Source of the DNA: Patescibacteria group bacterium
GTDB lineage: Bacteria > Patescibacteriota > Minisyncoccia > Phycocordibacterales > DATDWN01
Assembly: GCA_040389125.1 (NCBI GenBank)
Contig: JAZKAN010000002.1
Coordinates: forward strand, 1,232-65,231
DNA: 64,000 nucleotides
Direction of reading: 5' to 3'
Part shown: in pieces, positions 1-64,000 of the stretch
How positions within the stretch are numbered: position 1 is the first letter of the stretch
Layout of the letters: each line of letters starts with the position of its first letter
Made by a program: the position numbers and the translations under genes
The notes under the pieces: model-generated
Told to the model about the DNA's origin: nothing
The model's input: only the letters and a program-made list of their open reading frames with translations
The model's database searches: none

Positions 1-209
1 GAGATGTGCTTGGAGTCAAAATCGAGCTTTCAGGACGACTCGGAGGTGCGTCAATGGCACGTCAGGAGAAAATCAAGCGTGGACGAATCCCACTTCAGAC
101 ATTCCGCGCAGATGTTGATTTTGTAAAATACGAAGCTCGTCTTCCATACGGTGCGATCGGTATCAAGGTTTGGATCTATAAAGGCGAGATCTTCGCAAAA
201 GAAAAATAA
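1..209 (+). CDS. rpsC: 30S ribosomal protein S3, C-terminal fragment (5' end lies outside the window)
   Basis: Translation [58 protein letters not shown] matches the conserved S3 C-terminus. It lies directly upstream of rplP, as in the canonical order. Confidence 0.9.
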
Positions 210-226
210 TTTTTTAATACACGACC

Positions 227-646
227 ATGTTAGTCCCAAAAAAAGTTAAATATCGAAAGTGGCATACTATGCGAAAAAACGACGCCAAAGTCGGCGTTGC
301 TTCACGTGGTACAACAATCTCTTTTGGCTCATATGCTATCAAGGCAACTGAAGGCAAACGTATCATGTCAAACCAGATCGAAGCTGCTCGAAAGGCACTT
401 TCCCGCGCTGTGGGTAAAACTGGCAAGGTATGGATTCGCATTTTCCCAGATATGCCACTCACTAAAAAGCCAGCCGAAGTAAAGCTTGGAAAGGGTAAGG
501 GAGATTTGTTTGGATACTGCGCACCGGTCAAGCCAGGACGCATTATCTTTGAAGTTGATGGTGTTACAGAGGCTGTTGCACGAGAGGCTCTCCGAAAGGC
601 GGGTACAAAACTTCCAGTCAAGACTCGTATCGTTTCTCGAGCATAA
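227..646 (+). CDS. rplP: 50S ribosomal protein L16
   Basis: 139 aa starting MLVPKKVKYRKWH, with GKGKGDLFGYCAPVKPGRIIFEV. This is the typical L16 signature and operon position. Confidence 0.97.
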   Translation: MLVPKKVKYRKWHTMRKNDAKVGVASRGTTISFGSYAIKATEGKRIMSNQIEAARKALSRAVGKTGKVWIRIFPDMPLTKKPAEVKLGKGKGDLFGYCAPVKPGRIIFEVDGVTEAVAREALRKAGTKLPVKTRIVSRA

Positions 647-660
647 TTTTACATATACAT

Positions 661-861
661 ATGAAAAAAGACGCTAAAAAAGAATTAATAAAGAAAAATC
701 CAAAGGAGTTGCAGGCTGCTATTTTGGAAAAACGAACAGCGCTTCAGACATTTCGATTTGCTGTTGCAGGTAGCAAGGCACGCAATGTAAAAGAAGGCCA
801 GACACTCAAGCGTGATATTGCTCGTATCGAGACACTCCTTACAGCACTCAAGAATAAATAA
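661..861 (+). CDS. rpmC: 50S ribosomal protein L29
   Basis: 66 aa, lysine-rich and helical (ELQAAILEKRTALQTFRF). It sits between rplP and rpsQ. Confidence 0.9.
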   Translation: MKKDAKKELIKKNPKELQAAILEKRTALQTFRFAVAGSKARNVKEGQTLKRDIARIETLLTALKNK

Positions 862-870
862 TACAAAACC

Positions 871-1146
871 ATGGCTACCAAAAATACAAAAAAAATAATT
901 TCTGAAAAAACACCAGTTGCATCAAAGGGTAAACAGCTCGTGGGCGTGGTGACTTCGGATAAAATGAAAGATACTGTCGTGGTGCAGGTTTCTAGATTTG
1001 TAAAACACCCAAAGTATGGTAAGTTCATAAACATGCACAAGAAATTCAAGGCGCATGATGCTGGAAATACCAAGAAAATAGGGGACAAAGTGACAATCGA
1101 GGAATGCAAACCAATTTCAAAAGACAAGCATTTCAAAATAGTATAA
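871..1146 (+). CDS. rpsQ: 30S ribosomal protein S17
   Basis: 91 aa with GVVTSDKMKDTVVVQVSRFVKHPKYGK, the S17 OB-fold signature, in the expected operon position. Confidence 0.93.
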   Translation: MATKNTKKIISEKTPVASKGKQLVGVVTSDKMKDTVVVQVSRFVKHPKYGKFINMHKKFKAHDAGNTKKIGDKVTIEECKPISKDKHFKIV

Positions 1147-1185
1147 TAATTGTGCAGACTTCCGAATAATTTTAATTAAAACACC

Positions 1186-1563
1186 ATGATACAGCCACAA
1201 TCAATCGTCAAAATATGCGACAACACAGGAGCCAAAATTGGGCGAGTGTTCAAGGTGCTCGGTAGTTCTAAAAAGCGATACGCATCGATCGGCGAACTCG
1301 TTGTGCTCTCTGTTCAAAAGGCAGAACCACGAAAAGGTACAAAGAAAAAAGACGTTGTGTATGCTCTTGTTGTACGACAACGAGCTCCATTTCGCCGAAA
1401 GGATGGATCATACATTCGATTTGATGAAAATGCAGTTGTAATTGTGAGTAAGGATCCAAAGAAAAAGGAGCCGGTTGCTGCACGTGTGTTCGGACCCATC
1501 CCACGAGAAATCGGTGAAGTGGGATACCAAAAGATAATTTCATTGGCACCAGAAGTCGTATAA
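1186..1563 (+). CDS. rplN: 50S ribosomal protein L14
   Basis: 125 aa starting MIQPQSIVKICDNTGAK, the hallmark L14 N-terminus. Confidence 0.97.
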   Translation: MIQPQSIVKICDNTGAKIGRVFKVLGSSKKRYASIGELVVLSVQKAEPRKGTKKKDVVYALVVRQRAPFRRKDGSYIRFDENAVVIVSKDPKKKEPVAARVFGPIPREIGEVGYQKIISLAPEVV

Positions 1564-1584
1564 TACTCCTTTAATTTTACATAT

Positions 1585-1830
1585 ATGAAAATCAAAAAAG
1601 ACGACAAGGTAATAGTAATCGCAGGCAAGGACAAGGGTAAATCTGGTTCTGTGGTCAAAGCGATGCCAAAGGAAAACAAAGTAGTTGTTTCTGGTGTAAA
1701 CATACTCAAGGTTCACAAGAAAGCTCGCAAGGGTGGTGAAAAGGGTCAGATCATCGACAAGACAATGCCAATTCACGTTTCAAACGTAAAGCTTGCAGAG
1801 AAAAAAGCCAAAGCAAAGAAAACAAAGTAA
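1585..1830 (+). CDS. rplX: 50S ribosomal protein L24
   Basis: 81 aa starting MKIKKDDKVIVIAGKDKGK (KOW motif). It follows rplN. Confidence 0.9.
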   Translation: MKIKKDDKVIVIAGKDKGKSGSVVKAMPKENKVVVSGVNILKVHKKARKGGEKGQIIDKTMPIHVSNVKLAEKKAKAKKTK

Positions 1831-1851
1831 TTTTAAACAACTAAAACTGCC

Positions 1852-2454
1852 ATGGAAACAACAAAAGACAAAGTAGCATCTGCGTTCACAGCCCTCAAGG
1901 GTGAGTTTGGATACAAGAACAAAATGCAGGCACCAAAGATTGTGAAATTGGTGGTTTCTTCTGGTGTGGGATCAATCAAAGATAAAAAGAAAATTGAACT
2001 CGTGATCGACCGTCTCGCTCGCATCACTGGTCAGAAACCAGTCAAGAAAGGCGCAAAGCAATCTGTGGCAGCGTTTAAGGTGCGAGAAGGGGACACAGTA
2101 GGAACACAGATCACTCTTCGAGGTGCGCGCATGTACGATTTTATTGACCGACTCATTCACATCGCTCTCCCTCGAACAAAGGACTTCCGTGGTATTTCTG
2201 CAAACGGCATTGATGAAATGGGTAACTACACAGTCGGCATCCGCGAGCACTCTATTTTCCCTGAAACAGGCGATGAGGAACTCAAAGATATTTTCGGTCT
2301 CGCTATCACTGTCGTCACAAACGTAAAGAATCCAAAAGAAACTCGTGCATTTTTGACTCACCTCGGATTTCCATTCAAGAAAGTAGAAACAAAGGAGGCA
2401 AAAGTTGCAAAGGTTATAGAAACCAAAGGCAAAGCAAAATTCGGTAAAAAATAG
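1852..2454 (+). CDS. rplE: 50S ribosomal protein L5
   Basis: 200 aa with YKNKMQAPKIVKLVVSSGVG and GISANGIDEMGNYTVGIREHSIFPE, which are conserved L5 blocks. Confidence 0.97.
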   Translation: METTKDKVASAFTALKGEFGYKNKMQAPKIVKLVVSSGVGSIKDKKKIELVIDRLARITGQKPVKKGAKQSVAAFKVREGDTVGTQITLRGARMYDFIDRLIHIALPRTKDFRGISANGIDEMGNYTVGIREHSIFPETGDEELKDIFGLAITVVTNVKNPKETRAFLTHLGFPFKKVETKEAKVAKVIETKGKAKFGKK

Positions 2455-2481
2455 AACTTTCAATTTTCAAAATCTCAAATC

Positions 2482-2510
2482 AAAACACCCCACTCGGGGT
2501 GTTTTGATTT
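2482..2510 (+). terminator. Intrinsic terminator directly after rplE
   Basis: Stem AACACCCC (2484-2491), loop ACTC, stem GGGGTGTT (2496-2503), followed by TTGATTT. Confidence 0.75.
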
Positions 2511-2562
2511 ACTTGTATTTTCTTGAAAAGTATGGTTTTATATTGTAGGAGGCTGTAAAGAG

Positions 2563-2958
2563 ATGACGGCGGATACAATCATATTGATTTGTTGGATAGG
2601 CCTTGGCTTGTCCGTGCTTTGCTTGATTCGAGGGTGGCAACTCAGACTCCGTGCTCGACGTAGAGAGCTCGTGCAGAAAGTCACTCTGTACATGAAAGGT
2701 GGAGCATCGGCAAACACCTACCACAAAATCATTATTCGAGTGGTTGCAGGTCGTCAAGTGGTGGCTATCTGCTATGACAAAGGTCGCGAAATAGTCGTCG
2801 CTAAGGTGACTGTGGGGAATTGGACTGTTCAAACCGAGTCCATTCCCAATGAACTCAATCTCTATTCCGACATTAGCGAGGGGGAAGAAATCCTGGAATG
2901 GCTGAATCAAATTGCAGGATATTTGCGCACCTATAACATACCACTTGTGGCGGCGTGA
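2563..2958 (+). CDS. Hypothetical membrane-anchored protein (orphan cassette 1 inside the r-protein operon)
   Basis: 131-aa ORF with an AGGAGG Shine-Dalgarno site upstream. The N-terminus has a hydrophobic helix (IILICWIGLGLSVLCLI). It has its own terminator and is visibly GC-richer than its neighbours. Confidence 0.6.
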   Translation: MTADTIILICWIGLGLSVLCLIRGWQLRLRARRRELVQKVTLYMKGGASANTYHKIIIRVVAGRQVVAICYDKGREIVVAKVTVGNWTVQTESIPNELNLYSDISEGEEILEWLNQIAGYLRTYNIPLVAA

Positions 2959-2977
2959 AATGCCACCACCAAATCAA

Positions 2978-3009
2978 GCCGGCGTACCCACATGGGTCCG
3001 CCGGCTTTT
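2978..3009 (+). terminator. Intrinsic terminator of cassette 1
   Basis: GCCGGCG (2978-2984) pairs with CGCCGGC (2999-3005), followed by TTTT. The tail GCCGGCTTTTCACATGC recurs at 4237-4253. Confidence 0.7.
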
Positions 3010-3069
3010 CACATGCTCAAAACTTGTTTTAAATATGAGAGTATGTTTCCATTATATGAGGAGGGAGAT

Positions 3070-3477
3070 ATGCATAGGCTAACGCTCAGCATGGCCAGTT
3101 TCATCAGTGGGGAATTGGTAAAGGATCTTTGGAGGATGACGGACGGTAGCAATACCTGCTTTAGCTATCTCGACCGCGGGCATTTTGAGGCAGGGGTGGA
3201 GATATGTGAATTTTTTGTTGACATTGGGAGTATGAAAAAAAGACTTGAGTCTACTGGACCTCAATCTCACCCTTGCTCAAGGTTCAATTTTTCCCTGGAG
3301 CTGAGTGAGTCAGCACGAGCAAAGCCAAATGGAATGCTTGTGTTGGGCGTGTTGCAGAGTATGTCCAAACCCACTCAATGCCTTTTGTCTCGTTTGCTAA
3401 ACGGGAGAAATCTGCGTGAGCATCATCTGCAAGCGATAGAAGATTTCTTTTTTGAATTACATCGGCTCCTAGCATGA
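3070..3477 (+). CDS. Hypothetical protein (orphan cassette 2)
   Basis: In-frame ATG at 3070 preceded by GAGGAGGGAG. The track ORF start at 2992 would overlap the previous terminator hairpin. 135 aa with no recognisable motif. Confidence 0.5.
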   Translation: MHRLTLSMASFISGELVKDLWRMTDGSNTCFSYLDRGHFEAGVEICEFFVDIGSMKKRLESTGPQSHPCSRFNFSLELSESARAKPNGMLVLGVLQSMSKPTQCLLSRLLNGRNLREHHLQAIEDFFFELHRLLA

Positions 3478-3494
3478 CTTGTATCCGTTCACCA

Positions 3495-3527
3495 GCTGGC
3501 GTACCCTATCTCGGTCCGCCAGCTTTT
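3495..3527 (+). terminator. Intrinsic terminator of cassette 2
   Basis: GCTGGCG (3495-3501) pairs with CGCCAGC (3517-3523), followed by TTTT. It is homologous in layout and sequence to the terminators at 2978 and 4215. Confidence 0.65.
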
Positions 3528-3583
3528 CGTGTCTACACCATATAAATTTAAATTAAGCTCTCAACCCAGCCTTTTTCTACCCC

Positions 3584-3612
3584 TTGCATTTTATTCTTAT
3601 GTGTGATATAAT
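3584..3612 (+). promoter_or_regulatory. Sigma70-like promoter of cassette 3
   Basis: TTGCAT (3584-3589), 17-nt spacer, TATAAT (3607-3612). Confidence 0.5.
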
Positions 3613-3693
3613 ACAGGAGAAAGCTGAAGTGGGGCAGCTATAGACTCCATTCGCCGTCGGGCGTTAAATAGATCATTGATAAGGTGGTAGAAA

Positions 3694-4194
3694 ATGTTTG
3701 AAACGAATCAGACCCTCACAATTCAGTGGCCAGCACCCCTGGTCATTGTAGCGTCCCTCGCGTTTGCAATTCTGATAGTTGGTGGAGGTGCATGGTACCT
3801 TCATTGGCGAATCAAGGTAGTTATCGAGAAAGCTCTGAGCAAAGGAAAGGGTCTAAGTCATAAAGACGCTCAGCTCCAGACTACTCGCTACAATCTTGCT
3901 GGGCAGATTAAAAATACTCTGGCAACAACTGCAAAAGATCACCCAGTAAGTGATTTCATTCATGTGGAAAACTTATCGGATCGAGCAGAACTTTGCAGGT
4001 ATGTTGTGACAGCTTTCTATGTAAAAAGAAGCGTTGAATTGATTGTCCAAGTGACTGTGATGAAAGACTCGATTACTGCTCAAACTGCTTCTGGTCCGCA
4101 CAGTAGTCTGGGGTGCAGGGCTGATAGCGGAGACATGCTACTTTTTTTGGAAGGAATAAAAGATGAGGTCAGGGAGTTTAGGCCTAAATCCTAA
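3694..4194 (+). CDS. Hypothetical membrane-anchored protein (orphan cassette 3)
   Basis: 166-aa ORF with AAGGTGG 7 nt upstream. It has an N-terminal TM helix (LVIVASLAFAILIVGGGAWYL) and the same overall layout as cassette 1. Confidence 0.6.
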   Translation: MFETNQTLTIQWPAPLVIVASLAFAILIVGGGAWYLHWRIKVVIEKALSKGKGLSHKDAQLQTTRYNLAGQIKNTLATTAKDHPVSDFIHVENLSDRAELCRYVVTAFYVKRSVELIVQVTVMKDSITAQTASGPHSSLGCRADSGDMLLFLEGIKDEVREFRPKS

Positions 4195-4214
4195 ACACTT
4201 GAATCATCATACTA

Positions 4215-4246
4215 GCCGGTGCGTCCTTCGGGACGCGCCGGCTTTT
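4215..4246 (+). terminator. Intrinsic terminator of cassette 3
   Basis: GCCGGTGCGTCC, loop TTCG, GGACGCGCCGGC, followed by TTTT. Confidence 0.75.
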
Positions 4247-4273
4247 CACATGCAAAAAATTACGTACCCACTA

Positions 4274-4443
4274 GCATTACAGAAGCATGAGCATTTTTGG
4301 AGACCCCGCAGGCCTGAAGCATGGTTCTGTCAACGACCCGCCTTTTAGGGGCGGGCTCATTGACAGATTCAGGTCGAGGAAATGCTGAAAGTCCCGCAGG
4401 GGACTTGAAGGAATCTCCAAAAATGCTCATGCTTCTGTAATGC
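4274..4443 (+). repeat. Nested-palindrome repeat, family A, copy 1
   Basis: A 30-nt outer arm GCATTACAGAAGCATGAGCATTTTTGGAGA (4274-4303) is exactly complementary to 4414-4443. The inner core CCGCAGGCCTGAAGCATGGTTCTGTCAACGAC..CTCATTGACAGATTCAGGTCGAGG is shared with 41795-41951 and 43798-43984. Confidence 0.7.
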
Positions 4444-4454
4444 GAACTCTTAGT

Positions 4455-4483
4455 TTGACTCCCACACGGTAATCTGATAGTAT
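4455..4483 (+). promoter_or_regulatory. Sigma70-like promoter that restarts the r-protein operon at rpsN
   Basis: TTGACT (4455-4460), 17-nt spacer, TAGTAT (4478-4483), about 30 nt upstream of rpsN. Confidence 0.5.
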
Positions 4484-4514
4484 GACCCCAGCTTGTAAAA
4501 GCTAATTTTATTTC

Positions 4515-4700
4515 ATGGCAAAAACATCAGTAAAAGCACGAGCAGCTAAAACCCCGAAATTCGGGACACGAGCGGTAAACCGTTGCTTTCGATGTAGTCG
4601 AAAACACGGATTCATGCGTGATTTCGGTCTCTGCAGAATCTGTTTTCGAGAGTTAGCAAACGAGGGAAAAATCCCTGGAATAAAAAAGTCCTCATGGTAG
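4515..4700 (+). CDS. rpsN: 30S ribosomal protein S14, short zinc-ribbon (type Z) form
   Basis: 61 aa with CFRCSRKHGFMRDFGLCRICFRE (CxxC...CxxC) and a C-terminal KSSW. Confidence 0.93.
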   Translation: MAKTSVKARAAKTPKFGTRAVNRCFRCSRKHGFMRDFGLCRICFRELANEGKIPGIKKSSW

Positions 4701-4777
4701 AGGCGCAAAACTAGTTGTCTCGGTAAGTCAGAGAATCTCTTCTCTCGATACTACCCAGATATAATACACAACACACA

Positions 4778-5167
4778 ATGCACGACCCAATTGGAGATAT
4801 GATTATCCGAATAAAGAACGCCTCAGACTCACGAAAAGAATCTGTGGTATTTCCGCATTCAAAACTCAAACTGGCTATTCTCGACACACTTCTAAAGGAA
4901 GGTTACGTAAAGTCATTTGGAAAGAAAGGTAAAAAGGTAGCAAAATTCATCGAGGTTGTTCTCGTATACGTAGACGGAGCACCACGAATCACTGGTGTCG
5001 AGCGTGTGTCAAAAACATCAAAGCGAATCTACACAAAGTCACAGGAGATTCGATCTGTAAAAAGTGGAATGGGATCGCTCATTCTCTCGACTCCACAGGG
5101 AATTATGACAGACAAGGCTGCTAAAAAGGCAAATGTTGGAGGCGAGGCTCTCTTTAAAATCTGGTAA
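4778..5167 (+). CDS. rpsH: 30S ribosomal protein S8
   Basis: 129 aa starting MHDPIGDMIIRIKNA and ending GGEALFKIW, a typical S8. Confidence 0.96.
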   Translation: MHDPIGDMIIRIKNASDSRKESVVFPHSKLKLAILDTLLKEGYVKSFGKKGKKVAKFIEVVLVYVDGAPRITGVERVSKTSKRIYTKSQEIRSVKSGMGSLILSTPQGIMTDKAAKKANVGGEALFKIW

Positions 5168-5177
5168 TACAAAACAT

Positions 5178-5711
5178 ATGTCACGAATCGGAAAAAAAAT
5201 AATAGCAATTCCAGAGAAAACAACAGTCACTACAGACGGTCTGAATTTTACTGTAGTTGGACCACTCGGAACACTCACAAAAAAGTTCAAGTCTGATATC
5301 GTGATCACGATAGGAGACAAAGAAATCACTCTCGAACCAAAACGCGTGACACTTGAAAACAAGGCACTGTGGGGAACATATGCATCCCACCTCATGAATA
5401 TGGTAAACGGCGTTACAACTCCATTTTCTAAAAAACTGATCATCGAGGGAATCGGATATAAATCTGAAGTCAAAGGCGACAACCTCGTCATGGCTCTCGG
5501 ATTTTCACACCCTGTTATTGTTCCGATTCCAAAGGGCTTGAAAGTAACTGCAGAGAAAAATATCATCACTGCAACAGGTATCGACAAAGAAGTCGTGGGA
5601 GAGTTTGTTGCAAACATACGATCACTCAAGAAACCAGAACCATACAAAGGTAAGGGTATTCGATACGAGGGAGAAGTGGTCAAGCGTAAACAAGGCAAGA
5701 AATCTGCATAA
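5178..5711 (+). CDS. rplF: 50S ribosomal protein L6
   Basis: The in-frame ATG at 5178 gives MSRIGKKIIAIPEKTTV, the canonical L6 N-terminus. The track start at 5133 overlaps rpsH. Confidence 0.95.
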   Translation: MSRIGKKIIAIPEKTTVTTDGLNFTVVGPLGTLTKKFKSDIVITIGDKEITLEPKRVTLENKALWGTYASHLMNMVNGVTTPFSKKLIIEGIGYKSEVKGDNLVMALGFSHPVIVPIPKGLKVTAEKNIITATGIDKEVVGEFVANIRSLKKPEPYKGKGIRYEGEVVKRKQGKKSA

Positions 5712-5730
5712 TCTCAATATATAAAATAGT

Positions 5731-6081
5731 ATGAAATCATTAAACATTAAAAACGAAAAGAGAGTACGACGACACGCGAGAATTCGCTACAGTGTTGTGG
5801 GTACTCCTACAAAGCCCCGCCTCTCTGTATTCAAGTCAAACAAACACATCGCTGTTCAGCTGATCGATGATGAAAACGCAGTCACACTCGCGTCAGTACA
5901 TTCTCGAGATGTTAAAGGTAAAACAATGATGGAAAAGTCGAGAGCAGTCGGAGAGGCAATCGCTACAAAAGCGGCTGCCAAGAAAATTGAGACGGTTGTT
6001 TTTGACCGAGGAGGATTCCGATACATTGGGTGTGTGGAGGCTCTCGCAGAAGGCGCACGCAAAGGCGGACTCAAATTTTAA
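5731..6081 (+). CDS. rplR: 50S ribosomal protein L18
   Basis: 116 aa with RRHARIR, PRLSVFKSNKHIAVQLIDD and FDRGGFRYIG. Confidence 0.95.
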   Translation: MKSLNIKNEKRVRRHARIRYSVVGTPTKPRLSVFKSNKHIAVQLIDDENAVTLASVHSRDVKGKTMMEKSRAVGEAIATKAAAKKIETVVFDRGGFRYIGCVEALAEGARKGGLKF

Positions 6082-6089
6082 AAAATATT

Positions 6090-6683
6090 ATGGATACAGA
6101 AATTAAAAAAACAGAAGGTGATGTGGTAAGTGCAGGAGCACCTGATTCTCGCGATAATGCGCAGGGTGGTAGTCAAGGTTCATCGCGTGAATTTCGAAAG
6201 AATACTCGCAAGGCACCTCCACGCCGTGAGGCTCGCGTCAAGCCTGAATTCGATCAGAAGATCGTCAGCATTCGCCGCGTGACTCGAGTGGTAACAGGAG
6301 GCCGACGATTCAGTTTCTCTGTTGGTATTGTGATTGGTGACCGCAAGGGTCGCGTCGGTGTGGGACAAGGCAAGGCAGGAGACACTCCGATCGCTATCGA
6401 CAAGGCTGTTCGTGATGCTCGCAAAAACATGATCACTGTCCCTATGACCAAAAATGGTTCGATTCCACACGAAGTTGACGCAAAGTTCTCGAGCTCTCGA
6501 GTACACATCATGCGTGCACCAGGCAAGGGTATTCTCGCTGGATCGTCTGTTCGAACAGTACTTGAATTCGCTGGCGTAAAAGAAGTCAGTGCAAAAATCT
6601 TTTCTCGAAGCAAGAACAAAGTAAACAATGCCAAAGCAGCAGTAAAGGCTCTCGCAACACTCAAGTTGCCAAAGAATAAATAA
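6090..6683 (+). CDS. rpsE: 30S ribosomal protein S5
   Basis: ATG at 6090. The protein contains RRVTRVVTGGRRFSFSVGIVIGDRKGRVGVGQGKA, the S5 dsRBD signature. Confidence 0.95.
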   Translation: MDTEIKKTEGDVVSAGAPDSRDNAQGGSQGSSREFRKNTRKAPPRREARVKPEFDQKIVSIRRVTRVVTGGRRFSFSVGIVIGDRKGRVGVGQGKAGDTPIAIDKAVRDARKNMITVPMTKNGSIPHEVDAKFSSSRVHIMRAPGKGILAGSSVRTVLEFAGVKEVSAKIFSRSKNKVNNAKAAVKALATLKLPKNK

Positions 6684-6690
6684 AAATACC

Positions 6691-7131
6691 ATGCAAACTC
6701 ATAATCTAAAGCGAACACACGCAAATAAAAAAGCACGACAAGTAGGTCGTGGGGGAACTCGTGGAAAAACAGCAGGACGTGGAACAAAAGGACAGAACGC
6801 GCGTGCGGGTCACAAGAAACGACCAGAAATCCGAGATTTCATCAAACGTCTTCCTAAACTTCGTGGACGAGGTAAAAATATCAACACAAGTATTCAAACA
6901 AAACCAGTTGTTGTGAATTTAAAGGACCTCAAAAAATGTAAAGATGGAGATACTGTATCTCCTCGAACACTCGTAAAACATGGTATAGTGAGTAAGGTCG
7001 CTGGTGACCTTCCTCGAATCAAAATCCTGGGCAGTGGTACAGTTGAGGTGAAACTGACTGTAAAAGACTGCGAAGTCTCAGCTAGTGCAAAGGAGGCAAT
7101 CGAGAAAGCTGGAGGGACGGTTGTTCTTTAA
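6691..7131 (+). CDS. rplO: 50S ribosomal protein L15
   Basis: 146 aa with KKARQVGRGGTRGKTAGRGTKGQNARAG. It starts 7 nt after the rpsE stop, so no rpmD lies between them. Confidence 0.95.
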   Translation: MQTHNLKRTHANKKARQVGRGGTRGKTAGRGTKGQNARAGHKKRPEIRDFIKRLPKLRGRGKNINTSIQTKPVVVNLKDLKKCKDGDTVSPRTLVKHGIVSKVAGDLPRIKILGSGTVEVKLTVKDCEVSASAKEAIEKAGGTVVL

Positions 7132-7250
7132 AATCTCATTCTCCTCATGGCTTTTTAAAACACGGAGTCGCTCGGGGCACTCGCGCTCCTCGCTCTCGGG
7201 CCGTCGCCCCGCGTACGGTTTTAAAAAGTCATGAGTCAACGAGATTTTAA
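7128..7250 (+). repeat. Nested-palindrome repeat, family B, copy 1 (overlaps the rplO stop codon)
   Basis: 7132-7246 matches 25592-25706 at 111 of 115 positions by hand alignment. Ends are AATCTC...GAGATT, the stem is CTCATGRCTTTTTAAAAC, and the core is GC-rich. Confidence 0.75.
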
Positions 7251-7300
7251 AGAATACTCGCCTCTGCGCCGGGGTGGTAAAAGAAAATTCAAAAAATACA

Positions 7301-8572
7301 ATGAAAGACTTTTTTAATAAATTTACACTCGTTTTCCAGGATGCAGTTTTACGAAAACGAATTCTGTTTACACTACTCGCCCTAGTGATTTTCCGCGTAC
7401 TTGCTGTTATTCCAATACCAGGCATTGACCATGCACGACTTACACAATTTTTCGCAAGTAGTGAGTTTTTCGGACTCCTCAACATTTTCTCTGGAGGGGG
7501 ACTCGCACAGGTGTCTATTGTGCTCCTCGGTGTAGGTCCATATATTACTGGTTCTATCATCATGCAGCTTCTCACAGTTATGTCACCGAGACTCAAGGAA
7601 ATGTACCAGGAGGATGGCGAGGCTGGCCGACGCAAGTTTGCTCAGTACGGACGACTCCTTACTATTCCACTTGCACTACTTCAAGCATTTAGTTTTATTA
7701 AAATTCTTCAGAACCAACAGGTACTTGGAGCACTGTCTCCGCTCCAGCTCTCGACTGATCTTATTGTGATTACCGCTGGATCGGTCCTGCTGATGTGGAT
7801 CGGTGAGCTCATTTCTGAGTACGGTATTGGTAACGGTGTGTCCCTCATTATTTTCTCTGGTATTGTGGCGGCTTTGCCTACAACCATTAGTCAACTCATC
7901 TTTACATTTGATGCAGCCCAGCTTCCACTGTACCTCGTATTTCTCGTTGTTGCAGCAATCGTCATCGTTGCGGTGGTAGTGGTAACAGAAGCAGAGCGAC
8001 CAATTCCGGTCACATATGCAAAACAGGTTCGAGGGTCACGCGTGTACGGTGGTTCGTCAACATACCTTCCACTTCGTATGAATCAGAGTGGTGTTATGCC
8101 AATCATTTTTGGTCTTGCGATTCTCTCATTCCCACAACTCATATTGCGTTTCTTTCAGAATTCATCAGTTGATATTGTCCGCAGCATCTCGACACACGTC
8201 CTCTCGGTTCTCGCAAACTCATGGTTCTACGCGATTCTCTATTTCTTCTTTGTATTCGTGTTTACATATTTCTACACAGCGGTGACATTTGATCCAGACC
8301 AGATTTCAACCAACCTTCAGAAAAACGGCGCATTCATCCCAGGTGTTCGCCCAGGCAAACCTACTGCAGAACACATCGGACGCGTAGTCACTCGCATCAC
8401 GCTCGTCGGAGCACTCTTCCTCGGTATCATTGCGATTCTTCCGCTCATTATGCGAGGCCTCACAGGCATCACGGCAGTGTCAGTCGGGGGAACAGCACTC
8501 CTCATCGTGGTATCTGTCGTAATAGACCTAGTAAAAAAAATCGACGCTCAGGTATCAATCAGAGAATATTAA
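7301..8572 (+). CDS. secY: Preprotein translocase subunit SecY
   Basis: About 423 aa and multi-pass, with LFTLLALVIFRVLAVIPIPGID and GGTALLIVVSVVIDL. It sits between rplO and adk. The start is either ATG 7301 or GTG 7274. Confidence 0.95.
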   Translation: MKDFFNKFTLVFQDAVLRKRILFTLLALVIFRVLAVIPIPGIDHARLTQFFASSEFFGLLNIFSGGGLAQVSIVLLGVGPYITGSIIMQLLTVMSPRLKEMYQEDGEAGRRKFAQYGRLLTIPLALLQAFSFIKILQNQQVLGALSPLQLSTDLIVITAGSVLLMWIGELISEYGIGNGVSLIIFSGIVAALPTTISQLIFTFDAAQLPLYLVFLVVAAIVIVAVVVVTEAERPIPVTYAKQVRGSRVYGGSSTYLPLRMNQSGVMPIIFGLAILSFPQLILRFFQNSSVDIVRSISTHVLSVLANSWFYAILYFFFVFVFTYFYTAVTFDPDQISTNLQKNGAFIPGVRPGKPTAEHIGRVVTRITLVGALFLGIIAILPLIMRGLTGITAVSVGGTALLIVVSVVIDLVKKIDAQVSIREY

Positions 8573-8604
8573 AGAAGCCACCTTGGTTCGGAAAACTCAC
8601 AAAA

Positions 8605-8629
8605 AGCCCCTATTTTTAGGGGTATTTTT
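8605..8629 (+). terminator. Intrinsic terminator after secY
   Basis: CCCCT, loop ATTTTT, AGGGG, followed by TATTTTT. Confidence 0.6.
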
Positions 8630-8645
8630 GTGCCTCAAAATGTCC

Positions 8646-8674
8646 TTGACAAGAGATGTGAAAGGGTGTATAAT
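8646..8674 (+). promoter_or_regulatory. Consensus sigma70 promoter of the secY-adk orphan cassette
   Basis: TTGACA (8646-8651), 17-nt spacer, TATAAT (8669-8674). Confidence 0.6.
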
Positions 8675-9025
8675 ATAGGGTAGATGACCAACACACAGAG
8701 TTTTCTCATAGCTCGCTAAAAATGAGATTGGACATGTACTTCTCATAATGTCCTAGGGGCGGAAAGCACCCGAGAGAAAAGGTAATAACCGGCCTTGCTT
8801 AAAATGCGTTGCGTTTTGAGTAAAAGAGATTATGTGGAGACTAAGGGTTGCCACTGACGGATACTGGAACTTTCCTAAAGCTAGTATCAAATACCCTCCG
8901 TTTTTTTGGAGCCAACCAACGATTTGGTTGGCTCCAGTATTCAGAACCAGGAGTTGAATTGATTCTAATTCGATTTGTGGAATGATTCTGGAAATTCAAA
9001 AAGAAGTTCTTTGGAGAGAAAATCA

Positions 9026-9418
9026 ATGACAACCTGGCACCGACCAACGGGTCCGCAAGTAGAACTTGGGGATCACATTTCAAATCTGCTGGGAGTGTGG
9101 ATGGCACAGAACTTTCACACCAAAATGAGCATGACAATGAATCCGGACAAAGACGGAGCGTATGTCATCTCTGCTGGATGGAGGGAGCATAGCGGATACG
9201 ACAGCGTCGGCTGGTTAGATCCCAAACCTATCCTCACGATTCGAGTCAAACTCGACGAGAATCCGGCAATCAGGGTGACCTACGCACCGCCTTTCGAAAT
9301 CAACGAAGGGGTGCGGACATCATTCGGGATCGAAAATCACGAAGTCGCTGAGATGGTTATCGGGATTGGCAATACTCTTGCCCACTTTAATCCGCGAAAC
9401 CATCCTGAGATCCGCTAG
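9026..9418 (+). CDS. Hypothetical protein (orphan cassette between secY and adk)
   Basis: 130 aa from ATG 9026, preceded by GGAGAG. The region is GC-richer and has its own promoter and terminator. Confidence 0.5.
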   Translation: MTTWHRPTGPQVELGDHISNLLGVWMAQNFHTKMSMTMNPDKDGAYVISAGWREHSGYDSVGWLDPKPILTIRVKLDENPAIRVTYAPPFEINEGVRTSFGIENHEVAEMVIGIGNTLAHFNPRNHPEIR

Positions 9419-9468
9419 GTTGCTTTCAAAAATTGCCGGACTCACTCCAGCGCATTCAGTAGTACACA

Positions 9469-9516
9469 CCGCCCAACTCGGGACGAAAATTCGTCCAGAG
9501 GCTTGGGCGGATTTTT
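9469..9516 (+). terminator. Intrinsic terminator of the secY-adk cassette
   Basis: CCGCCCAA pairs with CTTGGGCGG, enclosing the inner hairpin GGACGAAAATTCGTCC. It is followed by ATTTTT. Confidence 0.65.
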
Positions 9517-9540
9517 GTTGTAGAAAAAATAACCACTAAA

Positions 9541-9663
9541 CAAATCTCGTCGACCAAATGCTTTTCCGGCGCATCACGGAATGAGTGAATACATGAGTGC
9601 GAGGAAAATTTTCAGCAGAAAATTATTCCGGCGACGGAAAAGCTTTTGGGAGAAAGAGATTTG
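9541..9663. repeat. Long imperfect palindrome (singleton) with family-B-like ends
   Basis: CAAATCTC...GAGATTTG termini. The internal stem GCTTTTCCG pairs with CGGAAAAGC, and CCAAA pairs with TTTGG (5 bp). Confidence 0.6.
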
Positions 9664-9738
9664 TGCGGTTTGGCAATGTAAAATCTCTCCCATCTCTGGT
9701 ACAATTAGCACATTAGTATTTCATATATATTTCATACC

Positions 9739-10329
9739 ATGCCTCCATTTACATTTATTTTCATCGGACGATCGGGATGCGGAAAAGGAACACAAGCAGA
9801 CCTCCTCCAAGATGTGCTCAAAACAAAATACGCTGACAACCCGATATTCTACCTAGAAACCGGTCAGCGATTCCGCGAGTTTATCCAGGGTCAAAACTAT
9901 TCGAACCAGCTGTCTAAAAAAATGTACGAAGTGGCAGATCCTCAGCCGAGTTTCCTTGCAATCTGGATGTGGTCGCATTTTCTCGTAGAGGATTTCAAAG
10001 GCAACGAGCATCTTGTCATTGATGGCACACCACGATCGTACTCAGAGGCGCTGGTACTCACCACCGCAATGAAATTCTACGGTCGCAAACCGTTTGTGAT
10101 CTACCTCGATGTGTCGCGCGAGTGGTCAGAGGAACGTCTCATGAATCGCGGACGGGTGGATGATGTAAAACCAGAGGATGTAAAGAAGCGTCTCGACTGG
10201 TTTGACAAGGACATCATGCCGGCAGTAGAGTACTTTAGGTCAAATCCAGACTATACCTTTGTGGATGTAAATGGGGAGAGGAGTATAGAGGAGATACATG
10301 CGGATTTGGTAGGAAGAATTGGAATGTAA
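9739..10329 (+). CDS. adk: Adenylate kinase family protein
   Basis: P-loop FIFIGRSGCGKGTQADLL. The position is the conserved secY-adk-map one. Confidence 0.85.
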   Translation: MPPFTFIFIGRSGCGKGTQADLLQDVLKTKYADNPIFYLETGQRFREFIQGQNYSNQLSKKMYEVADPQPSFLAIWMWSHFLVEDFKGNEHLVIDGTPRSYSEALVLTTAMKFYGRKPFVIYLDVSREWSEERLMNRGRVDDVKPEDVKKRLDWFDKDIMPAVEYFRSNPDYTFVDVNGERSIEEIHADLVGRIGM

Positions 10330-10337
10330 CTATTTAA

Positions 10338-11105
10338 ATGATTAAATTAAAAACAAAGGAAGAAATAGAGATAATGAGGGAGGGTGGCAGGCGCCATGCC
10401 TTTATTTTGGCTGAACTTGCAAAAAAAGTTGTGCCTGGGATCTCGACGCAAACACTCGAGGATGAGGCACGGAGGATGATCAAGGAGGGAGGAGACAGTG
10501 CGTCATTTTTAAACTACACACCGAGGGGAGCACGACGTGCGTACCCTGCGGCACTGTGTGTATCGGTCAACAACGAAATTGTGCACGGTATACCAAACGA
10601 AAAGCCAACAATACTGCAAGAGGGCGACGTGGTGACCCTCGATCTGGGACTGACACATGACGGTCTGATTACAGACAGTGCCGTTACGGTTGGTGTGGGT
10701 AAAATCGCCGAGGAAGATAGAAAAATGCTTGAGCACTGCAAGGAGGCGCTTATGCTCGGAATCAAAGCGGCTCGCGGAGGAGGACGAGTTGGGGATATTG
10801 GGCATGCTATCGAGTCGTTTGTACGACCGCTGGGCTACGGGATGGCCGAGGGGCTCGCTGGGCACGGTGTAGGCTACAAGGTTCACGAGGAGCCGTTTGT
10901 ACCAAACGAAGGTCGCAAGGGTACCGGCGAGCTGCTACGGGCAGGGATGGTTATTGCTATTGAGCCAATGCTCACGCGCGGGACCGGACGTGTCACTCTG
11001 GCGCGAGATGGCTACACATACAAAACTACTGATGGCTCGAACGCCTGTCATTTTGAACATACAGTTGCGATTACGGATGGCGATCCGATTGTGTTGACGA
11101 AGTAA
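10338..11105 (+). CDS. map: Methionine aminopeptidase, type I
   Basis: 255 aa with VCVSVNNEIVHGIP, GDVVTLDLG, GHGVGYKVHEEP and IAIEPM, which supply the metal ligands. Confidence 0.95.
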   Translation: MIKLKTKEEIEIMREGGRRHAFILAELAKKVVPGISTQTLEDEARRMIKEGGDSASFLNYTPRGARRAYPAALCVSVNNEIVHGIPNEKPTILQEGDVVTLDLGLTHDGLITDSAVTVGVGKIAEEDRKMLEHCKEALMLGIKAARGGGRVGDIGHAIESFVRPLGYGMAEGLAGHGVGYKVHEEPFVPNEGRKGTGELLRAGMVIAIEPMLTRGTGRVTLARDGYTYKTTDGSNACHFEHTVAITDGDPIVLTK

Positions 11106-11123
11106 ATTTTAATATAGTTCTGA

Positions 11124-11160
11124 AAATCCGGTTGCTGTTGTGGCACCCGGATTTTCCTTT
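11124..11160 (+). terminator. Intrinsic terminator after map
   Basis: AAAATCCGG pairs with CCGGATTTT, followed by a T-rich tail. Confidence 0.7.
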
Positions 11161-11199
11161 TTGGTATATAATGTGATTTAACATTAATTTAAAAGTCAC

Positions 11200-11805
11200 A
11201 TGCAACACCCCAAGAAAGAACGATCACTGACCATCATAAAGCCGGACGGAATTCAACGGACACTTGTTGCGGAAATTATTGGACGATATGAAAGGATGGG
11301 GCTCAAACTTATTGGAATCAAAATGTGTGTGCCAACAGAGGAGCAGATTGTAAAACACTACACACTTGACCCCGAGTGGCGCCGGATAACAGGCGAAAAG
11401 AGAATTAATGCTGCAAGGGAAAAAGGGGAGACTCCGCCTTCAACTGACCCACTTGAAATCACTCGGATCGTTTTGGAAAAATTAAAAAAATACATGACAT
11501 CTGGTCCGGTGATCGCTATGGTCTGGGAGGGTGCGCACGTGGTGGAAATCATACGCAAACTGACAGGTAGTACCGAACCTCGTATGTCTGATGTTGGTAC
11601 GATCCGTGGCGATTATGTTCTTGACTCATATCTGATGTCTGACGCAGACGGCCGTTCGATACGCAACCTCGTCCATGCATCCGGCTCGGCAAAGGAAGCC
11701 GAAGCAGAAATCGCTCACTGGTTTCGAGCTGACGAACTCATGGATTACACACTCATCGCCGAGAAAATTCTGTACGATGTGAATCTGGATGGGATTGGGG
11801 AGTAG
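11200..11805 (+). CDS. ndk: Nucleoside diphosphate kinase (long form)
   Basis: ERSLTIIKPDGIQR at the N-terminus and NLVHASGS, which carries the active-site His. It is about 60 aa longer than typical Ndk. Confidence 0.9.
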   Translation: MQHPKKERSLTIIKPDGIQRTLVAEIIGRYERMGLKLIGIKMCVPTEEQIVKHYTLDPEWRRITGEKRINAAREKGETPPSTDPLEITRIVLEKLKKYMTSGPVIAMVWEGAHVVEIIRKLTGSTEPRMSDVGTIRGDYVLDSYLMSDADGRSIRNLVHASGSAKEAEAEIAHWFRADELMDYTLIAEKILYDVNLDGIGE

Positions 11806-11825
11806 AGAGAATCGTAAATTTTATA

Positions 11826-11867
11826 ATAAAAAACCGCGTGGTGCCCAGATAGGCGCATCACGCGGTT
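11826..11867 (-). terminator. Intrinsic terminator for the minus-strand GC-rich operon
   Basis: On the minus strand, AACCGCGTG pairs with CACGCGGTT and is followed by TTTTTATTATAA. Confidence 0.6.
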
Positions 11868-11887
11868 GGATGATCAGACGATCAAAT

Positions 11888-12040
11888 CTACTTCTCTTCA
11901 TCGGGGAAGTTCACATATGCGTGATATCTCCCTCCTGTTTGGGCGCAGTTCATGCACGGGCACATTGCCCGAGCCTTCGTCTCTGTGGTACCTTCGACGT
12001 TTTCTTCGACGGTATTGTCTTTTTTTTCGATCTCGTTCAT
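11888..12040 (-). CDS. Putative 50-aa cysteine-containing peptide (not in the ORF track, below 60 aa)
   Basis: Minus-strand ATG at 12040 preceded by GGAGAAAAAG. Translation is MNEIEKKDNTVEENVEGTTETKARAMCPCMNCAQTGGRYHAYVNFPDEEK. The terminator follows directly. Confidence 0.4.
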   Translation of the reverse strand: MNEIEKKDNTVEENVEGTTETKARAMCPCMNCAQTGGRYHAYVNFPDEEK

Positions 12041-12179
12041 CTTTTTCTCCAAGGAACTTCAACTCGATTTTGGATCGTACTAATCAAGTTGTCTTTAGAA
12101 ACAACAAAATTTACATTTGCATTCTCTAAAGATTGGGAGGGTGGGGCTTGCGAGCCTAACACCGCTCCCGAAAGGACAA

Positions 12180-12713
12180 TTACTTGCTGATTTGCGCCAC
12201 TAGGTGGCGGTATGCGACTGCCGCGACGGCCGAGTCATAGAGGGGGTTGTGAGTTCCGCCCTCGAACTTGCCGACGGACAACCCGTGCTTTTTCACGTAG
12301 CTGTCGACCGACGTCGGGTCTTCACCTGCTTGCTGCAGATTCCCCGATACGTCGAGCATCGGGTAAGGACCGTCCCAGTCGCCGATGACACCCTGGGCGT
12401 GCATGTCGCGGAGCAACCCTGCCTCCACGATGTACCCCATGTGCACGAGAATGTCCGCGTCGGCTTTGTTCGCGAGATAAAACTTCGCGAAGTCAGCAAG
12501 CAATCCCTTGTACGTGTCGTGCGTTACCGGCACACCAGCAAGGGTGGGGAGGACATTCTCCTTTACCCACTGTTCGGTCACTGCCGAGTCTGGCAAGCGA
12601 CCGATAAAGCGGGCGATCTCAGTGCCTTGCTCGTCGTAGACGAGCGCACCGATTGCGAAAGCCTTGCCCCAGAGACCGTTGGTCTCTGCGTCGAACGAAA
12701 ACATCTTTTTCAT
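12180..12713 (-). CDS. DEDDh-type 3'-5' exonuclease (DnaQ/RNase T-like fold)
   Basis: FSFDAETNGL is an Exo I (DxE) motif and GGTHNPLYDSAVAA is an Exo III (Hx4D) motif. ATG 12713 is preceded by GGAGACGGAGA. The gene is strongly GC-rich relative to the window. Confidence 0.8.
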   Translation of the reverse strand: MKKMFSFDAETNGLWGKAFAIGALVYDEQGTEIARFIGRLPDSAVTEQWVKENVLPTLAGVPVTHDTYKGLLADFAKFYLANKADADILVHMGYIVEAGLLRDMHAQGVIGDWDGPYPMLDVSGNLQQAGEDPTSVDSYVKKHGLSVGKFEGGTHNPLYDSAVAAVAYRHLVAQISK

Positions 12714-12990
12714 TTTTTCTCCGTCTCCTAGTCGGAATAATATCAACATTTATTTTGTAGATATTAACATTCTTCCGGCCATGAAACATTTGAAACTTTT
12801 TCGTCCTTTCGGACTCATCAGTCAGGCTTTTCCATTTCTGGACATCCTGAGAAAGTTGGAGCGTCACATACGTAATCGCCCCATGTGGAACGATAGTTGG
12901 ATCGTTCCACCATTTCACTTCTTCCGCCAACTCGGAATGTATAACATGACATTTCTTTATGAGTCGTAGTCATTGACGACTTCGCCGATG

Positions 12991-13662
12991 TTACTTGGGT
13001 TGCTGATCTGCGATGATCGCCTGCAACTCCTCGTCTGTCATTTGGCTCGGACTAGCCGAGACCCATTTGACAAACAAATCTTCCTCCTCTTTAATCACTA
13101 GTACTAACAAGTAATTTTTTTTCTTCCGATATATTCGCCTTTGTTCTTGCCACGGCTTGCCAATTGGTCGCGGCTCGTAGGGGTGATACGCTTGGTTTGC
13201 TTTCCACTTTCCCTCCAAAATGAGAGGGAGGGTTAGGTGCTCATTCAGAAGAGATTGCTTTTCCTCCGCCTGAACGACACCATTAAGCTCTCGGAGCTCA
13301 TCTAATTTTCGATGATAGTCTGAGTTTGCGTCCCCAAGTTGATTGAGCAGTTTTCTGCTCCTCAATGTCCATTCGGCAGATTCCAGGCTTGGATTTCTTT
13401 CATGGTTTTCCCGTTCTTCCATGATTTCATCCCTTTTTTCTTTGAGTCTATCAACCTCATTTTTGAGGGTTTTATATTTCCCCTCAAAAACAATTCCAAA
13501 CCATTCGGTTTGAAATTTTGGTCGCGGAACTGTATCTGACGGCTGAGTCGGGGCAAAGCTGTTTTCTTTAATCACGACCGGAGTGGCGGTCACCACCCCT
13601 TTTACCTCGTTGGTGGCATTGCTGCCACCAAAAAAATTCTTGAAAAAATTCCAAATTGTCAT
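12991..13662 (-). CDS. Hypothetical coiled-coil protein
   Basis: 223-aa ORF with a GAGGAG Shine-Dalgarno site 6 nt upstream. The central part has charged heptad-like stretches (NEVDRLKEKRDEIMEERENHERN). Confidence 0.6.
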   Translation of the reverse strand: MTIWNFFKNFFGGSNATNEVKGVVTATPVVIKENSFAPTQPSDTVPRPKFQTEWFGIVFEGKYKTLKNEVDRLKEKRDEIMEERENHERNPSLESAEWTLRSRKLLNQLGDANSDYHRKLDELRELNGVVQAEEKQSLLNEHLTLPLILEGKWKANQAYHPYEPRPIGKPWQEQRRIYRKKKNYLLVLVIKEEEDLFVKWVSASPSQMTDEELQAIIADQQPK

Positions 13663-14052
13663 ACTATCTCCTCATCCGTCCATTGGGCGGACACCTTTCT
13701 CGGCATGTGAATGTTACCCAGCCCTTTGGGCTGACCGAGCGGGATTGTTTTGCAACCCCTCTTTCCAGCACTAACTAATAATGAATTATTGCTGGAGAAG
13801 AGGAATAACAATAGAGTCGTCACAGAGTGACTGTTATTCTCTGTTATCCTAACTTCTCTATACTCAAATAATCTTGCTCGCAAGCTCTTTTATATGAGGT
13901 TTGTCAAAGTACGTACCTTGTATGTATATGATAGCATATTTAATAAATAATGTCAAGTAAAATCAGATAATATGGCTTAAAATATGATTTATAGTCAAAT
14001 TCTATGCCTTCTTTTTAGTGGTATGGGAAGTGCACGTGAATAGCATATAGGG

Positions 14053-14245
14053 TATAATTCATAGTGGATTACGTGTGATACTTTCTTCTTAACCATTTTT
14101 TAGGGAGTCCGATTTCATTGTGTCACGATGAGCGTCGCAAGACATTCTGACGAGCACATGTTAGGGCACCCACCTAGTTGCTTACTAGGGGAGTATCACC
14201 GTAGTCCAATTAAGTCACCCACCGATAACCCCGTGTGGGTGTTTT
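14053..14245 (+). promoter_or_regulatory. Candidate structured 5' leader or small RNA ending in an intrinsic terminator
   Basis: TATAAT at 14053-14058. A long-range stem pairs GTGATACT (14075-14082) with AGTATCAC (14192-14199). An internal hairpin is CCTAGT..ACTAGG. The terminator is CACCCAC..GTGGGTG followed by TTTT (14216-14245). Confidence 0.3.
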
Positions 14246-14330
14246 AAATATAGGGATTTATTCTGTTTCTAAAAAACACACAACGAGAAAGAGTTTTGTA
14301 TTTAAGTCTCTAACACGTTACAATTACCTC

Positions 14331-14738
14331 ATGATGAAAACCAAATTATTTAAGACAACCCTTTTTCTATTACTTCTTGTGGCAGCACTTAATGAATTTG
14401 GTACTATATTTTATTTATATTGGACAACAAAATGGTTTGACATGATTACACATTTTCTGGGCGGTGCTACTGCGGGTTTGGGAGTGATTTTGTTTTTTGT
14501 ATATATTTTGAAAAAACAAAACGTGAGTCGAAGGCAAATTATCTGGATCGGTATTGTGGGAACATTTGTTATTGGAATATTGTGGGAAGTGTATGAACTA
14601 TCGTTTGGCATCACATCATTTTCAGATGGAATGTACTACGTTCTAGATACCAGCAAAGATATAACCATGGATATGCTCGGAGGAATTTTGGGATCACTAT
14701 ATGCCGCAAAACAACAAATACAAATCGATCATGAATAA
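14331..14738 (+). CDS. Small multi-pass membrane protein
   Basis: ATGATG at 14331 lies downstream of the terminator hairpin that the track start (14235) would overlap. About four hydrophobic helices. Confidence 0.7.
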   Translation: MMKTKLFKTTLFLLLLVAALNEFGTIFYLYWTTKWFDMITHFLGGATAGLGVILFFVYILKKQNVSRRQIIWIGIVGTFVIGILWEVYELSFGITSFSDGMYYVLDTSKDITMDMLGGILGSLYAAKQQIQIDHE

Positions 14739-16128
14739 TACACAACGAACCAATAACGAAAATTTACACATGACTTTCTGGGGAGGCGTCGGCAGTGTCA
14801 CTGGTGCAAATTTCCTTATGGAGTCACCTCGTACTCGCATACTGGTTGACTGCGGATTACTCCAGGGCTCACCCGAGGCATCCACTGAAAACAACGCGAC
14901 GTTTCCCTACGATCCAAAAACGATAGACTATCTATTTGTGACACATGCACACATGGATCATATTGGGAAAATAGGAAAACTGGTCAAGGATGGATTTAAA
15001 GGAATCATTTACTCCACTCCTGAAACAAAAGAACTGGCACATGTCATGATTCTTGACGCTCTCAAAGTAATGGAAATGAATGCACGTGAATCGATTGGAG
15101 ACAAAACTCAGAAACCGTTGTATGGTGCAGAACATGTGGCAACCGCATTCTCGTTGTGGAAGACAATTCCATATCATACCGATACCAAACTAAATGATGA
15201 GTTTTCGGTCTTTGTTATGGATGCGGGGCACATTCTCGGATCATCCATGTACAAGTTTTCATACGGTGGCAAACGCATTGTGTTCACGGGCGACTCGGGC
15301 AATTCCCCGACACCACTTCTGCGAGAGACAGACAGGATTATTGATGCAGACTATATAGTCATGGACAGTGTGTACGGTGATCGAAATCATGAACCAAAAG
15401 ACGAACGAGATGCAAAATTCCGTAGGATTGTAACGGAGAGTATCGGTCGTGGAGGGGCTCTTGTTATTCCCGCATTCTCACTCGAACGTACACAAGTGAT
15501 TTTATACGAACTGAACAATCTGGTAGAAGAAAAGAAAATTCCGAGTGTGCCGGTGTATCTGGATTCACCCCTTGCACTCAAGGTCACTGATATTTATAAA
15601 CAATTTACAAAGGATTTTAATGTCGGTGTGCAAAGTGAGATAAAGGGGGGAGATGACCTATTCAACTTTCCACGACTATCAATAACACACGGTTCGCGCG
15701 ACTCACACGCCATAGAGGATCGTCCAAATCCAAAAATAATCATTGCCGGTTCTGGTATGTCGTCAGGTGGGCGAGTGGTGTGGCATGAGGAAAACTTTTT
15801 GCCCGATCCAAAAAGTACAATACTCCTCATGGGGTACCAAGCGGTAGGAACTCTCGGTAGACGGATTCAGGATGTGCCAAGTCAGGTTGAAATAAATGGA
15901 AAGATGATACCTGTTCGCGCGCGAATTGAAATGATTTCTGGCTATTCATCACACAAGGATTCTGACAATCTAGTTCGGATGATAGAGGACACGCAGGAAA
16001 CAGTCAAAAAAGTGTTTGTGGTTATGGGCGAGCCAAAAGCCTCGACGTACCTTGCTCAACGTCTCCAAAATGAAGCAGGTGTAGATGCGATTTATCCAGA
16101 AAGAGGTGTGATATATGAACTGGAATAG
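14731..16128 (+). CDS. MBL-fold beta-CASP hydrolase (RNase J/CPSF-like RNA-metabolising family)
   Basis: VTHAHMDHIG is an HxHxDH motif, with DAGHILGS, and SGHAD replaced by YSSHKD near the C-terminus. The start overlaps the upstream stop (ATGAATAA). Confidence 0.85.
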   Translation: MNNTQRTNNENLHMTFWGGVGSVTGANFLMESPRTRILVDCGLLQGSPEASTENNATFPYDPKTIDYLFVTHAHMDHIGKIGKLVKDGFKGIIYSTPETKELAHVMILDALKVMEMNARESIGDKTQKPLYGAEHVATAFSLWKTIPYHTDTKLNDEFSVFVMDAGHILGSSMYKFSYGGKRIVFTGDSGNSPTPLLRETDRIIDADYIVMDSVYGDRNHEPKDERDAKFRRIVTESIGRGGALVIPAFSLERTQVILYELNNLVEEKKIPSVPVYLDSPLALKVTDIYKQFTKDFNVGVQSEIKGGDDLFNFPRLSITHGSRDSHAIEDRPNPKIIIAGSGMSSGGRVVWHEENFLPDPKSTILLMGYQAVGTLGRRIQDVPSQVEINGKMIPVRARIEMISGYSSHKDSDNLVRMIEDTQETVKKVFVVMGEPKASTYLAQRLQNEAGVDAIYPERGVIYELE

Positions 16129-16131
16129 TGT

Positions 16132-16554
16132 CTAGGATTGTTTTCGTGAACCAAAACCAAATAAAAGAAACAGAATCCCCACAGCCAATATGTAGGGGTA
16201 CGATTTTGTCTCCCTCTGTGCTGGAAATGATGCTGGTTTATTGAAATATGGAAGGAATGGTAAGTATGTGATAGTAATGCTGCTTCCAGTAGACAAAGTA
16301 ACTCGGTTTACAACACCCGTTTGCGTACTTCCATTGGATAATGTGAATTCATAATATGTAACACCGCTGTTGCCACCACTAGTGGATGAAGTGACATGCC
16401 CCGAGGTTTCTTGTCCGTAGGTAGTATATGTGTACTGGAGAAGCATGAGCCAACCCGCAATTCCGGTGAGAATGAGTCCAAATAATATCGTCATCACACG
16501 AGCAACTTTATTCTGTCCCGACGATTGTGGTTTTTGATTGTTTATTATTTGCAT
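16132..16554 (-). CDS. Hypothetical membrane protein (two terminal TM helices, DUF3592-like layout)
   Basis: 140-aa ORF with N- and C-terminal hydrophobic helices flanking a Ser/Thr/Gly-rich beta region. Confidence 0.6.
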   Translation of the reverse strand: MQIINNQKPQSSGQNKVARVMTILFGLILTGIAGWLMLLQYTYTTYGQETSGHVTSSTSGGNSGVTYYEFTLSNGSTQTGVVNRVTLSTGSSITITYLPFLPYFNKPASFPAQRETKSYPYILAVGILFLLFGFGSRKQS

Positions 16555-16585
16555 ATATATAGTATAGCAAGTATGTGAAATAAAT

Positions 16586-16616
16586 AATAAAAAACCCGAC
16601 GAGATGTCGGGCCTTT
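16586..16616 (-). terminator. Intrinsic terminator after rplT (bidirectional shape)
   Basis: CCCGAC..GTCGGG hairpin flanked by an A-run and a T-run. Confidence 0.75.
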
Positions 16617-16618
16617 TA

Positions 16619-17005
16619 CTATTTTGCTACTGTTGTTTTGGTTTTTGGAGCCTCTGGTGCGAGGAGGGCCATGTCTACAATTTTTTTGAAAGTTGCTGTG
16701 TTTTCTGTGGCGAGTGTTGCGAGAATCTTGCGATCGAGGAGAACACCTTTTTTCTTGAGTGCCCCCATCATTTTACTATATGAAATACCCAGATCCTTGG
16801 ATGCGTATGAAATCTTTACATTCCAGTTTTTTCGAGCGTCACTTTTTTTGTCTTTTCGGTGAGCAAAAGAATATGTTCCAGCGTGGAAAATAGCCTCAGT
16901 TGCCTGTCGTTCCTTTGTAGATCGTCCGTTTCGGTAACCCTTTACCTTGCGGAGAACATTTTTTCTTGATTTCAGGGCGTTAACGCCTTTTTTTACTCGT
17001 GTCAT
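16619..17005 (-). CDS. rplT: 50S ribosomal protein L20
   Basis: MTRVKKGVNALKSRKNVLRKVKGYRNGRS is the canonical L20 N-terminus. Confidence 0.95.
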   Translation of the reverse strand: MTRVKKGVNALKSRKNVLRKVKGYRNGRSTKERQATEAIFHAGTYSFAHRKDKKSDARKNWNVKISYASKDLGISYSKMMGALKKKGVLLDRKILATLATENTATFKKIVDMALLAPEAPKTKTTVAK

Positions 17006-17051
17006 GTTGGTGTGTTACTTCTTTCTAAATTATTTGCTGTTATGTAATATG

Positions 17052-17237
17052 CTATTTAATATAAAACGCTTTGTCCTTGTTTGAAACTTGAAAGGGAACT
17101 GACTTTTTCTTTGCAAGCTGTGATCGTCGTTTTTCCTTTATATTGAAATGATTCTGTCCTGTCGCTCGTGAAAGAATCTTGCCGTTTTTGGTAAGTTTCA
17201 GACGTTTTGTAAATGATTTGTTTGTTTTTGTTGACAT
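17052..17237 (-). CDS. rpmI: 50S ribosomal protein L35
   Basis: 61 aa and basic, with KTNKSFTKRLKLTKNGKI. It lies between infC and rplT. Confidence 0.9.
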   Translation of the reverse strand: MSTKTNKSFTKRLKLTKNGKILSRATGQNHFNIKEKRRSQLAKKKSVPFQVSNKDKAFYIK

Positions 17238-17242
17238 GGTAT

Positions 17243-17752
17243 TTAGATTTTCTCAATAACAACGCTTAGACCCTTTGGTGATTTTTTTGCCTCATCAGCT
17301 ATCCTGAACTCCTCGGTAATGAGTTTGAGTACTCGATCCATTCTCTCCTTTAGGAACTTGAGATCCATGTACTTGGTTCTACCCGGGAGAAAGAGATCGA
17401 TTTTGATGCGATGACCCTCTTTGAGCCATTCAGAAGCTTTTTTGGCCTTGAGCTGGAGATCATTGTCTCCGGTGCCCACTTTTACCTGTATATTTTTGAC
17501 TTCTACTGTATGGGCCTTTGCTTTAGCCACCTTTTGCTTCTTGTTTTCAGCATACTGAAATTTACCATAATCCATGATTTTTGCAACTGGTGGCACAGCT
17601 TTTGGAGAAATTTCAATGAGGTCCATCCCGAGGTCACGAGCCTTGTCGAGCGCATCTTTAAATGAGAGTACTCCCAGGTTTTCTCCTTCTTCGAGAATTA
17701 CCCGTAGTTCCGGAGCTTGAATTTGATTGTTTATTCGGACGTATGTACTCAA
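17243..17752 (-). CDS. infC: Translation initiation factor IF-3
   Basis: RINNQIQAPELRVI and GMDLIEISPKAVPPVAKIMDYGKFQY. The start codon reads TTG, consistent with the atypical starts known for infC. Confidence 0.93.
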   Translation of the reverse strand: MSTYVRINNQIQAPELRVILEEGENLGVLSFKDALDKARDLGMDLIEISPKAVPPVAKIMDYGKFQYAENKKQKVAKAKAHTVEVKNIQVKVGTGDNDLQLKAKKASEWLKEGHRIKIDLFLPGRTKYMDLKFLKERMDRVLKLITEEFRIADEAKKSPKGLSVVIEKI

Positions 17753-17835
17753 ATGTGATAATTAGCTTGTAAAAAGTTTAAATGACTTCGCACCAATATA
17801 GCACTAATTTGCTGTATGTGCAAAGCCGTTTCAAT

Positions 17836-18471
17836 CTAATTTACTGTGAGGGTTGTAAAAATTGAATTTAGGATTTCCGCCTCTCTTTCTTTAGAAATCA
17901 CGCCGGGAACGAGAAGTGCCTGTCTGCCCTGATCCGCATCGATTGCTCCCGAGAAAATAGTAATGAATTCCTGTTTTGCGACAAGTGTTTTCTGATTCCC
18001 TACAGGGAAGTAGTATGTCGTCTGTCCGCAGCCTTCTGCACCTTCAAATATTTTGAAACCCTTGAGCTCGCCATATGTGACACTGTCAATAAAACCAGGG
18101 GATTCTACTACCTCACCATTTATATAGTTTTCCTCGGGAATGTATGGACTCTGTGAATGCATAGTGTCAATTAAGTTTTTGCTTACGACTTGCATCGCAA
18201 CATTAAAATCAGTTAGTGTTGGAACTGTGGTTGTTGCCTCGCCCTTGAAATCGCAGTAGTCATGATGCTCAAACGGGATAGAGTGATGGATGTCCACTAT
18301 ATTGCCTGTTGTGCCCACCTCCAAAATTTTTGGATAGGTAAATGAAACACCCACAGCGGAACTGGAGTATCGAGTAACAGTGGTATCAACTGGCACGTGG
18401 TGTGAACGAGAGTATACCAGACCACCAATCGCGATTATGAGTAGAATAATTATAAAAACAATTTTTTTCAT
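17836..18471 (-). CDS. Hypothetical exported or membrane-anchored protein
   Basis: 211-aa ORF with an N-terminal signal or anchor (MKKIVFIIILLIIAIGGLV). Confidence 0.6.
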   Translation of the reverse strand: MKKIVFIIILLIIAIGGLVYSRSHHVPVDTTVTRYSSSAVGVSFTYPKILEVGTTGNIVDIHHSIPFEHHDYCDFKGEATTTVPTLTDFNVAMQVVSKNLIDTMHSQSPYIPEENYINGEVVESPGFIDSVTYGELKGFKIFEGAEGCGQTTYYFPVGNQKTLVAKQEFITIFSGAIDADQGRQALLVPGVISKEREAEILNSIFTTLTVN

Positions 18472-18586
18472 ATATTTAGTATATCATAGTACAACCTGTA
18501 CTCTCGATGAATGAGTTTGTCTAATGGGGTAGAATAATAATGTATGGTATCATATTTTCATATTACTAGTTTTCAAAACTATATAC

Positions 18587-19165
18587 ATGAAATTAAAAAT
18601 CGCCGTAATTATAGTAATCATTTTAATTCTAGTGGGAGTAGGATCGGTCTATTGGAGCACACAGACATCTTCAAGATCAATTGAGAAAATAAATTTTATA
18701 CCATATCTGGCGCAAAAATATGAAACTCCGAGTTCAGCAAATGCGGGGGATCCGTGTGTGGCAGGCTCAACACAACGTGTATTTGATACTACAGAAAATG
18801 CTGATGCCTACGGAGACGTCACGGGTGATGGAATTGAGGAGGCAGTTATAGATTATCGCACGTGTAATAATGGAACCGGCGGAGGAGAATCAGAAGTGTA
18901 TACGTTGGATAAGGCAGGTAATCTTGTAAATATAACTCCGAATTCGACAAAACTTTCGATGTCGGATTATGAAAAAATACTTGAGGGGACTCGGGGTCAT
19001 GGATATTTTGATATCAAAGACTCAAAATTGATTCTTACATATCCACTGTATGTTGACGGGGATTCAAACGCAAGTCCATCGGGTGGAACGCGCACAATTA
19101 CTTTTGATTGGGATGGAAATACCTTTGTGTATGGTAAAGTCTCTGACGAAGTTCAATCAGAGTAG
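18587..19165 (+). CDS. Hypothetical membrane-anchored protein
   Basis: 192-aa ORF with an N-terminal anchor. DVTGDGIEEAVIDY resembles an FG-GAP/VCBS-type motif. Confidence 0.6.
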   Translation: MKLKIAVIIVIILILVGVGSVYWSTQTSSRSIEKINFIPYLAQKYETPSSANAGDPCVAGSTQRVFDTTENADAYGDVTGDGIEEAVIDYRTCNNGTGGGESEVYTLDKAGNLVNITPNSTKLSMSDYEKILEGTRGHGYFDIKDSKLILTYPLYVDGDSNASPSGGTRTITFDWDGNTFVYGKVSDEVQSE

Positions 19166-19206
19166 ACAGGTACAAAAAATCATACTGCTCGCATGATCTC
19201 GCAATC

Positions 19207-19236
19207 AAAAACACGCCTTGGGTAAGGCGTGTTTTT
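19207..19236 (+). terminator. Intrinsic terminator
   Basis: AAAAACACGCCTT, loop GGGT, AAGGCGTGTTTTT. Confidence 0.75.
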
Positions 19237-19664
19237 GTAATTGTGGACATAAGGGCTAATATATCGAAACGGCTAACTGACTACCTTTCTCGGTTTTGGC
19301 ATTACTACCAATCAAGCCCAACTTTGCAAAAAGCCCTTGAAAACAATAGCTATACAGTGATTGCATAGTCACAAGTTGGCATTAAAAAATAGCATTCGAC
19401 CGAAGGGAGAATGCTGACTCTCGACCTCAGGAGAGAGTCCAACCCTGAGCCCTGGGTGGGGTGCGGGGAGGGCGCGTAAAAAATCGCGCGCAATCCCGCA
19501 CCATCGGTTGGGTTTTGTGTATGTAGAAGAGATTAACCTCAATCAAGTATATGAGGAAATCAGGTTTTGACCTTTTCACACCGCACCATTGACACATTTT
19601 CATAAAAGTGCTAACATACTTTTTAGTAGTACATTCCAATTCCTCTTATGAAGGAGCTTTACAA

Positions 19665-20477
19665 ATGAAGAAGAAACAGGTTCTCACACGTCTGGACACC
19701 CACATCAAACGTGGAAACATCCAAGTTAAGGGCGAGATTGCTTTCGCTCAATTTTTTCACTGGTGGCTCGGAAAGCTCACCATTCCTGCTGATGAGAAGT
19801 ACGACTTCTATCAGATCGAACATTTCCTTCCCCAGCTTGCTGTGGATGCATGGGAAGCGATGCGGACTGGTACAGACGAAGTTGCTCTTCTCTATCGCCA
19901 AAGATACGAACAGAGCACTAGTCGGTTGCCTGTAAACCTGATGGAACTCGGCGAGAACATTCTCCAGCAAGCTTCAGGCATCACCGTTATCCGTTACGTC
20001 TTGTCAGCAGTTGTTGGCGAGCGATGGATTGAAGACAAGGTGGACGCCTATTGCCATGCTCAGAGCACCGCGCTCCAAGGCATGTTCGATAAGTTTCTCC
20101 GCCTCGTCTACGGCAGAGGTCTGTTCGAAGTCATCCAAGCTTCCAAATCCAGCGGGATGAACGGGAGATTTGGTTCTACCGATCTTCGAACCTGGGTCTC
20201 TGCGGGGCGCACGATGTTCACCTTTGCTCGACCCAAGAAGAAAGGGGACGAGGTGAGTGTCTCGTTCGTTGCAGGCGATGATGATGCACTGGCTCTTGAA
20301 GCTGGCATCCAGTCTGTCGAGGCAAATCTACCAACGGCGTTCAGCATGATTGAAGATGTCATCGCAAGATGGCCGAACACGCGAGAGAAGCAGGAAGCGA
20401 TCTTCAGGGATAGCACCGTCGCTCCTCTTGCAGTTCATGCAATGAGGGCTCGGGCGAAAGCTGAAGGGAAGAAGTAG
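19665..20477 (+). CDS. Hypothetical protein (GC-richer orphan cassette)
   Basis: 270 aa from ATG 19665, preceded by GAAGGAG. A possible promoter is TTGACA, 17-nt spacer, TAACAT at about 19589-19617. It has its own terminator. Confidence 0.6.
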   Translation: MKKKQVLTRLDTHIKRGNIQVKGEIAFAQFFHWWLGKLTIPADEKYDFYQIEHFLPQLAVDAWEAMRTGTDEVALLYRQRYEQSTSRLPVNLMELGENILQQASGITVIRYVLSAVVGERWIEDKVDAYCHAQSTALQGMFDKFLRLVYGRGLFEVIQASKSSGMNGRFGSTDLRTWVSAGRTMFTFARPKKKGDEVSVSFVAGDDDALALEAGIQSVEANLPTAFSMIEDVIARWPNTREKQEAIFRDSTVAPLAVHAMRARAKAEGKK

Positions 20478-20496
20478 GAAGGAATAACGTAAGTAC

Positions 20497-20533
20497 GGGG
20501 TCGTGTGGTATAAAAACCACGCGACCCTATTTC
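20497..20533 (+). terminator. Intrinsic terminator of the 19665 cassette
   Basis: GGGGTCGTGTGG pairs with CCACGCGACCC, followed by TATTTC. Confidence 0.6.
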
Positions 20534-20611
20534 TGTATTCGAACAATTTCCCTTAAGAAAAGGAGTTTCGCAGGGAAAGAAAATGGTGTAAATTTTTGAT
20601 ATAATTTTTTT

Positions 20612-21088
20612 ATGAAAGAAAAACTTATTAAACTCCTCAGAGAGCTTGAAAACAGAAGTGGCTTTGAAAATAAATATTTTGACTATGATCCAACCTACCA
20701 AAGCAATTATTCTATCGTTGAATATATTGATTTCCCAAATTATTTAACTGTTATCGAAAATTTCAATATCATGTATAAGGTAATTTCTGAAGCTGGTCTT
20801 ATTATTGTCCATCCATCTAATGCTATAAGGGCAGAATTAAAGAGGATGGAGTCGGAGGGGCTTATAATGATAGGAACTCAAAATGGTCTTAAATCAGGCA
20901 CAACAACAGATTCTCACGCTCCAGATTTTGATGAACCTATAAAATTTACTTGTGAAAGTATTATTCTTACAACCAAAGGAAAAAGTACATGGCAGTATCT
21001 TATCTATAAAGCAACGGAAGAAAATCCTCTTGCTACTGTACTATCTCTTGTAGCAATCATTGTTTCTGTATTTGCACTATTTTTCTAA
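20612..21088 (+). CDS. Hypothetical tail-anchored membrane protein
   Basis: 158-aa ORF with a C-terminal hydrophobic helix (LATVLSLVAIIVSVFALFF). The region is very AT-rich. Confidence 0.6.
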   Translation: MKEKLIKLLRELENRSGFENKYFDYDPTYQSNYSIVEYIDFPNYLTVIENFNIMYKVISEAGLIIVHPSNAIRAELKRMESEGLIMIGTQNGLKSGTTTDSHAPDFDEPIKFTCESIILTTKGKSTWQYLIYKATEENPLATVLSLVAIIVSVFALFF

Positions 21089-21282
21089 AATTATAGTTTA
21101 TTCACTTTTTTTGTAGGCAAAGATAAAGGTTGCTTAAAATGTGAGAATGAGGCAATTTTCCACAACAATTATACAAATAACACTTGACATTCTCGGTGGT
21201 TTTGCGAAAATATATTTACCTTCTCATGAAGGTCACCGGTTTTAACACATATTCGTATGAAAGTTTCTCTATAATAAAATAT

Positions 21283-21391
21283 AAAAAAGCTCTAATCACG
21301 GATATTTGTAAGGTCGAATAGATCTTGCAAATGCAAGGTTGAAATCAAGTAATTGCTTTCGACTTCAAATACCGGTGAGTAGAGCTTTTTT
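21283..21391. other. 109-nt branched hairpin flanked by A6 and T6 (bidirectional terminator-like, or a small RNA)
   Basis: AAAAAAGCTCTA pairs with TAGAGCTTTTTT. Inner stems are CACGG/CCGgTG and TATTTGtAAGGTCGAA/TTCGACTTCAAATA, plus two apical mini-hairpins. Confidence 0.5.
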
Positions 21392-21495
21392 ACTAAAAGT
21401 TTGGTAGTTTTCCCATCTTGAGCTCGTGATTTTAAAAAGATGTGCGGGAGAGCAAGTCGAAGTTCTTATCCAAAACTACTTGAGACTCATCATAT

Positions 21496-21648
21496 ATGAC
21501 TCATAAAAAGAGGGAGAATTTTTGCTCCATCTGCGGTCGGCGAAAGATCTTTAGATCTATAGTTTGTCCAAAGGGTGTGTGTAGGAATTCGTGGCACTAC
21601 GGACTGAGGTCGTGGCCACCATTTTGTCCCGTTCATCAGTTGTTTTAA
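21496..21648 (+). CDS. Possible 50-aa zinc-ribbon peptide (below the ORF-track cutoff)
   Basis: Translation is MTHKKRENFCSICGRRKIFRSIVCPKGVCRNSWHYGLRSWPPFCPVHQLF, with CxxC-x11-Cx4C. Two hairpins follow at about 21657-21685 and 21737-21757. No Shine-Dalgarno site. Confidence 0.3.
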   Translation: MTHKKRENFCSICGRRKIFRSIVCPKGVCRNSWHYGLRSWPPFCPVHQLF

Positions 21649-21940
21649 ACTAAAAAACAATCATCTTTATAAAATGATTGTTCTCTAGTTTGCTCTTGAG
21701 GGTGAATTCGTTCGAAAGTTTTTATCCTTACATTAAACACCTTGTACAGGGTGTTTTTTGTTTCATCTTTATTCTATCAAGTATATGTCTGAATCAACAA
21801 TGTGTACTTGTGGACAACAGGTTACTCGACTTCATCTTTTTTGTCAATTTGAGCCCGTTTTTGAGGCTTTTGCCCGAAAATTCCTCTAAAAATGGTATAA
21901 TTGATTTTATAAAATATAGACGAATTTACCATCTTAATTT

Positions 21941-23212
21941 ATGAGAGAAAAAATCAAAGAACAGTTAATAAAACTTTTTGAAAAACCTAACTGGAAAGAA
22001 GAAATAGATGAATTTTATTCATCTATGCGCGAAGAAGTTATTTGGGTGATGTCTGACTTCGTAAAGGAAAAGAAGTATATTTCTCAAGCTATGGAGATAG
22101 CTGAAATTTTTGTTAGTGACCCCAACCCTACGATTGAAGATAAAACTAATCAAGATTTATTGAAAGGGGAGGATGTGAGGTATATAACTTCTGTTAGAGG
22201 TAGTCTTTGTTGGCTTCTTAATTCTATTGGTGCAACTCTTGATACTACATATTATACAAGGATTATTGATCTTCTCGAAAAATTAGCCAAGGATCCTGTT
22301 ATTTATGTACGAATACAAGCGACCTACCCACTCGCTGGGTTAATGCAAAATGTAAAAGCAGAACGCAATAAAGATGGAACTCCATTTGAGTATACAAAAG
22401 CAGATAAAGATCGTGTTATTGCATTGGCATTCTACATGTTGGAGAAAAACAGGATGTACCCACCAATGATTGAAGTTTTAACAAATGTCTTTGATAAGAT
22501 GCGTTTTATATCTGAGGCAGAAGCAATGTTTGTACTCAAGGCTTTTATGTATACAGATGAAAAAAAGAAATTATTTCAAAAAGATAAGTTTATAGAAAAT
22601 GTAGCACCTCTTCTATTGTTCTTTGCAGAATTTTCTCCAGAATACACTCCAACTTTTAAAAACAGAGAATTTCAAGGATTATTAAGGGAGGTGATTGTTA
22701 CAGCCTCACCACGATTCAAATCAAATATAGTTTGGCATATCTGGAAGACAATAGAAACAAGTCCAGAAACATATCCTCGTTTCAAGGAGTATTTACCATT
22801 ATTTTTTGAAGGTGATTTTCAAGAGGAACCACTTGGTCAATATGAATTCTTGATAGAAAAAATAATGCTTCAATCTCCTGAAGATGCTATTAAACTGTTC
22901 GAAAGCGAGATTCAATACATAAAACGTGCTTTGCCACATATTAAATCCGAAGCAGGAGGTAGAATGTGGTTCTATAGCGTGGAAAACGTTATAGAAAAGG
23001 TTGCAGAATTAAAGCCTGAGATATTGCCCGAAATCCTTTTTGTTTTGAAAGAATTATACACAAAACGTTCTTATATAGGTGACGTTGTAAGAATTTATTC
23101 TGCATATAAAAAAGTTCCACAAGCTATCCAAGATGAATTAGATCTTCCTAAAAAGATAAATCTTTTGTATGAACAACTGCGACACAGATTCGATAATCTT
23201 CCTCCTTTATAG
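21941..23212 (+). CDS. Hypothetical all-alpha repeat protein (HEAT/ARM-like by eye), first gene of a 4-gene operon
   Basis: 423-aa ORF behind the extended -10 TGgTATAAT (21893-21901). The sequence is helix-rich and repetitive, with no catalytic motif recognised. Confidence 0.7.
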   Translation: MREKIKEQLIKLFEKPNWKEEIDEFYSSMREEVIWVMSDFVKEKKYISQAMEIAEIFVSDPNPTIEDKTNQDLLKGEDVRYITSVRGSLCWLLNSIGATLDTTYYTRIIDLLEKLAKDPVIYVRIQATYPLAGLMQNVKAERNKDGTPFEYTKADKDRVIALAFYMLEKNRMYPPMIEVLTNVFDKMRFISEAEAMFVLKAFMYTDEKKKLFQKDKFIENVAPLLLFFAEFSPEYTPTFKNREFQGLLREVIVTASPRFKSNIVWHIWKTIETSPETYPRFKEYLPLFFEGDFQEEPLGQYEFLIEKIMLQSPEDAIKLFESEIQYIKRALPHIKSEAGGRMWFYSVENVIEKVAELKPEILPEILFVLKELYTKRSYIGDVVRIYSAYKKVPQAIQDELDLPKKINLLYEQLRHRFDNLPPL

Positions 23213-23221
23213 TTAAAAACC

Positions 23222-23716
23222 ATGGCTTATTCGTTTCTTCAAGATCTAAAGGATATAAAGGAGCTCTACAGTTATGGGAGTAAACATTATAGTGCGTTGC
23301 CTAATCAGGCCTCGGAGGAACTAAAAAACAATCAAGCCTTACTTTCTATCGTAGTTGAAACTGTTAATCAAAAGAGTGCAACTTTTAATTTTTTGACCCG
23401 AAAGATGGTTCCTATAATGCTTTGTAGTGCGTGGGACTCATTTCAGAAAAATTTGTCACAAGATCCCCAAGAATCTCATAGACATATAACACATTTCATA
23501 GACCCATATTATAAATGGCACAATCAAGATATCCACGAAATATCTTTATTAAGGAATTGTATAGTTCATAATCATGGGGAAATAGATCAGAAATATTTAG
23601 ATAAAAGTACGATACTTAAATTCAAAATACTTGGGGAAGTCGTAGATTTTTCTGAACTTGAAATCAGTTTACAATTCAGAGTCTTTGAAGATGCTTACAA
23701 TAAAATAATGGGCTAA
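23222..23716 (+). CDS. Putative HEPN-like protein (RNxxxH motif)
   Basis: 164-aa ORF starting 9 nt after the upstream stop. LLRNCIVHNHG (R111..H116, nt 23552-23569) fits the HEPN Rx4-6H motif in form and in relative position. Confidence 0.55.
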   Translation: MAYSFLQDLKDIKELYSYGSKHYSALPNQASEELKNNQALLSIVVETVNQKSATFNFLTRKMVPIMLCSAWDSFQKNLSQDPQESHRHITHFIDPYYKWHNQDIHEISLLRNCIVHNHGEIDQKYLDKSTILKFKILGEVVDFSELEISLQFRVFEDAYNKIMG

Positions 23717-23742
23717 TTAAATATTTTTATGCAAACAACTTA

Positions 23743-24309
23743 ATGTATTTACTTAAATATATGACTCATTTATATCCATACAAAGCAAAAAGATATCTTC
23801 GAGAAGCACGAAGTAATTTAGACATTATGAAAAAAACTCAAAGCGTTGATGAATTAAAACGCGCCCATACTTCATTTTTAAATGCTTCAAGATTTTCAAC
23901 TCAACAACTTTTAACCGAGATGAGTCATCTTCACGGTTTCGATGAGTGGTGGGTACCCAAGGCAGAATTTATGGATTCAAATGATTTGTGTTCGTATTTT
24001 AAAAAGCAACGCAATAATGTTACTAAGGGAGGTGATGACGTTCTTGATGTTTATTATCATATCAGTAAACTTACTCTAAATGGTCCTGCACAGATTGGTA
24101 ATGAGGGAATTTTAGTTGGTAAAGTTGGCAAAAATGGCCCCGAATGGATTCCTTACGAGACGGACGCCTTTACCATAACTAGTTGGAATTTTAAAAATAA
24201 GCCCGAAGATTACTCCTTGGTTGGTGCGATCAAAATGTGTGAAGATTACCTAGATATACTCGAGTCCATTGTTGATGAATCAATTCAAAAGTTTGCATCA
24301 TTAAAATAG
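23743..24309 (+). CDS. Hypothetical protein, third gene of the operon
   Basis: 188-aa ORF, 26 nt after the upstream stop. No motif recognised. Confidence 0.65.
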   Translation: MYLLKYMTHLYPYKAKRYLREARSNLDIMKKTQSVDELKRAHTSFLNASRFSTQQLLTEMSHLHGFDEWWVPKAEFMDSNDLCSYFKKQRNNVTKGGDDVLDVYYHISKLTLNGPAQIGNEGILVGKVGKNGPEWIPYETDAFTITSWNFKNKPEDYSLVGAIKMCEDYLDILESIVDESIQKFASLK

Positions 24310-24320
24310 AAAAACGGAGT

Positions 24321-24716
24321 ATGAATCAAACCTCTACATCTTTTGGGTCAGATTTTTATAAAGACCTTGTCACTAGGTTTTTCCAAGCTATTGATGAGGG
24401 AACAAAGAAGGCATATCACATGCTATGGGATATTGGGTTTGTGATACTAAAACAACATTGGGTATCAATCCTTATTCTGCTCGCACTCGTACTGGTGGTC
24501 GCCATTGTAAGGGCTTTAACGGGTCGATGGGGGATGTTAGGTAGTGTTCTATATAACTATCTCTATTTCGGCACTCTATTCTTCATTGGCTGGATTTGGG
24601 GCGCCGAGATATATGCTAATGATTACTTCCAGATAGTACTAGCAGTCTTATATGTAGTCTGTTTTCTTCTTGTAGGTAAGATCCTACGTGATACAGGGTT
24701 ACGAAGAACATGGTAA
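24321..24716 (+). CDS. Hypothetical 3-TM membrane protein, fourth gene of the operon
   Basis: 131-aa ORF, 11 nt after the upstream stop, with three hydrophobic helices (VSILILLALVLVVAIV, YLYFGTLFFIGWIWG, IVLAVLYVVCFLLVG). Confidence 0.7.
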   Translation: MNQTSTSFGSDFYKDLVTRFFQAIDEGTKKAYHMLWDIGFVILKQHWVSILILLALVLVVAIVRALTGRWGMLGSVLYNYLYFGTLFFIGWIWGAEIYANDYFQIVLAVLYVVCFLLVGKILRDTGLRRTW

Positions 24717-24863
24717 ATAGACATTGTAAGACCAAGTAGCATGTGTTTACCTAGGCTAAGAAGCTATGTCTCTTTTTTTTCATTTTTATTTCTTTAAGAA
24801 ATCTATATTTCTAGGCTTTAGTTACACTACAAGTACACTAAAAAATAGTATAATGGTACACAA

Positions 24864-25091
24864 ATGAGTACACAAGAATATCAAGCTACCCCCGCCCAAA
24901 AAGAATTTCTCGTAGCACTGAAAAAATCAGGAATTATTGAACGTGCATGTAAAGAAGCTGGTATTTCAAGAACTACTTTCTACAGGTGGGATGATAGAGA
25001 AGATGATTTTAGTGCACTCGTCCTTGAAGCAATGTACGAAGCCAACCCTCGATATAAAGGAACAGCACGAGCTATTCTTCTTTATCTTTGA
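24864..25091 (+). CDS. Small helix-turn-helix DNA-binding protein (phage-type HTH)
   Basis: 75 aa. ACKEAGISRTTFYRWDDREDDF is a typical HTH followed by W..D..F, as in phage small-terminase or regulator HTH families. Confidence 0.6.
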   Translation: MSTQEYQATPAQKEFLVALKKSGIIERACKEAGISRTTFYRWDDREDDFSALVLEAMYEANPRYKGTARAILLYL

Positions 25092-25192
25092 TGAGAAACT
25101 CAAATATAGCAAAAAGGAAGGCTATCGAAACGATAATCTTCCTTGTGCTGTAAGGCTATTTGAGGAATTTGTTACCTCAAATACTCTAGATG

Positions 25193-25578
25193 TGGAGATG
25201 GCGACATCGAAGTCGCATGCATAGAGAGAATTGAAGCGGGTCTACAGCGCGTAGTTTGTTTTAGTGTTTTAAATCATACTGCTCGGAACAAACAAAATAC
25301 AGTATGATCGAGTCATCTTTTTTTCGAAACATACTCGAGACTAAATATGTTTCTAACCTGCGTTTTATATCAATCAACTTCCCGTAGCGGGTGTGAGGGA
25401 AGCGACCGTCGTTTAGGCGTTAGCGTAAGCGAAGGAGAAATCATTTACAGTGAAGTAAGGAGATTTAACCTTTGTAACTAAGTTGTTTACACTTAAGTTT
25501 TTCGTGCTGTTTTAGGAGGACACGATACTCCGCGTTGCGCGAATCAATTGGCAAACTATGTCAAAACCTGTCATCCCC
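25193..25578 (-). ncRNA. ssrA: tmRNA (SsrA)
   Basis: The minus-strand 5' end is GGGGATGACAGGTTTTGACA. The 3' end is GCGAC-TTCGAT-GTCGC, then CATCTCC, then A. This gives a 7-bp acceptor stem with a G3:U70 pair. The in-frame tag candidate ends NDFSFAYANA then TAA. smpB is adjacent. Confidence 0.85.
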
Positions 25579-25586
25579 GATGTTAA

Positions 25587-25710
25587 TATACAATCTCTTT
25601 CTCCTCATGACTTTTTAAAACACGGAGTCGCTCGGGGCACTCGCGCTCCTCGCTCTCGGGCCGTCGCCCTGTGTACGGTTTTAAAAAGTCATGAGTCAAC
25701 GAGATTGTAT
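25587..25710 (+). repeat. Nested-palindrome repeat, family B, copy 2
   Basis: 25592-25706 matches 7132-7246 at 111 of 115 positions. It lies between the ssrA 5' end and the smpB stop. Confidence 0.75.
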
Positions 25711-25738
25711 CTCTAACATCGGGTCAGGTATTGTTTTG

Positions 25739-26182
25739 TCAACGATCTTTTAAATCACGCTCGATATCGCGTCCAGACTCACGTTTCTTTATGGTCTCGC
25801 GTTTGTCGAACTTCTTCTTGCCTTTTACAGACGCAATATCGAGCTTTACCTTACTGCCTTTATTATACACCGAAAGTGGCACTATTGTCAACCCCTTTGT
25901 ACCCTCGATTTTACTCAGGTCATGAATCTCGGTTTTTTTGAGCAGGAGCCTGCGGTTGCGGTATGGGTCGTACTCCGTAGGAGTGTTGCCGACTTGGTAT
26001 GGTGGTATGAACATACCCACCACAAATGCCTCGTTCCCGCGGATAGTGACGTGTGCTCCCTCGAGCGAGCCCTGACTCTGTTTGAGTGCCTTCACTTCAA
26101 AGCCAAAAAGCTCTATGCCCGCAGAGTATTTATCGAGTATTTCATGGTTGAAACTGGCTTTGTGGTTCGTAATGAGAGACAT
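25739..26182 (-). CDS. smpB: SsrA-binding protein SmpB
   Basis: 147 aa with YSAGIELFGFEVKALK, PYRNRRLLLKKTEI and IVPLSVYNKGSKVKLDIA. Confidence 0.95.
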   Translation of the reverse strand: MSLITNHKASFNHEILDKYSAGIELFGFEVKALKQSQGSLEGAHVTIRGNEAFVVGMFIPPYQVGNTPTEYDPYRNRRLLLKKTEIHDLSKIEGTKGLTIVPLSVYNKGSKVKLDIASVKGKKKFDKRETIKKRESGRDIERDLKDR

Positions 26183-26250
26183 GGGGCTATAATATCATAT
26201 TGAAATATAATTGGTGCAAAAAACTATCTTTTGTGTATAATTGCCGTACT

Positions 26251-28188
26251 ATGAATACCCCCGAAAAACCAAACAAGCCAACAAAAATAATTATTAAAAA
26301 AAGTGAGAATGGAGAAAAAGGTCCAGATGAAGGATCGATCGTCAAATACGTGGTTTCTATTCTTATCGTATTTGTTTTGCTGTCGACTCTCTACTCGGTT
26401 ATTACAACAAAATCAAAAAAGATTGAGCAGATTCCACTTTCGCAAGTTGCAACCGATGTTGCGTCGAGTACGGTCGCATCTATTACAGTGAGTGGAGATG
26501 ACCTCTCGCTCGTATATGTAAACGGTGATACCAAAACTTCTAAAAAGGAACCAGGAGAGGCTCTCACGCAGACGCTTGTAAACTATGGCGTGACAAAAGC
26601 TGAACTGCAACCAATTAAAATAAATGTTAAGGATGAGGGCGGATTTGTGTACTGGCTTGTTAATTTCTCGCCTACTATTATTTCTATTTTATTTATTCTT
26701 GTATTTATTTGGTTCATCACTCGTCAGGTCAGGGGGGCGGGAATGCAGGCGCTGACATTTGGACAGTCCAAGGCACGCATGATTGATCCCAATGACAAGG
26801 AACAACGCGTAACATTTAAAGATGTTGCAGGTGCAAAAGAAGCCAAGGAAGAACTTGCAGAAATTGTGGATTTCCTACGATTCCCAAAAAAGTTTCTTGA
26901 TATCGGTGCGCGCATTCCAAAAGGAATTCTGCTCATGGGTGCACCGGGAACAGGTAAAACACTTCTCGCGCGAGCGGTTGCAGGAGAAGCCGGCGTAGCA
27001 TTTTTCTCTATTTCCGGTTCAGAGTTCGTAGAAATGTTTGTGGGTGTTGGTGCGTCTCGCGTGCGTGATCTCTTTATGCTTGCCAAAAAAACTGCACCAG
27101 CAATTATTTTTGTAGATGAAATTGATGCAGTCGGACGAGTGCGAGGTGTAGGAGCGGGTGGGGGAAACGATGAACGAGAGCAGACACTCAACCAAATTTT
27201 GGTAGAAATGGATGGATTTGAGCCAAATGAAAAAGTGATCGTGATGGCCGCGACAAACCGACCGGATGTTTTGGACCCCGCACTCCTTCGACCGGGACGT
27301 TTTGACCGCCGTGTGACTTTGGATTTGCCAGATCGTGGTGATCGCGAGGAAATTTTGAAAGTCCACAGTACCAAAAAGCCATTTGCAGAGGATGTGAACT
27401 TGTCAGTTATTGCAGAGCGAACTCCAGGGTTCTCTGGTGCGGATTTGTTCTCTCTCATGAATGAGGGCGCAATTTTGGCTGCACGAGAAAACCGTACAAA
27501 AATTTCTCAGTACGACCTCATACGATCAATTGAAAAAGTGATGCTCGGACCAGAACGCAAAAGTCACATTTTGTCGAAGAAAGAAAAGGAAATCACGGCG
27601 TATCACGAGGCTGGACATGCGGTTCTCGCTTCACTTCTGCCGTATGCAGATCCAGTACATAAAATTTCTATTATTTCTCGTGGACGAGCAGCGGGCTATG
27701 TGCTCAAACTTCCGCTCGAGGACCGCAAACTGCAATCCAAAAAGGAGTTTCTCGATGATATTGCAATGTCTCTCGGTGGATATGTGACAGAGAAAATGTT
27801 GTTTGATGATCTGACTACGGGTCCATCAAACGATCTCCAGGTATCAACTGCTCTCGCACGTGACATGGTCACGAAATACGGTATGTCAGATATGCTTGGT
27901 CCTGTTGCACTCGAGGGACAGGGCGGCAAGGTTTTGTTTGGACGTGGAGTCGAGGAGAAGGAATTTTCAGAAAAGGTGGCAACTGACATTGATGCAGAGG
28001 TGTCGCGAATTATGAAAGAAGCACATGACAAGGCAGAAAAGGTGATTACACAGAACAGAAAACTTCTCGATGCAATTGCTGCACGGCTGATCGAAGCAGA
28101 AACTATCGAGCGAACAGAGTTTGAAAGTATTTTGGTTGCACATGGTATCGTGCCAAAAAAGAAATTAGATATTGAACATCAGGTGTAG
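26251..28188 (+). CDS. ftsH: ATP-dependent zinc metalloprotease FtsH
   Basis: Walker A GAPGTGKT, Walker [13 protein letters not shown] region, and HEAGHA zinc site. ATG 26251 lies behind a TATAAT. Confidence 0.96.
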
Positions 28189-28243
28189 GGAGGTTGCAGA
28201 TTTGTACAGGATGTTGTAGTGTTTTAAGTAGAGGAGATTTAGC

Positions 28244-28474
28244 ATGAACGCACAAAATCGCAACCTTCATCCTACTGGGCAGATGGTTGGAGGCCAAATG
28301 CTTTATTGCCAAGGGGTATCGGTCAACGTCGACAGGCAAGGGTTGGTAGAAAGCCTGGTCTGCGGTCGTTGCGGTCAACGTCGACTACAAGCTACTGTCG
28401 GCAACGGGATTCCTCAGATCGAACTCTGGAAAACCCACTTAGCGAAGATTCCGTACTCGCTTGTTGCTCGTTAA
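28244..28474 (+). CDS. Hypothetical small protein (GC-richer orphan cassette)
   Basis: 76-aa ORF with GAGGAG 8 nt upstream. It contains CGRCG and is followed by a strong terminator. Confidence 0.45.
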   Translation: MNAQNRNLHPTGQMVGGQMLYCQGVSVNVDRQGLVESLVCGRCGQRRLQATVGNGIPQIELWKTHLAKIPYSLVAR

Positions 28475-28493
28475 TACGGCGCGAACTCCAATC

Positions 28494-28525
28494 AAAAAAG
28501 CCGAGGGACACACCCTCGGCTTTTT
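28494..28525. terminator. Bidirectional intrinsic terminator
   Basis: AAAAAA, GCCGAGGG, loop ACACA, CCCTCGGC, TTTTT. It lies between convergent genes. Confidence 0.8.
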
Positions 28526-28536
28526 CCTATATTATT

Positions 28537-28788
28537 TTAATCGTTCCAGTGCCACCCTGGTTTTTCTCCACGGGTATAGCAAATAATCAAAAGAAAAATA
28601 GTTAGTACTACAAATGGTACCGCAAACTGTAGAAGAGCATCACTGCCTGAATGCGCTTTGTTTGCCTTGACTGCATAGGGAATGAGAGCGAATGCGTATA
28701 ACAACGTAACAACCCAGCCTTGCCACGAGACAGGTGTCCACCCCCACCCCCATCTTTTTGCCCGAAACCACATTTTTTTGTTTTCCAT
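28537..28788 (-). CDS. Small membrane protein (WGWGW motif)
   Basis: MENKKMWFRAKRWGWGWTPVSWQGW followed by two TM helices. The internal ATG at 28788 is the preferred start. Confidence 0.65.
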   Translation of the reverse strand: MENKKMWFRAKRWGWGWTPVSWQGWVVTLLYAFALIPYAVKANKAHSGSDALLQFAVPFVVLTIFLLIICYTRGEKPGWHWND

Positions 28789-28869
28789 ATGGATGTAGTA
28801 TAGCAAAAATTTTCAGCTGATGGTTCAGTTTTCCACTCAGTGTTTTTGTGCTAGTATGCTAATATAAAT

Positions 28870-28942
28870 GCGCGTGTAGCTCAGTTGGTAGAGCGTTCGT
28901 CTTATACACGAATGGCCGGGGGTCCGAATCCCTCCACGCGCA
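28870..28942 (+). tRNA. tRNA-Ile, anticodon UAU
   Basis: Hand-folded cloverleaf. Acceptor GCGCGTG/CACGCGC, D arm GCTC-AGTTGGTA-GAGC, anticodon arm TTCGT-CTTATAC-ACGAA (TAT at 28913-28915), T arm GGGGG-TCCGAAT-CCCTC. No encoded CCA. Confidence 0.8.
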
Positions 28943-29103
28943 CAAAAAATTATATTTACAATGAAAAGAGAAGACAAAATTTTGATAATATCGATCGGTG
29001 TTCTAATTCTTGTATACATCCTTATACAATTTGTCCGTGTGAACTGGAACTGGTATCAAAATGAAAAGGCGATGAGGGCTGAATCCTCATTACAAATTTT
29101 TTC

Positions 29104-29922
29104 CTAGTTTTTTGGAAATTCATCCAAAAGTTCATTTGAGTTGTAGAAATCTCCAGCGAGCGTTCCAAAACTATATACTTTGTCGCCAACTGGTATTTGT
29201 GCGCCACCAGAACTCGGGTTCGGATTTGGTTTGGAATTTTTGAAACCAATGTTGTAAAGAGTCGAGAGAATTTCTGGTCTGTCTGAAATATCGAATCCTG
29301 CGTTTTTCCATTGAGTTACGATTTGTTTTAAATACAATCCCGCATAGAGGTAGCTATAGTAGTGGGCATGTTGATCTGTCATACGAACAAATCGTTCCTG
29401 CTTGATACTGTCAGTACTTGTCGAGGTTTTGAATTCGAGTGCCTGCTCGTACGTGGGACCAAGATAAAATGGAGAGTTTTTGTTTCGTAGATTTTGTTCA
29501 ATCTGAATCGCTGTATCCTCCTTGATTCCCATTACTCCCCAGGAAAATTTGGTTTGACTACCAAGGATTTTGAGCGGTTCAAAAAACTTTTTGTATGATT
29601 CGCGGTCGTCAAAGAAAAATCGCAGTTGCTCGGTCACGAGCTGTGCAACAATAAGACGTGCGGGCACACCAGACGCAACACTCGCACGATAAATCAGTTC
29701 CTTGTCTTTTGTTACAGCTTCTTTGAGCGTAGTCCATTCTGGAAGGGAAGACCATTCGGGAGAGGTGGTCGCAAATTCACCAGAGAGAAAGTTTTCACGT
29801 TGTTTGTCTACAATACCTTTAGTATTTGTCAGCCCAAAACGTACTGCAAAATATCCGGCAGTGAGGCCAAACCCAATCAAGGCGAATGCGTATATGAAGA
29901 TAGTAAAAATTTTCTTTGGCAT
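29104..29922 (-). CDS. Hypothetical membrane-anchored protein
   Basis: ORF with internal start MPKKIFTIFIYAFALIGFGLTAGYF (signal anchor). No catalytic motif recognised. Confidence 0.65.
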   Translation of the reverse strand: MPKKIFTIFIYAFALIGFGLTAGYFAVRFGLTNTKGIVDKQRENFLSGEFATTSPEWSSLPEWTTLKEAVTKDKELIYRASVASGVPARLIVAQLVTEQLRFFFDDRESYKKFFEPLKILGSQTKFSWGVMGIKEDTAIQIEQNLRNKNSPFYLGPTYEQALEFKTSTSTDSIKQERFVRMTDQHAHYYSYLYAGLYLKQIVTQWKNAGFDISDRPEILSTLYNIGFKNSKPNPNPSSGGAQIPVGDKVYSFGTLAGDFYNSNELLDEFPKN

Positions 29923-29964
29923 TATGAAATCTATGTATATCACATCTCTTCAAAAACACAAAAA

Positions 29965-32133
29965 TTATTCAAAATGAATCTTGTTTTTATTCTCCTCAAA
30001 GTATTTTTTGATTTTGGGATATTTTGAAAAATCAGACGATTCCTCGACAATTCGCAATGCCTCAGTCCTACTTGCCTCGACCATCTTAATATTTTTTATT
30101 GCTTCCATGGCGAGATCAGAAATACCCCACTGTTTACGACCGTAGAGTTCACCCGCACCACGTTGGGCAAGGTCGAATTCAGCAAGTTCAAACCCATTTT
30201 TAGCAGTAGTTAGCGCTTTTAAACGATCACGCGTTTTCTCACTTTTGCTATCGGTAAATATGTAGCAGTATGCCTGGTGGTTCGAGCGTATGACACGTCC
30301 ACGGAGCTGGTGGAGTTGTGAGAGACCGAATCGCTCTGCTCCCTCGATAATTATCATGGTTGCATTTGGTACATTAACCCCCACCTCGACGACGGACGTC
30401 GCGACGAGTATGTCGGTTTTGTGATTTTCAAAGTCATTCATCACTGATTCCTTTTCCGCTGGAGTCATTTTGCTATGCAGAATATCAATCGCAAACTCCT
30501 TGAACACATCTCTCTGTAGCCTCTCTGCTTCCTCGGTCACAGATTTTGCAATAATCGCATTCTCTTTAGTTGGATCGGCTTCATTAATTCGCGGGCAGAT
30601 GACGTATAGTTGTCGTCCGGTTTTGAGTTCCTTTCGGATTTCCTCATATGTGTTATCTCTCTGAGTTGGCAAAATGATTTTGGTAATAATCGGTTTGCGA
30701 CCGTGAGGCATGCCCTCGAGGAGAGTTAAATCCAAATCGCCATAGATGGTGAGTGACAATGTGCGTGGAATAGGTGTTGCGGTCATGGAGAGTAGGTGCG
30801 GCGACACTTCATTTTTGGTTGTCAGCTTTTGTCGCTGCAATGTTCCAAACCGATGTTGCTCGTCGATGACCACATATGCCAGATGTTTAAACGCCACACT
30901 TTTGTATATGAGTGCATGTGTACCGATAAGTATCGGCACTTCGCCATTTGCTACCCATTTTAAAAGTTGTGCACGTGAAATTCGAGTTGGTTTGGTTTTG
31001 TCGCTTTTTGATGGAAAAATCTTACACTCGCTTCCAGTGATGAGGCCGATTTTTATCGGCAAATGTTTGAAATACGAAATGAAGTTTTCGTAGTGCTGTT
31101 TGGCAAGGATTTCTGTGGGCACCATGTAGCCTGTTTGCAAGTTGCCATAATCCTTGCCTTTGGGGCGTGCCTTGGTTACTGCATATATGGTAGTAGCTGC
31201 TACTGCTGTTTTGCCTGAACCCACATCGCCCTCGAGAAGTCGTGCCATTGGATATCCGCGTGTAAAGTCTGTGACGATCGAGTCGATAGCGTGGAGTTGC
31301 GACTCAGTCGGCTTGAACGGAAAGCGAGATACAAACTCCGCGATATCTTTTTTGCTCGTTTCAATCTCAAATGCTTCTTTTGTATTCCAGAGTTTTCGTT
31401 CCTGCTGTTTCTCCAGTTGAATAAAAAATATTTCTTGGAATGCAAATCGTTTGCGCGACGCTAGTGCATCGGACTCCTTTTTCGGGGTATGAATCCAGAT
31501 GAATGCAGACCGGATGGAGGGGAGTGTGTATTTTTTTAAAACATCATCGGGTATCGGATCTTCTACTGTGTCTAAAATTCCGCTTGAAAATATTTTTTGT
31601 ATTGTGTGATAAATCCAGTGAGATGTAACACCTTTGCTTTCTGGATATACAGGATAGAGAACATGCGTATCATTTTCCGCCATTCCATTATTACTAAATA
31701 GGGACTCACCAACAGCAGTCGGCAGTGTATCAACTACCTCGATTTTGGGATTGCTCATGTATCGCTCGTTTTTCCTTTCTGTCACTTTGCCCTCGACACG
31801 CACGAGTTGTCCCTCGTGAATCATTTTAGCAATGTATGGTTGGTTGAACCAAACGATTTTGATATGTCCTGTGTCGTCCGTGACCGTCGCTTCTGCCATT
31901 GGGATTTTCTTTACAAATGCCTTACTTGTTTTGAGTCCCGAGATTTTACCAAACACAGTCGCGTCATCGCCCTTTGCGAGGGTTTCTACATTGCGCATCT
32001 GGCTTGTGTTGCCGTATCGAATAGGGAAATAGTAGAGTAAATCCTCCACAGTCACAATACCCATTTTACTGAGTGCCTTTTTTTGCATTTCTACGAGCCG
32101 GAATTCCGTTGAGAGAGGAGAGGTGAGTTTCAT
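29965..32133 (-). CDS. recG: ATP-dependent DNA helicase RecG
   Basis: 722 aa with an N-terminal wedge/OB region, DVGSGKT (motif I), VIDEQHRFG (motif II) and QLRGRVIRS (motif VI). Confidence 0.95.
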   Translation of the reverse strand: MKLTSPLSTEFRLVEMQKKALSKMGIVTVEDLLYYFPIRYGNTSQMRNVETLAKGDDATVFGKISGLKTSKAFVKKIPMAEATVTDDTGHIKIVWFNQPYIAKMIHEGQLVRVEGKVTERKNERYMSNPKIEVVDTLPTAVGESLFSNNGMAENDTHVLYPVYPESKGVTSHWIYHTIQKIFSSGILDTVEDPIPDDVLKKYTLPSIRSAFIWIHTPKKESDALASRKRFAFQEIFFIQLEKQQERKLWNTKEAFEIETSKKDIAEFVSRFPFKPTESQLHAIDSIVTDFTRGYPMARLLEGDVGSGKTAVAATTIYAVTKARPKGKDYGNLQTGYMVPTEILAKQHYENFISYFKHLPIKIGLITGSECKIFPSKSDKTKPTRISRAQLLKWVANGEVPILIGTHALIYKSVAFKHLAYVVIDEQHRFGTLQRQKLTTKNEVSPHLLSMTATPIPRTLSLTIYGDLDLTLLEGMPHGRKPIITKIILPTQRDNTYEEIRKELKTGRQLYVICPRINEADPTKENAIIAKSVTEEAERLQRDVFKEFAIDILHSKMTPAEKESVMNDFENHKTDILVATSVVEVGVNVPNATMIIIEGAERFGLSQLHQLRGRVIRSNHQAYCYIFTDSKSEKTRDRLKALTTAKNGFELAEFDLAQRGAGELYGRKQWGISDLAMEAIKNIKMVEASRTEALRIVEESSDFSKYPKIKKYFEENKNKIHFE

Positions 32134-32140
32134 GACTGTA

Positions 32141-32965
32141 TTATACCTTAATCATAAACAGATTTTTTGATTTCTGAATCAGCCCTTCTTTTATCATCGA
32201 CTCTAAGTTTTTAGATACAACATTTGTCTCATACTCAAGAGCCTTGACCAACTCCTTTTCTGTGTGTGGTTTCTGGAGAATTAGTTTCAATATTTTTGCT
32301 CGTTTTTCTCTATTTGATCCCTTGAATGCAGATTGTTTGGTGTGATGGCTACTTCGACGACTTGGATTGTGAGTTTCTTTTAGAAATGCACCGTAGTCAA
32401 ACAGTGCCCAGTACCATTCACGTGGATTTTCCATATCGAGAGTTTTTTCAATGAGTGGCAAAATTTCACTATCTGAAATTTTTGTTAAAACTTTCGCTGA
32501 ATCTTTTTCTACATCTGGAAAAAAGAAATGGATAAATACACTGCGAATATTTGTTTCGATAAGTGGCACGGGGATGTTCCACGCGAACGCCAGTATGTCG
32601 CCAGCGGTCGCAGGTCCAATGCCGGGTAGGGAACACAATAGTTTGAAATCCTTTGGAAATTTTCCGTCAAATTCGCTCTCAATTTTTTCCGCACATTTTT
32701 TCAAATACACCGCACGCCTGTTGTAGCCGAGCCCTTGCCATTCTAAAAGCACCTCGGAAAGTTCTGCTTCTGTGAGTATTTTTGTATTCGGGAACTTTTT
32801 CAAAAATGACCTATATTTTGAAACTACTCGTGGTGCTTGTGTCTGCTGAAGCATGATTTCAGAAACCAGAATTTTGTACGGATCGCGAGTCCTGCGCCAC
32901 GGGAAATCCCGTTTGTGAGTTTTGTAGCGAGTCCAGATAATTTTCTTAAATTTTGCTACCTGCAT
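32141..32965 (-). CDS. HhH-GPD DNA glycosylase, MutY/Nth-like, without the Fe-S cysteine motif
   Basis: DFPWRRTRDPYKILVSEIMLQQTQ and LPGIGPATAGDILAFAWN (the HhH element). No Cx6Cx2Cx5C cluster is present in the C-terminal part. Confidence 0.8.
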   Translation of the reverse strand: MQVAKFKKIIWTRYKTHKRDFPWRRTRDPYKILVSEIMLQQTQAPRVVSKYRSFLKKFPNTKILTEAELSEVLLEWQGLGYNRRAVYLKKCAEKIESEFDGKFPKDFKLLCSLPGIGPATAGDILAFAWNIPVPLIETNIRSVFIHFFFPDVEKDSAKVLTKISDSEILPLIEKTLDMENPREWYWALFDYGAFLKETHNPSRRSSHHTKQSAFKGSNREKRAKILKLILQKPHTEKELVKALEYETNVVSKNLESMIKEGLIQKSKNLFMIKV

Positions 32966-33000
32966 AACTTCAGTCTAGCAGATTTGTGACAAAGAGGAAT

Positions 33001-33498
33001 CTAATACACAACATTCCACGGATACTCGCTCCGTGTGATTTTCCACGTATTTTCTTTGATTGTTACAATATTTTTAATTTCAGTCACGTATTTTCGAACG
33101 CCAGCTTTATATTTTTCCATGTCCGGTTTGCCAGAAATATCTTGATCAGCCCATAGTTTGTTTTCTGTAATATAAAAAGAGTTTGGACCAAAACCGAGAC
33201 CATTTGGATATATCTCTAGGGACTTCTGGTTAAAAAGTTTAGACACGCCGTCACTGTATTTGCACCGTGATGCCGCCCCTCCCGTGTATTTCATATCATG
33301 ACAACCTTGTGTTTCAAGTTTTGTTTTTATATCTGCGAGAGAAACGGTTTCAATACTTACGTACCCTTCGTATAATGTACGTGCGCTCAGATCAGTTTTG
33401 ACGGGAATGATTTTTTTTACTGAATTAGATTTCGCAGCTACAAATCCCGCGACTAGAATAATGAGTGTTAGTAATATTATTTTAATTGATGTGGTCAT
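33001..33498 (-). CDS. Hypothetical exported protein
   Basis: 165-aa ORF with an N-terminal signal or anchor (IKIILLTLIILVAGFVAA). Confidence 0.6.
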   Translation of the reverse strand: MTTSIKIILLTLIILVAGFVAAKSNSVKKIIPVKTDLSARTLYEGYVSIETVSLADIKTKLETQGCHDMKYTGGAASRCKYSDGVSKLFNQKSLEIYPNGLGFGPNSFYITENKLWADQDISGKPDMEKYKAGVRKYVTEIKNIVTIKENTWKITRSEYPWNVVY

Positions 33499-33551
33499 AG
33501 TGTAAGTATATCAAATATGATGTTGCTTTATACATATAAGGCAGATAGTAT

Positions 33552-34253
33552 TTGTATATGAAAAAAATAATAATGCTCGGCATCACACTTCTTGTTCTGG
33601 GGGTAGCAACATATGTATATAATCCATTGTCGATTAAAGGAAATTCTACTGATTCAATACCCCAGAGTGGACAGAGTGGTATCGCACCCTTCTCCTGGCC
33701 AGAGAGGTTTCGAGTGGATGTAAAAAGAGTAAGTGTAGATGATAGAACGGGAACACAGACGGTGAATGTCAATTATCATTATTTGGCTGATGGTCAAAAA
33801 ATAAAGGACGTGCCGATTGATCAGCCGGTTGACTCAACTATTTTTCGACTTGATACACACGTTATGTATTCTATAAACAATGCAACCAAAGTATACAAAA
33901 CAACATCCTTGCGTCCCGACATGTCGCGCTCACTTCCATTTTATACTGTAGATACTACATGGACATTTGAGAAAAAAGATACCGAAAGTGGTGTATCGTG
34001 CGACAGGTATCACATCTCCAGACCTCTAACGGGTAATAAGCCTGCAAATCCAGAATATATATGCATTGATCCGATTCGCAATATTCCAGTGTATCGCAGT
34101 ATCGGATACATAGAGGAGAAAAATGGGACGTATATAGTTCACCCAGTAGGGTTTATTGATACATATTCAAATTACAGCTCTGATCCAATCCCGGCGTCAG
34201 AGTTTGAGGTACCGCCAGGATATATAAATTTTGACGAAATACCAACTCACTGA
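33552..34253 (+). CDS. Hypothetical exported protein
   Basis: 233-aa ORF with an N-terminal signal (MKKIIMLGITLLVLGVATYV). Confidence 0.6.
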   Translation: MYMKKIIMLGITLLVLGVATYVYNPLSIKGNSTDSIPQSGQSGIAPFSWPERFRVDVKRVSVDDRTGTQTVNVNYHYLADGQKIKDVPIDQPVDSTIFRLDTHVMYSINNATKVYKTTSLRPDMSRSLPFYTVDTTWTFEKKDTESGVSCDRYHISRPLTGNKPANPEYICIDPIRNIPVYRSIGYIEEKNGTYIVHPVGFIDTYSNYSSDPIPASEFEVPPGYINFDEIPTH

Positions 34254-34355
34254 GCCATTTGATGTGTTAATTTGATAAATAACAATAAATATATATTGAC
34301 AAACGATAATCAGTTGATTAAGATATAGGTATTAGTATTTTAGTAACAAATATTT

Positions 34356-34835
34356 ATGAAAAAAAGCTCAACAGTGTTTCTTCAGATGGTTGTTTTGGCT
34401 CTGGGGGTTGGTGCCCTTGCTCTTCTCCTGTGGGAACCACAAATCGAGGGGGTGAATGCACACGCTACAAATTTTGAAATATATTTCAAAGACCCCTTTC
34501 TGGCTCTTATGTATATAGGATCTATTCCATTTTTTGTGGCACTATGGCAGGCGTACAAACTACTCCGATATGCTGGGCAAAACAAAGTGTTCTCTCAGCC
34601 TGCGGTAAACGCTCTTCGAACTATAAAATACTGTGCACTGACAATCATAGGTTTTGTTGTATTGGAAGAAATTTTTATCATGCTGAATCATGGTACCGAT
34701 GATGCAGCGGGCGGAGTTTTCATGGGTGTTCTCATTACTTTCGGATCAGTTGTTATTGCAACTGCGGCGGCGATGTTTGAGCGAATTTTGCAAAATGCTC
34801 TCGATATCAAATCTGAAAACGATTTAACTGTCTAA
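34356..34835 (+). CDS. Multi-pass membrane protein (DUF2975-like)
   Basis: 159 aa with four hydrophobic helices. It lies immediately upstream of a YozG-type HTH gene, a known conserved pairing. Confidence 0.65.
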   Translation: MKKSSTVFLQMVVLALGVGALALLLWEPQIEGVNAHATNFEIYFKDPFLALMYIGSIPFFVALWQAYKLLRYAGQNKVFSQPAVNALRTIKYCALTIIGFVVLEEIFIMLNHGTDDAAGGVFMGVLITFGSVVIATAAAMFERILQNALDIKSENDLTV

Positions 34836-34839
34836 AACT

Positions 34840-35043
34840 ATGGCAATAATAATAAACATAGACGTCATGCTCGCAAAACGAAAAATGAGTGTCACTGAAC
34901 TCGCCGAAAGAGTTGGTATCACAATGGCCAACATCTCCATTTTGAAAAATGGAAAGGCAAAAGCAATCCGCCTGGGAACGCTTGAGGCAATTTGCAAGGC
35001 GCTTGAGTGTCAGCCAGGGGATGTGTTGGAGTACAGAAAGTAA
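34840..35043 (+). CDS. XRE-family helix-turn-helix transcriptional regulator (YozG-like)
   Basis: 67 aa with MLAKRKMSVTELAERVGITMANISILKNGKAKAIRLGTLEAICKALECQPGDVLEY. Confidence 0.85.
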   Translation: MAIIINIDVMLAKRKMSVTELAERVGITMANISILKNGKAKAIRLGTLEAICKALECQPGDVLEYRK

Positions 35044-35055
35044 ATGAGGGGGGCT

Positions 35056-36657
35056 TTACTTTACGTTGGCGTATTTCTGATACCATTTGTTCGTAAAAAT
35101 TTCTGACGAATCAAATTTCTTTTTCGTTTCAAAGAAAGCATCAACTTCTGGATACGCCTTATGTAATTGTTCTTCTGAATAATACAACTGATAGGGTAGA
35201 TAGTAAGTACCACCAAGATTTGTTGCAACATCGATGAGATCAGTTGTTGTCTTTTGTAATATCTTGCTTTCTTTTTCATTTAATTTCTGGTTGAAGTACA
35301 GAACAAATGCAAATCTGTCATCTTTGGCATATGGGAGAGCCGTAATAGTATCTTTATGAACTATTCGGATTGTTACGTTGAGTAGATTTGCACCATTTGA
35401 TTTTACTGTTGTTCTGAGACCATCTATGAAATCTGCCATTTTTTCTTCCGGAATAAAATACTCTTGAAGAATATCAGTGTCTTGGAGTTTGTTTTTTAAA
35501 TATCCCATCGAGTCGTACATTTCTTGGTTACGAGAAACATCACAGACTTCATTTGGACTCATGGCTTCATTTCGTGTCACACATGAATGAAACCGTGGCT
35601 CAATATTTTTCTCTAAAGCCCAGCGTACCCATTTACCCAAACTACTTGTTTTAGAAAAGTTAATCACCAGTCTATTAAACCATGTCAACTTTGCAGGTTT
35701 TAATTCTGGTATTGGTTTGTCCCATTCTATTTTTTCAAATGTATGTACTGCAGTTTGTGTGAGGTAGCTTGTTGGGGAGATAGAAATACGTGCGTACATG
35801 AGACCGAGAGTATCGTTATTTTCAATATTTTTCTTGTAGTATGTTGTAAAATCTTTGTAATTCATGTATGTCGTAGACCACTTGTACACCTCGTTTGGTA
35901 CCACGTCGAGATCAACATCGAGGATAACGCCAAATAGCCCGTAGCCTCCAAGTGCGTGACTAAAAAGCTCTGTATTTTGAGTTGGACTTGCTGTAACAAT
36001 ATTTCCATTTGCGGTCATGATATGCATTTGTCTGACTGTGGGCGCCACTTGACCAGGATTATGTGCTACACCATGTGCGTTGACAGAGAGTGTGCCACCA
36101 ACAGTGAAGATGTTGATTGATTGCATCGCCTTGACCGACAAACCTTCTTTATCGAGAAGTTCCTGAACTTTTGCCCAGGTTACTCCAGTTTGCACATTAA
36201 TAACTTTGTTTTCTTTATCTAGTTTCATGGCATTGAAACTTCTCATATCGAGTACAAGTCCATTTTGTACAAACGACTGTCCTCCCATACTGTGTTTTTG
36301 TCCGGCACTTGTTATTTTTAAATTATTATCTTTGGCATACTGCAGAGCGTTTTTGACGTCAGTTGTAGAAGTAACTTTTACAACACCATATACTGCAGTT
36401 TTGTTGAGACAGCTTGCATCGTTTATGAGACCACCTTTTTGTTCAAATGTAATCGTGGTTGTGCTGTGTTTTAGAGTAATTGTAGTTAATTTTGTTTGAT
36501 CAGTAGTGTCTGGGTATATAAAGTCGCAGTCCTTGTCTTTGTTTGGTGCAGAAGCGTATTCAACAGCTTTTTTGATTCCGAGAAAAATAAAAATCACAGC
36601 CATAATACCTGCTGTGACGATTTTTTTGTTTTGAAAATTTTTTTTGACAATTATCAT
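35056..36657 (-). CDS. FAD-binding (PCMH-type) oxidoreductase, membrane-anchored
   Basis: Internal start MIIVKK at 36657 followed by a TM helix. The FAD-binding 4-like region is ITSAGQKHSMGGQSFVQNGLVLDM. Confidence 0.8.
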   Translation of the reverse strand: MIIVKKNFQNKKIVTAGIMAVIFIFLGIKKAVEYASAPNKDKDCDFIYPDTTDQTKLTTITLKHSTTTITFEQKGGLINDASCLNKTAVYGVVKVTSTTDVKNALQYAKDNNLKITSAGQKHSMGGQSFVQNGLVLDMRSFNAMKLDKENKVINVQTGVTWAKVQELLDKEGLSVKAMQSINIFTVGGTLSVNAHGVAHNPGQVAPTVRQMHIMTANGNIVTASPTQNTELFSHALGGYGLFGVILDVDLDVVPNEVYKWSTTYMNYKDFTTYYKKNIENNDTLGLMYARISISPTSYLTQTAVHTFEKIEWDKPIPELKPAKLTWFNRLVINFSKTSSLGKWVRWALEKNIEPRFHSCVTRNEAMSPNEVCDVSRNQEMYDSMGYLKNKLQDTDILQEYFIPEEKMADFIDGLRTTVKSNGANLLNVTIRIVHKDTITALPYAKDDRFAFVLYFNQKLNEKESKILQKTTTDLIDVATNLGGTYYLPYQLYYSEEQLHKAYPEVDAFFETKKKFDSSEIFTNKWYQKYANVK

Positions 36658-36721
36658 ATTTAATATTTTGTGTGTTAGAATATTATTGTACCATTTAATA
36701 TTAATTATCCAAGGAATTTTT

Positions 36722-37156
36722 ATGCTTAAAAAAATAAGTGTCATTCAGTGGCTTGCCTGGTTCTATGCTCTTAACTTTTTATTTATTTTTGTTATCTGTC
36801 ATTGGCCAGGACTTACCGATGCACATGGAAAACTCCTTGGTTTATATCAAATCGATCCTGTTGATGACGTGTTTCATCTTTTATCAGGGCTACTTGCGGT
36901 TGTTGTTGCACTTCGCTCGAGAACATGGTCAGTTAATTATTTCAAATATGTTGGAATTCCATACGGCATTGATGCTGTTGTCGGGCTTTTCTTCAGTACT
37001 CAGTTTTTAAACGGGGATGTTTTTACAAAACCACTCGGGGGGATTGATTTCAGTTCAAGTAACTTAATGGTTAACCTTCCACATATTGCAATTTTGGTGA
37101 CAATGTTAGTTATTGGTTTTTGGTTGAGTAAAAGAGTTGATACACAAACTCAATAA
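36722..37156 (+). CDS. Small multi-pass membrane protein (DUF4383-like)
   Basis: ATG at 36722. Hydrophobic helices, with DDVFHLLSGLLAVVVAL resembling the DUF4383 N..H...G motif. Confidence 0.65.
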   Translation: MLKKISVIQWLAWFYALNFLFIFVICHWPGLTDAHGKLLGLYQIDPVDDVFHLLSGLLAVVVALRSRTWSVNYFKYVGIPYGIDAVVGLFFSTQFLNGDVFTKPLGGIDFSSSNLMVNLPHIAILVTMLVIGFWLSKRVDTQTQ

Positions 37157-37162
37157 TATTTT

Positions 37163-38200
37163 ATGGATCACGCTCGCACCCGACAAACTTTCGTTTGTAG
37201 ATTTTTAAAATGGTTGTTTTACATTTTTGTTGGACTTGTGGTTGTGATAGGAGTGATTCTAATATTTTTCAAGGTGAGTGCAACTAGTCGAGAGGTAAAA
37301 CTCTCGTCTGATGTAGCTCCCGCAACGGGTCATTTTGTCCAAACTTTTGATGCAAAGATTTTTGTTCAGGAAAGCGGTCCTATGACAGGCCAGCCAGTGT
37401 TGTTGATTCCTGGAACTGGCGCGTGGAGTGAGATTTGGAGAGATACTATAGATCCTCTCGCTACAGCGGGTTACCGTGTAATTGCAATTGACTTGCCACC
37501 ATTTGGTTTTTCAGAAAAGCTAATTGGAGTATCAAAATACAGTCGAGAGAATCAAGCTAAAAGAATCATTGGTATTTTGGATGTACTCGGTATTCATACA
37601 GTAATACTTGTGGGGCATTCAGTGGGTGCGCGTCCGACTATCGAAGCGGCACTTGAAAATCCTGAACGTGTAGCAAAGCTTGTTCTTGTTGATCCTGCGC
37701 TTGGGTTTCAAGAAGATAAAGAGGATACGCCGCATTTTGAGCAAAACCATCCATCATTTATTGTGCACGTGTTGTTTGGAATTGACTCGTTACGAAATGC
37801 TATCTTGTCGGTGTATGGAACAAATCCTATATCCATCAAGCCACTTGTGTCATCATTTGTGTTCCAAAAATCTGCAATAACAGATGCGAGAGTCGCCATG
37901 CTTCAACGTGGTCTTGTTATCAAAGATGTGACACAGGCAAATGGGGATTGGCTTGAGTACCTCACAGTCAGAACAGATACATCTCTTTCAAATGATTTTA
38001 CAAATTTTAAAAAACTAACAATGCCGGTTGGTATTTTGTGGGGCAGGGAAGATACCGTTACTCCACTGTGGCAAGGTGAAGCACTGAAAAAACTTATCCC
38101 AAACTCACAATTAGTGGTTTTGGACAATGTCGGACATATCCCTTTTATTGAGGATACTAATAGTTTTAACTTAGCACTCTTTGAGCTTTTGAAAAAATAA
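37163..38200 (+). CDS. Alpha/beta-fold hydrolase, membrane-anchored
   Basis: Nucleophile elbow GHSVGA and an HGxxxxxxxW-like N-terminal block (IPGTGAWSEIW). The catalytic His lies near the C-terminus (VGHIPFIED). Confidence 0.85.
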   Translation: MDHARTRQTFVCRFLKWLFYIFVGLVVVIGVILIFFKVSATSREVKLSSDVAPATGHFVQTFDAKIFVQESGPMTGQPVLLIPGTGAWSEIWRDTIDPLATAGYRVIAIDLPPFGFSEKLIGVSKYSRENQAKRIIGILDVLGIHTVILVGHSVGARPTIEAALENPERVAKLVLVDPALGFQEDKEDTPHFEQNHPSFIVHVLFGIDSLRNAILSVYGTNPISIKPLVSSFVFQKSAITDARVAMLQRGLVIKDVTQANGDWLEYLTVRTDTSLSNDFTNFKKLTMPVGILWGREDTVTPLWQGEALKKLIPNSQLVVLDNVGHIPFIEDTNSFNLALFELLKK

Positions 38201-38204
38201 AACC

Positions 38205-39350
38205 ATGAGAAAAGTGATAGAAATAATTAAACAAATATTCAAAACAAGGATTGTTAAAATTGTTGTTGGATTATTTTTATTTTTTCTTATAGTTGGGATT
38301 ATCCTTGCGGTATCTTTTAATGCACGTTGCAGTTCTGTACAACCAAACTTTAAAACTATAAACGACCAGATTCCAGAGCAAATAAAAATAGCAGAAAATA
38401 ATATACAAAATTATTCTCGCACAGAAGAGACAACATACCTGTCTTTTCCCGAATGGTATCTCGTTTTTAATCCTCAGGAATATGGAATATATATTGGAGC
38501 ACATAAACCGAGCGAATTCCCATATTTCACTTCAATCCATCAATTTTGGAGTGGATATTGCGATGTCTATGGTATTACAAAAAAGAATTATCCATTCAAC
38601 GGTGGAGACCATCTCACGGAGGTGGTTATTGGTACGAGTTTTACGGTAGAGTACGGGATAAAAGGAGCTTGGGAAAATACTGTTGGTAGAATTTCAGAAT
38701 GGACAGCGGATGGAGAGCAAACTGAAGAAGATTTTTTTGCCGCAAAAGTCGCACAGGATTATGGCAATTTTATTCCAACAAAACCATGGTATGAATTTCC
38801 ATTTGGACAGCGATTTGGACAACTGTGGACTCAGACCCCTTTTTTTGGGCAACATTTTTTACGTAAGATTGAACGAAAAATTTTCCTGAGTTTTGAATAT
38901 GGAATGAAATCTGTGTATGCATTAGTTATTCGAGTTGCAACGCATGCTGTATACGGTGTAGCTGATACAGAAGTGTATGTATCCGCCACACATGTTCCAG
39001 ACAGTATTTTCCAAAACCCTCAGATTCGTATGGTGAGTGATTTGGGAAATGATAAATATATTATTGCTGTACCTCATTACCAAGGATTTACTGATACAGT
39101 TCCAGGGCTTGCGATGAAGGGATTGCTATTTGTGGATATTGCGGGCAATGATGAGATATTGGTAACTGCAGTTGCTCCGCAAAGTTGGAAATTTGATTTA
39201 CCAGATGGTTCACTTTTATTTACAATGAATATGATGACAGACGATAGTCAAAAGAGAATTGTTCTTCAGGTGCCCGTTCGATCACTTGGTCAGATACTTA
39301 TACAGCTTAAAACAGAAGAAGTGAGAATTGAGCATCTATATGATTATTAG
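38205..39350 (+). CDS. Hypothetical membrane-anchored protein
   Basis: 381-aa ORF starting 4 nt after the hydrolase stop, with an N-terminal TM helix. Confidence 0.65.
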   Translation: MRKVIEIIKQIFKTRIVKIVVGLFLFFLIVGIILAVSFNARCSSVQPNFKTINDQIPEQIKIAENNIQNYSRTEETTYLSFPEWYLVFNPQEYGIYIGAHKPSEFPYFTSIHQFWSGYCDVYGITKKNYPFNGGDHLTEVVIGTSFTVEYGIKGAWENTVGRISEWTADGEQTEEDFFAAKVAQDYGNFIPTKPWYEFPFGQRFGQLWTQTPFFGQHFLRKIERKIFLSFEYGMKSVYALVIRVATHAVYGVADTEVYVSATHVPDSIFQNPQIRMVSDLGNDKYIIAVPHYQGFTDTVPGLAMKGLLFVDIAGNDEILVTAVAPQSWKFDLPDGSLLFTMNMMTDDSQKRIVLQVPVRSLGQILIQLKTEEVRIEHLYDY

Positions 39351-39436
39351 TTTTATTTTATAGCGGAGAGTATGGTGTAGCTAAGAACATACACTAAAAT
39401 GAAAGGGCTTGCCATTACGCACGCCCTTCTCAGTTC

Positions 39437-39598
39437 TTATTTTGAGTGCTCAGTGAATGCTCTCATGAGCGGAACTCCGATTGAGATTCCCAATACTGCG
39501 AGGCTAGCACACCAACCCCATGCTGACATATTAGCTGCTACTCCTGTTCCGATCACTGCAAGCAACCATGCTACAAGAAATTTTTGTCTTCGTGTCAT
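39437..39598 (-). CDS. Possible 53-aa two-helix membrane peptide (preferred over the plus-strand track ORF 39399..39611)
   Basis: Minus-strand translation is MTRRQKFLVAWLLAVIGTGVAANMSAWGWCASLAVLGISIGVPLMRAFTEHSK. The hairpin AAGGGC..GCCCTT with a T-rich tail lies downstream. Confidence 0.4.
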   Translation of the reverse strand: MTRRQKFLVAWLLAVIGTGVAANMSAWGWCASLAVLGISIGVPLMRAFTEHSK

Positions 39599-39638
39599 GA
39601 ATTTAAATTAGTATATTAAATTATATCTTGTTCATATG

Positions 39639-39725
39639 CGGAGGATGTGAGATTTGAACTCACGGTCCAGTTTCCCGGACGGCGGTTTAGTAAACCGCTG
39701 GTTTAAACCACTCACCCAATCCTCC
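39639..39725 (-). tRNA. Class II tRNA (Ser-like: long variable arm, G73) with apparent anticodon ACU
   Basis: Acceptor GGAGGAT/ATCCTCC. Anticodon arm GCGGT-TTACTAA-ACCGC. Variable arm GTCCGG-GAAA-CTGGAC. T arm GTGAG-TTCAAAT-CTCAC. Discriminator G. Confidence 0.75.
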
Positions 39726-39792
39726 AATGCGTAGACTGAGACAGTCTAGCATTTTTTATTTTTTTATTCGAGCTTTTCGTTTGCTACTGTTT

Positions 39793-40215
39793 TTACCACA
39801 AGCTAATCACTATTCCCATTGCAACCATGACGATACCACTACTAAACGCCTCAAACATCCAGAGCTTGCATGATCGTCCCATCCAGACAACCTCGATATA
39901 CGAAGATGTTGCGAGAAATCCGATCCAGACGAGTAGGGCAGAATAGATTCCATTGCACAGAGCTGAATTGAGCATGGTGTATGACGAACTCATCATGAGA
40001 TTCCACACAACAGCGAGTGCATATGCAGTAATAATATTTACAACAAGGTTTGAAAACATTTTGCCGTACATGTCCGACAACTTTTCATTGCCAGTTGGAT
40101 GTATGTTTGCAAGACGCATCCACAGTTTGCCTGCAACTGGTCCATGCATGAGAAACCCGATAATAAACGCAACTACTGCTGCAATAAGAACTGCAAGAAT
40201 ATTAACATCAAACAT
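39793..40215 (-). CDS. Membrane protein (DUF1761-like)
   Basis: 140 aa with MFDVNILAVLIAAVVAFIIGFLMHGPVAGKLWM, typical of the DUF1761 N-terminus. Confidence 0.65.
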   Translation of the reverse strand: MFDVNILAVLIAAVVAFIIGFLMHGPVAGKLWMRLANIHPTGNEKLSDMYGKMFSNLVVNIITAYALAVVWNLMMSSSYTMLNSALCNGIYSALLVWIGFLATSSYIEVVWMGRSCKLWMFEAFSSGIVMVAMGIVISLW

Positions 40216-40313
40216 ATTTTTTTATTTTAAAAATAATATAGTAAGTGTAGCAGGGATGGGGAAGTGTGTCATTGTGTAATGCATTGTTGCCTAGCAAAAC
40301 ACCTGATGCTAAT

Positions 40314-41000
40314 TTACTCACTTTTTAACATTTTACCTAGTTCTACCTCGCCGAGTATGCGATCGTCCTTAGAGAGCTTCAAACTTTCTTTCATATCTTG
40401 CCAGAAATCTTTTTTGAGCATCATGTTGATGAGGAAGATAATACCAGCCGCGATGCACGCCCCAATGATTGCCATGAGCATGTCTTTTTGTGCGTCCCAA
40501 ATATCTCCCTGGCTACCGAGGAATGCGAGTCCCGAAAGAGGATCAACTGCCTTGGCCGCTTGCCACTCGATGATTTCGTAGATTGCGGAAAACGAGCCGA
40601 GAAGATCGATGGGAAGAATGTATGCCCAAATGCCTTTGACTTTGGCCAGTCGCATGAACATTTCCCGAATAGGATAAAACAATAGAAATCCACATGAGAA
40701 ATGCACCAATCGATCATACATGTTTCTGTTTTCTCCAAACCAATGCTGTAGTGTGTAGCCAAACGGCACATGCTCGTACGTATAGTGTGAACCGATGAGA
40801 TGCAAGATGAGGAAAAGGGTGATGAGGGTGTATGAAACTTTGGAAAGTTTAAAAAAATAACCGAGAATAAGAATAATTGGTACGGAAATAAATACTAAAT
40901 AGTTTTCAAGTAACCAATCGTGAGGGAATACCGGATGTATCGCCGCCCATACCCATACTGCTACAAATGTAACCAAAAGAAACCAGTGATATTTTTTCAT
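40314..41000 (-). CDS. Membrane protein (DUF2238/YjdF-like)
   Basis: The internal ATG at 41000 (MKKYHWFLLVTF) avoids overlap with the tRNA. Multi-pass, with HLIGSHYTYEHVPFG. Confidence 0.65.
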   Translation of the reverse strand: MKKYHWFLLVTFVAVWVWAAIHPVFPHDWLLENYLVFISVPIILILGYFFKLSKVSYTLITLFLILHLIGSHYTYEHVPFGYTLQHWFGENRNMYDRLVHFSCGFLLFYPIREMFMRLAKVKGIWAYILPIDLLGSFSAIYEIIEWQAAKAVDPLSGLAFLGSQGDIWDAQKDMLMAIIGACIAAGIIFLINMMLKKDFWQDMKESLKLSKDDRILGEVELGKMLKSE

Positions 41001-41046
41001 GAATATATTGTAGCAGAAGTATTTACAAATTTGTACGGTTTTTTTG

Positions 41047-41135
41047 CGGAGACGGGCGGATTCGAACCGCCGGTGCCGTTTAAAGGGCACACCTCTTTAG
41101 CAAAGAGGCACATTAGACCGCTCTGACACGTCTCC
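41047..41135 (-). tRNA. tRNA-Ser, anticodon GCU
   Basis: Acceptor GGAGACG/CGTCTCC. Anticodon arm CCTCT-TTGCTAA-AGAGG. Long variable arm. T arm GGCGG-TTCGAAT-CCGCC. Discriminator G. Confidence 0.85.
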
Positions 41136-41226
41136 ATATTAATCGAACTGTAACTCACAGTATCATATCGAACATGCCTCGTAAATGAAATGATTTACAG
41201 CTATGTGTTTGTGATATAATAGTCAG

Positions 41227-41781
41227 ATGAAAAATAAATCATATTTATTTATTGGCATTATTTTGGTTTTAATTTTAGTTGGTTTTCTTGTGTACAGAAA
41301 TTCTGGTAACATTGATTCAGTCGCGAATTCTGGTACACAGACCGCGACTACTACAACTCAGGCCAACACTCCGCAGGCGGTGGAGTACAAAAATACAGAG
41401 TATGGGTTTACATTTTTGCTTCCACAGAGTTGGAAAGGGTATTCGATCATAGAAGACGAGTGGGGAGAGGATGGAAGCTGGACAGATGGCTCAGAGAGAA
41501 ATCCTGGTGGAGAAAGTGGCCCGCTCATTTCTATTCGCCATCCAGATTGGGAGTACAAGAGTCCACGCCAGGACATACCAATAATGGTTTTCACTATAAA
41601 ACAATGGAACGACATGCAGGCAGAGAAATTTCATATTGGTGCGGCACCGATAAATCCAAGCGAGCTCGGTCGTAACACAAAATACGTATTTGCACTTCCT
41701 GCGAGATACAATTTTGCCGATGCGGTCGGTATGGAGGAAGTGAATCAGATTATTGAAGGCAAACCCCTCAAAACGTTTTAA
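41227..41781 (+). CDS. Hypothetical membrane-anchored or exported protein
   Basis: 184-aa ORF with an N-terminal anchor (YLFIGIILVLILVGFLVY). Confidence 0.6.
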   Translation: MKNKSYLFIGIILVLILVGFLVYRNSGNIDSVANSGTQTATTTTQANTPQAVEYKNTEYGFTFLLPQSWKGYSIIEDEWGEDGSWTDGSERNPGGESGPLISIRHPDWEYKSPRQDIPIMVFTIKQWNDMQAEKFHIGAAPINPSELGRNTKYVFALPARYNFADAVGMEEVNQIIEGKPLKTF

Positions 41782-41794
41782 GTATTTTTACGAG

Positions 41795-41951
41795 CCCGCC
41801 CATTAATACATTTTGAAACATCCGCAAGCCTCGAGCACGGTCCTGTCAACGACTCAAGTATTCTCTTGAGCTCATTGACAGGTCGAGGCTGAGGACCGAA
41901 CGAACTTTTCGCCGGAAAAGTGAGTGTTTTCAAAATGTATTAATGGGTGGG
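41795..41951 (+). repeat. Nested-palindrome repeat, family A, copy 2
   Basis: The outer arm CCCGCCCATTAATACATTTTGAAACA pairs with 41925-41951. The core is CCGCAAGCCTCGAGCACGGTCCTGTCAACGAC..CTCATTGACAGGTCGAGG, with a second hairpin CTTTTCGCCGGAAAAG. Confidence 0.7.
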
Positions 41952-41966
41952 TGAGTTTACTAAGTC

Positions 41967-42623
41967 TTAATGCGCGATTGTAAATGCGTACACATCTTTT
42001 GCTCCAGCACTGAGTAGTGTGTGACGTGCTTCGGAGAGAGTGCTACCTGTAGTGACCACATCGTCAATTAAAATAATATACTTACCTGCCACTCGCGGAT
42101 CCGCTTCGAAACATCCTGTCAGGTTGTGCATGCGTTCCTCCCTAGACTGGCTACGACTTTGTTTTGGTGTGTCCACTGTTTTTTGAAACCATTGTGGTGC
42201 ATACAGTAGTGTGTGTGCCGTGTCACAGTTAAACACCGCCTTTGCAATATACTCGCTCTGGTTGTACCCACGTTCTGTCCGACGGAGAACAGAAATAGGA
42301 ATGGGAATAAGTAGAAACTCTGCGTCACTATCAAAAATCACAATGTCAGAAACGAGAGCAACGATTTCTTCATACAACAGAGTTCCGATATGATCGAGTG
42401 GTAGAGTATTTTCCCTATATTTGAGTTCCCAAATTATTGCTTTTACTTTTGGATTTTTGTAATAAAACAAAGGGTGAATCCAGTCTGCATTTTCCACATG
42501 TGGATTTCTCGGTAGTTCAAAAATATCCTTAGCAGTCAGTTTTCTAACAATATCAAAGTCTGTTCGAGGAGGAAGAATAATATCAAGAAAGGTACAGATA
42601 ATTTCTTTCAATCTTTTCAACAT
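41967..42623 (-). CDS. comFC: ComF family protein (ComFC, phosphoribosyltransferase domain)
   Basis: 218 aa with a C-terminal PRTase motif KYIILIDDVVTTGSTLSEA. Confidence 0.85.
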   Translation of the reverse strand: MLKRLKEIICTFLDIILPPRTDFDIVRKLTAKDIFELPRNPHVENADWIHPLFYYKNPKVKAIIWELKYRENTLPLDHIGTLLYEEIVALVSDIVIFDSDAEFLLIPIPISVLRRTERGYNQSEYIAKAVFNCDTAHTLLYAPQWFQKTVDTPKQSRSQSREERMHNLTGCFEADPRVAGKYIILIDDVVTTGSTLSEARHTLLSAGAKDVYAFTIAH

Positions 42624-42678
42624 AGCTGTATTATACCGTACTCAAATATGCTATACTACATTTTTCATCACATCACGT

Positions 42679-43797
42679 ATGTTTGATTTTCTTTCCAACC
42701 TATTCAAAAAGCCGAACCAAAGTGTTTTAGGTATTGATATTGGTTCGTCTGCGATAAAAATAGTGCAACTCAGGCGCAAGGGCGGTCGCGCAATACTCGA
42801 AACATACGGTGAACTTTCTCTCGGTCCATATGCAAACAAAAGTATCGGTGAGAGCACTAACCTATCCGAGGAGAAAATAATCGAGGCACTCAACAATCTC
42901 ATAAAGGAAAAAGAAGTAAATGTTACATCTCGCGAATGTGGTATCGCTATTCCATTTTCAGCATCACTCATGTCTGTTATCGAGTTGCCCCCGGTCAATA
43001 TGAAACAAATTGCGAGCATCGTTCCACTAGAGGCACGCAAATATATTCCCGTACCGATTTCCGAAGTGTCACTTGATTGGTCTGTTATTCCGCCCGACAG
43101 AAATCCTGGTGTAGAGCAGAAATTGGATATGGATGGCAAACCAATTCCACCAAAAACAGAAGTGCTGATTGTGGCAATACATAATGATACGATCACACGA
43201 TACAAAAATATTGTGGCGGCAACTGGACTGTCTGCGTCATTTTTTGAAATAGAGATTTTTAGCACACTGCGCTCGATTCTCGATCAGGAAGTCACTCCAA
43301 TGCTTATCGTAGACATGGGTGCGACAAGTACAAAAGTCTATATAGTCGAGCGGGGAATTCTCCGTGCGTCACACATGATCAATCGTGGTGGTCAGAGTAT
43401 TACGACAGTGTTATCCAAATCGTTGGGTCTGTCTGTTGATGATGCGGAAATAATGAAACGTGACAAAGGAATTCAGGGAACAGCAAACGGTATTGGAGTC
43501 AAAGATGTGGTGACTGTCACTCTTGATTTTATTTTCAGCGAGGCAAACCACGTCGTGCTCGCGTATCAAAAGAAATACAACAAAAATGTGAGCAAGGTGA
43601 TCCTCGTAGGAGGGGGAAGTGCACTCAAGGGCGTTGTGGATGTTGCCAAGCGGAACTTTCAGACAGAGGTAATAGGCGGTGACCCGTTTTCAAAGGTGGT
43701 TGCTCCGGCGTTTCTCGAAAACATACTCAAGGAGACCGGTCCGGAGTTTGCTGTGGCAGTGGGAGTTGCACTACGCAAGTTGCAAGAATTAGGTTGA
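42679..43797 (+). CDS. pilM: Type IV pilus assembly protein PilM (actin-like ATPase)
   Basis: 372 aa with VLGIDIGSSAIKIVQL and VDMGATSTKVYIV. It heads the pilus cluster. Confidence 0.85.
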   Translation: MFDFLSNLFKKPNQSVLGIDIGSSAIKIVQLRRKGGRAILETYGELSLGPYANKSIGESTNLSEEKIIEALNNLIKEKEVNVTSRECGIAIPFSASLMSVIELPPVNMKQIASIVPLEARKYIPVPISEVSLDWSVIPPDRNPGVEQKLDMDGKPIPPKTEVLIVAIHNDTITRYKNIVAATGLSASFFEIEIFSTLRSILDQEVTPMLIVDMGATSTKVYIVERGILRASHMINRGGQSITTVLSKSLGLSVDDAEIMKRDKGIQGTANGIGVKDVVTVTLDFIFSEANHVVLAYQKKYNKNVSKVILVGGGSALKGVVDVAKRNFQTEVIGGDPFSKVVAPAFLENILKETGPEFAVAVGVALRKLQELG

Positions 43798-43984
43798 GAA
43801 AACTTTTCAAACTCCTCTCCCCAAACCCGTTTCAGAGACGCTCGCTTTTCCTGCGAAAAGCTCTCTCGGTCCTCGACCTGAATCCGTCAATGAGCCCAAG
43901 TATTCTCTTGGGTCGTTGACGGAACCATGCTTCAGGTCTGCGGATGCTCTGAAACCGGTTCGGGTCGACGAGCTTGAAAAGTTT
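43798..43984 (-). repeat. Nested-palindrome repeat, family A, copy 3 (inverted orientation)
   Basis: The reverse complement carries CCGCAGACCTGAAGCATGGTTCCGTCAACGAC..CTCATTGACGGATTCAGGTCGAGG and CTTTTCGCAGGAAAAG. It begins at the base after the pilM stop codon. Confidence 0.7.
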
Positions 43985-44089
43985 AATTTTCAAAACAAAC
44001 CTCATTTTTGACATGATTCAAAAATACTCATATTTAAAGCCGTATTTTCACTACTCAAAAAAGAAAATGCAATTTTGCATGAAATTCGC

Positions 44090-44118
44090 TTGACTTTGTA
44101 TGCACACCGTGCTATGCT
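44090..44118 (+). promoter_or_regulatory. Sigma70-like promoter of the GC-rich unit
   Basis: TTGACT (44090-44095), 17-nt spacer, TATGCT (44113-44118). Confidence 0.5.
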
Positions 44119-44124
44119 TTACTC

Positions 44125-44499
44125 ATAATCGTTCATTAGAAGTATTGTAGTTGGGATGCAGTTGAGTGGGTTTGGAGGACTTGAGCCTTCGCCCACAATG
44201 GAGAATACCATGCACAACCGCGGATCCACGGCGCACGGCGCCTACGTCAACCATCATAGCGCCCATTTGAGCCATGTCCCGATGATCGTCACCACCGCGC
44301 GCGCCAACCATCGCAAGTAACCCGGCGCCGGCGGCCGGCGAGTGCGAGCGACCACACGGTCGCTGCGCTTGCCAGGCGAGAATGAGAAGTATTCCAGTCC
44401 GATCGCGGGCGCCAGCTTTGGGAAATATCGAAAGATAAAATCCCTAACGCTACGCCCGCAGGCCCCAGCCCCCGACCACAAATCGGGGGTGTTTTTTTG
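44125..44499 (+). other. GC-rich transcription unit of unknown function (short His-rich ORF or ncRNA), promoter to terminator
   Basis: This is visibly the most GC-rich stretch of the window. The ORF 44198-44320 encodes MENTMHNRGSTAHGAYVNHHSAHLSHVPMIVTTARANHRK with strongly G/C-biased third codon positions. The terminator is CCCCCGA..TCGGGGG followed by T7 (44469-44499). Confidence 0.3.
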
Positions 44500-44515
44500 T
44501 ATAAAAACTATTAAG

Positions 44516-44733
44516 TGAATAAATCCAGAATAATATAATTTTGGAAACTCCGGAAACGATTAGGAAACAACGACGAATGAAGAGGAGTCCGAAGCACTGT
44601 TTGAGCACAGGTACTCCTGGCGAGTTTGCGAGAGGACTCTGGAATGAGGACGATTGTTTCCTTGATCGTTGAGGTAGAGGAAAAAGTCACCAGACTTTTA
44701 TCCGTTTTTCAAAATTATATTATTCTGGATTCA
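44516..44733 (+). repeat. Nested-palindrome repeat, family C, copy 1
   Basis: The outer arm AATCCAGAATAATATAATTTTG pairs with CAAAATTATATTATTCTGGATT. The core CCGAAGCACTGTTTGAGCACAGGTACTCCTGGCGAGTTTGCGAGAGG is shared, in reverse complement, with 58384-58594. Confidence 0.7.
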
Positions 44734-44827
44734 TGAACCACTTTGTCCACAGCTCCCACTGTGTTTTTTATTTCCATATTCTTGTATACTTACTCTAGTA
44801 TTTGTGCGCGAATTCACACACTAACTC

Positions 44828-45433
44828 ATGGAACCAAAATTTCAAACATCGTTCATTCCAAAAAATTCAGGCACGATGGGATCGGGCAATATCATCGAGG
44901 CTGTTCACACCACAAACCTATTTACTGTTATTAGTTCGGTTGTATTTATCGCTACACTTCTCGCATCTGGCGGGGCATTTGCATACAAAAAATATTTAAC
45001 TGACCAAGTAAACAAAGCCAGCAGTGAACTCGGTAGCGCCACAGAAGCATTTGCACCAGATAAAATTCAAGAACTTGTAGACGCGAGTTCGCGTTTGGCC
45101 ACAACAAAACACCTACTCGTAAATCATGTGACCGTTTCAGAAGTTTTTAGTTTATTGCAGTCGCTTACTGTGTCCAAAGTTAGATTTACCAGTTTTGAAT
45201 TTTCAATAAAGGAAAATCACATGAGTGTCGCAATGGATGGTGAGTCGCAGACATACAATGCACTCGCCAACCAATCTGATGCGTTTTCACAGAATTCATT
45301 TATTATTGCCCCATTATTTTCAGATGTGAATCTGACAACCCAGGGAAATATCGGTTTCAAGTTTGTCGCGACGCTTAATCCCGATCTCGTATCCTACAAA
45401 AAAGCGATTGAAGCACTAAAATCAAACCCATAA
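44828..45433 (+). CDS. pilN: PilN-like pilus assembly protein
   Basis: 201 aa with a single TM helix, then a coiled region and an alpha/beta C-terminal domain. It lies between pilM and the pilO-like gene. Confidence 0.6.
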   Translation: MEPKFQTSFIPKNSGTMGSGNIIEAVHTTNLFTVISSVVFIATLLASGGAFAYKKYLTDQVNKASSELGSATEAFAPDKIQELVDASSRLATTKHLLVNHVTVSEVFSLLQSLTVSKVRFTSFEFSIKENHMSVAMDGESQTYNALANQSDAFSQNSFIIAPLFSDVNLTTQGNIGFKFVATLNPDLVSYKKAIEALKSNP

Positions 45434-45434
45434 T

Positions 45435-45983
45435 ATGAAAGCAATTCTTACCATTGTCATAGTTACCATCGGGATCGGAATGTATATTCTGTATATTAGT
45501 CCTACAATAGGTGACATACGGTCGTTGCAACAACAAAAAGATGAATACACTCGCACACTTGCTACATCCAAAGAACTCAAAATTCGTCGAGATACGCTCA
45601 TGGATGCATACAACAGTATTGCTCCGGCGGATTTGGATCGTTTGAATAAAATTATTCCAGTTACATTTGATCAAGTTCGTTTTGCAAAAGACATGTACGC
45701 TATTTCACAGCTTGATTCTATTTCAATAAAAAATATTAAGATTTCAACTGCACCAATAGATTCAGCGGGGAATATTGGGACAGCGGCAACAAACCCAGTA
45801 AGTTATAAAACTATTTCCGTTTCCTACACTGCCTCGGGGACGTATGACCAGTTTATTCGATATCTCCGGGACGTAGAACAGGATCTGCAACTTATGGATG
45901 TGACTTCGATAGTGGTCAAACCGTCCGACAAGAGTAATGTGTATGACTACGCAATGACACTTACAACTTATTCACTACGATAA
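45435..45983 (+). CDS. pilO: PilO-like pilus assembly protein
   Basis: 182 aa with an N-terminal TM helix, a coiled segment (SLQQQKDEYTRTLATSKELKIRRD) and a C-terminal ferredoxin-like region. Confidence 0.6.
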   Translation: MKAILTIVIVTIGIGMYILYISPTIGDIRSLQQQKDEYTRTLATSKELKIRRDTLMDAYNSIAPADLDRLNKIIPVTFDQVRFAKDMYAISQLDSISIKNIKISTAPIDSAGNIGTAATNPVSYKTISVSYTASGTYDQFIRYLRDVEQDLQLMDVTSIVVKPSDKSNVYDYAMTLTTYSLR

Positions 45984-45984
45984 T

Positions 45985-46374
45985 ATGGAATTTTTCACAA
46001 AAAACAAAAAAGTAATTATTGGCATCATCATTCTTATTGGTTTGATTTATTTTGGATACGCAACCGTTTTTTCAACTTCTTCGTCTGATATTGCCGAGGG
46101 GGATACACCAGCCGTTTTGCAGGACAGTGGACCAGCTAAAGAAATATTAAATGCAGTAGATAAATTCAAAAATGTATCAATAGACCCAGAAATATTTACA
46201 TCGGATTTGTTTAAAAATCTTAAAGATTTTACAAGTATTGTTACACCTGAACAACGAGGCAGATCAAATCCTTTTGCTGTGTTTGGTGCAATAAATAGCA
46301 CAACTGGTGCAGAAAACACTCCATTTCAAACTACGCCTGTACAATCTACAACCCGTTCCACTCGTAATATATAA
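45985..46374 (+). CDS. Pilus-cluster membrane-anchored protein, function unknown
   Basis: 129-aa ORF starting 1 nt after the upstream stop, with an N-terminal TM helix. Confidence 0.55.
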   Translation: MEFFTKNKKVIIGIIILIGLIYFGYATVFSTSSSDIAEGDTPAVLQDSGPAKEILNAVDKFKNVSIDPEIFTSDLFKNLKDFTSIVTPEQRGRSNPFAVFGAINSTTGAENTPFQTTPVQSTTRSTRNI

Positions 46375-46386
46375 CTGTCATATAGA

Positions 46387-48120
46387 ATGGATATAATCAA
46401 TTTACTCATTGAAAAAGGTTTACTAACTCCTGAACAGGTTACTGCGGTCAAGAAAGAAAGGGCACAAACAGGTATTACAGCAGAACAAGCCTTGCTTAAA
46501 CACGGTATCTCCCCAGAAGTCATTTTGAATGCAAAGGGAGAGTATTTTGAGGTGCCTGTACGTAGTCTAGAGGGGGTAGATGTTCCCGGGAAAGTGCTTG
46601 AGTATATTCCAGAGGAGTCCGCAAGACATTATAAATTTATTCCACTTGCGATTGTAGATGGCGCGCTCGAAATAGGTATGGTAGATCCAGATGATATTGA
46701 GGCACACGATGCACTCAACTTCATTTCTTCTAAAATTCAGATGCCGTTCAAAACCTTTATCATCACAGAAGAGGATTTTGAGAAAACAGTGGCGTTGTAC
46801 AAGGGTTTGTCGGGGGAAGTGTCAAAGGCACTTTCGGAACTCGAGAATGAACTCAAGATCGAGACATCATCTGTGGATATGGAAAAAAATAAGACAGATG
46901 CGGAAAATGATAAAGCGGACGGTGAAGCGACTAAAATTGCAGAGGATGCTCCGGTGACTAAAATTGTTGCGACAATACTCAGATATGCAACTGACGGCAA
47001 TGCATCCGATATTCACATTGAGCCATGGCGTGAAAATATTCGTGTACGTTTTCGTGTTGATGGTGTGATGAATACAAGTCTCGTACTGCCACTCAAAGTG
47101 CACTCGGCAGTTGTTGCGCGTATTAAAATCCTTTGTAATATGCGACTCGATGAAAAAAGAAAGCCCCAAGATGGTCGTTTTACCGCACGTATCGAGGGTA
47201 GAAAAATCGATTTTCGTGTTTCAACATTTCCAACATTTTTTGGTGAGAAAGTCGTGATGCGACTTCTCGACCAGGAAAAAGGTGTAAAAAAACTAGATCA
47301 GCTCGGTATTAGCAAGAAAAATTTGGAACTTATAAAAAAAGCAATTGATAAACCATACGGACTAATTCTTATTTCTGGACCGACCGGCTCTGGAAAAACG
47401 ACAACTCTGTATTCAATGCTAAACGAAGTTGATCGTGAGCATCAAAACGTACTTTCACTCGAAGATCCTATCGAATACAACATCGAGGGAATGTCTCAGT
47501 CGCAGGTTAAACCTGAAATAGGGTACACGTTTGGAGAGGGACTCCGAACAACCCTTCGTCAGGACCCTGACGTAATCATGGTGGGAGAGATTCGAGACAA
47601 AGAAACTGCGCAGTTGGCTATCCAAGCGGCTCTGACTGGTCACCTTGTGCTATCCACTATCCACACGAACTCGGCAGTCGGTGTGATTCCGCGTCTTATT
47701 GATATGGGAATTGATCCGTATCTTATTGCGCCGACTCTGATTCTGGCAATCGCTCAACGACTGGTGCTTGGACTCTGTCCTGGTGGGGGTGAGGCGTTAC
47801 CTATCGAAGGTAGTCTAAAAGCAATGATAGATGATCAGTTTAGTGACTTGCCTCAAAAATATATTGATGAACAGGAGTTTACAGACAAGGTCTATAAAGC
47901 AGTTCCAACTCCAGAATGTCCAAATGGTACTCGCGGACGAATTGCGGTGATGGAAGTTATGGAAATGGACAAGGAAATCGAGAGTGTGATTTTGAAAAGT
48001 GCAACAGAATTGGATATTACAAAAGTTGCACGTGCAAAAGGAATGCTCACAATGAAAGAAGACGCGATTTTGAAAGCAATGCAGAGAGTTATTCCTTTTG
48101 AAGAAGTGAGTACATTGTAG
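46387..48120 (+). CDS. pilB: Type IV pilus assembly ATPase PilB (GspE family)
   Basis: 577 aa with an N-terminal MshEN-like domain, Walker A GPTGSGKTTT, Asp and His boxes, and Walker B IMVGEIRD. Confidence 0.93.
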   Translation: MDIINLLIEKGLLTPEQVTAVKKERAQTGITAEQALLKHGISPEVILNAKGEYFEVPVRSLEGVDVPGKVLEYIPEESARHYKFIPLAIVDGALEIGMVDPDDIEAHDALNFISSKIQMPFKTFIITEEDFEKTVALYKGLSGEVSKALSELENELKIETSSVDMEKNKTDAENDKADGEATKIAEDAPVTKIVATILRYATDGNASDIHIEPWRENIRVRFRVDGVMNTSLVLPLKVHSAVVARIKILCNMRLDEKRKPQDGRFTARIEGRKIDFRVSTFPTFFGEKVVMRLLDQEKGVKKLDQLGISKKNLELIKKAIDKPYGLILISGPTGSGKTTTLYSMLNEVDREHQNVLSLEDPIEYNIEGMSQSQVKPEIGYTFGEGLRTTLRQDPDVIMVGEIRDKETAQLAIQAALTGHLVLSTIHTNSAVGVIPRLIDMGIDPYLIAPTLILAIAQRLVLGLCPGGGEALPIEGSLKAMIDDQFSDLPQKYIDEQEFTDKVYKAVPTPECPNGTRGRIAVMEVMEMDKEIESVILKSATELDITKVARAKGMLTMKEDAILKAMQRVIPFEEVSTL

Positions 48121-48153
48121 TATACTTTAGAAAATCTGTAATTATTAATTTTC

Positions 48154-48549
48154 ATGCCAACAGAAAATACACAAGTAAAAATACTACTGATAGATGATGA
48201 TAGATTTTTGCTTGATATGTATTCTATTAAGTTCAGTAAACATGGATTAAAAATCGATACTGCTTCATCAAGTATTTCTGCACTTGCTAAACTCCGTGCC
48301 GGGGAAACATACGATATTATTGTGCTTGATATTATTATGCCATCTATGGATGGACTCGAGCTTCTTGAAGTTATCAGAAAAGAAAAACTTGTGCCTACTG
48401 CAGTTGTAATTATGTTAACAAACCAAGCCGATGATTTAGAAAAAGCAAAATCCCTTGGAATTGATGGGTATATAATAAAGGCGATGAATATTCCGTCAGA
48501 GGTAGTGCGTCAAGTTATTCAAATTTATAAAACTAAAACACAATCATAA
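48154..48549 (+). CDS. Stand-alone response-regulator receiver domain (CheY-like)
   Basis: 131 aa with ILLIDDD, IIVLDIIMPSMDG and K at IIKA. There is no output domain. Confidence 0.9.
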   Translation: MPTENTQVKILLIDDDRFLLDMYSIKFSKHGLKIDTASSSISALAKLRAGETYDIIVLDIIMPSMDGLELLEVIRKEKLVPTAVVIMLTNQADDLEKAKSLGIDGYIIKAMNIPSEVVRQVIQIYKTKTQS

Positions 48550-49616
48550 TGGCACTGGATTACAAAAAAGAACTCGAGGATCTCATTGGCATTGTTCAAA
48601 AAGAAGATGCGTCAGATTTGCATTTGTCAGAAGGACGTCAGCCGATTATTCGTGTAGCAGGGTTTCTGATTACGCTCGTAAAACATCCGGTGTTGTCGCG
48701 AGTTGATATAAAGGGAATTCTCGATGAGCTACTCGAACCACAAAAAAAAGATATCTTTTTGGATAAAAAAGAAGTGGATTTTGCGTATGATCACAAAGAC
48801 GTTACTCGTTTTCGTGGAAATGCGTTTTTTAGAATTGGTAAAATCAGTATCGCACTACGCCTCATTCCAAAGAAAATCAAAACACTCGAGGAACTACAGT
48901 TGCCGGGAATACTTGAAACATTTGTAAATAAACAACAAGGATTTTTCCTGGTTGTAGGACCGACAGGCCAAGGAAAAAGTACAACTCTCGCTGCGATGGT
49001 TGAAATGATTAACGAAAGACGGCTTGAACATATTATCACCATTGAGGATCCAATTGAATATATTTTTGATTCCAAAAAATCTATTATTGATCAGCGTGAG
49101 GTACTTCAGGATACGCCGGATTTTCACTCTGCACTCAAGGGAATGTTTCGACAAGACACAGACGTGATGATGATTGGGGAAATGCGTACGCCAGAGACTA
49201 TTTCGACCGCTGTAACTGCGGCAGAAACTGGACATCTTGTGTTCTCGACGTTGCATACCAACACCGCTGCGCAGACTATTGCTCGTATTATTGACTCGTT
49301 TGGAAATGAGCAACAGGCTCAGATTCGTATGCAACTCTCTGCATCTCTGCTTGGTATTTTTTCGCAACGCCTTGTACCTCGTATTTCTGGAGGACTTATT
49401 CCCGCATGCGAACTCCTTATCAATAACAATGCGGTATCAAACCTGATCCGTGAAAATCGTACCCACGAGATCAATACAGTGATTGAAACGGGTATGGATA
49501 TCGGAATGATTGATCTGAACAGATACCTGAGCGAACTGGTACGAGCAGGGGAGATTACGGTGGAGAATGCATATTTGTATTCACAGGATCCAAAAAGTCT
49601 AGAACGTATGATTTAG
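48549..49616 (+). CDS. pilT: Twitching-motility retraction ATPase PilT
   Basis: 355 aa with ASDLHL, Walker A GPTGQGKSTT, MMIGEMR and GHLVFSTLHTN. Confidence 0.93.
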   Translation: MALDYKKELEDLIGIVQKEDASDLHLSEGRQPIIRVAGFLITLVKHPVLSRVDIKGILDELLEPQKKDIFLDKKEVDFAYDHKDVTRFRGNAFFRIGKISIALRLIPKKIKTLEELQLPGILETFVNKQQGFFLVVGPTGQGKSTTLAAMVEMINERRLEHIITIEDPIEYIFDSKKSIIDQREVLQDTPDFHSALKGMFRQDTDVMMIGEMRTPETISTAVTAAETGHLVFSTLHTNTAAQTIARIIDSFGNEQQAQIRMQLSASLLGIFSQRLVPRISGGLIPACELLINNNAVSNLIRENRTHEINTVIETGMDIGMIDLNRYLSELVRAGEITVENAYLYSQDPKSLERMI

Positions 49617-49651
49617 AGTTGAATATGATAAAATAAACTGCATAAGACACT

Positions 49652-50857
49652 ATGATTTATAAATACAAAGCTCTGACGCCAACAGGTGAAATTTCACAAG
49701 GAGAAGTTGAGGCAATCAATGTTGATGTTGCTATTGCCCAACTTCAGAAACGAGGCCTTGTTATTTCTGAGATTCATGGGGCAGAGGACAAGGGTATGAA
49801 AATTCCTGCCTTTGCATTTTTCAATGGAGTTTCTGTCAAAGATGTTGTGATTTTGTCTCGGCAAATGGCAACTCTGTTTCAGTCACAGGTGTCAGCGCTT
49901 CGCATCTTTCGCCTCATCGGCTCTCAGGTAGATAATGCAGAATTACAGAAACAACTGACTCAGATAGCCGATGATATTCAGGGAGGAAGTCCAATCTCTA
50001 CTGCTCTCGCTCGTCATCCAGATACTTTTTCTGCTTTTTATGTAAACATGGTTCGTGCCGGAGAGGAGTCTGGAAAACTAGACGAGACATTTAACTATCT
50101 CGCTGACTATCTAGACCGTACATATGAAGTCACTTCCAAAGCCAAAAATGCGCTGATCTACCCTGCATTCGTTATTGCCACATTTATTGGGGTTATGGTT
50201 ATTATGCTTACGGTTATTATTCCTAAAATCGCTCTGATGCTCACATCATCTGGTCAAGAAATACCTATCTATACCAGAATCGTTCTCGGTATCAGTAATA
50301 TATTTGTGAATTATGGAATATTTCTTGCTATTGCTGTTGTCATTTTAGGGTTTATGTACTGGAAATATTCAAAAACAGAAACTGGCGCGATAAATCTGGA
50401 TAAAATACGTTTGGATATCCCATATCTCGGGGATTTGTATCGAAAACTCTATCTTTCTCGTATTGCGGACAACCTAAATACTATGATTATCAGTGGTATT
50501 CCGATTTTGCGCGCACTGGAAATCACATCTGCAGTGGTAGAAAACCGGATTTATAAGGCAATTCTCGATAGGACACTGACAGAGGTTAAAGGGGGTAGCT
50601 CTCTTTCAGCCTCATTCGGCCAGTACAAGGAAATTCCAGGTATTATGGTTCAGATGATAAAAGTGGGAGAAGAAACTGGAGAGGTCGGTAATATTTTGAA
50701 AACGCTTGCCAAATTCTATCAACGCGAAGTAACTACATCTGTGGACACTCTCGTAGGACTTATTGAACCGGTCATGATTGTGGCACTCGGTGCAGGGGTG
50801 GGAATACTCCTTGCTGCAGTACTCATGCCTATCTACAACATCGCCTCAGCGGGATAG
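49652..50857 (+). CDS. pilC: Type IV pilus platform protein PilC (GspF family)
   Basis: 401 aa with duplicated T2SSF domains and three TM segments. Confidence 0.92.
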   Translation: MIYKYKALTPTGEISQGEVEAINVDVAIAQLQKRGLVISEIHGAEDKGMKIPAFAFFNGVSVKDVVILSRQMATLFQSQVSALRIFRLIGSQVDNAELQKQLTQIADDIQGGSPISTALARHPDTFSAFYVNMVRAGEESGKLDETFNYLADYLDRTYEVTSKAKNALIYPAFVIATFIGVMVIMLTVIIPKIALMLTSSGQEIPIYTRIVLGISNIFVNYGIFLAIAVVILGFMYWKYSKTETGAINLDKIRLDIPYLGDLYRKLYLSRIADNLNTMIISGIPILRALEITSAVVENRIYKAILDRTLTEVKGGSSLSASFGQYKEIPGIMVQMIKVGEETGEVGNILKTLAKFYQREVTTSVDTLVGLIEPVMIVALGAGVGILLAAVLMPIYNIASAG

Positions 50858-51037
50858 AATTCATGGTTTATCCACAGAGAGACTTCTCATTCATTGTATA
50901 TAGCCGTATAATAGACTACATACGTTTGAATACTAATGTATTCTTTCGGGAAGTGAGGTTTCTCTACAAAGAGAGCAGTGGTCGAAAACAATAAAAATCA
51001 GTCATTACAAGAATTTAATAATTTACATATTTAATTT

Positions 51038-51493
51038 ATGAAAAAGAGTCTTTCACGAGGTTTCACACTCATTGAACTTTTGGTTGTTATCGCTATCATC
51101 GGTATCTTGTCATCAGTTGTTCTCGCATCACTCAACACAGCACGAACAAAGGGTGCAGATGCAGCTATAAAGAGCAACCTAAACAATACACGTGCTCAGG
51201 CAGAACTTATATATGACCCAGCAGGTTCATATGCAACTGTTTGTGCTGATACAACAACAATTCAGAAAGCTATGGCAGCGGCTCATGTTGCTGCAGGTCT
51301 CACTGGTGCAGATACATACGCTTTTGCTACAGCAGGAACTTCTAACACTGTTGCTTGTCAGTCACAGGCTGGTTCATGGGCTATTGAAGCGCCTCTAAAG
51401 GGAGGTGGATACTGGTGTGTAGATAGTACAGGATTTTCTGGAGCACGAGTAAGTGTTCTTGCAGCATCTGCAGGTGCTTGCCCAGCTACATGA
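51038..51493 (+). CDS. Type IV pilin (prepilin N-terminal cleavage/methylation motif)
   Basis: The N-terminus MKKSLSRG/FTLIELLVVIAIIGILSSVVLASL is a class III signal. A C-terminal Cys pair is present. Confidence 0.88.
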   Translation: MKKSLSRGFTLIELLVVIAIIGILSSVVLASLNTARTKGADAAIKSNLNNTRAQAELIYDPAGSYATVCADTTTIQKAMAAAHVAAGLTGADTYAFATAGTSNTVACQSQAGSWAIEAPLKGGGYWCVDSTGFSGARVSVLAASAGACPAT

Positions 51494-51521
51494 TTCTGTG
51501 TTCGACTATTTAGTTAGTAAT

Positions 51522-51547
51522 AAAAAAACCGGCTTGCCGGTTTTTTT
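51522..51547. terminator. Strong intrinsic terminator after the first pilin
   Basis: AAAAAAACCGG, loop CTTG, CCGGTTTTTTT. The flanking TAGTTAGTAAT/ATTACTAACA extends the palindrome. Confidence 0.85.
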
Positions 51548-51623
51548 ATTACTAACAGTGGACAGGGTTTCTATAATAAAAATATAGTATATAATATATA
51601 TTGAATTTGGTTATATACCTGAC

Positions 51624-52046
51624 ATGCATCATTCGCGCACACATGGATTTACACTCATTGAACTTTTGGTAGTTATCTCAATCATTGGGGTATTGAGTTC
51701 TATTGTCCTTGCTTCACTAACAAATGCACGAAGCAAAGGAGCGGATTCTGCTATAAAATCTAATTTAAATAATATACGTTCGCAGGCAGAATTGTCCTAT
51801 GATAACGGTGCAAATGGATATCAAGGTGCATGTACATTTGGAAATAATACTGATTTGTACAATGCTGCAAAAGCCGCTGCAGGGTGTGGAGGAGCAACGT
51901 GTGGGGCGTGTGCAAACAGTACTGGTGCGTGGTCAGTGTGGGTTCAACTCAAAACGGTTCCTGCAGATGCCTGGTGTGTGGATTACAAGGGGAGCGCTAA
52001 AACAGTCAGTCCAAAACCTGCTGCCCCTATAACTTCCTGCCCCTAG
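51624..52046 (+). CDS. Type IV pilin, second paralogue
   Basis: The N-terminus is MHHSRTHG/FTLIELLVVISIIGVLSSIVLASL. Confidence 0.88.
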   Translation: MHHSRTHGFTLIELLVVISIIGVLSSIVLASLTNARSKGADSAIKSNLNNIRSQAELSYDNGANGYQGACTFGNNTDLYNAAKAAAGCGGATCGACANSTGAWSVWVQLKTVPADAWCVDYKGSAKTVSPKPAAPITSCP

Positions 52047-52109
52047 TCTCCAAAAGGTTATCGGGATAACCTTGTTTCTCTCGCAGTGTATTTACTATAT
52101 AATACAAAC

Positions 52110-52967
52110 ATGGATATATTGTCTTACGTTTATATTTTTATTTTTGGAATGCTTATTGGTAGTTTTATAAACGTGGTTGCACTGCGATATGGTACAGGAC
52201 TTTCTCCGTCTCAGGGACGCTCTATTTGTTTTTCTTGTAATAAAACTTTGCGGTGGTATGAACTCATTCCTCTTTTTAGTTTTCTGTTTCAACGTGGCAA
52301 ATGTCGCGAGTGTCACAGTCCACTCTCGTGGCAGTATCCGATTGTTGAATTTTTATCCGGGATTTTGTTTGTAGTTATTGCTCTGCGTCAGGTAGCACTG
52401 TGGCCTATTTATAGTGTGTTTCAGTATGGACTAATATATTCGGCATCCTTCTTTTTTTACTATGCGTTTATATTCAGCCTCTTATTTGTCATTGTCATAT
52501 ACGATATTAAACACAAAATAATTCCTGACAAACTCGTCTATACATTTATAGGAGTTAGTCTTTTTAAATTGGTTTTATTTTTCGTGCTGATGGGATCTAC
52601 GGCAAGCACGGTGAATATACTGGATTTGTTTGCACCTATTGTGTTGTTTGTTCCGTTTGCACTCTTGTGGTTTGTTTCGCAGGGGAAGTGGATAGGATTT
52701 GGAGATGCTAAATTGGCTTTTGGTATTGGAGCACTCCTTGGATTTGTTTCTGGAATCTCTGCAATAATTCTTGCATTTTGGATTGGAGCAGTGTGGAGTA
52801 TCGGCATGCTCATCCTGAGTCGTATTCATGCGTATCATAACCAAAGTGTCGGAATGAAAACAGAAATACCGTTTGCACCGTTTCTCATTCTTGCTACGGT
52901 TGTACTTTTTTTCTGCCACATCGATATTCTCGGATTGGGAACATTTCTCAATTTCTTTACTCAATAA
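52110..52967 (+). CDS. pilD: Prepilin peptidase PilD (A24 family)
   Basis: ATG at 52110. Zn-binding CFSC...CREC, multi-pass membrane protein, with GFGDAKL carrying a catalytic Asp. Confidence 0.9.
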   Translation: MDILSYVYIFIFGMLIGSFINVVALRYGTGLSPSQGRSICFSCNKTLRWYELIPLFSFLFQRGKCRECHSPLSWQYPIVEFLSGILFVVIALRQVALWPIYSVFQYGLIYSASFFFYYAFIFSLLFVIVIYDIKHKIIPDKLVYTFIGVSLFKLVLFFVLMGSTASTVNILDLFAPIVLFVPFALLWFVSQGKWIGFGDAKLAFGIGALLGFVSGISAIILAFWIGAVWSIGMLILSRIHAYHNQSVGMKTEIPFAPFLILATVVLFFCHIDILGLGTFLNFFTQ

Positions 52968-52968
52968 T

Positions 52969-53607
52969 ATGAAACATACTTTACGATCCGGTTTTACACT
53001 GATTGAGCTCATGGTCACTATGGGTATTGTCACTGTTATCATGTCAATCGTGCTGTTTAGCTATTCGCGTTTCAATGACCGTCTGGCACTGACTACTGCT
53101 GCACAGGAACTAGCTATCACAATCCGCCAGGCTCAGTCGTATGGTCTCAATGTAAAAGAGTCAGGAGTCGGCAATGGCCAGTTTACATCTGCATATGGAA
53201 TATATTTTAATCCTCCGCACGCAGCATCTGCGTATGCAGGAGATCCCACGCATTATGTCCTCTTTGTTGATAATCAGACAGTAAACAAAACATATAATAG
53301 TGGATCTGGAACCTGCGGTAGTAGTTCGACCGAATGTGTAGAAATAGTGACACTCCGAAATGGTGTAACTATTTCTGCGGTGTGTGATGGTGCTGGAGAA
53401 TGTCCTCCTACTCGTGGTAGTGGAGGTACGCGCGCACTTAGTATTACATTTCTTCGTCCGAACCCAGATGCTGATATTAATTTTATCAACGCAGGTGGAA
53501 ATATTTTATTAGGTGGAGAGCCAACAGGAAAAGTGGTGCTCAAATCTCCTCAGGGCAATACGATAATGGTGGTGGTGGAGAAAACGGGTCAGATATCAAT
53601 CCAATAG
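52969..53607 (+). CDS. Minor pilin / pseudopilin
   Basis: ATG 52969 gives MKHTLRSG/FTLIELMVTMGIVTVIMSIVLF. Confidence 0.8.
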   Translation: MKHTLRSGFTLIELMVTMGIVTVIMSIVLFSYSRFNDRLALTTAAQELAITIRQAQSYGLNVKESGVGNGQFTSAYGIYFNPPHAASAYAGDPTHYVLFVDNQTVNKTYNSGSGTCGSSSTECVEIVTLRNGVTISAVCDGAGECPPTRGSGGTRALSITFLRPNPDADINFINAGGNILLGGEPTGKVVLKSPQGNTIMVVVEKTGQISIQ

Positions 53608-53608
53608 T

Positions 53609-54175
53609 ATGACATTACGTGAATCTACATTAAAAAATACAAAGAGTGTGAGAGGGTTTACTCTCATTGAGATGATGGTCTCTCTCGCGGTGTTTAGTGT
53701 GGTTGTTGTTCTCAGTATGAGTGCAATAGTGAGTGTCTTGGATTCTAATCAGAAATCACAAACACTGCGTTCGGCAATGGACAATCTAAATGTGACACTC
53801 GAAAGTATGACTAGAGCAATTCGTTTTGGGACTACATATCATTGTGGATTAACCGGTTCCGGTACAGCTGATTGTGGTGGAGGAGATACAGGTATGATGT
53901 TTATTGGATCTGATGGTGTGCGGGTACGATATAATCTAAGCGAAGGAAGAATCGTGCGTAGTAGCGATATTGGTGCGTATACTCCTATGACATCTGCAGA
54001 TATAATAATTGAAAAACTGACGTTTTATGTAAGCGGTTCTACTCCATATCCGGGTGATAATCTGCAACCCAGAGTGGTTATTGTTATAAAAGGATATACC
54101 GGAGCAAAAGCAAGTACAAAAACATCATTTGTATTATCGACCACAATTTCTCAGAGACAACTAGATTATCAATAG
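53609..54175 (+). CDS. Minor pilin / pseudopilin
   Basis: SVRG/FTLIEMMVSLAVFSVVVVL is a class III signal. Confidence 0.8.
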   Translation: MTLRESTLKNTKSVRGFTLIEMMVSLAVFSVVVVLSMSAIVSVLDSNQKSQTLRSAMDNLNVTLESMTRAIRFGTTYHCGLTGSGTADCGGGDTGMMFIGSDGVRVRYNLSEGRIVRSSDIGAYTPMTSADIIIEKLTFYVSGSTPYPGDNLQPRVVIVIKGYTGAKASTKTSFVLSTTISQRQLDYQ

Positions 54176-54178
54176 CAT

Positions 54179-54811
54179 ATGACTCTATTCAATTTCAAAA
54201 ACTCAAAAGGTTTTACACTAGTAGAAACAATGGTTGCAATTGCTATTTTGTCAGTATCCATTACTGCTACATTTACAGCTGCCCAAAAAGGATTGCAGTC
54301 TTCGTCATATGCAAAAGACCAAATCACCGCATTTTATTTAATACAGGATGCAATGGAATATATAGAAAATGTTAGAGATATAAATAGAATACAATCTATC
54401 GCATCACTTTCATCTGGAGGAAGTCGAGTTGGTTGGCTCACTGGTCTCTCTCAAAATAGTAGCGACCCATGCTGGTTTGCTGATCAGCCTGGGGGCAAAG
54501 TCTGTACTATTGACACTCGTCTTAACATTGCCGCCGCAACAGCTGCGGGACTAACTCAGGCGTGTACTGGAACATGGGCAAGTAATACATGCTCAAACGT
54601 GTACCAGGATACAGCAACAGCAAGCCCGACATATTTGTACGGCTACACCACAACTGCTGGATGGACGCAAACGTCATTCAAACGAGAGATTAAATTTGAA
54701 ACTGTATCACTCTCAAACCCTCCAGAGGTCAGGGTTACTGTGAGAGTCAGCTGGGCGAGTGGAGTGTTTGCAAAATCAATTAGTGTTTCAGAGGATCTTT
54801 TGGACCGATAA
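54179..54811 (+). CDS. Minor pilin / pseudopilin
   Basis: NSKG/FTLVETMVAIAILSVSITA is a class III signal. Confidence 0.8.
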   Translation: MTLFNFKNSKGFTLVETMVAIAILSVSITATFTAAQKGLQSSSYAKDQITAFYLIQDAMEYIENVRDINRIQSIASLSSGGSRVGWLTGLSQNSSDPCWFADQPGGKVCTIDTRLNIAAATAAGLTQACTGTWASNTCSNVYQDTATASPTYLYGYTTTAGWTQTSFKREIKFETVSLSNPPEVRVTVRVSWASGVFAKSISVSEDLLDR

Positions 54812-54816
54812 TATCT

Positions 54817-58381
<3,565 letters not shown>

Positions 58382-58383
58382 GT

Positions 58384-58594
58384 AAAGGAAATAAATATAT
58401 TTTCAGAGCACGCATAAAATTGTACTCAATTTTTGCTCTCGCTCAGAGATCAAGAAAATAATACACTCAATGCGTAGCCCTCTCGCAAACTCGCCAGGAT
58501 TACCTGTGCTCAAACAGTGCTTCGGGCTTACTTCATTTTCGCTGTTATTTTCTAATCTCTTCCGCAGTCTCAAAAAATTATATTTATTTTCTTT
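58384..58594 (-). repeat. Nested-palindrome repeat, family C, copy 2 (inverted)
   Basis: The reverse complement carries CCGAAGCACTGTTTGAGCACAGGTAATCCTGGCGAGTTTGCGAGAGG plus homologous arms. It starts 3 nt after the ligA stop. Confidence 0.7.
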
Positions 58595-58626
58595 ACTTTT
58601 GCTCATTTTCCAAAAAATGCTATTGT

Positions 58627-58932
58627 ATGAGTATGATAACAACTGATGAAATCAAACACCTTGCCGAGCTGGCACGCATGGAGCTTTCTCCAGGGGAAAT
58701 AGAAGGATTGACCGGACAAATTGACTCGATTCTGGGGTATGTAGGACAAATCAAAAACGCAACAGGCGATATGGTACAGGAATTACCCCCACTGAGAAAT
58801 GTTATGAGGGAAGATGTCGTAACAAATGCCTCCCGAGAATATACAGAGGATATTTTAGCCAACACTCCAAATCGCGAGGGTGATTATTTGAAAGTAAAGA
58901 AAATTCTTGGTAACAGCGACGATATTATTTAA
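58627..58932 (+). CDS. gatC: Asp/Glu-tRNA amidotransferase subunit C
   Basis: 101 aa with IKHLAELARMELSPGEIEGLTGQIDSILGYV. Confidence 0.9.
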   Translation: MSMITTDEIKHLAELARMELSPGEIEGLTGQIDSILGYVGQIKNATGDMVQELPPLRNVMREDVVTNASREYTEDILANTPNREGDYLKVKKILGNSDDII

Positions 58933-58938
58933 TTTTTT

Positions 58939-60363
58939 ATGATTGACCTTACAACTCTCACCATCGCTACTGCTAGAAAAAAACTTGACGCAAGGGAGTT
59001 TTCTGCTGTTGATTTAGCACAGGCGTATCTCACTGAAATAGAAAAGAAAAATCCTGAACTCAATGCGTATCTCGAAGTATATGATGATGTGTTGGAACAG
59101 GCAAAAAATGCAGATGAAAAAATTGCCAAAGGTGAGTCATGTCCACTTTTGGGCATTCCACTTGCGGTTAAAGATGTTATTTTAATTAAAAATAGGAAAG
59201 TCACTGCCGCTTCAAAAATTTTGGAAGGCTATGTTGCTACATATGACGCTACGGTTATAGCGCGACTTCGAGAGCAGGGAGTAGTTTTTCTCGGTAGAAC
59301 GAATACAGATGAATTTGCTATGGGAGGATCAACAGAAAACTCTGCATTTGGTCCAACAAAAAACCCTCACGATACTTCACGTGTTTCCGGCGGTTCATCT
59401 GGCGGATCGATTGTTGCTGTCGCAGCACATATGGCTCTCGGTGCTTTGGGATCAGATACTGGCGGATCGGTACGTGAACCTGCAGCTTTTTGTGGAGTTG
59501 TTGGAATGAAACCAACATACGGCAGAGTATCTCGCTATGGACTCATTGCCATGGGATCATCACTTGATTGCATCGGTCCAATTGCAAAAACTGTAGAGGA
59601 TGTGCAGATTATGTATTCAGCAATCGAGGGACATGACAGGCTCGATAGCACTACTATTACTGACACAACGTATCCGAAAATTACTGAAAAAAAAGAAATG
59701 ACTATCGGTGTACCATGGGATTTGGTCAATGGGGAAGGTGTGGGTGGATCGGTTAAACAAAATTTTGCAGAGGCTGTAAAAAAGCTTGAACTTCAAGGCC
59801 ACACAATAAAAAATGTTTTCTTGCCAAATATGGCACTGGCACTGGCAGTGTATTACATTATTATGCCCGCAGAAGCCTCATCTAACCTCTCACGATTTGA
59901 TGGGGTAAAGTATGGATTGCATATTGATGGTAAAAATTTACTCGAAGATTACACCAAAACGCGTGGACAAGGTTTTGGTCCTGAAGTTCGACGAAGAATT
60001 CTCCTAGGAACATACGTTCTTTCTTCAGGTTATTATGATGCATATTATGCAAAAGCACAGCATGTACGAAGTATGCTTCGGAAAGAATTTGATGACGCAT
60101 TTAAAGATGTGGATCTTGTGCTCACCCCGACCGCACCTTTTGTTGCGTGGAAAATAGGGGAAAAAACTGACCCATTATCTATGTATCTTGCAGATATTTT
60201 TACAATTACGGCAAATATTATCGGGGTTCCAGCCATTTCCATACCTTCTGGATTTACAGAAGTCGAAGGAAAAAATTTGCCGCTCGGTATTCAATTCATG
60301 GCGCCACACGCGGGGGAGAATATTTTATTTGATATTGGTAAAAAGTTTCTGGGAGAAAAATAA
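58939..60363 (+). CDS. gatA: Asp/Glu-tRNA amidotransferase subunit A (amidase signature)
   Basis: 474 aa with GGSSGGS and the GSDTGGSVREPAAFCG amidase signature. Confidence 0.95.
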   Translation: MIDLTTLTIATARKKLDAREFSAVDLAQAYLTEIEKKNPELNAYLEVYDDVLEQAKNADEKIAKGESCPLLGIPLAVKDVILIKNRKVTAASKILEGYVATYDATVIARLREQGVVFLGRTNTDEFAMGGSTENSAFGPTKNPHDTSRVSGGSSGGSIVAVAAHMALGALGSDTGGSVREPAAFCGVVGMKPTYGRVSRYGLIAMGSSLDCIGPIAKTVEDVQIMYSAIEGHDRLDSTTITDTTYPKITEKKEMTIGVPWDLVNGEGVGGSVKQNFAEAVKKLELQGHTIKNVFLPNMALALAVYYIIMPAEASSNLSRFDGVKYGLHIDGKNLLEDYTKTRGQGFGPEVRRRILLGTYVLSSGYYDAYYAKAQHVRSMLRKEFDDAFKDVDLVLTPTAPFVAWKIGEKTDPLSMYLADIFTITANIIGVPAISIPSGFTEVEGKNLPLGIQFMAPHAGENILFDIGKKFLGEK

Positions 60364-60419
60364 ATTTTGTTGTACAATGAGAGTGTTAGTTTTTTCTAAT
60401 TTCTTATTTTTACATTTTT

Positions 60420-61388
60420 ATGGCAGATGAACCAAAGCCAAGCAAACCAGCTGACAAAGCACCTGCACCTGCTGCGGCACCGAGCAGGCCTGATCCATTT
60501 GTTGAGATTGTTTCATTTTTAATTGTTATTTTTTTGGCTAGTTTTATCGTAAACGGAGTCATTCGATCTGTTACTTCTAGTAGACTTTTTTCACAAGGAT
60601 GGAGTGCATTTACTCCGAGGGGAATACTTCTTTCTCATACTCGTTCTATTTCTTCTTTGGAAAATCCAGTCGGAGCTACTGTAGTGGTTACAAGTAAGGG
60701 TGAAATCGTCGTTCTCGATTCTGCAGGTGGAACAAGTATTGGTACACAGAAAATGGAAGTTCGTGGCAAAGTCATTCAGGGACCAGTCACTATCGGAACC
60801 CAGAGGTACTGGAATATTGATTTTGATACTGGTGTTGATGGTTGGGTTAATGAAAATGATATTGCATATTTAGAAAATACCTCGGGTCCCACGATTTTGG
60901 AGAGAATAATTTTATTTGCATGGACAGCGGGGAATTATATTAAAGTGATTTCTGTTATTCTCACTGTTTTGGCAATATATGGAATTATCCATTTCACTCG
61001 AAAACTAGGTGAAATGCGAAGAGCGGAGCATGCCATGTTGTATCCGCCACCCGTTGTTTCGTCCGCTGGGATTACTAATCCAAAATGGGATAGAGTATTG
61101 CAACATATTGAATCGAACAATGAAAATGACTGGCGACTTGCGATACTCGAGTCAGATATTATGCTGAGTGATATTTTGGATAATCTGGGATTGCCGGGGG
61201 AGACCATGGGAGAGAAATTAAAAGCTGTAGAGAAAAGTGATTTTCAAACTATAGATGCTGCATGGGAAGCACATAAAATACGTAATCAAATTGCACATGA
61301 AGGTGCCGATTTTGTCCTGAGTCAACGAGAAGCACGACGTGTGATCGAGTTGTATCGTGCCATTTTCGAAGAATTTCATACTATATAA
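60420..61388 (+). CDS. Hypothetical membrane protein with a C-terminal RNxxxH (DUF4145/HEPN-like) domain
   Basis: 322 aa with a Pro/Ala-rich N-terminus and two TM helices. The C-terminus has AWEAHKIRNQIAHEGADF (nt 61281-61298). Confidence 0.65.
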   Translation: MADEPKPSKPADKAPAPAAAPSRPDPFVEIVSFLIVIFLASFIVNGVIRSVTSSRLFSQGWSAFTPRGILLSHTRSISSLENPVGATVVVTSKGEIVVLDSAGGTSIGTQKMEVRGKVIQGPVTIGTQRYWNIDFDTGVDGWVNENDIAYLENTSGPTILERIILFAWTAGNYIKVISVILTVLAIYGIIHFTRKLGEMRRAEHAMLYPPPVVSSAGITNPKWDRVLQHIESNNENDWRLAILESDIMLSDILDNLGLPGETMGEKLKAVEKSDFQTIDAAWEAHKIRNQIAHEGADFVLSQREARRVIELYRAIFEEFHTI

Positions 61389-61398
61389 GTGATTAAAC

Positions 61399-61426
61399 AA
61401 AATCACCCCAAAAGGGTGATTTTGTT
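61399..61426 (+). terminator. Intrinsic terminator
   Basis: ATCACCC, loop CAAAA, GGGTGAT, followed by TTTGTT. Confidence 0.75.
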
Positions 61427-61432
61427 ATCTTG

Positions 61433-61776
61433 TTGCGGGACCAGGACTTGCACCTGGGTCTGAAGGTTATGCTTTCCACTATAGTTTTCACTACTTCCAA
61501 ATTTCAAAAATTTGTAATTTGTGGTCTGGACTATACCATTTCCTTTTTCAAACGAGTTTGAAGGTAAGGAATTCACCATCTAGTCTCTACACATTTATCA
61601 GTTGATTTTAGTCATCTGAATTTAGCTCGGAATTGTCTTTCTCTACTATACTATAGTAAAGAGAGGATTTCTCCGAATTTGGCGAATGCAATCCTAAAAA
61701 TTTCTTTTTAGGTGGCCCATACAGGATGCAAGATCCAATACTTGAGCCTTCCGAGATACTGCTTCTCTATCCCGCT
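61433..61776 (-). tRNA. Initiator-like tRNA(CAU) interrupted by a 273-nt group I intron in the anticodon loop
   Basis: The 5' exon (61776-61745) is AGCGGGA-TA-GAGA-AGCAGTA-TCTC-G-GAAGG-CT. The 3' exon (61471-61433) is CATAA-CCTTC-AGAC-CCAGG-TGCAAGT-CCTGG-TCCCGCA-A. The spliced loop is CTCATAA. Features are A11:U24 and a 1:72 mismatch. Confidence 0.75.
61472..61744 (-). mobile_element. Group I self-splicing intron (IC3/Azoarcus-like core)
   Basis: The minus strand contains GTGTAGAGACTAGATGG (plus-strand 61576-61592) and CAAATTCGGAGAAATCC (61665-61681). As recalled, these closely match the Azoarcus tRNA-Ile intron core segments. U precedes the 5' splice site and G ends the intron. Confidence 0.75.
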
Positions 61777-61847
61777 ATAGGGAATCATACAGTGTTTTGG
61801 TTTATATGCAAGTTGTTTTTGTACCATAGTTGTATTAATATATACCT

Positions 61848-62522
61848 ATGCACAATCCATCTATTAGATATAAGGCACTTGAATTACGTCAAAAAGGTAC
61901 AAGTCTAAATGAGATCGCAACTAGCCTTGAATTAAAAAAATCCACAGTAAGTTATTGGTGCAAGAATATTGTATTAAAAGAATCTGCAATCAAGAAAATT
62001 AAAATAAAGGGTAGGGAGAAATCTGTGCATGCACTACTACGATATTCTGAGATAAAAAGGAAAGAAAGAATTGAAAGAGATTTTGTTCAAAAGAAAGGTG
62101 GTGTAAATTTTGTAGGTGCGGTATCTAGAAGAGACATTCTTATGGCAGGATTCGGATTATATTGGGGAGAGGGATATAAGGTTGGGGAGCTTGGTTTTAC
62201 CAACAGTAATCCCAAAATTATTAAATTTTATCTTGCATGGATCAAGCAATTCGATGTCCAAAAAATTGATCTCATATTTCGCCTAACAATTAATCAGGCA
62301 TTTAAGTCATACGAAAAACAAATTAAGGATTTTTGGGTGAGGTTTCTCGGTGTTAAAGAAAATCAATTTTCCAAAACTACATGTATACAGACAATATTGA
62401 GAAAAGAGTTTATTCCTGACACGTCTAGTTATAAAGGAGTACTGCGTGTAAAAGTTAGAAGGGGACTATCACTTAAAAATAAGATTCTTGGTGCAATCGA
62501 ACATATTTCTACTTGTGTCTGA
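61848..62522 (+). CDS. HTH plus LAGLIDADG-like putative homing endonuclease (free-standing)
   Basis: 224 aa. The N-terminal HTH is GTSLNEIATSLELKKSTVSYWCKN. ILMAGFGLYWGEGYK (nt about 62139-62177) resembles a single LAGLIDADG motif. It lies 72 nt from the intron-containing tRNA. Confidence 0.5.
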   Translation: MHNPSIRYKALELRQKGTSLNEIATSLELKKSTVSYWCKNIVLKESAIKKIKIKGREKSVHALLRYSEIKRKERIERDFVQKKGGVNFVGAVSRRDILMAGFGLYWGEGYKVGELGFTNSNPKIIKFYLAWIKQFDVQKIDLIFRLTINQAFKSYEKQIKDFWVRFLGVKENQFSKTTCIQTILRKEFIPDTSSYKGVLRVKVRRGLSLKNKILGAIEHISTCV

Positions 62523-62568
62523 TTTTTTATCATGGTATTCTCTATTTGTTCAGTACCTAGTACTTGAC

Positions 62569-62639
62569 GTCGGTGTAGTTCAATGGTAGAACGGAGGACT
62601 CATAAGCCTTAAACCGTGGTCCGATTCCACGCATCGACA
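62569..62639 (+). tRNA. tRNA(CAU), probably elongator Met
   Basis: Acceptor GTCGGTG/CATCGAC. D arm GTTC-AATGGTA-GAAC. Anticodon loop CTCATAA. T arm CGTGG-TCCGATT-CCACG. Discriminator A. Confidence 0.8.
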
Positions 62640-62679
62640 CAAAATTTGTTTCTCGTGTGTATTCGTGCTAATCTAAATC

Positions 62680-63240
62680 ATGGTATTTAGAAATCATATC
62701 TCCATAACTGCAGACAGTGGGGTAGGGAGCACCACTACTGCAAAACGTCTTCACTCCATCCTGGGGTATGCTCCATGGCGTTGGGTTAATGCTGGTGCAA
62801 TCATGCGTATTTTTGCAAAGGAACTTGGTATGAGTATCGAGGATTTTGCGGTTTACAACAGCGAGCACCTGGAAGAAAAGTTTGATGAACGGTGTGACGA
62901 CATGATCAAACATTTTGGCGAGCAGGACTATGTGATTTTCGAAGGACGTCTTGTACACTATTTTGCGCCGCATGCATATCACGTTCGACTCGTCTGTGAT
63001 CCACAAATCCGTGCACAGAGACGGTCAAAAGAAATGCACATGTTCACAAAAGACGAGGTGCTCCAGAAAATCATAGACAGAGACAAAATGAATACAGAAC
63101 GGTATGTGAAAATTTACGGTAGCGAGGTATTGTGGCCGGACGAGAAATTTGATTTGGTGCTCGATACGGGTGTTTTTCCACCAGACATCATCGCCGAAAA
63201 GATTTTGGCAGGTCACACAGAGTGGCTAAAAGGGAAGTAG
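62680..63240 (+). CDS. Cytidylate-kinase-like P-loop family protein (degenerate Walker A)
   Basis: 186 aa with ISITADSGVGSTTTAKRL in place of GxxGxGKS/T. The overall layout resembles CMP/AMP kinase-like proteins. Confidence 0.6.
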   Translation: MVFRNHISITADSGVGSTTTAKRLHSILGYAPWRWVNAGAIMRIFAKELGMSIEDFAVYNSEHLEEKFDERCDDMIKHFGEQDYVIFEGRLVHYFAPHAYHVRLVCDPQIRAQRRSKEMHMFTKDEVLQKIIDRDKMNTERYVKIYGSEVLWPDEKFDLVLDTGVFPPDIIAEKILAGHTEWLKGK

Positions 63241-63295
63241 AGACGTCGTTGCTCTTCTGATTAAAATCTGTTACATTTTATCTGTTCCATTAAAT

Positions 63296-63370
63296 GCGGT
63301 CGTAGCTCAATTTGGTTAGAGCACTCCCCTGTCACGGGAGAGGTTGCCGGTTCAAGTCCGGTCGACCGCG
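63296..63370 (+). tRNA. tRNA-Asp, anticodon GUC
   Basis: Acceptor GCGGTCG/CGACCGC. Anticodon arm CTCCC-CTGTCAC-GGGAG. T arm GCCGG-TTCAAGT-CCGGT. Discriminator G. Confidence 0.9.
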
Positions 63371-63376
63371 CAAAGA

Positions 63377-63405
63377 AAATAGAGCCAATACTATGGCTCT
63401 ATTTT
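63377..63405 (+). terminator. Intrinsic terminator after tRNA-Asp
   Basis: AAAATAGAGCC, loop AATACTAT, GGCTCTATTTT. Confidence 0.75.
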
Positions 63406-63447
63406 CGTATACTGATTGGACGGGAGAACTGGTATACTTATTTGTAT

Positions 63448-64000
63448 ATGAACTGGATAAAATTTATTAGGATTTTCTTACTCGTTTTAATTGTTATTGG
63501 AGTTGGACTACTTATTACTCAAAAAATGCGGGTGCCGAAGTTGGTTGATAGAATTTTAAAAAATGAAAATAAAGGTCAGCAGATTTCGAATATCAATGCT
63601 GATTCAACCTTAATCCCTTCTTTTAAATTTATCTCAATTAAACCGGACGAAATACTAGAACTTGGAAAGTCATATAAAATACAATTAACTCCCTGTATTG
63701 AAAAAAATAATCCAGATATGCGATTAAGTCTGTGGGTAGATCAAGATACGGGTCGTGCATATGACACTGGTGTGGATTTAAATAATACAGCGTGCGACTC
63801 AAACTCTCATGTTTCGACTATACAGTGGACAGCAGATGAACCAAACTTTTTTGGTCCTAATAAATATGAGCCACTTAAATCCAAATTTACTTTACGCAGG
63901 GCGATTGGTAAAGGAAATAACGAAAATGAAGTTGCAATAGCGACAAGCACTACATTCTTTTTGGCAGGACCTTCATGGATCGGTGAGGCCGGTGATACGA
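63448..64000 (+). CDS. Hypothetical membrane-anchored protein, 3' end outside the window
   Basis: ATG 63448 stays open to the window edge by hand translation (MNWIKFIRIFLLVLIVIGVGLLITQK...). It has an N-terminal anchor. It is absent from the track, probably because it is open-ended. Confidence 0.55.
   Translation, partial: MNWIKFIRIFLLVLIVIGVGLLITQKMRVPKLVDRILKNENKGQQISNINADSTLIPSFKFISIKPDEILELGKSYKIQLTPCIEKNNPDMRLSLWVDQDTGRAYDTGVDLNNTACDSNSHVSTIQWTADEPNFFGPNKYEPLKSKFTLRRAIGKGNNENEVAIATSTTFFLAGPSWIGEAGDT

Follow-up and report, generated by a model that had tools for sequence, protein, structure and literature searches.

Rickettsia palindromic elements (RPEs) are palindromic, noncoding repeats of 100 to 150 nt that inhabit a reduced genome without an associated transposase, and we know of no target-site duplication (TSD) recognized for them. 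They occur in spacers, in frame within genes, and in tmRNA; the 526 RPEs counted in Rickettsia bellii include 53 within protein genes and a single one within the tmRNA gene (PMC1458961). The stretch of DNA analyzed here (the window, 64 kb of a Paceibacteria [Patescibacteria] MAG) carries a previously undescribed family of small, noncoding hairpin repeats capped by a three-way junction, for which RPEs are, on our best reading, the closest match in behavior, and by behavior only. Its members share with RPEs the size range and palindromic, noncoding character, the reduced host genome, and the lack of both a TSD and (within the window) an accompanying transposase, as well as the choice of sites: spacers, an in-frame position within a comEC gene, and positions adjoining ssrA in three genomes. 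The hosts belong to different phyla (Patescibacteria versus Alphaproteobacteria), no sequence relationship is expected, and copy number is apparently much lower here, at about 1 per 10 kb in the window and about 1 per 65 kb in relatives. The covarying three-way-junction core belongs to the present elements and, to our knowledge, is not a described feature of RPEs.

Other systems resemble the family in part. Bacterial MITEs (e.g., the Correia elements of Neisseria, RUP, and ERIC) are similarly small (100 to 170 nt), AT rich, and hairpin forming, with inverted ends and locations in transcribed intergenic regions and within operons, and their hairpin RNA probably serves as a substrate for RNase III. 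The REP/REPIN-RAYT and IS200/IS605 PATE systems have in common with the present elements the absence of a TSD, definition by structure, a long hairpin, intergenic positions near gene 3′ ends, and probably a single-strand mechanism. Integron attC sites, of similar size (57 to 141 nt), are likewise folded single-strand sites in which structure is conserved over sequence, arranged as outer and inner stems separated by an unpaired, asymmetric spacer and topped by a variable terminal structure. Unlike in attC, however, the GTTGACT of the present elements (6 of 7 positions against the R-box consensus GTTRRRY) sits in an unpaired internal loop and has no R″ box as a pairing partner, the window holds no intI/integrase or cassette array, and the copies are dispersed in core operons. 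The rRNA IVS excised by RNase III are extended stem-loops as well and occur sporadically in highly expressed RNA genes, where they cap helices or hairpins that already exist, whereas the elements described here lie in spacers of protein and tmRNA genes and not within rRNA helices.

The original prediction described a 115-nt repeat present in two copies that were identical at 111 positions. Segments 7132-7246 and 25592-25706 of the plus strand indeed differ at 4 of 115 positions, and the ends AATCTC...GAGATT, the 18-bp stem, and the enclosed GC-rich core were all located as described (Table 1). A 45-nt stretch of that core has two exact matches in the window, where shuffles lead one to expect none, and both copies fold well below dinucleotide shuffles (for the copy next to rplO, W1, z = −9.5 on one strand and −7.5 on the other; for the copy next to ssrA, W2, z = −10.5). 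Since W1 and W2 are far closer to each other than either is to any other member, sequence comparison supports recent copying of one from the other. By the same comparison, the pair appears as a private GC-core variant of a wider family (the B family), in which the AT-rich hairpin of the P2 arm would have been exchanged for GC-rich sequence in this lineage specifically.

Table 1. Positions of hairpin elements, their parts, and the host genes at the W1 and W2 sites in the 64-kb window
Feature	Position	Strand	Remarks
"Family A" hairpin of the original prediction	4274..4443	-	30-bp perfect stem around a structured core
rplO (uL15)	6691..7131	+	
W1 left flank arm TTCTTTAA	7124..7131	+	Copy specific; 8 bp with 7247-7254
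W1, B-family hairpin element, rplO-secY spacer	7131..7247	+	Covariance model R1, 97 bits; R2 core, 43 bits (- strand)
W1 outer stem	7131-7137 / 7241-7247		
W1 asymmetric internal loop	7138-7143 / 7236-7240		ATTCTC opposite TCAAC
W1 18-bp stem, CTCATGRCTTTTTAAAAC / GTTTTAAAAAGTCATGAG	7144-7161 / 7218-7235		
W1 GC-rich core	7162-7217		
W1 right flank arm TTAAAGAA	7247..7254	+	Copy specific
W3, typical B-family member upstream of adk	9542..9662	-	R1, 115 bits; R2, 47 bits
tmRNA (ssrA)	25190..25578	-	
W2 distal arm CCCGATGTTA	25576..25585	+	10-bp outer stem with 25714-25723
W2, spacer between smpB stop and tmRNA 5′ end	25591..25707	+	Shared unit 25592-25706; scored by R1 and R2
W2 distal arm TAACATCGGG	25714..25723	+	Partner of 25576-25585
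smpB	25739..26182	-	
WA2, superfamily member after pilM	43808..43976	+	R1, 35 bits (scored by R1 only); termini CAAACTC..GAGCTTG
Hairpin element	44519..44734	+	Apex 44630-44712 fits core model; R2, 34.8 bits
Hairpin element after ligA	58380..58600	-	Apex 58403-58504 fits core model; R2, 32.1 bits

Members of the B family measure about 117 nt, end in AAATCTC...GAGATTT, and carry a conserved asymmetric internal loop, purine rich, in the closing stem; the terminal inverted repeats are perfect over these 7 bp and continue imperfectly to about 30 nt. Eleven members were found (W1, W2, W3, L002, L004, and six distinct metagenome elements), so that the repeat is not confined to two sites and the prediction of a dispersed, noncoding, nonautonomous repeat was borne out. 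Among the 11, whose gene contexts number at least 8, similarity is bounded by the same AAATCTC...GAGATTT; the metagenome search pattern demanded conserved ends and the relatives were sampled around secY loci, which biases the members and the contexts seen, respectively. A covariance model of the family (R1) scores 10 of the 11 at 97 to 119 bits and L002 at 50.5 bits, and compensatory changes occur at 20 of the 34 B-family pairs. W3 shows the common pattern, with termini and internal loop as in W1 and W2, an AT-rich P2 hairpin (GGAATAATTTTCTGCTGAAAATTTTCC), and the opposite orientation. A search of genome contigs with the exact-end pattern gave 0 matches. Two further candidates from the metagenome scan, L085 and L087, were rejected as chance matches, one being GC-rich coding sequence and the other lacking the hairpin.

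Beyond the B family, a covariance model of the core alone (R2) has at least 28 matches in 1.44 Mb of Paceibacteria DNA, 6 of them within the window, and these define a superfamily. The unit is a single long hairpin with a three-way junction at its apex; this core of about 65 nt is conserved, while the long, clade-specific stems that close it are unrelated in sequence. The P2 arm of the junction carries a bulged A besides its (C)AGCA(G) loop; in the P3 arm, a GA-rich internal loop is combined with a GACG loop. When core positions are compared with their predicted partners, 90% of cells pair, against 33 to 53% when the partners are slid; double changes are found at all 14 pairs, and the observed score was reached in 0 of 500 shuffles. 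Apparent covariation in a hairpin can also be produced without selection, through template-switch palindrome correction. Within the window, WA2 combines a B-like loop and a P2 hairpin with a long P3 expansion in common with 4274-4443; this shared segment, inverted, ties the latter hairpin to WA2, and neither R1 nor R2 scores it. Segments 58466-58528 and 44586-44648 are 89% complementary. In 22 of 23 elements the better fold is that of the reverse strand, with G·U pairs numbering 59 versus 15 by strand. About half of the folding difference is compositional, according to controls, and the G·T and A·C mismatches of the consensus helices are balanced, without strand asymmetry; strand-specific folding was consequently discarded as a strong sign of a functional strand, and the strand specificity of the fold is a weakly supported hint.

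The elements matched no described family in the collections searched. Rfam 15, whose scope includes hammerhead, twister, twister-sister, pistol, hatchet, HDV-like, and group II D5-D6 RNAs, gave no match at gathering score in the window, none at an E value of ≤10 on W1, and none at an E value of ≤1 on six loci with typical members. No element match was found in viral contigs, phages, or plasmids, the element translated in its three open frames had no match in the protein database, and a literature search on MITEs and palindromic repeats in Patescibacteria/CPR returned nothing relevant. Inspected by eye against consensus sequences, the conserved loops fit neither hammerhead, K-turn, guanidine-II (ACGR loop), attC R-box, nor sigma70-promoter motifs. 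An intrinsic terminator was also rejected: the stems exceed 30 bp and contain internal loops, W1 occupies the rplO-secY spacer within the spc operon, and a canonical terminator follows secY at 8597-8630.

We put the probability at roughly 0.5 that W1 and W2 are nonautonomous, structure-defined hairpin repeats, mobile or copy converted, of a family or superfamily that has spread through Paceibacteria genomes. Comparisons between species point to movement. The rplO-secY spacer, occupied in the window and in L002, is only 4 to 13 nt long in the five nearest relatives, which makes the element there a gain relative to these; conversely, adk-map is occupied in L004 and empty in the window. One member (L083) lies in frame within a ComEC-like open reading frame, and the homolog in L084 is about 45 residues shorter. 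At two sites the junction is identical and the orientation is reversed: W1 versus L002 at rplO-secY, and L086 versus L091 at smpB-ssrA. No mobilizing enzyme, within-population empty-site polymorphism, or excision footprint was seen. We propose that machinery supplied in trans copies the element to new sites or over resident copies and leaves no TSD; this machinery would recognize the element as a folded single strand, not through its terminal repeats in double-stranded form. Copies may then persist in very short spacers beside stop codons and occasionally in frame within genes, while the stem would later grow outward into its flanks, by palindrome-correcting template switching or under selection for pairing, giving each copy its own complementary flanks.

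The flanks of W1 and W2 are, as originally noted, complementary within each copy and different between copies. The left arm of W1 includes the last rplO codon and the stop TAA (7129-7131), so that the predicted overlap with the rplO stop codon holds for the flank stem, which covers the last two codons and the stop; the shared 115-nt unit merely abuts the TAA. RplO here ends in VVL, versus VVAK or SVA in relatives, and the divergence begins where the flank arm begins. W2, with inner flanks ATAC and GTAT, is located 13 nt upstream of the mature tmRNA 5′ end, and its outer stem takes in the first 3 nt of tmRNA (5′ end at 25578, minus strand). Essential host sequence (the rplO stop codon, the tmRNA 5′ end) is thus incorporated into both flank stems. 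Although oppositely oriented, the element of L002 has the flank arms of W1 with two changes, both fully compensated, which fits active palindrome maintenance. Insertion at the center of palindromes, proposed originally as a rule, does not generalize: long complementarity past the outermost pair is found in only about 5 to 6 of 18 members, and extension of the stem after insertion explains the flank stems as well as does targeting of preexisting palindromes.

An alternative, possible but well short of even odds, is that structured hairpins have resided at rplO-secY and smpB-ssrA since before the lineages split and have undergone concerted evolution. Such a hairpin may be kept for a host function, such as providing an RNase III or other processing site that parts smpB mRNA from pre-tmRNA or stabilizing a transcript, and the 96.5% identity of W1 and W2 would stem from gene conversion anchored in the conserved termini and not from new insertion. 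Diverged members do occupy both sites in related genomes (L002 at rplO-secY; L086 and L091 at smpB-ssrA), so the identity may reflect replacement or conversion of resident copies; of the recent spread originally read from it, the recency of one copy stands. The identity of W1 and W2 ends 1 base inside the outer limit of the 7-bp terminal stem, where a compensatory difference makes the outermost pair A-T in W1 and C-G in W2, as would be expected of a conversion tract ending inside the homology. In L086 as in the window, the flank stems extend to the tmRNA 5′ end. However, orientation at the same site differs among relatives and is mixed relative to the flanking genes, which a cis RNA function would not readily explain, the rplO-secY element is absent from the nearest relatives, and members are found at many unrelated sites, one within a coding region. 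Conversion would moreover account for the similarity of W1 and W2 and not for the origin of the family.

A more far-reaching and doubtful extension is that the three-way junction represents a new class of functional single-stranded motif (a small catalytic or guide-like RNA, or a folded-DNA recombination site) driving a hitherto unknown, TSD-less mobilization pathway with a preference for hairpins or dyads in CPR bacteria, which otherwise have few mobile elements. If so, the long, variable stems would be hairpins that the junction has invaded or built.

It is rather improbable that the elements belong to the IS200/IS605-PATE or REP/REPIN type, in which a Y1 HUH transposase (TnpA or RAYT) binds hairpins on the lagging-strand template. 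A hairpin that defines the family, covarying stems, the lack of a TSD, and the weak strand asymmetry of folding are all consistent with a single-stranded DNA element, as is a nonrandom orientation: of 27 scorable cases, about 19 have the same strand lying antisense to the gene upstream. Against it, the left flanks hold no conserved tetra- or pentanucleotide that could correspond to a target motif, and neither a REP-like unit of 20 to 40 nt nor a GTAG-type head was found in the elements. There is one hairpin with a conserved asymmetric apical junction, in place of two subterminal hairpins in direct orientation or two inverted REP units, and we know of no counterpart of this three-way-junction apex in PATEs or REPINs. 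The transposase partner suggested originally (an IS200/IS605-type TnpA or another transposase) did not emerge: a Pfam search of the 64-kb window revealed no clear transposase (Y1/RAYT included), integrase, RT, or HUH protein. One sub-threshold HTH_Tnp-like match was the only related Pfam signal there.

Still less probable is a classical MITE mobilized in trans by an IS630/Tc1-mariner- or piggyBac-type DDE transposase, with TA or TTAA duplicated on insertion and the terminal repeats serving as protein-binding sites. Size, AT-rich inverted ends, and noncoding nature fit this description, W1 is flanked by TTAA on both sides, and TA flanks both W1 and W2 when these are taken as 117 nt. Being palindromic, TTAA and TA would double as direct repeats; W1 and W2 alone therefore cannot show the absence of a direct TSD that had been claimed for them, and the claim is carried instead by the nine other members, whose unrelated flanking dinucleotides rule out TA or TTAA. 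Because no consistent TSD exists across the 11 B-family members, the MITE explanation is largely refuted, and the absence of a TA or other TSD also separates the family from Correia, RUP, and ERIC elements. No transposase was detected in the window, and no solitary ends that might bound a larger, cognate element were found in 1.46 Mb. Furthermore, the widest conservation is in the structured core and not in the terminal repeats, with superfamily stems unrelated and the apical core conserved, the reverse of the pattern in a classical MITE.

Exact-protein lookups of smpB and secY gave no match, and those of rplO and adk returned only short Logan unitigs, ending inside W1 and W3; these breaks were not taken as evidence of repeat copy number, since perfect palindromes can suffice to break a de Bruijn graph. 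Beyond them nothing favors chance similarity or an assembly artifact, an explanation of negligible probability given that 0 chance matches are expected, that an independent assembly of SRR26324622 gives the exact rplO/W1 junction, and that homologous elements occur in many independent metagenomes and MAGs.

Genomes of Patescibacteria are tiny and streamlined, with spacers of a few nucleotides and few recognizable mobile elements. In the window, structured hairpins make up about 1.5 to 2% of the sequence, and members are present within the spc ribosomal-protein operon, beside tmRNA, and, in one relative, inside comEC. Such hairpins break assemblies, create spurious open reading frames, and alter gene ends; here, rplO takes its last codon and its stop codon from them. 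The two covariance models offer concrete, searchable means of mapping the family and seeking the enzyme that moves it, and the core model also allows tests for activity of the RNA or DNA fold. Should the nonautonomous hairpin-repeat reading hold, selfish or semidomesticated palindromes would shape the genomes of Patescibacteria too, in parallel to those of Rickettsia.

The near-identical repeats W1, between rplO and secY, and W2, between smpB and the tmRNA gene ssrA, give a gapless alignment with four differences, in agreement with the 111/115 identity originally predicted. Their GC-rich 45-nt core occurs exactly twice in the window, against an expectation of zero in shuffles. Each copy forms a single long hairpin, with a folding energy 7.5 to 10.5 SD below dinucleotide shuffles on either strand. 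The flanking bases are, as described earlier, complementary within a copy and unrelated between copies, the arms being TTCTTTAA/TTAAAGAA at W1 and, at W2, ATAC/GTAT, a short bulge and then CCCGATGTTA/TAACATCGGG. Overlap with the rplO stop codon holds for the copy-specific flank stem of W1 only; the shared unit abuts the codon. W2 sits downstream of the smpB stop, 13 nt before the tmRNA 5' end, and its outer flank arm reaches three nucleotides into the tmRNA.

Elements and associated features, by window position unless a locus is named (L-numbers denote loci from related Paceibacteria genomes, metagenome contigs or unitigs)
Feature	Position	Strand	Remark
rplO stop codon	7129-7131		TAA
W1	7132-7246		rplO-secY
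W2	25592-25706		smpB-ssrA
W1/W2 hairpin, outermost part			outer stem AATCTC/GAGATT
W1/W2 hairpin, next inward			asymmetric internal loop, (A/T)TTCTC opposite TCAAC
W1/W2 hairpin, third part inward			AT-rich stem, 18 bp
W1/W2 hairpin, innermost part			GC-rich apex, 56 nt
W3	9542-9662		third, diverged B-family member
tmRNA (ssrA)	25190-25578	minus
smpB	25739-26182	minus
AACCTG pairing, smpB-ssrA spacer	25724-25745 with 25565-25578		equivalents in L086 and L091
Apices of two further hairpins	44630-44712 and 58403-58504		R2 matches
Paired members in one locus	L022:204-313 and 331-409; L032:7898-8006 and 10988-11058; L048:644-738 and 11292-11351
Unrelated rplO-secY hairpins	L009:9876-10001, L010:9884-10001, L013:9293-9397, L044:9899-9998, L079:3815-3975

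The element has relatives beyond these two copies. Eleven members, W3 among them, align from AAATCTC to GAGATTT and no further, which defines a discrete unit of ~117 nt (the B family), and compensatory changes occur at 20 of its 34 pairs (RNAalifold). Typical members carry an AT-rich apical hairpin, GGAATAATTTTCTGCTGAAAATTTTCC; W1 and W2 are a variant with GC-rich sequence in its place, with no other instance among the members found. One member, from a Zambryskibacteria MAG (L004), occupies the adk-map spacer, which is 8 nt long in the window. A metagenome scan with a pattern of the conserved outer stem and loop only returned 10 contigs, eight with real elements (six distinct) and two chance matches; the contexts and members seen are bounded by this need for conserved ends and by the sampling of relatives around secY.

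The covariance model of the B family (R1) also matched, at full length but more weakly, sequences in other Paceibacteria and window 43808-43976; on inspection, the long stems of these matches were unrelated in sequence and the apex was conserved. On the strand complementary to '+' at W1 and W2, this apex reads as a three-way junction of helices P1, P2 and P3 in the order P1 - C(C)UUGCGCAG - P3 - GAGCRGAG - P2 - CGUG - P1'. The P3 arm comprises GCGC-GACG-GCGC over a GA-rich 3x2 internal loop and a 4-bp lower helix, and the P2 arm G-N-A, 7 bp, the loop (C)AGCA(G), a bulged A and U-N'-C. A covariance model of this core (R2) found 28 matches in 1.44 Mb. In the R2 alignment, which is model-fitted and thus biased toward the structure, 90% of cells pair compared to 33-53% with partners slid, changes occur on both sides in 14/14 pairs, and no shuffle reached the observed covariation. 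That pairing is kept up by compensatory change, with loop and junction sequences conserved, is a solid conclusion from these comparisons. The window holds six model-scored members of this superfamily (five by R2, one by R1 only); a seventh hairpin (4274-4443), earlier named family A, is linked through sequence alone, by a long P3 expansion shared with 43808-43976. Member density in the sampled relatives is ~1 per 65 kb. Some relatives carry two members inside one 20-kb locus, nearly tandem in L022 (17 nt apart).

In 22 of 23 elements, the strand complementary to '+' at W1/W2 folds with the lower minimum free energy, and it carries 59 G.U pairs, compared to 15 on the other. However, shuffles of the same composition reproduce about half of the energy difference (-3.7 versus -7.1 kcal/mol observed), and G.T and A.C mismatches are balanced within the consensus helices (11 versus 5 and 9 versus 8), so strand specificity of the fold is no more than hinted at.

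The uL15 protein matches one from a Patescibacteria MAG at 100% identity; its next relatives are Zambryskibacteria and Paceibacterota. Across 80 SecY-centered loci from GTDB species representatives, the rplO-secY spacer is mostly ≤25 nt, and 4-13 nt in the five closest relatives, which indicates that the 170-nt spacer of the window is derived. A closer relative, L002, with uL15 91% identical, carries an element of 156 nt in this spacer, in the opposite orientation, that shares with W1 the outer 14 nt (TTCTTTCAAATTTC...GAAATTTGAAAGAA) and the internal loop; its apex differs in sequence except for the shared core motif, and both changes that separate the 14-bp outer stems are compensated. Other Paceibacteria carry unrelated hairpins in this spacer, with arms of short tandem repeats (e.g., ACGAATAT.., CAGTTTA.., CGAAATC..), and the junction has repeatedly gained hairpins of differing origin. 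Among Logan unitigs of SRR26324622, L001 ends 49 nt into W1 and L094 begins inside W3; such hairpins break up de Bruijn assemblies.

Between smpB and ssrA, a member is found in three related genomes, those of the window, L086/L089 and L091, with SmpB 77-83% identical. L086 and L091 hold theirs in opposite orientations, yet share an identical smpB-side junction, GAGATT|TGCTTTRGG. The stretch from element to tmRNA (6-13 nt) is unrelated among the three and, in the window and L086, complementary to the genome's own opposite flank. Upstream of the element, a conserved AACCTG, itself just preceded by a conserved TTGACA, is complementary to tmRNA nt ~9-14 (CAGGTT) in 3/3 genomes; spacer and element together could therefore pair onto the tmRNA 5' region. 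A more distantly related Paceibacterota genome has smpB and ssrA separated by a GC-rich, highly structured insert of ~850 nt with small ORFs (L060:19037-19890).

No consistent target-site duplication was found across the members compared, bearing out the original prediction on this point; a TA or TTAA duplication would fit W1 and W2 alone. The predicted rule of insertion at palindrome centers did not generalize. Of the 11 B members, 10 have complementary bases immediately outside AATCTC/GAGATT (A-T in eight, C-G in W2, G-C in L084), but 10 of 18 members have nothing complementary beyond the outermost pair. Runs of at least 6 beyond it occur only in W1, L002, L032 and 43808-43976 (6-11 bp); W2 has a 3-bp run and a 10-bp distal stem, and a distal 7-bp stem seen by eye in L086 is not significant against shuffles. 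A variable outward growth of the stem accounts better for the copy-specific flanks, because one flank contains constrained host sequence (the rplO stop or the tmRNA 5' end) and because the two double changes between the W1 and L002 arms leave their complementarity perfect. Such growth could come from palindrome-correcting template switching or from selection for pairing, and both flank points would fit either. Pre-existing dyads that served as insertion targets are a less favored, conceivable source of the complementarity.

Recent copying is evident from the 96.5% identity of W1 and W2, as proposed from their likeness. Whether this was a fresh insertion is another matter: relatives carry diverged members at both sites, and the identity ends one base inside the terminal stem, making replacement or gene conversion between resident copies a serious alternative.

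Elsewhere in the window, a perfect sigma70-like promoter (TTGACA-17-TATAAT) lies at 8645-8680, after the secY terminator; the next ~340 nt gave no ORF or Rfam match, and a 130-aa ORF without a Pfam match lies at 9026-9418, so that 8645-9418 may comprise an unannotated leader or small RNA and an orphan gene. ARAGORN placed a tRNA-Ile with anticodon TAT at 28870-28943, a dedicated AUA-decoding tRNA of a kind uncommon in bacteria, and, with its intron option, a tRNA-Leu(CAA) at 61432-61776 (-) split by a 273-nt group I intron (Rfam Intron_gpI, 64 bits). A 163-nt direct repeat (51054-51216 and 51640-51802; 72% identity) coincides with the N-terminal parts of two neighboring type IV pilin-like genes (N_methyl motif) in a pilus operon with pilM, pilB, pilT, pilC and prepilin peptidase.

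The search for an autonomous partner was negative: Pfam scans of ~50 window ORFs gave no clear match to a transposase, integrase, reverse transcriptase or HUH protein, and 1.46 Mb held no solitary element ends able to bound an autonomous copy. The sole related Pfam signal in the window is a 75-aa ORF (24864-25091) with weak HTH_Tnp-like matches. About 100 nt separate it from the tmRNA 3' end, where elements classically integrate, and it may be left over from an integrated element. No Rfam family matched the repeat. It lacks defining traits of classical MITEs, having no target-site duplications and ends that are not its conserved part, and of IS200/IS605 derivatives, as it has no target motif and is a single hairpin, and it fails the tests that define REPINs and attC sites.

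Orientation relative to neighboring genes is mixed and not random: among 27 scorable cases, ~19 have the same strand antisense to the gene upstream. L083 carries a ~100-nt superfamily hairpin (18750-18852) in frame within a ComEC-like ORF (18543-20150), between two transmembrane segments; the L084 homologue has ~45 fewer residues at this position, and a B-family copy occupies its neighboring rnhA-comEC spacer. This resembles the in-frame insertions of Rickettsia palindromic elements, which are the closest in behavior and number 526 in R. bellii, 53 of them in protein genes and one in the tmRNA gene (PMC1458961). With 11 B members and a wider superfamily, the data fit the non-autonomous dispersed repeat originally proposed: a structure-defined element that would be copied around Paceibacteria genomes without target-site duplication and tolerated in minimal spacers by stop codons and, occasionally, in frame inside genes.

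Follow-up and report, generated by a model that had tools for sequence, protein, structure and literature searches.

What lies between pilM and pilN in this Zambryskibacteria-like (Patescibacteria/CPR) bacterium, and is it a gene, a non-coding RNA or a relic? In the window (the whole 64-kb stretch of DNA that was analyzed), the pilM-pilN gap is 1030 nt long, in agreement with the 1 kb given in a preliminary description. When the gap was compared among the 74 relatives in which it could be measured, its median length was ~90 nt and it was 150 nt or shorter in 54 of them. The gap of the window consists of a palindromic repeat of family A, a promoter-to-terminator unit (44090-44499) and a palindromic repeat of family C, in this order. 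The features are as follows.

42679-43797, + strand: pilM, type IV pilus assembly ATPase-like protein, bounding the gap on its left side (PF11104 PilM_2 and PF14450 FtsA on the identical product; NCBI name PilM)
43798-43995, no strand: family A palindromic repeat, MITE/REP-like (other copies at 41819-41927 and 4306-4380)
43996-44124, + strand: conserved AT-rich regulatory/promoter module (promoter scan and three-species alignment)
44090-44118, + strand: promoter of the unit, TTGACT-17-TATGCT, with TG upstream of the -10 hexamer (promoter scan)
44125-44209, + strand: 5' leader of the predicted transcript, taking the start to lie ~7 nt past the -10 hexamer
44198-44320, + strand: small ORF, 40 codons long if started at ATG 44198 and 36 if started at ATG 44210; His-rich, basic and not hydrophobic
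44321-44340, + strand: G/C-only run of 20 nt immediately after the stop codon, including the 10-nt palindrome CCGGCGCCGG
44334-44377, + strand: hairpin H1, 19 bp with one bulged G and the 4-nt loop ACAC (core z -3.9)
44380-44394, + strand: small hairpin H2, GAAUG-AGAAG-UAUUC, in both the MFE and the centroid structure (L090 aligns with its 5' arm only)
44405-44459, + strand: nested hairpin H3 capped by a GAAA tetraloop (z -5.1)
44468-44499, + strand: intrinsic terminator, 8-bp stem with 6 G-C pairs followed by a U run (terminator scan)
~44519-44734, no strand: family C palindromic repeat, long form (second copy at 58394-58584)
44741-44827, + strand: pilN-proximal conserved region, probable pilN promoter (~90 % identical to L090 in the alignment, by eye)
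44828-45433, + strand: pilN, bounding the gap on its right side (identified from synteny with PilO and the T2SSE ATPase and from homologues, of which one is named 'putative pilN')

Downstream of pilN, a PilO-like gene is followed by the T2SSE ATPase gene. The contiguity of the gap is real and an assembly artefact was ruled out, because an independent Logan assembly of the same run spans 43927-47481 with 0 mismatches. Short-read assemblies break within repeat A.

The family A copy and the family C copy reported earlier on either side of the unit were both recovered. Both families are MITE/REP-like, being dispersed intergenic copies of long imperfect palindromes with common termini; the window holds three copies of A and two of C, and related copies occur in L017, L022, L090 and others. 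Repeat A folds into one long imperfect hairpin (z -10.6 relative to shuffled sequences) and repeat C folds with z -8.1. Long and short forms of repeat C have their termini in common, and the repeat is found just upstream of pilN in L005, L006, L010, L011, L017 and L090. When the 80 syntenic loci were searched using blastn, nhmmer and tblastx, only repeats A and C were matched.

The sister species L090 was the most informative relative. Its PilM, PilN and PilO are 88 %, 64 % and 50 % identical to those of the window, respectively, and the DNA identity of conserved genes and neighbouring coding DNA is ~75 %. A copy of repeat A (~78 % identity) occupies the equivalent site, followed by the promoter module, a 39-codon ORF, a G/C run, a 19-bp hairpin, the terminator and repeat C. 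The spacer comparison suggested in the preliminary description thus showed that the contents of the gap differ between relatives and that the layout is kept in L090. The block had been called an insertion, and the extra elements are indeed present; however, the insertion is not recent, because repeat A, the flanks of the unit and repeat C are in identical order in L090. Regions of the TACTATAAT type, related to 44741-44827, were also found upstream of pilN in L083 and L086.

The boundaries of the unit are well defined. The promoter scan confirmed the good promoter at 44090-44118 and detected another promoter-like site upstream in the module (TTGACA-17-TATTTA, 44008-44036). In the alignment of the window, L090 and the next relative, L083, the promoter module showed a mean column identity of 78 %, and the -35 hexamer and GTG.TA were kept. 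The leader contains a hairpin (GUGGG..CCCAC) enclosing a GGAGG; its structure is not unusual (z -0.6) and it is not alignable with that of L090. The strong terminator, placed earlier at 44469-44499, is kept in L090 with one loop change. As for composition, the unit had been described as the most GC-rich part of the window. This holds at lengths of 150 nt (0.693) and 300 nt (0.63), but at 370 nt the unit ranks second (0.592 vs 0.603 within the gene at 12185-12554).

The 5' part of the unit resembles coding sequence. Both versions of the His-rich ORF proposed earlier are present, the 40-codon form and the 54-aa form (44156-44320), and the predicted peptide is MHNRGSTAHGAYVNHHSAHLSHVPMIVTTARANHRK, or the 40-residue form. 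Sense codons ending in G or C number 33 of 40, as counted before, and GC3 is 0.80 when the stop codon is included. The GC content by codon position is 0.54/0.44/0.80, with a periodicity p of 0.0016 for the ORF and 0.02 in a scan of the unit. C3 (0.57) and GC3 (0.82) were compared with those of 54 host ORFs (0.18 ± 0.06 and 0.38 ± 0.09, respectively), and the third-position values of the window ORF and the L090 ORF alike are far outside the host range. The ORF folds more weakly than its shuffles (z +1.35). ATG 44198 lacks a usable SD, as had been stated for the ORF, but on reading the sequence a GGAG was seen 6 nt upstream of the in-frame ATG 44210, so that statement does not hold for the shorter form.

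The 39-codon ORF of L090 terminates at the same TAA as the ORF of the window. The chance of an ATG-initiated ORF of at least 36 codons ending at the conserved TAA is 0.049 in the window and 0.023 in L090, or ~1e-3 jointly. The L090 ORF also shows codon periodicity (p 0.0125) and has an SD 11 nt from its ATG. The alignment between the two ORFs was not significant for either peptide (p 0.82) or DNA (p 0.19). Thus, dN/dS and conservation give translation no support, because the two ORFs cannot be aligned.

The 3' part (44321-44467; 147 nt) is strongly structured (z -4.9), and the hairpins reported earlier (GCGACC-ACAC-GGTCGC and GGGA..TCCC) are present and fold. The run at 44321-44340 is the sole G/C run of at least 14 nt in the window; GGCGCCGGCGGCCGGCGAG is identical at 19/19 positions in L090, where the G/C-only run is 17 nt long. 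Over 44292-44388 the identity to L090 is 82 %, above the value for neighbouring coding DNA, and the first 70 nt of the 3' part show a mean column identity of 88 % over 85 aligned columns. A segment of ~69 nt including H3 (44398-44466) is missing from L090 in the alignment. The same two-part split was seen in L090 (z +1.53 for the ORF and -3.07 for the 3' region). Homology of H3 to the nested GNRA-capped terminators of L006, L010 and L011 was considered and rejected, as the alignment was unconvincing. The 3' region was also rejected as coding sequence, whether read in the +1 frame or along the minus strand; substitutions are mostly non-synonymous and, by eye, L090 has a stop 9 codons past the TAA.

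The preliminary description had offered either a relic from a high-GC donor or a structured ncRNA. Such a choice does not do justice to a unit made of two parts: the 3' part is indeed RNA-like, but the relic is poorly supported and the 5' part is coding-like, as judged from its periodicity, its weak folding and the L090 counterpart with the same stop. We therefore favour, tentatively and from sequence evidence, the reading that an autonomous gene for a small peptide, confined to this lineage, occupies a variable slot of the type IV pilus operon, its 3' module being structured and conserved. A sigma-70-type promoter with an extended -10 element (44090-44118), of which the motif and the conservation are observed, would initiate an RNA of ~375 nt from the presumed start site. 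The unstructured, C-rich 5' half carries the ORF of 36-40 codons, which would be translated into a small, basic, His-rich and fast-evolving peptide. The 3' module would stop transcription before repeat C and pilN, may protect the short mRNA against 3' exonucleases and is probably the portion under nucleotide-level constraint. Several observations count against a peptide gene. The peptide has no homologue in the searches described below and cannot be aligned with its L090 counterpart, ATG 44198 lacks an SD, the SD of L090 is 11 nt from its ATG, and L083 combines the promoter module with an ATG ORF of only 17 codons. The gene callers of public collections called no gene at this ORF, and the constraint between the two species sits on the non-coding 3' module and not on the ORF.

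The proposed small-peptide gene resembles known sORF genes and dual-function small RNAs in being a short intergenic promoter-to-terminator unit with an ORF of ~40 codons, a structured 3' end and an intrinsic terminator. It differs from them in that its peptide belongs to no family and is unalignable even with the L090 counterpart, in its extreme codon composition (GC3 0.82 vs 0.38 in the host) and in that the visible constraint is on the 3' hairpin module.

The pilM-pilN gaps of other relatives were also analyzed. Small cassettes consisting of promoter, SD, ORF and terminator are located there in L006, L010, L011, L016, L033, L045 and L064, and complete DGRs with GC-rich target genes in L014, L017, L038 and L054. 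The Zambryskibacteria cassettes (L006, L010, L011, L016 and L033) share with our unit the position, a TTGACT-type promoter, a GC content above that of the genome and a terminator of their own, and, as in the window, a family C repeat separates them from pilN. However, they encode tail-anchored membrane peptides of 43-75 residues with strong GGAGG SDs and short UTRs, whereas the window ORF is not hydrophobic, has a leader of 72-84 nt and a structured 3' region of 150 nt, and shows no sequence similarity to them. Our best guess is that the peptide would serve the pilus machinery as an accessory or modulator, or play such a part in interactions with other cells or with phages, because relatives carry other small, GC-rich, independently expressed genes (tail-anchored peptides and DGR targets) at exactly this site.

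The strongest alternative is a small structured ncRNA, i.e. a riboregulator acting in trans or in cis, in which the G/C run, H1 and the terminator are functional and the ORF is incidental. We regard it as possible, if on balance unlikely. The 3' domain (z -4.9) is the best-conserved piece of the unit, and in L083 the same promoter module drives a structured RNA (z -2.9) that is GC-rich but unrelated and whose ATG ORF has only 17 codons. The periodicity of the window and L090 ORFs, which speaks for the peptide gene, had no counterpart in the L083 unit, either over its whole length or in any 120-nt segment (0.09-0.14). Rfam gave only chance matches in the L083 gap. A 175-aa gene call in L083 ('gene175') would have turned this gap into coding sequence but was taken as spurious; it lacks codon periodicity and extends across a promoter, a terminator and a dispersed repeat. 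Furthermore, structured ncRNAs are enriched in long GC-rich intergenic regions of AT-rich genomes (PMC6429828, PMC11109978). Like the candidates from such regions, our unit lies in a long intergenic region far richer in GC than its AT-rich genome, and the hairpins of its 3' half fold well below shuffled energies. Unlike them, it has no Rfam match, is found in two genomes only, lacks covariation and has an unstructured, coding-like 5' half.

An ncRNA of a known kind would be expected in Rfam, where families including RNase P, SRP, 6S, tmRNA, riboswitches and HEARO/OLE/GOLLD/ROOL were covered. No family matched 43700-44900 or the whole window at the gathering threshold. With E-values up to 10 on two sub-ranges (including a stretch of 386 nt), only chance-level scores of at most 16 bits were obtained inside the unit, which bears out the earlier failure to match it to RNase P, SRP, 6S or a known riboswitch. 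Between the window and L090, 94.7 % of the H1 pair cells are kept; three one-sided transitions preserve the pair, two yield A.C, and double compensatory changes are absent from these two sequences. A covariance model of the conserved 3' module matched the window and L090 and nowhere else in 0.92 Mb of related loci. For an ncRNA, codon periodicity and an ORF with the same stop in both species would be unexpected, and the first 200 nt fold less than shuffles. An RNAduplex search for antisense targets among translation-initiation regions returned long, uninformative duplexes.

Could the small ORF instead be the leader peptide of an attenuator, translation up to its stop modulating the downstream structures and the terminator and so setting the read-through to pilN? 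The arrangement recalls the his and trp leaders, with a small ORF rich in one residue (7 of 40 codons are His), then hairpins and an intrinsic terminator before an operon gene; the ORF stop precedes the first paired base of H1 by 14 nt. On reading the sequence, H1 and the terminator were also seen to have CGACCA(C/U)A in common, which would allow an alternative pairing of 5 bp. However, no convincing anti-terminator pairing was found and no such fold appears in the MFE or centroid structures. Unlike the codons of true leaders, the His codons are scattered and not kept, the L090 ORF having a single one. In the window, the stop codon and the terminator are 100-150 nt apart, and a palindromic repeat and the separately conserved region from which pilN is apparently transcribed lie between the terminator and pilN. 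We therefore consider attenuation quite unlikely.

A decaying relic, i.e. the pseudogene remnant of a gene that came from a high-GC donor, appears very unlikely. It would account for the codon-like GC3 (0.80-0.82), unlike that of the host, and for the frame that stays open past the TAA (~65 codons, against 64 in the preliminary description). However, there is no periodicity past the TAA, where the sequence consists of hairpins and the terminator, and in L090 the frame closes after 8 sense codons. Conserved promoter and terminator sequences bound the unit precisely. A neutral relic would decay, and the GC-rich ORF state is instead kept in two species with ~75 % DNA identity. A longer intact gene in relatives, named beforehand as a sign of a pseudogene, was found in none of the 80 syntenic loci. 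No homologue was detected when four frames of the unit were compared with Pfam, when the frame of the 54-aa ORF was used in a word-indexed search of 5.8 billion proteins, or when 1.84 billion representative proteins were searched exhaustively using phmmer (0 matches at E up to 0.001), although a query of 40 residues has little power for remote matches. Exact-product look-ups found neither the 54-aa ORF nor an antisense ORF of 75 aa on record, and distant-mode DNA searches of phages and plasmids returned nothing. Six degenerate peptide patterns across the unit were absent from IMG/VR and from JGI metagenome contigs. The promoter-module pattern gave 0 matches in the metagenome contigs, a collection that evidently lacks even L083, and the pattern of G/C run plus H1 gave 0 in viral contigs. 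Searching the gaps of relatives with tblastx produced no match to the unit, and since no frame shows similarity to a DGR target gene or to a tail-anchored membrane peptide, a relic of either kind was rejected.

It is likewise highly improbable that the unit is the footprint of cassette exchange or of a retroelement, in which the G/C run and the hairpin with its 4-nt loop serve as a DNA or RNA target and the sequence from promoter to target is repeatedly rewritten or replaced. In a DGR target, the variable region is followed by a (GC)14 IMH and a hairpin with a GC-rich stem of 7-10 bp and a 4-nt loop, the loop consensus GRNA being derived from phage DGRs (PMC3240598). Our unit has the same succession, an unalignable segment between conserved flanks, a G/C-only run of at least 14 nt and a GC-rich stem with a 4-nt loop. 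The runs of 20 nt (window) and 17 nt (L090) suffice for the G/C element of ~14 bp needed at the 3' end of the variable segment, and homologous DGRs occupy the gap in four relatives. The size of the loop fits as well, but its sequence is ACAC/AUAC and not the phage-derived GRNA, and the stem has 19 bp. Variation between the window and L090 affects length and all bases, not adenines alone, and the whole ORF comprises only 36-40 codons. When the RT, Avd and target proteins of L017 and L038 were used in tblastn searches, no match was found in the 64-kb window, and the unit has no second copy there that could serve as a template repeat. The DGRs of the relatives themselves lack a (GC)14 run after the VR. 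Ordinary fast evolution suffices to make a 40-codon ORF unalignable where PilO and PilN are 50 % and 64 % identical.

Two further candidates were rejected: a type I toxin-antitoxin system (the peptide lacks a hydrophobic helix, and the minus strand has a weak promoter-like site and no terminator) and an integron attC site (H1 is an imperfect palindrome, but RYYYAAC/GTTRRRY core sites do not flank it, and the unit stands alone behind its own promoter and forms no array).

On a broader view, the pilM-pilN spacer of Zambryskibacteria could be a dedicated slot for variable genes, in which a GC-rich mini-gene is repeatedly rewritten or exchanged by a hairpin-targeted mechanism, either a DGR-related retroelement or a recombinational one. 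We consider this unlikely. The conserved promoter on one side and the G/C run with the 4-nt-loop hairpin on the other may be the brackets of such a slot. If this were true, these epibiotic bacteria would gain a small peptide of hypervariable sequence that is linked to the pilus machinery.

As an orphan small gene or RNA of an uncultured CPR bacterium, the proposed small-peptide gene is of modest interest alone. Nevertheless, two AT-rich species keep an extremely C- and GC-rich, unstructured and unalignable mini-ORF beside a G/C run conserved at 19/19 positions. The locus also offers a concrete case of small proteins or RNAs overlooked by the standard annotation of CPR genomes. Type IV pili in CPR bacteria are thought to serve attachment and DNA uptake. 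In this lineage the spacer is a recurrent hotspot for small GC-rich genes with expression of their own, for MITE-like palindromes and for complete DGRs, which suggests variable accessory functions coupled to the type IV pilus system.

When the pilus locus of the window organism, a Zambryskibacteria-like member of Patescibacteria (CPR), was measured, pilM and pilN were separated by 1030 nt, close to the ~1 kb of the preliminary description. Both genes could be located in 74 relatives; the median gap among these is ~90 nt, and 54 of them do not exceed 150 nt. The GTDB species representatives, mostly labelled Zambryskibacteria, Paceibacterota or Parcubacteria, share at most 74 % PilM identity with the window. 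The feature first described in this gap is real and was described well, and both flanking repeats, the promoter, the small ORF, the two hairpins then named (folding as stated) and the terminator were recovered.

42679-43797, pilM (PF11104)
43798-43995, repeat A (family A; more copies at 41819-41927 and 4306-4380)
44090-44118, unit promoter, TTGACT-17-TATGCT with TG upstream
44156-44320, ORF54 (54 codons)
44198-44320, ORF (40 codons; 36 from ATG 44210) with the same TAA
directly after the stop codon, 20-nt run of G and C only
44334-44377, H1, 19-bp hairpin with ACAC loop
between H1 and H3, H2, small hairpin
44405-44459, H3, nested hairpin with GAAA cap, terminator next
44468-44499, terminator, 8-bp stem (6 G-C pairs), then U run
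~44519-44734, repeat C (family C; another copy at 58394-58584)
44828-45433, pilN, followed by genes for a PilO-like protein and, after a small ORF, the T2SSE ATPase

Repeats A and C are long imperfect palindromes (z of folding energy against shuffles, -10.6 and -8.1, respectively) and thus MITE/REP-like elements. Repeat C occurs in a long (~215 nt) and a short (~110 nt) form with the same ends (TTTTGGAAACT ... TATCCGTG.TC.AAAA), and its position is usually immediately 5' of pilN across many species. In addition to both window copies, family C was observed in the syntenic loci L005, L006, L010, L011, L017 and L090 of relatives. Short-read assemblies of run SRR26324622 break within repeat A; one independent Logan contig from this run matched 43927-47481 with 0 mismatches; the junctions therefore do not arise as an artefact of any one assembly. 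Two direct repeats were also seen in the window, one of 121 nt (95 % identity; 7129-7249 and 25589-25709, the latter adjoining the tmRNA gene at 25190-25578, minus strand) and one of 163 nt (72 % identity; 51054-51216 and 51640-51802, spacing 586 nt).

The unit had been called the most GC-rich stretch of the window, which holds at 150 nt (0.693) and 300 nt (0.63), although at 370 nt it ranks second. As counted before, 33 of the 40 sense codons of the ORF end in G or C. Its GC at codon positions 1/2/3 is 0.54/0.44/0.80 (permutation p 0.0016; p 0.02 once all 123-nt windows of the unit were scanned), and this periodicity fades 3' of the TAA. The codon composition is extreme, with third positions (C 0.57, G+C 0.82) far outside those of 54 long window ORFs (C 0.18±0.06, G+C 0.38±0.09). 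The sole long window ORF approaching it encodes 189 aa (12180-12749, minus strand; GC3 0.72) and may be horizontally acquired. The earlier statement that a convincing SD is missing needs qualification, as the second in-frame ATG (44210) is preceded by GGAG at a distance of 6 nt; no obvious SD was read in front of host genes such as pilM, pilN and pilO. When the unit was folded piecewise, two regimes were observed: a 5' part without unusual structure (leader 44125-44209, ordinary at z -0.6; ORF, z +1.35, with 183 of 200 shuffles folding better) and a strongly structured 3' part (z -4.9), the 147 nt behind the stop codon that comprise the G/C run, H1, H2 and H3.

The Rfam check proposed earlier identified no known RNA family in the pilM-pilN gap, and in permissive mode a 386-nt stretch gave chance matches only (at most 16 bits inside the unit). 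Elsewhere in the window Rfam found tmRNA, five tRNAs and a group I intron (61505-61735, minus strand; 64 bits, above the gathering score) ~0.8 kb away from tRNA-Met (62569-62640). ARAGORN placed tRNA-Ile (UAU) at 28870-28943 and tRNA-Ser at 39638-39725 (ACU) and 41046-41135 (GCU); the anticodons UAU and ACU are both unusual. For the ORF54 frame, no relative was found by word-indexed search of 5.8 billion proteins or exhaustive phmmer against 1.84 billion representatives, nor any Pfam match, and nothing turned up in phages, plasmids, IMG/VR or JGI metagenome contigs. The unit is neither a known RNA family nor a recognisable pseudogene.

A PilM protein search found a sister species, L090 (GCA_040384245.1), closer by PilM (88 % identity) than every GTDB representative; its identical PilM is also on a Logan contig from SRR26324622, the run containing the window organism. 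Other proteins share 92 % (PilB), 77 % (ComF-like), 64 % (PilN) and 50 % (PilO) identity with the window, and DNA of conserved genes ~75 %. The parts of its gap follow in the same order: repeat A and the AT-rich promoter module (~78 % over both together), a promoter (TTGACT-16-TAAAGT), a 39-codon ORF with GGAG 11 nt upstream, 'GTAACC', GGCGCCGGCGGCCGGCGAG (19/19 identical to the window), H1 and a linker, after which come the terminator, altered at one loop position, repeat C and the probable pilN promoter region. Identity over 44292-44388 is 82 %, above adjoining coding DNA, and the window has an extra ~69 nt (44398-44466; 3' end of H2 plus H3). From the promoter spacer up to the last ORF codons, the window and L090 gave no alignment (peptides p 0.82, DNA p 0.19). 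Both ORFs are nevertheless periodic and end at a coincident stop codon; that of L090 has GC 0.38/0.50/0.68 by codon position (p 0.0125), C3 0.49 and the same folding contrast (ORF z +1.53; 3' region z -3.07). Composition-matched random segments yield an ATG-ORF that reaches 36 codons or more and stops at this conserved TAA with a probability of 0.049 for the window and 0.023 for L090. Of the 19 pairs of H1, 14 do not vary, three carry a one-sided change and still pair and two are A.C; with two sequences and zero double changes, the pattern is compatible with RNA-level constraint and with its absence. The conserved 3' region was rejected as coding, as most substitutions would be non-synonymous in any frame and the L090 frame shuts 8 sense codons after the TAA. 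A perfect 10-nt palindrome, CCGGCGCCGG (44322-44331), lies within the invariant G/C run and could serve for protein binding or dimerisation.

In the next relative, L083 (PilM 79 %), the promoter module is kept (76 % identity over 76 nt; TTGACA-17-TATGAT) and leads into a GC-rich but unrelated RNA (~220 nt, z -2.9), which has a terminator of its own and an ATG ORF of only 17 codons. A JGI-called 175-aa gene there is considered spurious, as it extends over a promoter, a terminator and a dispersed repeat without periodicity; this repeat occurs in the window at 9558-9643 (89.5 % identity to L083 3814-3899) and in L022 and L019. A second promoter-like element (TTGACA-17-TATTTA, 44008-44036) lies ~80 nt 5' of the unit promoter; in L090 and L083, both the -35 hexamer of this element and a large part of the AT-rich module around it are kept.

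Unconstrained DNA should be unalignable at the window-L090 distance, and thus it is conservation rather than divergence that needs explaining: a promoter module, a G/C run plus H1 and a terminator that are all kept, and an open, periodic, GC3-rich frame that persists in both species. Our tentative preference, somewhat short of an even chance, is a gene for a small peptide whose structured 3' module is conserved. The unit would have a transcription start, the ORF would be translated, the 3' module would stabilise and insulate, and some link with pilus function may exist. The main rival, a non-coding RNA with the conserved 3' module as its active part, is possible with clearly lower probability; it fits the conservation pattern and the almost ORF-less L083 unit, but the 5' half, statistically coding-like, tells against it. 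That the arrangement is a leader-peptide attenuator appears unlikely. The relic of a high-GC donor gene originally suggested is still a little harder to accept, since a neutral relic should lose its frame and drift towards 41 % GC, whereas the frame persists in the window and L090.

In more distant relatives, enlarged gaps carry varied cargo at this position. L006, L010, L011, L016 and L033 have promoter-SD-ORF-terminator cassettes for tail-anchored membrane peptides of 43-75 residues, which gave no significant Pfam match; those of L006, L010 and L011 combine a GGAGG SD with a TTGACT-type promoter of their own and with terminators that are nested and GNRA-capped. Soluble 77-85-residue proteins (L045, L064) and an uncharacterised 241-residue ORF (L032) were also found. 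Four relatives have a complete diversity-generating retroelement (DGR) between pilM and pilN.

L006 2615-3131; L010 7334-7537; L011 7170-7301; L016 6380-6565; L033 ~7300-7530, GC-rich small-ORF cargo with C-terminal transmembrane helix
L017 3774-6967; L038 7122-9878; L014 7113-10409; L054 7137-10134, DGR

Each DGR contains an RVT_1 reverse transcriptase (RT; the four 62-64 % identical to that of L017), a GC-rich target gene (GC3 0.70-0.76; RT and avd genes AT-rich) and, encoded on the opposite strand, a bAvd-like gene. In L017, a 129-nt variable region (VR; 4694-4822) is 90 % identical to its template repeat (TR; 5169-5297). The target proteins differ from species to species and have no Pfam match. 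DGR targets require a variable segment, a G/C-only run and a hairpin with a 4-nt loop (PMC3240598), and the unit has the same element order, a structural analogy. A DGR-like or hairpin-targeted rewriting site is improbable to the same degree as the relic, as in the data at hand it fails on RT, TR and adenine specificity, and its loop departs from the consensus.

The unit is a lineage-restricted orphan, ordinary in kind (either a small gene or a small RNA), which has a maintained C/GC-rich unstructured ORF and an invariant G/C run. Varied cargo and DGRs at one place indicate, from sequence comparison, that the pilM-pilN spacer is a site at which small, GC-rich genes, expressed independently, have repeatedly landed or been retained. 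The unit is of moderate interest for its neighbourhood, a variable slot of the pilus operon in which relatives have DGRs.

Follow-up and report, generated by a model that had tools for sequence, protein, structure and literature searches.

We found that an apparent two-copy local repeat in the window, by which we mean the whole 64,000-nt stretch of Patescibacteria DNA analysed here, is the Patescibacteria form of a structured element that occurs across phyla and is absent from Rfam. The repeat, family C, is a real and widespread family. It forms a strand-specific rod with a conserved structured tip, and it is gained by insertion, without target duplication and without a gene, promoter or terminator of its own. 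Our best explanation, to which we assign a probability of roughly 0.4, is that family C is a non-coding, non-autonomous insertion element of ~215 nt that spreads via a folded single strand, with the tip recognised in trans. This mechanism is inferred rather than shown, and no expression data were available.

Two copies with a nearly identical core and diverged arms

The initial annotation had described two related nested palindromes in opposite orientations, one after ligA and one before pilN. Both are real, their locations are as stated, and the coordinates given for them were right to ~4 nt (Table 1). It had also reported a 47-nt core with one differing position, and we found the same: the core is identical at 46/47 positions, and the sole difference is the M position (C versus A) in the loop of the P2 hairpin. 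The core pattern had exactly two matches in the window and none in 100 shuffles. A covariance model of the core likewise recovered only the two copies when the window was searched (71 and 67 bits), and the next match scored 11.8 bits.

The arms had been called diverged yet homologous, which was borne out. The left arms agree at 46/74 positions and the right arms at 59/98 (~60% identity), and pairing is retained; between the two window copies, 10-13 base pairs are preserved via changes on both sides. Over the whole elements, blastn gave 72.8% identity over 232 nt and nhmmer gave E=8e-25. Both copies also fold into the long imperfect hairpins that had been proposed, at energies well below shuffled controls (-83.6 kcal/mol, z=-8.2, for copy 1 and -62.5 kcal/mol, z=-4.7, for copy 2).

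Only two copies exist in the 64-kb window, so one might suppose that the copies resemble each other by chance, or merely reflect a recent local duplication, and that neither a family nor constraint lies behind them. Our results refute this. No match is expected from the shuffles, identity is 60% in the arms and 98% in the core, and hundreds of homologues with covariation exist elsewhere. Among the outcomes that the initial annotation had itself named as counting against it, the lack of any other copy and arms as conserved as the core were not encountered, since copies were found in other genomes and the arms are less conserved.

Table 1. Coordinates of the family C copies, their parts and their surroundings in the window
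Feature	Position	Strand	Remark
pilM	42679-43797		neighbour of copy 1
Small terminator	44468-44490		separate, outside copy 1
Copy 1, whole nested palindrome (rod)	44516-44733	+	between pilM and the pilN-like gene, co-oriented; ends TGAAT (at 44516) and ATTCA (at 44733)
Copy 1, 47-nt conserved core	44589-44635	+	66.8 bits with model R1
Copy 1, P1 5' strand	44594-44596	+	GCA
Copy 1, J1/2	44597-44604	+	CTGTTTGA
Copy 1, P2 hairpin	44605-44621	+	
Copy 1, J2/1	44622-44626	+	GAGTT
Copy 1, P1 3' strand	44627-44629	+	TGC
Copy 1, side hairpin	44679-44703	+	GGAAAAAGUC-ACCA-GACUUUUAUCC; three-way junction with closing helix and long arm
Small terminator	44748-44763		separate, outside copy 1
pilN-like gene	44828-45433		neighbour of copy 1
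ligA	56312-58381		neighbour of copy 2
Copy 2, whole nested palindrome	58382-58596	-	between ligA and gatC, folding strand antisense to both; 58382 is the base directly 3' of the ligA stop codon
Copy 2, side hairpin	58412-58436	-	GCAAAAAUUGAGUACAAUUUUAUGC
Copy 2, 47-nt conserved core	58479-58525	-	71.1 bits
gatC	58627-58932		neighbour of copy 2

Anatomy of the rod

The core itself is not palindromic. On the CUGUUUGAGC strand, called the motif strand below, it consists of helix P1 (GCA/UGC), the 8-nt strand CUGUUUGA, hairpin P2, the 5-nt strand GAGUU and the return strand of P1. In the window, P2 reads GC-A-CAGG UAMU CCUG-GC. The GA before P2 and the GA after it can, as we infer from the sequence, form tandem G.A pairs stacked on P2.

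The remainder of the rod was analysed with an alignment of 23 Patescibacteria copies taken from genome and metagenome contigs, all of which have a common architecture of ~200 nt. An outer arm (approximately CGAAAUCAUAAK-UUUUU) is followed by a closing helix of AGAGAC on the 5' side and GUCUCU on the 3' side. This helix (GAGAC/GUCUC) is extended by AT-rich arms that differ between copies; those of copy 1 are 29 nt long and 93% complementary. A long arm, in which AUUAGAAAACAA pairs with UUGUUUUCUUGAU, carries the core at its tip and contains conserved, purine-rich (G.A-rich) internal loops. The three-way junction is completed by a side hairpin of ~10 bp that contains a bulged A and ends in a loop of the ANYA type.

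RNAalifold predicted 44 consensus pairs for the 23 sequences, 30 of them with compensatory changes. The side hairpin also covaries; its pair 225-236, for example, is UA in 10 sequences, CG in 7, GC in 4 and AU in 2. The ends of the rod pair with each other and bear a weak CGAR...YGAG signature shared with family A, another repeat of the window. Families A and C have the same base and ends there and different tips. CGAG was also seen as a recurrent tetranucleotide in the copies.

The tip module recurs in at least six phyla

The tip module in its general form is ~45 nt long and comprises P1 (GCR/UGC), an asymmetric loop with CUGUYUGA on the 5' side and GAGUU on the 3' side, and a short P2 of free sequence and length. 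One genome per species was scanned with the pattern CTGTTTGAGC-N(10-20)-GCGAGTTTGCG, and the motif was found in at least 117 genome loci; a narrower pattern scan gave 51 further loci in metagenome contigs. About a dozen of the matches were chance occurrences inside coding regions, and the remainder share the layout. The motif is carried by at least six phyla (Patescibacteria, Bacillota, Actinomycetota, Melainabacteria, Beta- and Gammaproteobacteria, and a deltaproteobacterial MAG), in which the same module caps otherwise different rods. More than 20 other Patescibacteria contigs contain homologous rods of ~200 nt built in the same way.

According to the record titles, the hosts include Peribacteria, Paceibacterota, Saccharibacteria and Zambryskibacteria; Lachnospiraceae, Eubacterium, Roseburia and Oscillospiraceae; Coriobacteriaceae and Phoenicibacter; Gastranaerophilales and other Melainabacteria; a deltaproteobacterial MAG; Polaromonas, Giesbergeria, Comamonas, Variovorax, Rhodoferax and others among Burkholderiales; and Rheinheimera and Lysobacter. 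The spread is patchy and copy number jumps in bursts: some genomes hold dozens, and in Polaromonas and Rheinheimera the many copies per genome recur as a unit of ~220-240 nt. The motif was absent from 5,426 complete E. coli genomes and from the phage records, IMG/VR gave a single match, and the Firmicutes version was absent from plasmids. The Polaromonas version was found on plasmids only in Variovorax and Comamonas megaplasmids, where it is unannotated and lies between convergent genes.

P2 is diverse, with 61-79 different sequences of 2 to 10 base pairs, and P1 with its extension varies by lineage and is still paired. Covariation, which the initial annotation had suggested testing, was clear for P1 and P2. 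Their score in a 49-sequence alignment was 0.297, compared with 0.10 for column shuffles, and none of 500 shuffles reached it. When the partners were slid as a control, the score was at most 0.16, and the true partners showed 130 double-change cells. The apparent invariance of the loops needs more care, since the 21 "invariant" bases were fixed by the search pattern and their invariance is partly an artefact. We built a covariance model from the 49-sequence alignment, which detected within these loci 24 extra copies without the exact pattern and with limited variation. In these, the first loop tolerates CUGUCUGA, P2 can be as small as GC-GAA-GC, its closing pairs can covary (GC..GC to GG..CC), and the remaining loop bases are constant except for single-copy substitutions. 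A small ORF in the core was considered and rejected, as P2 varies in length out of frame.

These alignments support the inference that the core is under selection, as its unpaired nucleotides are near-invariant and the two surrounding helices covary. The earlier proposal of selection on the core holds up as far as can be told from sequence, with the refinement that the arms cannot drift freely: their pairing has been kept by many compensatory changes.

No Rfam family accounts for the element. The whole window was searched against Rfam 15, and no model matched over either copy at the gathering threshold. When hits with E up to 10 were allowed, both copies gave only chance matches far below the gathering score, and the element was also unmatched in 16 loci from other phyla. 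Literature searches with the motif and the proteobacterial 3' module as strings, and with keywords (Patescibacteria ncRNA, Polaromonas/REPIN), returned only unrelated primers and general REPIN papers. Strong conservation of the tip without a match to a catalogued RNA family makes the element look like an undescribed small, protein-less mobile element.

The fold is specific to one strand in every gene arrangement

Mismatches were counted on the motif strand of the low-GC set by comparing the left arm with the reverse complement of the right arm. G.U mismatches (126) were about twice as frequent as their counterpart A.C (59), and G.A (171) about three times as frequent as C.U (55). The control types were symmetric (76 A.A versus 69 U.U, and 28 G.G versus 22 C.C). 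G.U and G.A, where the excess fell, are the mismatches tolerated by a single folded strand, and high-GC copies showed the same trend.

Folding energies pointed in the same direction. Among copies de-replicated at 80% identity (n=88), the motif strand had the lower energy in 76 when RNA parameters were used (mean difference -8.3 kcal/mol) and in 78 when DNA parameters were used. All four arrangements relative to the neighbouring genes were found, and in Patescibacteria 13 copies were co-oriented with the upstream gene and 8 were not. The mean stability difference was -10.7 kcal/mol for copies sense to the flanking genes, -11.0 kcal/mol for antisense, -9.2 kcal/mol for convergent and -9.9 kcal/mol for divergent ones. 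Since the strand difference is equal in every orientation, host transcription at the individual sites is not its source, and the asymmetry is a property of the element or of its propagating form. Such an orientation-independent, strand-specific fold is not expected for a classical DDE-type MITE or for a hairpin selected only within host mRNAs.

A lineage-specific insertion at ligA-gatC and an old copy at pilM-pilN

By its LigA homologues, the window belongs to Patescibacteria, near Paceibacterota and Zambryskibacteria. Empty sites, which the initial annotation had proposed to compare, were found for copy 2. The ligA-gatC spacer is 245 nt in the window and 18-19 nt in four syntenic relatives, whose LigA is 69-71% identical and which have the same order of pilin genes, ligA, gatC and gatA. 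The difference implies that ~215 nt, outer arms included, is inserted DNA, and from this comparison copy 2 is judged to be a lineage-specific insertion lying antisense inside an operon. Insertion into a pre-existing host palindrome was rejected, because the empty site of 18-19 nt is too short for a 30-bp palindrome; the weak homology of the outer arms between the copies also speaks against pre-existing host palindromes. No direct repeat indicating target duplication flanked this copy or any of 26 others inspected. The initial suggestion of a MITE-like or structured-RNA family is supported by the empty site and by the homologues elsewhere, as far as can be told without experiments.

Copy 1 has a different history. 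The pilM-pilN site is occupied in the same sense orientation in the window and three other lineages. One of these (L174, PilM 88% identical) has a family C copy at pilM-pilN, and copies at the pil locus were found in L087 (PilM 64% identical) and in L115/L154/L167 (68%). In L087 and L167 only one of pilM and pilN lay within the locus examined. In a further lineage, L175 (PilM 79%), only the rod base and the side hairpin are seen at the pilM-pilN position. Judging from this distribution, copy 1 is old and has persisted long in the lineage. The outer arms of the orthologous copies in the window and L174 are almost unrelated, yet each pair is complementary, with 17-19 pairs compensated. This could reflect long selection for pairing or the replacement of one copy by another.

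The pil locus also speaks for another explanation, namely that family C is a cis-acting hairpin of the host (for instance one that stabilises mRNA, a site of RNase III processing or a bidirectional terminator), inherited vertically, not actively mobile, and kept for tuning neighbouring operons, for example pilM versus pilNO. Co-orientation between pilM and pilN in four lineages would follow from this, the hairpins are very stable, and the Firmicutes copies often lie between convergent genes with A and T runs flanking them. We nevertheless regard the explanation as unlikely. It does not account for a lineage-specific insertion placed antisense in the ligA-gatC operon, and selection within host mRNA would not produce a strand asymmetry that is equal in sense and antisense copies. 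In addition, the neighbours are housekeeping genes unrelated to one another, without any family that recurs, the scan revealed no canonical terminator, and a plain stabiliser needs no tip conserved across phyla.

Neighbouring genes and transcription signals

We tested gene linkage by comparing with Pfam the 150 ORFs that lie up to 3.5 kb from low-GC copies. No family occurred more than two times among them, and they were ordinary housekeeping genes. When the ORFs around the copies were clustered all against all, the groups were orthologous loci or GC-rich artefacts and nothing else. The ~8-15 kb viewed per copy revealed no trans-acting enzyme, and the ORF between two inverted Rheinheimera copies was not transposase-like in sequence (no profile scan was run).

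The classical MITE model, in which an internally deleted DDE-type IS is moved as double-stranded DNA by a transposase that binds terminal inverted repeats, appears improbable from these data. Family C does resemble a MITE in being small, non-coding and palindromic, in having several copies and in its insertion polymorphism; families A and C, with a shared base and ends and different tips, are reminiscent of MITE families sharing one transposase, and 2 of the 150 neighbouring ORFs are DDE transposases. The absence of target-site duplication at all 27 inspected copies does not fit this model, nor does the fact that the centre and not the ends is best conserved. The strand-asymmetric mismatches are unexplained by binding of double-stranded DNA, and no full-length parent element or parent IS was present among the loci examined.

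A scan of copy 2 detected no sigma-70-like promoter and no intrinsic terminator. Around copy 1 there are only separate small terminators outside the element (Table 1), and these signals belong to the neighbouring units. The 23 aligned Patescibacteria copies share no conserved promoter box. A terminator function or an own promoter is therefore not supported by the scans or by the 23-copy alignment, and the definition of an intrinsic terminator (GC-rich stem and U tract) is unmet at the element. A riboswitch or leader was rejected, as the downstream genes are unrelated and all orientations occur.

These data bear on the main rival of the single-strand explanation, which we consider less probable than that explanation and more likely wrong than right. 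Here, family C would be a free-standing family of structured non-coding RNA genes of ~190 nt, with a three-way junction and a long arm, acting in a ribonucleoprotein. A conserved protein would be bound at the apical loop, much in the way that 6S RNA binds RNA polymerase, and extra copies would arise by duplication and horizontal transfer. Strong covariation of P1, P2, the long arm and the side hairpin is what such a family should show, as are unpaired nucleotides conserved across phyla and a strand-specific fold with excess G.U and tandem G.A. The size and topology (closing stem, bubble with a 3' hairpin, long arm) are 6S-like, and the pil-locus copy has been kept in place and orientation. An RNA gene is harder to reconcile with the missing promoter and terminator of copy 2 and the missing promoter box in the 23-copy alignment, and with pairing that reaches copy-specific outer arms abutting stop codons, where transcript ends are unmarked. 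Copies lie in all four orientations to their neighbours, some genomes have dozens and E. coli has none, and no Rfam model matches, 6S included. GNRA and UNCG loops are usually enriched in the tips of RNA hairpins, and 0/35 P2 tetraloops are of either type.

Comparison with known elements

By analogy, family C stands closest to the palindromic repeats REP/REPIN, ERIC and Correia, and partly to attC, although it is a member of none of them. Like the REP/REPIN elements that depend on RAYT (HUH Y1), its copies are small, non-coding, intergenic palindromes in high number, with no target duplication and no own gene; REP/REPIN elements are thought to be folded single strands moved in trans, and they too persist long in a lineage. 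The layout is reversed, however. REPINs are doublets of 20-40-nt REPs with a conserved flanking REP (GTAG/CGTC tag) and a variable tip, whereas family C has a conserved tip and variable flanks, in a unit of ~200-240 nt with a three-way junction that is unlike a REPIN. Neither GTAG nor CGTC as the REP tag was present in the family C sequences inspected. REPIN families are lineage-specific and the family C tip spans phyla. No RAYT gene was seen beside any copy, on the basis of the 150 neighbouring ORFs and not of whole genomes.

ERIC/IRU, Correia (NEMIS), RUP and BOX are similar in being imperfect intergenic palindromes of 100-200 nt that occur in either orientation and form long hairpins with compensatory changes. 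Each is confined to one genus or family, unlike family C. Correia elements duplicate TA and carry an IHF site, and no TA duplication was found at the family C copies inspected. Neither a cross-phylum structured tip nor an orientation-independent strand asymmetry is known for any of these repeats.

The integron attC site and the CTX-phage attP site function in one folded DNA strand, and their sequence is free if pairing and a few unpaired bases are kept; their length range of 60-150 nt can also be counted as a likeness. An attC conserves the base of its hairpin (R''/R' boxes, GTTRRRY) and varies at the tip, and attC arrays have the same orientation and lie beside intI. On inspection we found no attC boxes (RYYYAAC / GTTRRRY) in family C; the copies are dispersed in both orientations, and no intI was seen nearby. 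The IS200/IS605-derived PATE bear omega-RNA and are defined by subterminal hairpins at both ends, insertion 3' of a fixed tetra- or pentanucleotide and a tnpA or tnpB relative. At family C copies no fixed flanking tetranucleotide was visible, the Rfam models IS605-orfB and HEARO were unmatched, and tnpA/tnpB did not recur among the 150 neighbouring ORFs.

Among RNAs, 6S RNA is similar, being a ~190-nt rod with a closing stem, an open region with a small hairpin on the 3' side and a long arm, and having a helix structure conserved beyond its sequence. Genomes have it in one or two copies, and it possesses a promoter and processing of its own, whereas family C has many copies, insertion polymorphism and no promoter, and has its conserved loop near the tip instead of a central bubble. 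Identity with 6S RNA was rejected on copy number, the missing promoter and the unmatched Rfam 6S model. A local likeness to the hammerhead ribozyme on its stem II side lies in the order CUG-N-GA / helix / GA-N, where tandem G.A pairs are stacked on a short hairpin. A hammerhead requires CUGANGA...GAAA and three helices, and family C has CUGUUUGA...GAGUU and two; this candidate was rejected because the core definition is unmet and the Rfam hammerhead models do not match, with no cleavage data at hand. A kink-turn also has tandem G.A adjoining a bulge, and the GA/GA beside P2 is invariant; its 3-nt bulge, though, directly precedes the G.A pairs, and in family C six nucleotides oppose three between P1 and the G.A, as read from the sequence alone. 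The motif definitions of 5S loop E and SRP helix 8 were unmet when inspected by eye.

A putative route through a folded single strand

In the explanation we prefer, family C would multiply through a single-stranded intermediate that spans the whole element. The rod would form in this intermediate, and the tip module would be the docking site for a structure-specific protein acting in trans, for which no binding data exist. One candidate for this protein is a transposase or endonuclease whose gene lies elsewhere in the genome; the other is a host enzyme that is widely conserved. After insertion, a copy could persist long, as the pilM-pilN copy seems to have done, and if transcribed it would add a very stable hairpin to the host mRNA.

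We lean to single-stranded DNA (lagging-strand template or excised) over RNA as the intermediate. The fold includes the outermost arms and no transcription signals bound it, the asymmetry ignores transcription direction, and the excess of G.A is larger than that of G.U. The loops of P2 point the same way: tetraloops of the GNRA or UNCG type are lacking, while GNA triloops are common (9/24) and P2 can be reduced to a minimal GCGAAGC, an exceptionally stable DNA mini-hairpin. None of these arguments is decisive, and others count against DNA. The three-way junction and the conserved internal loops exceed known ends of single-stranded DNA transposons and look like protein-binding RNA. The conserved sense orientation at the pil locus would be equally expected of a cis-acting RNA that was retained and of an old insertion. 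Moreover, the GC skew of the window is positive throughout, which places the two window copies on opposite strands of one replichore, so that a strictly lagging-strand function cannot hold for both.

A more far-reaching possibility, which we consider less likely than not, is that the apical module (P1, CUGUYUGA, P2, GAGUU, P1) is an undescribed bacteria-wide motif and the head of a new class of protein-less mobile rods replicating via a folded single strand. Its partner might be a structure-specific enzyme not yet recognised, or else a machine that all hosts possess, for example primase, RNA polymerase or a repair nuclease. Rods could then swap tips, as families A and C share one base and have different heads. 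That the tip motif defines something categorically new has a fair chance in our view, though one below even odds.

Bacterial palindromic repeats (REP, ERIC, Correia) are normally lineage-specific and have conserved ends. Family C, which is classed with such repeats and is possibly more, instead conserves a structured tip from ultra-small Patescibacteria to gut Firmicutes and glacier Betaproteobacteria, with no Rfam entry. If the tip docks a trans factor, it would provide a handle on the movement of gene-less elements between and within very different bacteria, and a candidate for a new protein-nucleic-acid recognition module. Cultured carriers exist (Polaromonas, Rheinheimera, Variovorax and Comamonas), which makes the idea directly testable.

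For annotation, family C explains unusually long intergenic spacers in compact Patescibacteria genomes, and ORF calls across its elements should be treated with caution. In L175, for example, a 175-aa gene has been called across the pilM-pilN spacer.

Families A and C share a base

Besides family C, the long imperfect hairpins (rods) of which one copy is located between pilM and the pilN-like gene, the window contains a second rod family, family A, whose base is common with that of family C and whose tip differs. The common base has the terminal UCGAG..UGAGA signature together with UUUUCAGAGC, carries CGCAGGC on its 5' side, and also includes GCCGAGG with a side hairpin after it, and GUCUUUGAAAA. 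Several Patescibacteria contigs carry both families at once. Families A and C look like a single superfamily with exchangeable heads.

Features of the window and of compared loci (L-numbers)
Feature	Position	Strand	Remark
Family A rod	4274-4443	+
Family A rod	about 43830-43965	-
Family A rods, other loci	L157 7503-7641; L163 2612-2750; L119 3317-3440; L174 4790-4940
Family B palindrome	7113-7265	+
Family B palindrome	25589-25709	+
Family B palindrome, other locus	L092 2795-2954
Pyrimidine-rich module	about 100 nt 3' of the family C core		L007, L009, L010, L019, L045, L120, L140 and others
GC-rich unit	44090-44498	+	between pilM and family C; genome otherwise AT-rich
163-nt direct repeat	51054-51216 and 51640-51802		72% identity
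tRNA-Leu(CAA) gene with group I intron	about 61432-61776; intron 61505-61735	-	Rfam, ARAGORN
tRNA-Ile(TAT)	28870-28943	+	unusual anticodon; ARAGORN
tRNA-Ser(ACT)	39638-39725	-	unusual anticodon; ARAGORN

Palindromes beside RNA genes and a pyrimidine-rich module

A third palindromic family, family B, has a GC-rich centre, which is 95% identical across 121 nt between the two window copies. The tmRNA gene, on the minus strand at 25190-25578, has the second of these copies directly against its 5' end. In some Melainabacteria, a family C-type rod lies directly upstream of the SRP RNA gene (L016 1049-1309 (-), L125, L118). Location beside highly expressed RNA genes, SRP RNA for these rods and tmRNA for family B, may be a pattern.

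A separate hairpin module rich in pyrimidines was found 3' of the rod in Proteobacteria, Melainabacteria and Peribacteria. Its pattern is UCGCC-UUUCUUUUG-CUUACUUUUCUUUG-GCGAAG-CAAAGAAAAGUAAG, and its polypyrimidine tract is a mirror repeat. The module occurs alone in Paraburkholderia, with at least 40 repeats per replicon, and unannotated modules are also present in Ralstonia, Pasteurella, Pseudoalteromonas and Aeromonas records.

A GC-rich unit in the pilM-pilN spacer

The GC-rich unit has a sigma-70-like promoter (TTGACT-17-TATGCT), a 36-codon ORF (MHNRGSTAHGAYVNHH...) and a strong terminator at 44468-44498. No Rfam family matched it, and its fold z-score was -3.4. Parts of the unit are 88-90% identical in L174, a relative whose PilM is 88% identical, and at the same position L175 (PilM 79% identical) has a promoter, a GC-rich stretch and a terminator that resemble those here. 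This unit could be an unknown sRNA or small-protein gene.

The non-coding pilM-pilN spacer of L175, in which a degenerate rod accompanies the promoter, terminator and GC-rich unit, is spanned by a 175-aa gene call (6135-6662) that is probably spurious. Just upstream of the pil cluster, L175 1605-4141 carries a Phage_CRI gene (filamentous-phage replication initiator, HUH-type) and a serine recombinase gene, and may be an integrated ssDNA element.

Other features of the window

The direct repeat corresponds to the starts of two adjoining ORFs, 51038-51493 (151 aa) and 51624-52046 (140 aa), which are tentatively assigned as probable pilin paralogues. The group I intron (Rfam match, 64 bits) splits the anticodon loop of tRNA-Leu(CAA), and ARAGORN finds this gene only when introns are allowed.
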